NCBI GenBank assembly: GCA_000182565.2
Contig: KQ257451.1
DNA from: Spizellomyces punctatus DAOM BR117
Taxonomy: Eukaryota
DNA length: 19,564 nt
Reading direction: 5' to 3' (one strand)
Shown: positions 1 through 19,564 of the stretch, piece after piece
How positions within the stretch are numbered: position 1 is the stretch's first letter
How the letters are laid out: the number at the start of each line of letters is the position of its first letter
The notes under the pieces: generated by a model
The model's database searches: none
The model's input: the letters and a program-made list of their open reading frames with translations, nothing else
Told to the model about the DNA's origin: nothing
Program-made: the position numbers and the translations under genes

Positions 1-392
1 AGTCTAGCATCAGCGTGAACAAGCCAAAGAATTATGGCTAGCACGACAGCACGGCTCAAAGCTACTCTAGAAAGTAACTTAAAACCTGTTCATATGGGCT
101 GCATGATGCTTTTGTTCAAAGCAGCCATGCAACCTCGAGGTGGGGCACCACGCCATAGTCACCTGCGCGCGGGCTGAGACTTACAAACTGGACACTTTGG
201 GGACCCAACAAGCCCCGCCTCCTCGGTCTGCGTTGCTCATCAGGCACTTGTTTAGAGGCGGTGGGGTTGGAAGTGGAAAAAAAAAAAAAGAATGGTCGAT
301 GGGGATCGTCAAAAGAAAAAAGAAGAGCCCGTGATCTTGGCCCTAGAAACAACATTTGGCCGTGATCAAATGTCCAAAACTGAAAAGTGTTT

Positions 393-409
393 CCCCCCCC
401 CCCCCCCCC
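393..409. repeat. Poly-C homopolymer (C17; G17 on the minus strand)
   Basis: 17 consecutive C at 393-409 in non-coding sequence. An A13 run lies nearby at 277-289. Confidence 0.9.
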
Positions 410-900
410 ACTTTGTCCAGGTCAGGTTGGAGGAGGGGAAACCCCAAATCACGCGACAGGGGCAAGTAGGAGGGAGAAGGAGTGTCAAGCTATCACAACT
501 ATTGCCAAATTCCAATAAACTCTCCAACTGCCATCTTTCAGCTGCCAAAAGCAGTTCTTTGGGAGGCCGTGCAGCCTTCTTTTTGTTCTTCTAATTCCGA
601 TGCAAAGGTGCCAATTGTTTATTTCACACCTCACATAAAAAAAAACATATCATGCATTACAACCACTTGCCCCAAATCAGGGCTTTCATAACAGGAAGGA
701 AATTACGTTTTTCATGTGTCTGAAGTGTGAGCGCGTGACATGCGGGGACCATCCCTTGACTCGTGCCCGCATCGAGATCATCGTATTTTCTTGCAAGGTA
801 TTTTATTTTCCTGGTTTTTATTCGCTCCCCACCACCGGCAACCCTACTGCATAGTCTTACATTTGCAATCGGAAGTAATGGTCAAGACGAACGGATTTTT

Positions 901-1073
901 GTAAGTTGACAAAGACTGATCCCTGCAGAGTGTGTTGTGCATTGTTTCTTTAAAAAAGAGGCCGGCACAAGTAAGCGTTAAAAGTTTGGAGGGTTAAAGA
1001 CGCAAAAAAAAAGAAAAGGTTTTAAACCAAATCTAACTCGTTTCTTTTTCAATCTTCTGTTCTTCTTCTGCAG
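901..1073 (+). other. Candidate 5'-UTR intron of the alpha/beta hydrolase gene
   Basis: Consensus donor GTAAGT at 901, branch-point CTAAC at 1033-1037, a long pyrimidine tract at about 1038-1069 and acceptor CTGCAG ending at 1073. All lie upstream of ATG 1298. At 173 nt it is longer than the coding introns in this window. Confidence 0.5.
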
Positions 1074-1110
1074 AGTTAAACTTTCGGCATAAAATTTATT
1101 AAACGACAAC

Positions 1111-1151
1111 CTTCTAGCTAGCAGCTCTTTAGCTAGCTACTCTTTAGCTAG
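1111..1151 (+). repeat. Short degenerate tandem repeat (three copies of a 14-15 nt unit ending TAGCTAG)
   Basis: cttctagctag at 1111-1121; ctctttagctag at 1125-1136 and again at 1140-1151. Confidence 0.75.
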
Positions 1152-1297
1152 TAACTCAAAGCCTACGATCGCGACAAGCATATCCCTTCAATCTAATCTC
1201 ATCTCGGACAAAGGCTTTGCATCCATCTGTATACGATACCAACAGCAGAAGAAGTTTTATTATCTCGAATAGTTTTTTTTGCTTCTTTCAAGCATAC

Positions 1298-3641
1298 ATG
1301 TCACTTTCCTGCGTGGCCGCTTTCGCGTCTCCAGTCATGCCAGAATCGCATAGAAAACTGGACACCTCAAGTTTAGAAAAGTCGGGTACTACCAAATCCG
1401 AACTCGAACGTAAGTCGGGCATATCTATGCTGAATTTCTTTTTCGTAATGACTCAATTCATACTTTACAGTGGTTTCGACCAAAGGCATCCATCCCTCTC
1501 TGCTCTCCAGTCTCACTTGGCCGATTTTGATACCTCTCCGGGCTGCCTCGCTCGCGTATACTGCTGCATCTGAAGTGGTCTATGTATGCGATCTCGGTCG
1601 ACACAACCTGTCAAATACCTGGACCGCCTTGAAAGCATATTATTGTGATCCTGGACATACCCGTCCTACGTGGAACTTGCCCTTCCATTTGGTAAGGGAT
1701 TGTTCAGCCCAGTGCTGTGCGCACTCTGACGGAATCACTAATAATATCCCAAATTTGCAGCTCTTGAAAACAATAAAGTCAAATCTCGAATACCCAGGCC
1801 ACACTCTAAATAAAATGCGAGGTTCGGCAGAATTTTTGTACGAAGTTACCATGCCGTGGAGTGTCCGAATTACACCGTTTCGATTCCACGTCAATCGTCA
1901 GATCCTTTTGGAACCAGAACGACAAGCTGCCCGCCACTCTTCGCTAGACTCGGACTTTGTAATCCCAGAAGAGTGCTCGGGTTCGGATGAATACGAATTG
2001 ACCGGCGAGTGGGTGGAGTGGAAGGATAAGAATGAGAGTGCGAACAAATCCGCGAATAAAGAGGACAAGGTGATCTTGTTCCTGCATGGGGGCGCGTTCC
2101 TCTGCGGAAGTCCAAAAACACACAGAAGTTTGGTATGGCGTATTGCAAAGGAAACTGGTGCCAGAATCTTTGGTAAGTCGTTGAATGTTGATCTATTGAT
2201 GCTTAAATTCCTTGCTAACTAACCGCAATGCTAGTTTTGAATTACCGACTTGCTCCCGAGCATCCATTCCCAGCCGCTATCCATGACGCCTTCGCGGCGT
2301 ATCTTTACTTGACCAATCCAGGTCATCCTGCGTTCTTGAAGCCTGGTGCTTTCTTCTCACCCAACACACCTCTACACCAACCTGTCTCACCACAATCCAT
2401 CGTGGTTATGGGTGACTCGGCAGGCGGGGGATTGTCTGCGGCGTTTCTGGTGTACATGAAGGATTTTCTGAAGGATAAAACTGGCGAAGCAATGTTTGAA
2501 CCGGTCCGGGGTGGCGTGCTTCTTTCGGTAGGTTTGTGGAAGGCAGCTAGTCATCTCGTAATCTTCTTCTGATTCTAACTGCTTTTTGCCGTCGCAGCCT
2601 TGGGTTGAGTTAACATGCAGTACAGAATCATGGGACTCAAACTACTCTACCGATTACCTCCCTGGTCGCCCCAACACCGTCTTTCACAGCATGTTCCCCA
2701 GTGAATCCGAGTCTCCACTAAATCCCGTATACTCTTACCTCTTTGGCCTGGGTGATGCTGGACGCAAACGAACTTTCATCACCCGAAGAAAGCGTCAATG
2801 TGTATGCAAAGCAGAGTCGACCTGCGATTGTGGAGGGGATTTTAAACCGATTGATATGGCAAGGAGAGATTCAGGAATTGATGTAATCTTGGAGACTGAG
2901 GAAACGGAGGATTGCAACCGTCCTCGGAACGTCCTGAACGTGAAGAGACGGTTGGATGAGGAAGAAGTTGTCTTCAGATTGGCCAAGCATCCGCTTGCGT
3001 CTCCTATCTATGCAGACTGTAGTGGCATGCCACCAATCTTGATTGTGAGTATACTGCGTCTTTGCTCCTCATGGCAAAGCATTAACGGTCATTCGGGTAT
3101 CATTAGCAAAGCGGAGATGCCGAGATGCTTCGAGACGAGTCAATGCTCCTTGCCCATCGCTTGGCTCTCGCCAACCCAGACCTGCACGAGCGGGGTTTCA
3201 TGAGACTTGAGCTCTACCGGTAAGCATCAAACATCTGCCTCAACGCTTCATTTTCTCCAATGCGCAAACTAATTTATCGCATCATTGAACAGTGACATGC
3301 CACATGTCTTCCAAGCATTCACTTTCCTTCATAGCGCCCAAACTGCCCTTAAGAACATGTCCGTCTTTATATCCTCACTCTTCAACTCTTCCCAGTACGA
3401 CACGGCACAAGGAAATCATGGCGTCGAGAGCGGAATAGTAGCCGTCGATTCATTCTTGTATCCTCCACCTTATTCACAGACTGCCACGGAGCCTACCATG
3501 GATGTAATGGAAGGTGTGGCGAGCATGAAGGCGAGCATGAAGGTGGTTGGTGCAGCCTTGGGCGGCGCGGTGGTCGAAGATGTACAAGATGCTGAGGGTG
3601 GGTGGCTGGTAGGAGATGGGATGTTGCATCCGTTCCTTTGA
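1298..3641 (+). CDS. Alpha/beta hydrolase of the hormone-sensitive lipase (HSL/GDXG, Abhydrolase_3) family, 671 aa. Exons 1298-1409, 1471-2172, 2235-2527, 2598-3044, 3107-3219, 3293-3641
   Basis: Five GT-AG introns (61, 62, 70, 62, 73 nt) join the ORF fragments in frame, giving 2016 nt. Motifs: oxyanion ILFLHGGAF, LNYRLAPEHPFPAAIHD, nucleophile GDSAGGGL, LLS|PW rebuilt across intron 3, LI|QSGDAEMLRDE (acid residue) and DMPHVFQ (catalytic His). Confidence 0.93.
3518..3541 (+). repeat. Perfect 12-nt tandem duplication in the hydrolase C-terminal tail (ASMK-ASMK)
   Basis: ggcgagcatgaa at 3518-3529 and 3530-3541. Confidence 0.9.
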
Positions 3642-4002
3642 ACGGCCTAGTGTGTCTGCCAGGATTTAACATTATAACTGTCTACTTTTAAAATGCATTG
3701 ATATTATTTTAAATCTTTCGCTGCGTTTTTCGAATAACTATCTCTTGAGCCTGGCCTAACCCTATCTCAAATCCCTTTGCTATTACGTACCAAGAAATGT
3801 GATCCACTACCAGTAAGCTATCGGATATTGACAGCTGCTGTAAAGTCATGAAAAAGAAACTGTCTTTTTGGCTGCTTACTAGTATCATTATCCTGCCTTC
3901 GTGTGAATATTGACTAGTAAATTGCAGCATACATTGCCTGCTCAAGACAAGCCAGTTAACACAGTACTGCTTATCTTCCAGACTCTGTACGAATGACTCG
4001 AA

Positions 4003-4817
4003 TCATCCAGTACATCCACATTCTGCCATCTTTATCTCCAGGTTCTTCCTGGCCTGATCAATTTCCTCAGGCGGTGTACGAACGACAAGTGATGGAATGC
4101 CGGCATACTTGGCAATATACGCGCTCGTTGAAGTGTGCATCAGGCTACGGGCCGCGCATTCAGTGTCCTTTAGAAACCAAGGTAAAATGCAGACGGTGAC
4201 AGAAACGGACCTGGCAAGTGCCGCCCGTGGCCTAGCTCCTACAACAATAAGTGTAGCACACAGATTCCTTGCCTTCACAAAACGAGTCTCTCAGTCATCA
4301 TGAGAAGAATAGCTGATTTTCACTAACTTTAAGAAAACTCACCAGTTTGACAATATGTGATTTCGCGTCCCCAATATCAACAGCAACGACCAACCCTCCG
4401 TTCATGTTCTTTCCTTTCTCTCTAGCCAAGCTCTCCACTACCCTTGTAATTCGCTCTTTGGCTTCGGACCGATCCCGCCAGGACAAATCATAAATTACTT
4501 CTTCCTCATATGTGACATTTTGAGATGTCGGATCAATTTGGATGACCGGTGGACTGTATTCGCCAACGAGCTGAGTATCTTCTGGTGGTGGTGCTGCGTT
4601 TTGGAGTGACTGCTCAGGCCATTGTTACGGGTCAAGTGAGATCTTAACAGAACCCACTTTCGGCTTTGTTGCGCGCGTTGAACACTGTTAGCTGGTCGTT
4701 GGGTTTGAGAAGGTTTGTTATTGTCCATTCCAAAGCGTAATAACTATGGGGCGTTTCATCGTAGCCAAGAAAGATATGTTCGGTAGGATAGTTTGAGGTG
4801 GGCGAGTGTTCTAGCAT
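4003..4817 (-). CDS. Universal stress protein (USP/UspA domain), about 204 aa. Exons 4817-4658, 4593-4343, 4272-4211, 4144-4003. The start could be further upstream (ATG 4970 or 5198)
   Basis: USP-type N-terminus IFLGYDETPHSYYALEWTITNLLKPNDQLTV, then DIGDAKSHIVKL|ARNLCATLIVVGAR and STSAYIAKYAGIPSLVVR. Three GT-AG introns (64, 70, 66 nt) give 615 nt in frame. The intron 1 acceptor was chosen by reading-frame logic and is the least certain boundary. Confidence 0.82.
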
Positions 4818-5878
4818 GGCTTTGCTGGCAAGTTGGTTGTCGCTTAGTGAGAGCGTGGGAAAATACTTGAAATTTTCCCACGCCCAGTTCTCCTTACGTG
4901 AACTGCTTTTAGCGCGTTCTCCGCTCTTCCCCCGTCGTGCTGCACTCTTGAACTCGTTTACAAAAGCCATGGACTTTGACTTCTCTACGCTTGAGTAGCC
5001 TGCATCCACTGCGTTCTGTCCTGCATTTAGGATCGGTACGGCGACTTTAAGCGCCAGCTCAGTTTCTTTTGCATTATTCGCATCGTTACCCTCTCTTTCG
5101 ACTGCAGCACCACCGAAAACCCTTCTCGGCCCAGCTGCAACACTCTGCCGGTGGTGAGCACTCTTTCGTGTGCGTACCCGTTTTCGCCTCACTTGCATTT
5201 ATCCAATATAAACAATCGCATCGGGATGCCTCTCCCGCTTTTGTTGCACGGCTGAACTGCTGCTGGCGTTCGTCCAAAGTGAACATATACCCAAGAAACA
5301 TGGCAGAGCCGAAAACTAACTAACATAAACAAAAGTCACAACCTTTGTCGCGCTTGTTTTTTCCCTTGATAGCATCGCAGGCGTTATTCCTTCCTTCTTT
5401 CACTTTTTTCCATTGTCCAGGGAATGAGAGCGCCCTAGGGTTCCCCACCCGCTTGACCAAATCTTCCATCCACCAATCATTTCATTGAACTGGCCCGCCC
5501 TGCTCGTATCACCGCTCGCTTTCTAAAGACATATAAATAGCACAGTTGCGTGACAGCACCAAAGCAAGGGTTATGAATATGCCCTATTCAAAAACAGATA
5601 TTGCTGCGGATCTTTTCCCGCTTGACAACGCCAGGGCTCACAGACGCAAAGCACGCCACTGTACAGTTCAAGAAGATTGGTCGAGAATCGCTCAACGTTT
5701 TGAGGGATATTCGGTCATCATGCGCCTATTATTCAGGATGCAGGCTCTGTTATTGAAAGCATATGCATTATTTCCCCGACACATAAATGAGCTCCGTTCT
5801 TCCATTTCCCCCCGAACCAACAATCTTTTCAGAAAAAGCAGTCACCACTTACCCAAAGCCAAATCACCTTTGAAAAGA

Positions 5879-7461
5879 ATGTCCCAGCACGACATTGATC
5901 CAGCAATCATTGCAGCCTACTTGGATAGTCTCAAAGATCCAAAAACCAGAGCAGGCTACGAGAAACTTCTCAACGATCCAAAGGTTTCGGTAAACCTATG
6001 GGAAGGACAACTTGTCTTTGGCTCATACACATACGAAAGACCACCCAAACGGAAGCCGGATCCCAGCTGGGACGATGACAATGAGAACTTGTCTGACGCA
6101 AGCGCAGGATCCTCCTCCTCCTCCAAAGGAAGCTCCTCGTCAAAGCATTGGCAGGATATCATCAAAAAGCCCGCACTGAGTTCCACCGATCGCATGCGTA
6201 TTCGAAAGAAACTGCGATTCCACGCTGGTGCCGTCGAAGACGATGAGATGTGGAACCATTTTCATGATGACGGGTGTGGTATAACCCAAATAACTGATTT
6301 CATATACGTATCTGGGTAAGCAGATCAAAAGCGCTGAACAGTTTTAAACACCATGGTACATGGGTTCTTTGCTTACCATGGTTCATTCCAATAGACTGCA
6401 GCCAGTTGATCACTGTCGTTGCACCATTGATGCCCTCGGAATCATCCATTGCATCTCTATTGGCAACGATAAGGGCAAAGAGCAGCTCCCGGGCATCGAC
6501 ACTCTGCTCGTTGACGTAGGCGATTCAGCAAAAGAAGATATTATCACGTACTTTGACGCCTGTTTTGAACATATTGAAAAGGCACGGAAAGCAAAGGGGA
6601 AAATCCTTGTTTGTGACCTCTTTGGTAGAAGCCCTGCACCCGTTGTCATTTGCGCATACCTGATGAAGAAAACCAAATGCTCTCCCCGGAAGGCGTTTTA
6701 CTACGTATTTCAGAAAAAAAAGGATTTCAAGTAAGCATATTTGTAACAACTGCTCCAGAGATATTTATCAAGCTTACCTTTGTCAACAATGCAGACCCAA
6801 TCCCGCCTTCTGGGAGCAGTTGTGCCTGTACTCAATCATGAACCACTCCATCACCACAGCCACAGGCGAAAAGAAATCAATCTACCGTCGGTATCATTCG
6901 GCCCGCAAGCTAATCTGGGTGCATCTTAAGGATAAATGGTACCTGCAAGGATCACGGAGGAGGTTTCCGAACCTCAGTGACGACTGGCTTTTGAACCTCC
7001 GGTATCCAAAAGGGCATACTTGGAATTACCGACATTACGTATTCCAAGAGCTTGAGGCAGACGATTTCGGCAAACTCGACAATCCACTTGACGCCCATTA
7101 TGCTTGCAAGGATTGTTCGACCCCTCTCTTTGCTGAAAATAATCTGATGCCTTCATTCCATTTATATGAGCACCTACCGTTATATACCACAGCCCCATTG
7201 CTGGGTCGCCGAGGTCAACACCTTCTCGGCATATGTGCAGCACCAGACGCACAACCAGACAGCGGCCCGTACTTTATTGAACCGATGGACTGGATAGTGG
7301 TGCAAGTCCAGGACCGAAAAGCCCATCGCGGCGATATCCGCTGTCCGGGATGTAAGGTCAAACTAGGATCCTGGAACGCACATGAGGTGCTTGAGAATGG
7401 GGATGTGATGCTGGGAGCTTTCAAGGTGGAGAGGGACAAGGTTGTTTTGGGTGGGGATTAA
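5879..7461 (+). CDS. Yvh1/DUSP12-like dual-specificity phosphatase-fold protein with a C-terminal zinc-binding domain, predicted catalytically inactive, 479 aa. Exons 5879-6315, 6395-6730, 6795-7461
   Basis: DSP fold landmarks: ITQITDFIYVSG, LGIIHCISI, VDVGDSAKEDIITYFDACFEHI, KILV...VICAYLMK and FK|PNPAFWEQLCLY. Yvh1-type C-terminal domain: YACKDC, YFIEPMDW, GDIRCPGCKVKLGSWN, AFKV. Introns of 79 and 64 nt (GTAAGC..AG) give 1440 nt. The frame is open upstream with ATGs at 5573/5579, so the start is uncertain. Confidence 0.87.
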
Positions 7462-8764
7462 GTCGGGGGGATAAGCCGAAGGAATATGGTGCTGACACTG
7501 AATAGTCAGCATTCGTAGTTGCCTAGGCTGTTTCCAGTAACATAATATATTATGGCATTCCTTTATTCAAAAGATATCATTTACTTATCAGAGCTCTACC
7601 TTCAACCATTTTAAGGCTGTACAATAGATGGAAGCCGCCGTAAACAGTTGATACACGTTTTCCCCGCTACAATTTTTTTTTACTCGCCAAACAGCTTATT
7701 GTGCACAGCGAGATATGGTTAACCATTGAGCAAACCGCCGCCCTGTTCACTACCATCTTGCAAGTTAGGCGAGATGCCGATATGGCTTCCTAACCTGTTC
7801 CGTAGCCGTATTCCACGGCGTTATAAAACCCAACTCGCAAAATGTTTCCAACTGCACACTATGCAACTCCTTATCGTCGTCTTGAACATATCACTGTTCA
7901 TCGACACGTTCCTAGAGAAAACAACACTAACCTCAAATATTATCTAGTCACTCACACGCTTACTGCGTATTTGATAAGTTCAATTTAGCGAGAGGGAGGT
8001 ATCCGCTCTGCAAACAAGTTTCCCTCCTCATCGCAGTTTACAAGTTCCGTAAGTCGTTTACATGTAAGTTTCTCCCTACTCGCAGCAATTGTTATTTTGT
8101 TGTTTGTGCATTGGAACGTTAGGCGTACAGTTTCTTGTCGGGTGGGTGTTCCAACGCGCTTGCGCTCGCGCGTTTAAAAGCTGCGCGACAACCCGATCTT
8201 GCATGCTGTTGTGCGTCGTAGCAGACGACACTCGGCAATAAAAACGTATAGACAAGCAACACACGAGATTCGCTAGTAAGAACACTTTATAAAAGCGTTT
8301 AGATCCGCCAATGAATCAAGGGGGAAATGCTCAATCAACCCCTTGGATCATCTGATTTAACACCTCAATTGGCTTCGGTTTTACTTGGTAACTGTTGCCT
8401 TGTTCCAGTAAACGTTTCCTTTGGTTTTCGGTATCTGTATGCATTCACATGCAATGCAATATGTTTAGTGCCTGGATACCAGCCATTATATTGGTAATCG
8501 ACAGAATTCCTGTTTTACAAAGAGAATGTTGGGATACAGTTCCAAGATCCGCAGCCTATGAACCCTTCTTATTTGAAGGCATTTTGGATGCCAGGGTGAT
8601 CAAAAAATCATATCCCCCCAAAAAAATAATAACAAAAAAAAATATTGATATATTGAAACAATGCCGACATTTTCTAAACACGATCATACAATATCCATCA
8701 TATTGCAGTAAGCAAGCTACACTAGTCACTTCAAAAGCCAACCATACGAGTCTTCCCCAAAACT

Positions 8765-10609
8765 TTATTCACCAGTCAAAATGCCCACCGCGTCATCAAT
8801 ATTTCCACGACACTCAACCAAAACCTCTGCACTGACCAACAAATCATCAAACCCCATATTGCGCATCTGGCGAAGGTGGGTCAACAAATTTTCGGCTGTG
8901 TACGTGGTTGGCTGGTTTTGAGGATTGTTTCTTTCCACGATCGGTGTGCTGATAATCGGTTCGGTCGGCGCGAAAGGTCCTGGCAGAGTGGGAGGGCGCG
9001 GAGGTGGAGGTGAAGGCCTGGGCATACTCGGGGGATGAAATCTGGGGGGATTCGGAGGCCTGGGGAGGGGCATCGTCGCATAGGAATGATGATGAACGGG
9101 AGGGTGAGGTGGCGGTGGAGGAGGTGGAGGAGGAAAATAGGAAAAGTTCCAGTAATGCTGGGGTTGCGACGGAAGTGACATTCGATGACGAAGTTGAGAA
9201 TGGCGACGTCGTGTTCCGGCCGCATATGCCCCGGAGGTTTGCATTGTTGACCGACGATGCAGACCGAACGGGTGTTCAGGGTGTCGAGGTCCTTGTGGAT
9301 GTTCACGCACAGGAGGACAGGGCGCTTCAGCAACCTGCACCGACTGCTGGCGATCTGCAGACGGTACATCAACTCCGTTAGAAACAACGGGTAACGCAGA
9401 CAGAGGTTTCTCTTCCGTCTGATCAACATCGGCCAAGCGAGCACGCCGAGTACTCGTCATGGCCGTATCACACCCGAATCTGATCTCTGCATTCGAGGTT
9501 GCTGGTGCAGGATTGACTCGTATTTGCTCGGTTTCATTTTCCTCTGGTCGGCCAGTATTCGCGGAGCCATTAGCGGTCGACGCCTCCCTCAAGTATGTAC
9601 TCAACCATGAAGGCGAACTTTCCAAAGCTTGCATATTGGAACGTACAGTATTCGCAGAGCCATCAAAGGGCGACGACGCCCTCCAGTATGTACTCGAAGA
9701 TGAAGCGGAACTTTGCAAAGATTGGCAACTGGCACGTAGCTCCATAGGATTTTCTCCCAGTCGAACACACTTTGCAAACGCTTTGAGATTGGCCGGAGAC
9801 AAATCAAAGGGACGCTCTAGGATGGGTGGTGGTGGTGATACGGTATCTTGCTTTGAAGAATCCGAGTCCCAAGAGTCCACATTTGACATAAGAACTTCGC
9901 TAGGCGGAGGCGACAAGCACTTGACCTGTTCTGTGGTCGCATCCGCCACAGAATAGGCCTCCACATCGATATCAATAAGGGAATGTCCTACTTCCGGAAT
10001 ACTGGCTTGAGGATGATCATCAACATCCACATTTGATTTCACATGGGCTTTCTCGATAGCGGACGTATCTTCCTCGGTACAAACGGTCTTGTCGACGCAA
10101 TCTTCATTGGTCCCGCCAACGCCAGCTTCATTGGCATAAAGGGTTTCGTCAACATCAAGGTCCTCTTTCAGATCAAATTCCCATTCAGTATACCGATCCT
10201 CCAAACCAGCCAATGGAACTGCAGGTTTTTTGCCTTTATCTTTTTTTGCTCCAGAAGACTCAATACCAGTCTCACCCACATACCGACCAGTCTCATCCAG
10301 ATCCCGAGCATACCGCTCCTCCAACTCAGCCCATACAGCGGATTCATTAACAGGTTCTTTGCCTTTATCTTCCCTTGCCACAACCCAAAGCTTTACTAAA
10401 TGCCCCTTTGCAGATATATCCAATATTTCATCATCCCGGTCAACAAGGACCTCGTCCCCGTCTTCATCTTTCCAAAAGACCTTGATACCCAGTGACGGCG
10501 AAATGGAAAAGAGTGTGCGAATCCTATCTTCCAGTGCAGACCAGCTTGGTGGCGCGGCAAACGTAAAGCGTCGCAGAGTATCCTCGTAAGAGACCTTGAA
10601 GGAAAGCAT
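8765..10609 (-). CDS. PB1-domain and C-terminal UBA-domain protein (p62/SQSTM1-NBR1-like architecture without ZZ/FW), 614 aa, no coding introns
   Basis: N-terminal PB1: FKVSY (conserved Lys), RRF and the acidic OPCA motif WKDEDGDEVLVDRDDEI. C-terminal UBA-like LRQMRNMGFDD..EVLVECRGNIDDAVGIL with the MGF motif. The middle is acidic, Ser-rich and then His/Pro-rich. Continuous 1845-nt ORF. Confidence 0.88.
   Translation of the reverse strand: MLSFKVSYEDTLRRFTFAAPPSWSALEDRIRTLFSISPSLGIKVFWKDEDGDEVLVDRDDEILDISAKGHLVKLWVVAREDKGKEPVNESAVWAELEERYARDLDETGRYVGETGIESSGAKKDKGKKPAVPLAGLEDRYTEWEFDLKEDLDVDETLYANEAGVGGTNEDCVDKTVCTEEDTSAIEKAHVKSNVDVDDHPQASIPEVGHSLIDIDVEAYSVADATTEQVKCLSPPPSEVLMSNVDSWDSDSSKQDTVSPPPPILERPFDLSPANLKAFAKCVRLGENPMELRASCQSLQSSASSSSTYWRASSPFDGSANTVRSNMQALESSPSWLSTYLREASTANGSANTGRPEENETEQIRVNPAPATSNAEIRFGCDTAMTSTRRARLADVDQTEEKPLSALPVVSNGVDVPSADRQQSVQVAEAPCPPVREHPQGPRHPEHPFGLHRRSTMQTSGAYAAGTRRRHSQLRHRMSLPSQPQHYWNFSYFPPPPPPPPPHPPVHHHSYATMPLPRPPNPPRFHPPSMPRPSPPPPRPPTLPGPFAPTEPIISTPIVERNNPQNQPTTYTAENLLTHLRQMRNMGFDDLLVSAEVLVECRGNIDDAVGILTGE
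9542..9727 (-). repeat. Internal tandem duplication of 93 nt (31 aa) in the PB1-UBA gene
   Basis: CQSLQSSASSSSTYWRASSPFDGSANTVRSN versus MQALESSPSWLSTYLREASTANGSANTGRPE, 16/31 identical. DNA cagtattcgc(g/a)gagccat occurs at 9553 and 9646. Confidence 0.85.
10110..10369 (-). repeat. Internal tandem duplication of about 40-43 aa just after the PB1 domain
   Basis: DKGKEP..AELEERY..DLDET..Y..E.G versus DKGKKP..AGLEDRY..DLDVDET.Y..E.G. DNA caggtt(t/c)tttgcctttatct occurs at 10222 and 10351; ataccg(a/c)tcctccaa occurs at 10190 and 10310. Confidence 0.8.
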
Positions 10610-11071
10610 AATGCCTCTTGCTTGCTGGGTGCAGCAATGATATCCAGCGACGAATACACAAGAAAGCTTTGTTAAAAGTTTGGGTTAACTTTCTTGGCGA
10701 AAAGTGAAACTGCGGAAGGACCAAGTGCCAAGCAGGCAGGTGATGCGCAAGTGGCCAAGTCATCTTGAATTGACATGAGGCTTTTGCGGCTTGCGGGGCT
10801 TACGCGAGATCAAGCAAGACATGCAAACGGCGTCATACCACGACCACTATAGGAAAACGTGTTGTTGCAACCCGCCAACACTCCCTTGTATAATAACTTT
10901 TGGGAACGGCATTTACGGGATGAATCAGGCAGAGACATGAAGAAGCCCATATTACTTGAAAATTGCAAAACATCATCCCAAATCATATTCTACATGAAAA
11001 ATTCCATCAATATACAAAGCACTGAGGGGTATACAAAGTTTTTCAGCAATCCTCATTCATACACCATCCCA

Positions 11072-11528
11072 TCAGTGACGACCCTCAGTCGCGGATTTCT
11101 GGTCATAGTAGGCGCCCCTAGCAGCGTCACCAGCAGCCTTGGCTCCTTCCTTTGTGGCACCCTGCATAGACAAGATGCTGCATAAGTGAACTGTTCACAT
11201 GTTGACTGCCCGAATCTGGTACGTACGTGTTGGGTGAAAGCATGCTGACCTTCAGCTCCTTCTTTGCGGGCCTCGCCATAAGCCTTTTCGGCTATACAGA
11301 AATGTTCAGTTTGCGGGACACGACCAATCTCTCCAAAAACAACCATAAGCGTACCTTTGCCTTCGTCAACACGGCCCTTGTTGCCGGATAGGTGGCCAGC
11401 AGCTTTCTGTAAAGATCAAGTTTGAAAAATGTCAATGATCGGAATATGTTTGTTAATATACGAGGACAATGCCTTGCGAAACGAACCTCAGCTTGTCCCT
11501 TGATTTCCTGTCCGATTCCCGACATCAT
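11072..11528 (-). CDS. Small CsbD-like / hydrophilin-type stress protein, 82 aa. Exons 11528-11487, 11406-11355, 11291-11227, 11161-11072
   Basis: Three GT-AG introns (80, 63, 65 nt; donors GTTCGT, GTACGC, GTACGT; acceptors TACAG, TATAG, TGCAG) give MMSGIGQEIKGQAEKAAGHLSGNKGRVDEGKAEKAYGEARKEGAEGQHAFTQHGATKEGAKAAGDAARGAYYDQKSATEGRH*. The protein is G/A/E/K-rich, lacks Cys, Trp and Pro, and shows the CsbD-like pattern KG..E...G.L.G......EG..E...G. Confidence 0.85.
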
Positions 11529-12269
11529 TTAGAATTCGATATAGGTTACGATTTATTTTGCTGTAGTGGTCGTGCGTATTTGAGTATCGAGGTAAGGAAA
11601 CTAATAGGGGGAGAAAAAGGACTCCAGGCTATTTATGTTGACGGGAGGAAATGAAGCAATGGATGCCAAGAGGCCAAAAACAGAATGTTCGTCGTCATCT
11701 GTTCCATGCGGCGCAATGAAGGGTCAAAGGAATGTTTGTCGTCATGGAAGGAAAGTGGGATGGAGTTTTCCCCCGCGCACGGGGGGACAGCAAGCCCCCA
11801 TCCAAACCGCCCCCAATATCCGAATCAGTTCATGACGATAATTATGGAGGGGGTTTCTGGAAAGTCTCTTGATTTCCTCCCTTTATTACGCAACGATGAT
11901 CACCTCCAATGTCCAATGATCTCATCATCATCAGAAATATCGCCATAAATGTTGCTAAAGACAGGAACGCCAAGTAGCCCCAAAGAAGGAGGGAAGGTGG
12001 AGGGGCATGAACACGATCTAATGGCACAGTCATGATGGACAATGGGCAAACCCTCCTGCAACTACAAGTTGACATTTTACAAAGCGCAAAGTCCGAGAAA
12101 CAGAAAATATTAGGTAAAAAACCACATAGATGAGATGCTGTAACGTTTCGTCTATAAGTTTGTTTTTTTTATTTTAGTATAGATGGGAAGCAATATACAT
12201 ATACAATTTCATTGGAAAAACTCAAAGCAAAAACATCTCCAAACAGATATACAAAAAAAAGTCTACAGG

Positions 12270-12289
12270 TTTTTTTTTTTTTTTTTTTT
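12270..12289. repeat. T20 homopolymer (A20 on the coding strand) 5 nt after the NAD kinase stop codon
   Basis: 20 consecutive T at 12270-12289. Confidence 0.9.
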
Positions 12290-12294
12290 CTCTT

Positions 12295-14032
12295 TTACCA
12301 AATCATTCCTTCCATGTTATCCTCAGTAGAACGCAACCCCTTTTGTCTCTCCCGTCGGTTCCATCCCAAGCACCTCTCTAGGCCCTTGAACCAGTCTTTG
12401 CTCTGGTCTTCCCAGCAAACTGTGGGAACAGGCCAAACAGCCGCTCGGACCACAACGCCATCACCACGTTCCAGGCACACTCTATGACGTCCATCAAAGC
12501 TAGCCCAAGCTGTTGTTCGACTGTCTTCAGGAACCATGATACAAACTTCCATTGTATCAGGGAGTATCATTGGGCGGAAGGAAAGGGTATGGGGGCAGAT
12601 GGGTGTTACGAGGATGGCCGAGACGTCGGGGTGGACGAGTGATCCCCCAGCGGAAAGGGAATAAGCGGTGGATCCGGTTGGTGTAGAAATGGTCAAACCG
12701 TCAGCATGAATGGTGGTGAGATGGTGTTCGTTACCGTACAGTTCGAGTTGAGACATGTAGGGTGATGGCCCACGGTCAATGGTAAGATCATTGAGGATTT
12801 GAAAGGTCTGGTTATGATCGTCGGCCACGTTCGGGTCCAGTGACTGAGCGTCAGAACCTTGTTGTCGTCGGTGACGGATAACAGTGCAGCTAAATCGCAT
12901 CCGAAAGTTCATTCGCATCCCTCTTTCCATACCAGTCCCAACAGCGAGGTCCTGAACGCAATTTCGAAATCCGGTAAAATCAAACGTTGTCAGGAATCCG
13001 AGGCTTCCGAGTCGGAAAGGCAAAATAGGCGGGCACTTTTTCTGAAACATCCAAGCTGCGTACAGGACAGTTCCGTCACCGCCAAGGGTAATGACAAAGT
13101 CCACGCACGAGGCGGATTTGGAGGAACAAAACTCTGGAGTCCAAAATTGAAGTTTTTCAGAAGGATTCTCGTCGCTGTTTTGCGAGGATGGTTTGGGAGA
13201 TGCAGAGCGGAGGTGGTCCATCAAATCATTATATTGGAACGCATCATCCTCTTCCAGTTTAGATTCGACGAGGCTGTAGACAAAGGAATTGCTCATGAGC
13301 GAGCAGGCCTCCAAGGCGAAAGAGCAATTCTATAACTACTTACACAGTCATTCCAAGATCCAAGATTAACCATTTTGTCACCTCCTTTGTGATCTTGACC
13401 AATTCTTGGTCGTGAACCTTGGTCACAATCAATACTGTTTTAGGTGTGGTGTCCCAAATCAGCTGAGCCCGTCCAATTTTCTTTGCAATTTCACGCAGAC
13501 CAACAGCTGTCTTTGCCAGCTCGCTGTGTGAGTTGCTTCGCGATCGTCGGATAGGAAAGTCCTTTCGTGTGCGGTGGGAAGGAGATGGAAAGGCGCGGTC
13601 GTCTCCTTCCGCGCTCCAAGTGTTTGGACTGTTGGTCGGAGATTGGTGTAGCGAGTTGCTGTCAGTTGATCCGGGAGACGGGTTAGGAGAGTTGGTGTCG
13701 ATCGAGCTGAATTCCAGATTGTCGAGATTCTCTTCCTCAACAGACGCCAATCCACATCCAGCAGAATCTACCAATTCAAGTCGGTAAAAGAGAGCTTCAA
13801 TCTTTGGCGTCAAAGGCGACGGTGTAGTCTCCAACAACGGTCGTTTGCTTGTAATGGGGGGAAATTCGCGAGGCGGAGGCGGGAGGTTGCCCGTTACAAC
13901 CGAAAGACTTGGAGATCCAGGCATGTGCTTGGAACGCCCTGGGGTGCACGACGAAGGGGAACCGGTATCAAATGATTGTGTGCATGAATCTATTTGCAGT
14001 ATTGGTGGATGAATGGCGGCAATCGGAGGCAT
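12295..14032 (-). CDS. ATP-NAD(H) kinase, Utr1/Yef1-like (probably cytosolic), 555 aa. Exons 14032-13344, 13273-12295
   Basis: Motifs VLIVTK, DFVITLGGDGTVL, GSLGFLT, ILND, ADGLTISTPTGSTAYSLSAGGSLVHP, TPICPHTLSFRP, SFDGR and W...L..CLGWN. A 70-nt intron (GTAAGT..TACAG) joins the two ORFs in frame, giving 1668 nt. Long Ser/Pro-rich N-terminal extension. Confidence 0.96.
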
Positions 14033-14049
14033 GTCCTCTATTTCACTTG

Positions 14050-14180
14050 CAGAGTGGAGAAAGGTATGAAGAGTTTGGCAGGCCGAGGAAGGGGCAAAAG
14101 AGAAAGGAGCAAGAAAGGAGGGGGAAACGGGAAACTATACAAGAGAAGTGGGAAGAGACAAGGGGGGATAGCTCTATATA
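14050..14180 (-). promoter_or_regulatory. Candidate NAD kinase core promoter: TATATA followed by a CT-rich tract
   Basis: TATATA at 14175-14180, then a pyrimidine-rich stretch on the coding strand (about 14170-14050) leading towards ATG 14032. This arrangement is common in fungal promoters. Confidence 0.4.
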
Positions 14181-15027
14181 GTCTTTCTAATTATCTAGTA
14201 TGATACATCGACGCTACAGCTGTTTGATGATCCGGATATGTTCAAAAGCAAAAGCGCAACCAAAAGAGTATGCAAAGGACTGCAAAAGACGGCTTGTCCA
14301 AAAATCAAACGTCTTTATAAACTAACGTGCAAACCCCCCAATGTGAATCGTCGCTAGTTTCCTTCTGGTGGGGAATCCGCCGTACACAAGTTCCTTTATA
14401 AAACATACAAGGAAAACTCCAACGCAAGTCCCAAAAAGCCCAGGCCAAAAGATGAACAAGAAGCCAAATGGAAACTCGCCCCAATTTAAGTTGAAGAAGT
14501 TCCGCGGGGAGAATCCACGTGACATGGAAAGTCGTTGCAAAGATGAAACAAGGGGCAAACTGCCTTTTTAGGCAATGTGTCGCTGCAAAGGAGACACGTT
14601 TTGTGCCGTCGGCCGCATGAGCAGGGGTTTCCCCTTATTTAATTTCCAATGTTTCACCCTGTTACCATCCGCCGGCCATAAGGGGCTGCTAGCGTAAGAA
14701 CACTTTTGGATTTCACACTTGCTGGATATACGATTTTGTTAAAATGGTTTCCAACTGGCAAGTTTCATGGCAAGTAGACCGCATTTTGAAATTACAATGA
14801 CCGCCAAGGTTCCTGTGCACGTTGCGATATAAACTCCAACTTGGGCAATATTCCTTAAAGGAACTCACATGGGCAACACATATTGAACGCAAAATGAGTA
14901 GGTTTGGGGAGGGAAATACCGCACAAGGGCACTTTAATAAGGGAATAATGTCACAAATCATTGATTGCAAAAAGGACCCATCTCACCCAGTCAAACATTT
15001 TACACAATGTGTCCAATCTCAGCACGC

Positions 15028-15047
15028 TACTGACCGTTACTGACCGT
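15028..15047. repeat. Perfect 10-nt tandem duplication (tactgaccgt x2) in the NADK/GMC intergenic region
   Basis: tactgaccgt at 15028-15037 and 15038-15047. Confidence 0.85.
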
Positions 15048-15531
15048 TCTGGAATGAACTGTGATATTCACGTTAGAGTTTAGATTTGGCACATGCTTAA
15101 AAGTGCTACATGATCGTCCTTTTTGCAATATCGCACAGTATTTATGAATGTTTTTTTGCGAACCATTGATGAACGTGTCCAGTCGTGTTCAAAATCCCTC
15201 GTATTACAATACTATCTGCTTGAGACGAGATGTCTTTTGTAAAAGAGATCCAACTAGTAGAATAGACATAACCTACGTACAATTGAGCGTCATGTAAAAA
15301 GTGGGAGGGGGAACTTGCGATAGTTGACTTGGGACTTCTAAGTGGCTGAGCACGGCGATCCCGCCGGAACAAAACCATCTTGTGTGCTGAGCTGTCCGAG
15401 ACTCAAAATTCAATATTTCGCAGTTTAAGCGATATGTAAGCTCGTGCTTGAGTAGACAAAGTGCAGTGCATGTCGGATCATTTGCATTCCTTATTGCACA
15501 ATAAAAAAGAAGGGAACACTAATGTATCATC

Positions 15532-17382
15532 ATGTCGATCCTAGCAAACATACCAGTTATCGGTCCCCTCTTCTCTTCAGATAAGGATCAGTTATTAAAA
15601 GACTATGATTACATTGTCGTTGGTGGTGGTTCGGCTGGGTGTGTGGTAGCTGCACGGTTATCAGAGGACAAGAATATCAATGTGCTCTTACTCGAAGCCG
15701 GTGGGGATGGAAATACATTTGCCATACGAACGCCCGGGGTGTATTTTGATCTGCAAATGACCGAGGTGGACTGGCAGATAAGGACACGGCCGCAGAAAGG
15801 AATGGGTGGGCGAATTGGATTCTGGTATGTCTTATAGAGGTCATTAGCGCAATCGTGCGGATGTTACTCATTTTCTGGTTATTGTGTATGTGAAAGGCCC
15901 CGCGGTAAAGTTCTCGGTGGCTGTTCGTCCATCAACGCCATGCTCTATGTCAGAGGTGATCGAGCAGATTATGACGGATGGGCAGCAGTCGGGTGCGACG
16001 GATGGGCGTATGAAGATGTGTTGCCCTACTTTAAAAAATCTGAAGATTGTCGCATCCCCAGTCTCTCCCAACGTGAATATCACGGCACGGATGGCCCACT
16101 GAACATTGAATACGCTAGTGGAGGAGATCCGAACCCGTTAACAAAAGAGTTCATCTCTGCATTCCGGCAAGTGACAGGAATCACAAACGATGACTACAAC
16201 TCGGGAGACGGCTACGGAGCATCTATTAGCTTTCAGACAGTGCAGAATGGCGTGCGATGCGACACGGCTCGAGCCTTCCTGTTCAATGGAGAGAAACCAG
16301 CTATTCGCCGGCCCAATTTGACAGTCATCACCGGTGCACACGTCACAAGGATTGGGGTGGAGAACGGCAAGACTACTGGAGTATATTTCAGATCCTCTCC
16401 ACATGGAACATCGAAAGAAGCATTCATGACCCTTCCAGAGACATTCATTCCCGTCAGAGAGCAAGTCATTTTGAGCGCTGGCGCAGTTCACACTCCTGCC
16501 ATTCTGATGTACTCTGGCATCGGTCCTCAAGATCACCTCAAGAGCGTGGGAATCAAGGTGATAAAGCATCTCCCAGGTGTGGGCCGCAACCTCCAAGATC
16601 ACCTCTTTGTCGGGCTCGCATTCAAGGAATACCAGGGCGTGGCATACACAAGCAGGTTGCTCGACGTGGCGCGATACCTTGGGAAATACTTTCTGCATAG
16701 CACCGGCCCTGTCGCTGGTTCTCCCGTTGAGGCATTAGCGTTTATGGATTCTGCTGTAAACACCTCTGCCCAGAATGGAAGAAAGCGCCCAGACCTACAA
16801 TTCCACATTCTCCCAGCTCGCGTCACCAAACAAGCCCACTATGCTAAAACCAATGTCAATCCTATACAGCCAGAGTTATCTCACGATCACGGTCTGACAG
16901 TGTTTCCCACGCTTCTCCTTCCGGAATCCTCTGGATACATTGAATTGAGCAGCAGTCATCCCCTTGACGATATCCACGTTGAGCCAAATTACCTTTCAGC
17001 AGAATACGACATCCAAGTGCTGATGGACGGAATATTCAAATGTCGCGAAATTGCAAAGTCCCAAGCGCTCGAACAGTATAAACTGGAAGAAATTATTGAC
17101 ACCACCATCCCATTTCCACCAGACTCACCCGAGTACGTTCGTGAATACGTGAAAAGGCAGGCCATAACAGTCTATCACCCGGTTGGCACTGCTAAAATGG
17201 GACGAGCTGACGATCCAATGGCGGTGGTTGATTCCAGGTGTAGAGTCTTTGGTATTGAAGGGTTGAGAGTGGCGGATGCGAGTGTTATGCCACGGATCGT
17301 AGCGGCTAATACGAATGCCGCCTGTATTATGATTGGGGAGAAGGTTGCGGACATGATAAAGAAGGATCGGCAGAAAAGTTGA
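15532..17382 (+). CDS. GMC oxidoreductase (FAD-dependent; choline/alcohol dehydrogenase-like, His/Asn catalytic pair), 592 aa. Exons 15532-15824, 15897-17382
   Basis: FAD-binding [49 protein letters not shown] is rebuilt across a 72-nt intron (GTATGT..AAAG). Also [37 protein letters not shown] and [17 protein letters not shown]. Confidence 0.96.
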
Positions 17383-17553
17383 TAGAGTAGGCATATATGA
17401 TTCTAGAATACATGGGTTGGACTACCGAGGGTTTACGGCCATGCATAAACACATGTCAAGTGAGACCGACCACACACAAAAGACCAAATTCGTCCCAATG
17501 TCGTGTCAAACAGGAAGTTTACTCACACAGCACGCAGTACAAGGATTCTTTTT

Positions 17554-18815
17554 TCACAGGCGTGCCGTCTTGTCAGAATAGGGGACGACCACGAACCCCA
17601 ATCTGGGAAAGTGAACATCCGTCTCAAAGCCCAATTCTTGATTTTCGACTCTCACCACGACCTCTGCTTGATCCAACTTGACCAACTTTCCAACAACCGG
17701 TACCCTTCCCGTGTCATCAGGGGTGACCACCACCAACCCGCCAATCTGCCGGCCCACTTCATCCGGCTCACTCTTTCCAATAGCATCCACCCCCTTCCGT
17801 ACCCTCCGGGCAACGTCCAACGCTTCTTCAGCCGTGATGGGTTTCCCCAATGACGAAGGACGCCCAATGAGGCCATAAAGCCTCTGATACCATTCCAAAA
17901 CCTTTTTCACATCTCCATACGAACCATCCTCAAGCCGCTTTCGTTCGTCAGGAAAGGTCCGCAAAAACCACACACACATGACGGCATGAATATCCGCAGT
18001 CGTCGGACGGGGTGTATCCAAAATGAATGAACGTCCATCAGAGAGCTGAGCGTTAATGGTTGACAGCGAGATACGAACTTGGTCCCGAGCAATCGGACGA
18101 TTTTCTTTTGCTTTTTCCACCGAGATTTGTGAACGGTTCGAGAATTTCGCGCGGTCGGACAGAAAGACTGGTGGGAGGCTTTCGTAGGGTAGGAGAGCAA
18201 CAGCGTTCTAAAAAAGAAAAAGAATATTCCAATAAGTCAACACAGAGTCATGTTCACATCTTTTACCTCATACATACCGGAAAAAAGTGTTTATCACACC
18301 ACATCCGATACGCAAACTCCAAAGCACCATCGACATTCCCCTTTTGATCTTTGGGCAAAAGACTAGGTTCCGGAAACCGTCTCTCCAATTCCTCCAAAAT
18401 CAATGCCGTATCGCAGTATATATCCGCTCCTGAATTTCAAAGCAGAGTCAATATAACTTTAGTCTTGACGAAAACTTGCCACCCTTTTGTGAATTTCTCT
18501 TTATACTGACCTATTTGCAGAATGGGAATCTTTCGATACCCTCCTGCCAACGGTATCGTCGCCTTTCGCGGCTGTAGCAACAAAAAGCCCTAGATGAGTC
18601 TTTGAGACATACTCTTATCAACAACAACAAGTACACACCGGGTACGGCGGAACAATCAACGACCGGAATGGAATACCCTTCAATGCCAACGCCAAGATAA
18701 TCTTTTGAGCATAGGGCGATGCATGGTAATGGTGCTGTTTTCTAAAAGTCAGATCCCTGCAAATAAAAGGCCAAAAACCCTAAAAGTTCCTTACTAGAAT
18801 GACTTCTTCTGACAT
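17554..18815 (-). CDS. Glutathione S-transferase-like protein with an extra beta-rich C-terminal domain (..VHFPRLGF..) and C-terminal ARL, 327 aa. Exons 18815-18795, 18734-18639, 18571-18511, 18429-18278, 18207-17554
   Basis: Four GT-AG introns (60, 67, 81, 70 nt) give MSEEVIL|HHYHASPYAQKIILALALKGIPF..PPYP|PRKATIPLAGGYRKIPILQIG|ADIYCDTALILEELERRFPEP (GST N-terminal thioredoxin fold). PTTADI is the GST-C N-capping box. Total 984 nt in frame. Confidence 0.92.
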
Positions 18816-19372
18816 GGTTTCTTGATTGGGCTTTGGTCCCTTTTGATGATGGGTATGGGTTATTTTTACAAAGTTACGTTGGAGTGTGCGTTGCAGTATT
18901 TAAAATGAAAGCAAATGCGAGATGGATAATTCAAACGTCCGCACCCGGAGATCACGACCCTCGTACAAAAAGCGCATGCTTTTAACATTTGTTAATTAAC
19001 TAATGCTTACTTACTTAATCCCAAATCTATTCATATGCATCTCTGAATGTGTGGAATAAATCGACTGGTCCATGCCTTTCATTCCTGTTCATGTAGGGCC
19101 AAAAAAAAGTTTGGACAAGAGAGTCACACTACCAAATGCTGACCTTTCATCAGAGTAGCAACAAACTGTGTCGACTCCCTCAACTCTAAATATTACAACC
19201 ACATTCCCTTTCCGGTGCTGCAACCACAAAATAAAAAATGAATGTATTATTTCCCAGCTCACAAAGCAACTCTTGCAATAATCATATCTTGTCTGTATTC
19301 TACACAAAAAATCCCATTATATACACACAATTTAAAAAATTTTCTCAGTTAAATACGATAAAAAAAATGCGT

Positions 19373-19564
19373 TCATATCACATCCTGCAATCTCTGTAAA
19401 ATCCTTGTCAAATGCTCTTGATCACGCAGTTTGATTTGGACAGTCATAACGGGTTCATCTCCTCCAGACCCTGCAGATGGTCGAATGATTTGGACGGATA
19501 GAGCTTGCGGTATGGGCATGGAAGGCTGCGATGACACAGGTGACATGGCCTGTTCCGGTGGTGT
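19373..19564 (-). CDS. 3' end of an unknown protein (partial; the gene runs off the right edge)
   Basis: Open frame from the window edge: TPPEQAMSPVSSQPSMPIPQALSVQIIRPSAGSGGDEPVMTVQIKLRDQEHLTRILQRLQDVI*. The stop TGA at 19375-19373 is followed by an abrupt shift to AT-rich, 3'-UTR-like sequence. Confidence 0.65.
   Translation of the reverse strand, partial: TPPEQAMSPVSSQPSMPIPQALSVQIIRPSAGSGGDEPVMTVQIKLRDQEHLTRILQRLQDVI

Follow-up and report, generated by a model that had tools for sequence, protein, structure and literature searches.

The analyzed window, a stretch of 19,564 nucleotides of contig KQ257451.1 (assembly GCA_000182565.2), comes from Spizellomyces punctatus DAOM BR117, a soil chytrid fungus, and harbors a gene for a predicted protein of the Yvh1/DUSP12 type with a degenerate catalytic loop. 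The main features of the gene are the following, where P0002 denotes the ortholog from a sister species:

5879-7461, plus strand: the gene, three exons with a 479 residue product (P0001), identical to NCBI SPPG_00870
5879-6315, plus strand: exon 1, Met1 to Gly146, whose start agrees with the N-terminus of P0002
6050-6277, plus strand: part of the N-terminal extension (residues 58-133) conserved with P0002
6316-6394, plus strand: intron 1, GT-AG, 79 nt, phase 2, within the Gly codon of the "LYLG"-type strand
6395-6730, plus strand: exon 2, core of the dual-specificity phosphatase (DSP) domain (PF00782, 53.4 bits)
6522-6524, plus strand: Asp189 at the general-acid position, present in both species and an Asp in 147 of 149 other hits
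6609-6638, plus strand: degenerate P-loop, residues 218-227, V-C-D-L-F-G-R-S-P-A, from translation and alignment
6731-6794, plus strand: intron 2, GT-AG, 64 nt, phase 2, immediately before the PN motif
6795-7461, plus strand: exon 3, comprising the remainder of the phosphatase domain, a YRR helix of the Yvh1 type, the lengthened linker and the zinc-binding domain, together with the stop codon
7096-7449, plus strand: Yvh1-type zinc-binding domain, residues 359-476, by its match to yeast Yvh1 (6n8m_Y)
7390-7398, plus strand: Leu-Glu-Asn in place of the canonical Cys-x-Cys (Leu-Glu-Asp in P0002)

Using its own DNA as query the gene is single-copy in the genome, and exon 3 matches only itself. Upstream of the start, the reading frame of exon 1 continues without a stop over about 100 codons (5576-5878) and contains in-frame ATGs; the N-terminus of P0002 favors the start at 5879, a longer protein form being possible. 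At position 5944 one contig of run X9 shows G for A, a synonymous difference (third position of Lys22) at depth 2 that may be an error. Among the neighbors is an intronless open reading frame (8765-10606, minus strand) with an N-terminal PB1 domain, a Pro-rich part and an end that we take to be UBA-like, whose 3' RNA tags are strong and whose 5' part carries a ChIP peak (target not given). An alpha/beta hydrolase (1452-2222, plus strand), a NAD kinase (12295-14134, minus strand), a GMC oxidoreductase (15838-17382, plus strand) and a weak GST C-terminal match (17554-18207, minus strand) are also found in the window, with no apparent functional link to SPPG_00870.

The whole protein scores 67.3 bits against PF00782 (cut-off 33.5), its phosphatase domain covering residues 134-273, and the translation of exon 3 matches residues 232-318 of yeast Yvh1 (6n8m_Y, E 1.8e-5), the sole PDB hit below E 0.001. 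The protein has its phosphatase domain, its YRR helix and its C-terminal zinc domain in the order seen in Yvh1/DUSP12 proteins (6n8m, 4ki9 and SPPG_08345, the canonical copy of this genome). A structural model built from a 29-row alignment (A1) reached a pLDDT of 72.7, with residues 131-280 mostly at 83-98 and one block at 71, compared to 36.3 for the single-sequence AlphaFold model. Its top match in VIA is DUSP12 (4ki9; Z 22.5, rmsd 1.7, 156 aligned), followed by Cryptococcus Yvh1 (7ezn; Z 21.8), the gap to other DSPs being small (human STYX, 2r0b, has Z 20.9) and the modeled rmsd to most DSP hits lying between 1.3 and 2.5. Foldseek ranks DUSP5 and DUSP14 best and the PDB sequence search DUSP28, while the Atlas, through its own model as well as its feature search, indicates DUSP12 clusters. 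It should be noted that the phosphatase domain takes up all fold-search hits, and that the DUSP12 likeness of the model is partly circular, because AlphaFold built it from Yvh1 homologs. Sequence and model together support SPPG_00870 as a Yvh1/DUSP12-type protein, with a DSP fold that the model predicts to be retained.

Concerning the catalytic loop, SPPG_00870 was aligned with its 150 best HMMER hits, and conservation was counted over 149 of them, leaving out P0002. The loop departs from HCX5R(S) by a Cys instead of His at residue 219 (6612-6614; His in 147 of 149 other hits), an Asp instead of the catalytic Cys at residue 220 (6615-6617; Cys in 148), a Pro instead of the invariant Arg at residue 226 (6633-6635; Arg in all 149) and an Ala instead of Ser at residue 227 (6636-6638; Ser in 144). 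SPPG_00870 retains Gly223 (149 of 149 other hits) and Ser225 (147 of 149), as well as the AYL and PN..F..QL motifs. Residues 218-234 are ungapped in all 151 aligned rows, which bears out the original prediction that V-C-D-L-F-G-R-S-P-A at 6609-6638 is to be read in the natural register of the motif; its description of frame, splice sites, general-acid Asp and flanking motifs as intact also holds, given the open frame, the GT-AG introns, Asp189, AYL and PN..F..QL. Since Cys and Arg are both essential to protein tyrosine phosphatase chemistry (PMC10245925), SPPG_00870, with both substituted, and P0002, with only the Arg substituted, are both predicted to be catalytically dead. As a prediction, the claim of a catalytically dead Yvh1 paralog is hence upheld, the loop lacking Cys and Arg and a canonical YVH1 coexisting in the genome. 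Three unrelated DSP hits (P0036, P0073 and P0079) deviate from HCX5R too, one with Ser for Cys and two lacking the His only.

The sole close relative of SPPG_00870 is P0002 from Spizellomyces sp. 'palustris', 81% identical, whose loop reads V-H-C-L-F-G-R-S-P-A. Arg-to-Pro and Ser-to-Ala are common to both species, and the loss of His-Cys is found in S. punctatus only; P0002 having kept His-Cys beside the shared Pro, the arginine would have been lost first and the cysteine later. Conservation of the substituted loop, which the original prediction had made a test of its reading, therefore stands for Arg-to-Pro and Ser-to-Ala and fails for Cys-to-Asp, which is absent from P0002. An intact loop in reads or orthologs had been named as the finding that would speak against a dead protein: the ortholog has His-Cys yet a Pro for the Arg, and DNA run X19 covers the bin of the loop about 3-fold with no variant listed, a support that is weak because a variant is listed only from 3 reads on. 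Read evidence comes from 4 of 24 runs, among which neither the X8 nor the X9 contig pieces overlap the loop. Searches for further orthologs returned only the known pair with word-based methods (2 of 147 and 2 of 5997 candidates), no match scoring between 868 and 73 bits with HMMER over 1.84 billion representatives, and 0 of 18 and 0 of 343 confirmed pattern matches in two metagenome scans. A query with canonical YVH1 likewise yielded no further Spizellomycetales protein at E 1e-40, so that "genus-restricted" has to be taken as a lower bound. SPPG_00870 is a real, narrowly distributed paralog and a predicted pseudophosphatase, of a family known from two sequences.

The separate canonical YVH1 that the original prediction proposed to look for is indeed present. 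In a genome scan, 9 of 15 scored candidates matched PF00782, one of them being SPPG_08345 (locus L007, protein P0118), with the loop HCVAGISRS, full zinc ligands and six introns. Intron 1 of SPPG_00870 coincides in alignment column and phase with intron 1 of this gene, and intron 2 with its intron 5; thus both introns of SPPG_00870 fall on two of the six canonical ones, with a rough chance probability of 4e-5 to 6e-4, and L001, L002 and L003, the three DSP genes that can be compared in this genome, are uninterrupted at both places. The common intron positions support a duplication of YVH1. The canonical intron at L007:1442-1499 splits the catalytic Cys codon (phase 2), which hides HCX5R from an unspliced six-frame reading, and the paralog has no intron there. 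A further locus (L008, G000:C12:812603-812812, minus strand) gives a weak DSPc match with an apparent FHCMQG, intron, GKDRS loop, and is probably a Rit1-type initiator tRNA phosphoribosyl transferase domain.

The zinc-binding domain is homologous in sequence to Yvh1's cysteine-rich domain at the C-terminus (blastp against P0118, E 1e-5) and has been remodeled. In Yvh1 the ligands serve two zinc ions, and the eighth of them is one His. The other ligands correspond to the seven conserved Cys described for this domain (PMC9404827). In SPPG_00870, Cys362, Cys365, Cys441 and Cys444 are in register with canonical ligands, His380 and Cys405 are common to both species at positions shifted by 2 and 9 residues, and the second site has no Cys-x-Cys pair; of eight ligands two are lost and two displaced, and the full two-zinc set is absent. 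Among the 74 other zinc-domain hits of sufficient length, 63 keep the Cys-x-Cys, 8 of 82 such hits having been left out as too short or not matching the pattern. Net charge of the domain is -2, vs +4 in the canonical copy, and the FIEP..W motif is retained in both species. From its ligands, the domain probably binds one zinc.

At the other end, SPPG_00870 has an N-terminal extension of about 130 residues that is absent from canonical Yvh1, and the linker before the zinc domain is lengthened relative to it. Within the extension, residues 58-133 comprise a Ser-rich acidic linker followed by a basic two-helix segment, with 28 of 31 and 42 of 45 positions identical to P0002. This level of identity (90-93%) exceeds that of the phosphatase domain (80%) and that of the whole canonical YVH1 (89%). 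Helices are predicted at residues 86-95 and 102-116 (pLDDT about 65-70), and the net charge is +7 over residues 86-116 and +9 over residues 274-335. The extension matches no Pfam family, and residues 1-135 have no Atlas hit above 0.79.

The explanation that we favor, and consider reasonably probable, is that SPPG_00870 is a YVH1 duplicate turned into a non-catalytic binding protein. YVH1 would have duplicated and the copy then diverged very fast; Arg-to-Pro and Ser-to-Ala would have wrecked the phosphate cradle prior to the species split, and the useless His-Cys would have been lost afterwards in S. punctatus alone. The protein would fold as a phosphatase-shaped scaffold with a C-terminal domain that probably holds one zinc, and may bind a new partner through surfaces not present in canonical Yvh1, namely the basic helices of the N-terminal extension and the basic, extended linker. 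Judging from charge, the best guess for this partner is RNA or a ribonucleoprotein, while the canonical copy would retain the Mrt4-release job.

An alternative of some weight, although we regard it as unlikely, is that SPPG_00870 binds the pre-60S particle at the Yvh1 site, where it would serve as a back-up Mrt4 release factor or compete with canonical Yvh1. Yeast Yvh1 can do without catalysis in this role, the zinc domain being what 60S binding and Mrt4 release require (PMC2753163), and the FIEP..W motif and four Cys ligands are retained in both species. Yeast Phe283 is needed for Yvh1 function, its replacement by Leu abolishing function and being dominant-negative (PMC9404827), and Tyr417 occupies this position in the alignment with yeast Yvh1. 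However, both species lack the Cys-x-Cys common among other zinc-domain hits, the first site has its His and Cys displaced, the zinc domain has gone from positive to negative net charge, the stem branch is very long and, for a ribosome factor, RNA levels are very low (see below for both). The 60S scaffold or decoy role put forward in the original prediction is made doubtful by a zinc domain with no second-site Cys-x-Cys and with weaker positive charge.

Regarding selection, SPPG_00870 and P0002 show 81 differences over 443 aligned positions (residues 31-476, gaps omitted), which were compared with neutral evolution simulated on the actual coding sequence (2 x 1000 runs), assuming uniform rates, placing all change on one lineage and with P0002 being a predicted model. 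The mean BLOSUM score of the differences is +0.07, vs -0.57 or -0.51 under neutrality, and was equally high in 0 and 2 of 1000 runs; the differences were as clustered in only 4 and 3 of 1000, and the lack of a stop codon was matched in 9 and 12 of 1000. Those requiring two or more base changes number 22, vs about 4 expected, and only the longest identical run is not unusual in the simulation (P about 0.25). Neutrality being rejected on four of the five measures, the comparison supports purifying selection and rejects neutral decay, and the earlier claim of a maintained protein, not a pseudogene, is supported as far as selection goes.

These data bear directly on a second alternative, which we find improbable, namely that the duplicate is under relaxed selection and decaying to a functionless pseudogene. 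Catalytic residues and zinc ligands have been lost stepwise, and the gene has diverged about twice as much as canonical YVH1 (81% vs 89% identity between the two species, a level slightly above the 77% of the canonical linker), as a decaying copy would. Expression points in the same direction, since in RNA run X18 the sense depth at the 3' end is 0.85 and 0.4, vs 56 for the neighboring gene, i.e. about 2% of it and similar to the antisense signal nearby; X18, of which 6% was read and which apparently consists of 3'-end tags, shows no spliced reads across the introns of SPPG_00870. The 5' end has no ChIP peak and the neighboring gene has one, in runs for which condition and ChIP target are not given. 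The faster divergence and the faint RNA signal also count against the binding protein that we favor. Against decay stand, besides the rejection of neutrality, frames that are open in both species with all gaps in-frame and an N-terminal extension with 90-93% identity over residues 58-133. Expression of SPPG_00870 is probably weak or confined to a single life stage.

Very improbable is that some weak or atypical activity persists through Cys219 and Arg224 acting as a CX4R motif (CX3R in the sister species). Neisseria NMA1982, a CX4R protein that is active with a kcat of 4.4e-5 per second (PMC10245925), likewise has Cys and Arg five residues apart in the loop region, and Asp189 and Arg224 are present in both Spizellomyces species. 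The NMA1982 loop, however, is one residue shorter, so that its Cys and Arg superimpose on the canonical positions (PMC10245925), whereas that of SPPG_00870 is full-length and ungapped, with Cys219 in the His column and Arg224 in a variable column, both displaced; it has no shortened P-loop of the NMA1982 type. An Arg at 224 also occurs in 11 of 149 other hits, all of which have Arg at 226 too, and as the Cys-Arg spacing differs between both species no single alternative site is conserved.

The phylogenetic trees bring up a chimera, in which another DSP subfamily would have supplied the phosphatase domain and Yvh1 the zinc domain. Free trees of the phosphatase domain place SPPG_00870 nearest P0007, a DSP that lacks a zinc domain and whose loop is similar (SH-aLRT 89); the best PDB sequence and Foldseek hits, all DUSPs other than DUSP12, would suit such an origin. 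We nevertheless give it little credence, because both phosphatase-domain introns match YVH1, a tree that keeps all zinc-domain proteins together is 7.9 log-likelihood units better than the free tree, and the Yvh1-type helix is present after the phosphatase domain. Trees constrained to group the pair with Spizellomyces YVH1 are not rejected (p-AU 0.45 and 0.43), and the stem branch of the pair is about 4 vs 0.86 for canonical YVH1 in one tree, and about 2 vs 0.69 in another, the former being a quick tree; the trees used 25-65 selected rows out of 163. The intron positions, our best evidence, favor descent from YVH1, which the trees neither show nor reject. Finally, that the Cys-to-Asp change is an assembly error is scarcely credible, since, although it is found in one assembly only, with His-Cys in P0002 and a read depth at the site of only about 3, it would take a minimum of four substitutions across both codons or a pair of 3-base indels that compensate each other, the DNA reads list no variant, and even if true the shared Arg-to-Pro would still predict a dead protein.

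The non-catalytic duplicate that we favor can be compared to known systems. With canonical YVH1 it shares the two intron positions, the general-acid Asp and the FIEP..W motif, and it differs from Yvh1/DUSP12 proteins by the absence of CX5R and of the second-site Cys-x-Cys, by its additional N-terminal residues and by its longer linker; over the phosphatase domain it is only about 27% identical to the canonical copy. As neither CX5R nor the full ligand set is present, we classify it as a Yvh1-derived pseudophosphatase and not as Yvh1. With STYX-type proteins (2r0b) it has in common a DSP fold with a dead loop. Human STYX has the Cys replaced by Gly, keeps the Arg and can still bind phosphosites; SPPG_00870 has lost the Arg and carries a zinc domain, and with the Arg gone and an Asp in the pocket the S. 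punctatus protein would be a poor phosphosite trap, unlike STYX. The genome has a separate gene that we take, from its motifs, to be STYX-like (L002, G000:C3:538441-538920, minus strand), with an intact HCNSGISRS loop (CX5R), in contrast to human STYX and certain fungal Styx proteins, which are dead. Replacement of the Arg by Leu has been described for fungal Styx variants (PMC13216928).

The original prediction knew of no described fungal Yvh1-type pseudophosphatase; "CC1-type Yvh1" pseudophosphatase candidates have, however, been reported from filamentous and dimorphic ascomycetes by Pongpom et al. 2026 (PMC13216928). Like SPPG_00870 these have a disrupted or missing HCX5R, are lineage-restricted and were predicted to be inactive from sequence and models; they differ by their ascomycete hosts, one being strain-specific, and the passages on them mention neither extra paralogs beside an intact copy nor zinc-ligand loss (PMC13216928). 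The words "chytrid" and "Spizellomyces" are absent from that article and from its two supplements, a count that may miss image content (PMC13216928). Literature on SPPG_00870 or on chytrid phosphatomes was not found in a search that had most subscription journals outside its reach. Motif-disrupted fungal Yvh1 is hence already known in ascomycetes, and no chytrid case was found.

Dead DSP paralogs are a familiar class, and the finding opens no new pathway by itself. A more daring idea, to which we assign a small chance, is that the dead, one-zinc paralog still attaches to pre-60S or mature 60S subunits and, in a single life stage such as the zoospore, blocks or slows the exchange of Mrt4 for P0. 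If true, such stage-specific docking would be a built-in chytrid brake on ribosome maturation, and the paralog a natural counterpart of the dominant-negative yeast Phe283Leu allele. The Yvh1 phosphatase site is conserved across eukaryotes although yeast ribosome maturation needs the zinc domain only (PMC2753163). Here an intact YVH1 stands beside a copy in which catalysis appears to have been lost in two datable steps and the zinc domain rebuilt, a natural experiment, and domain swaps between both copies in yeast could reveal which ligands and surfaces are needed for Mrt4 release.
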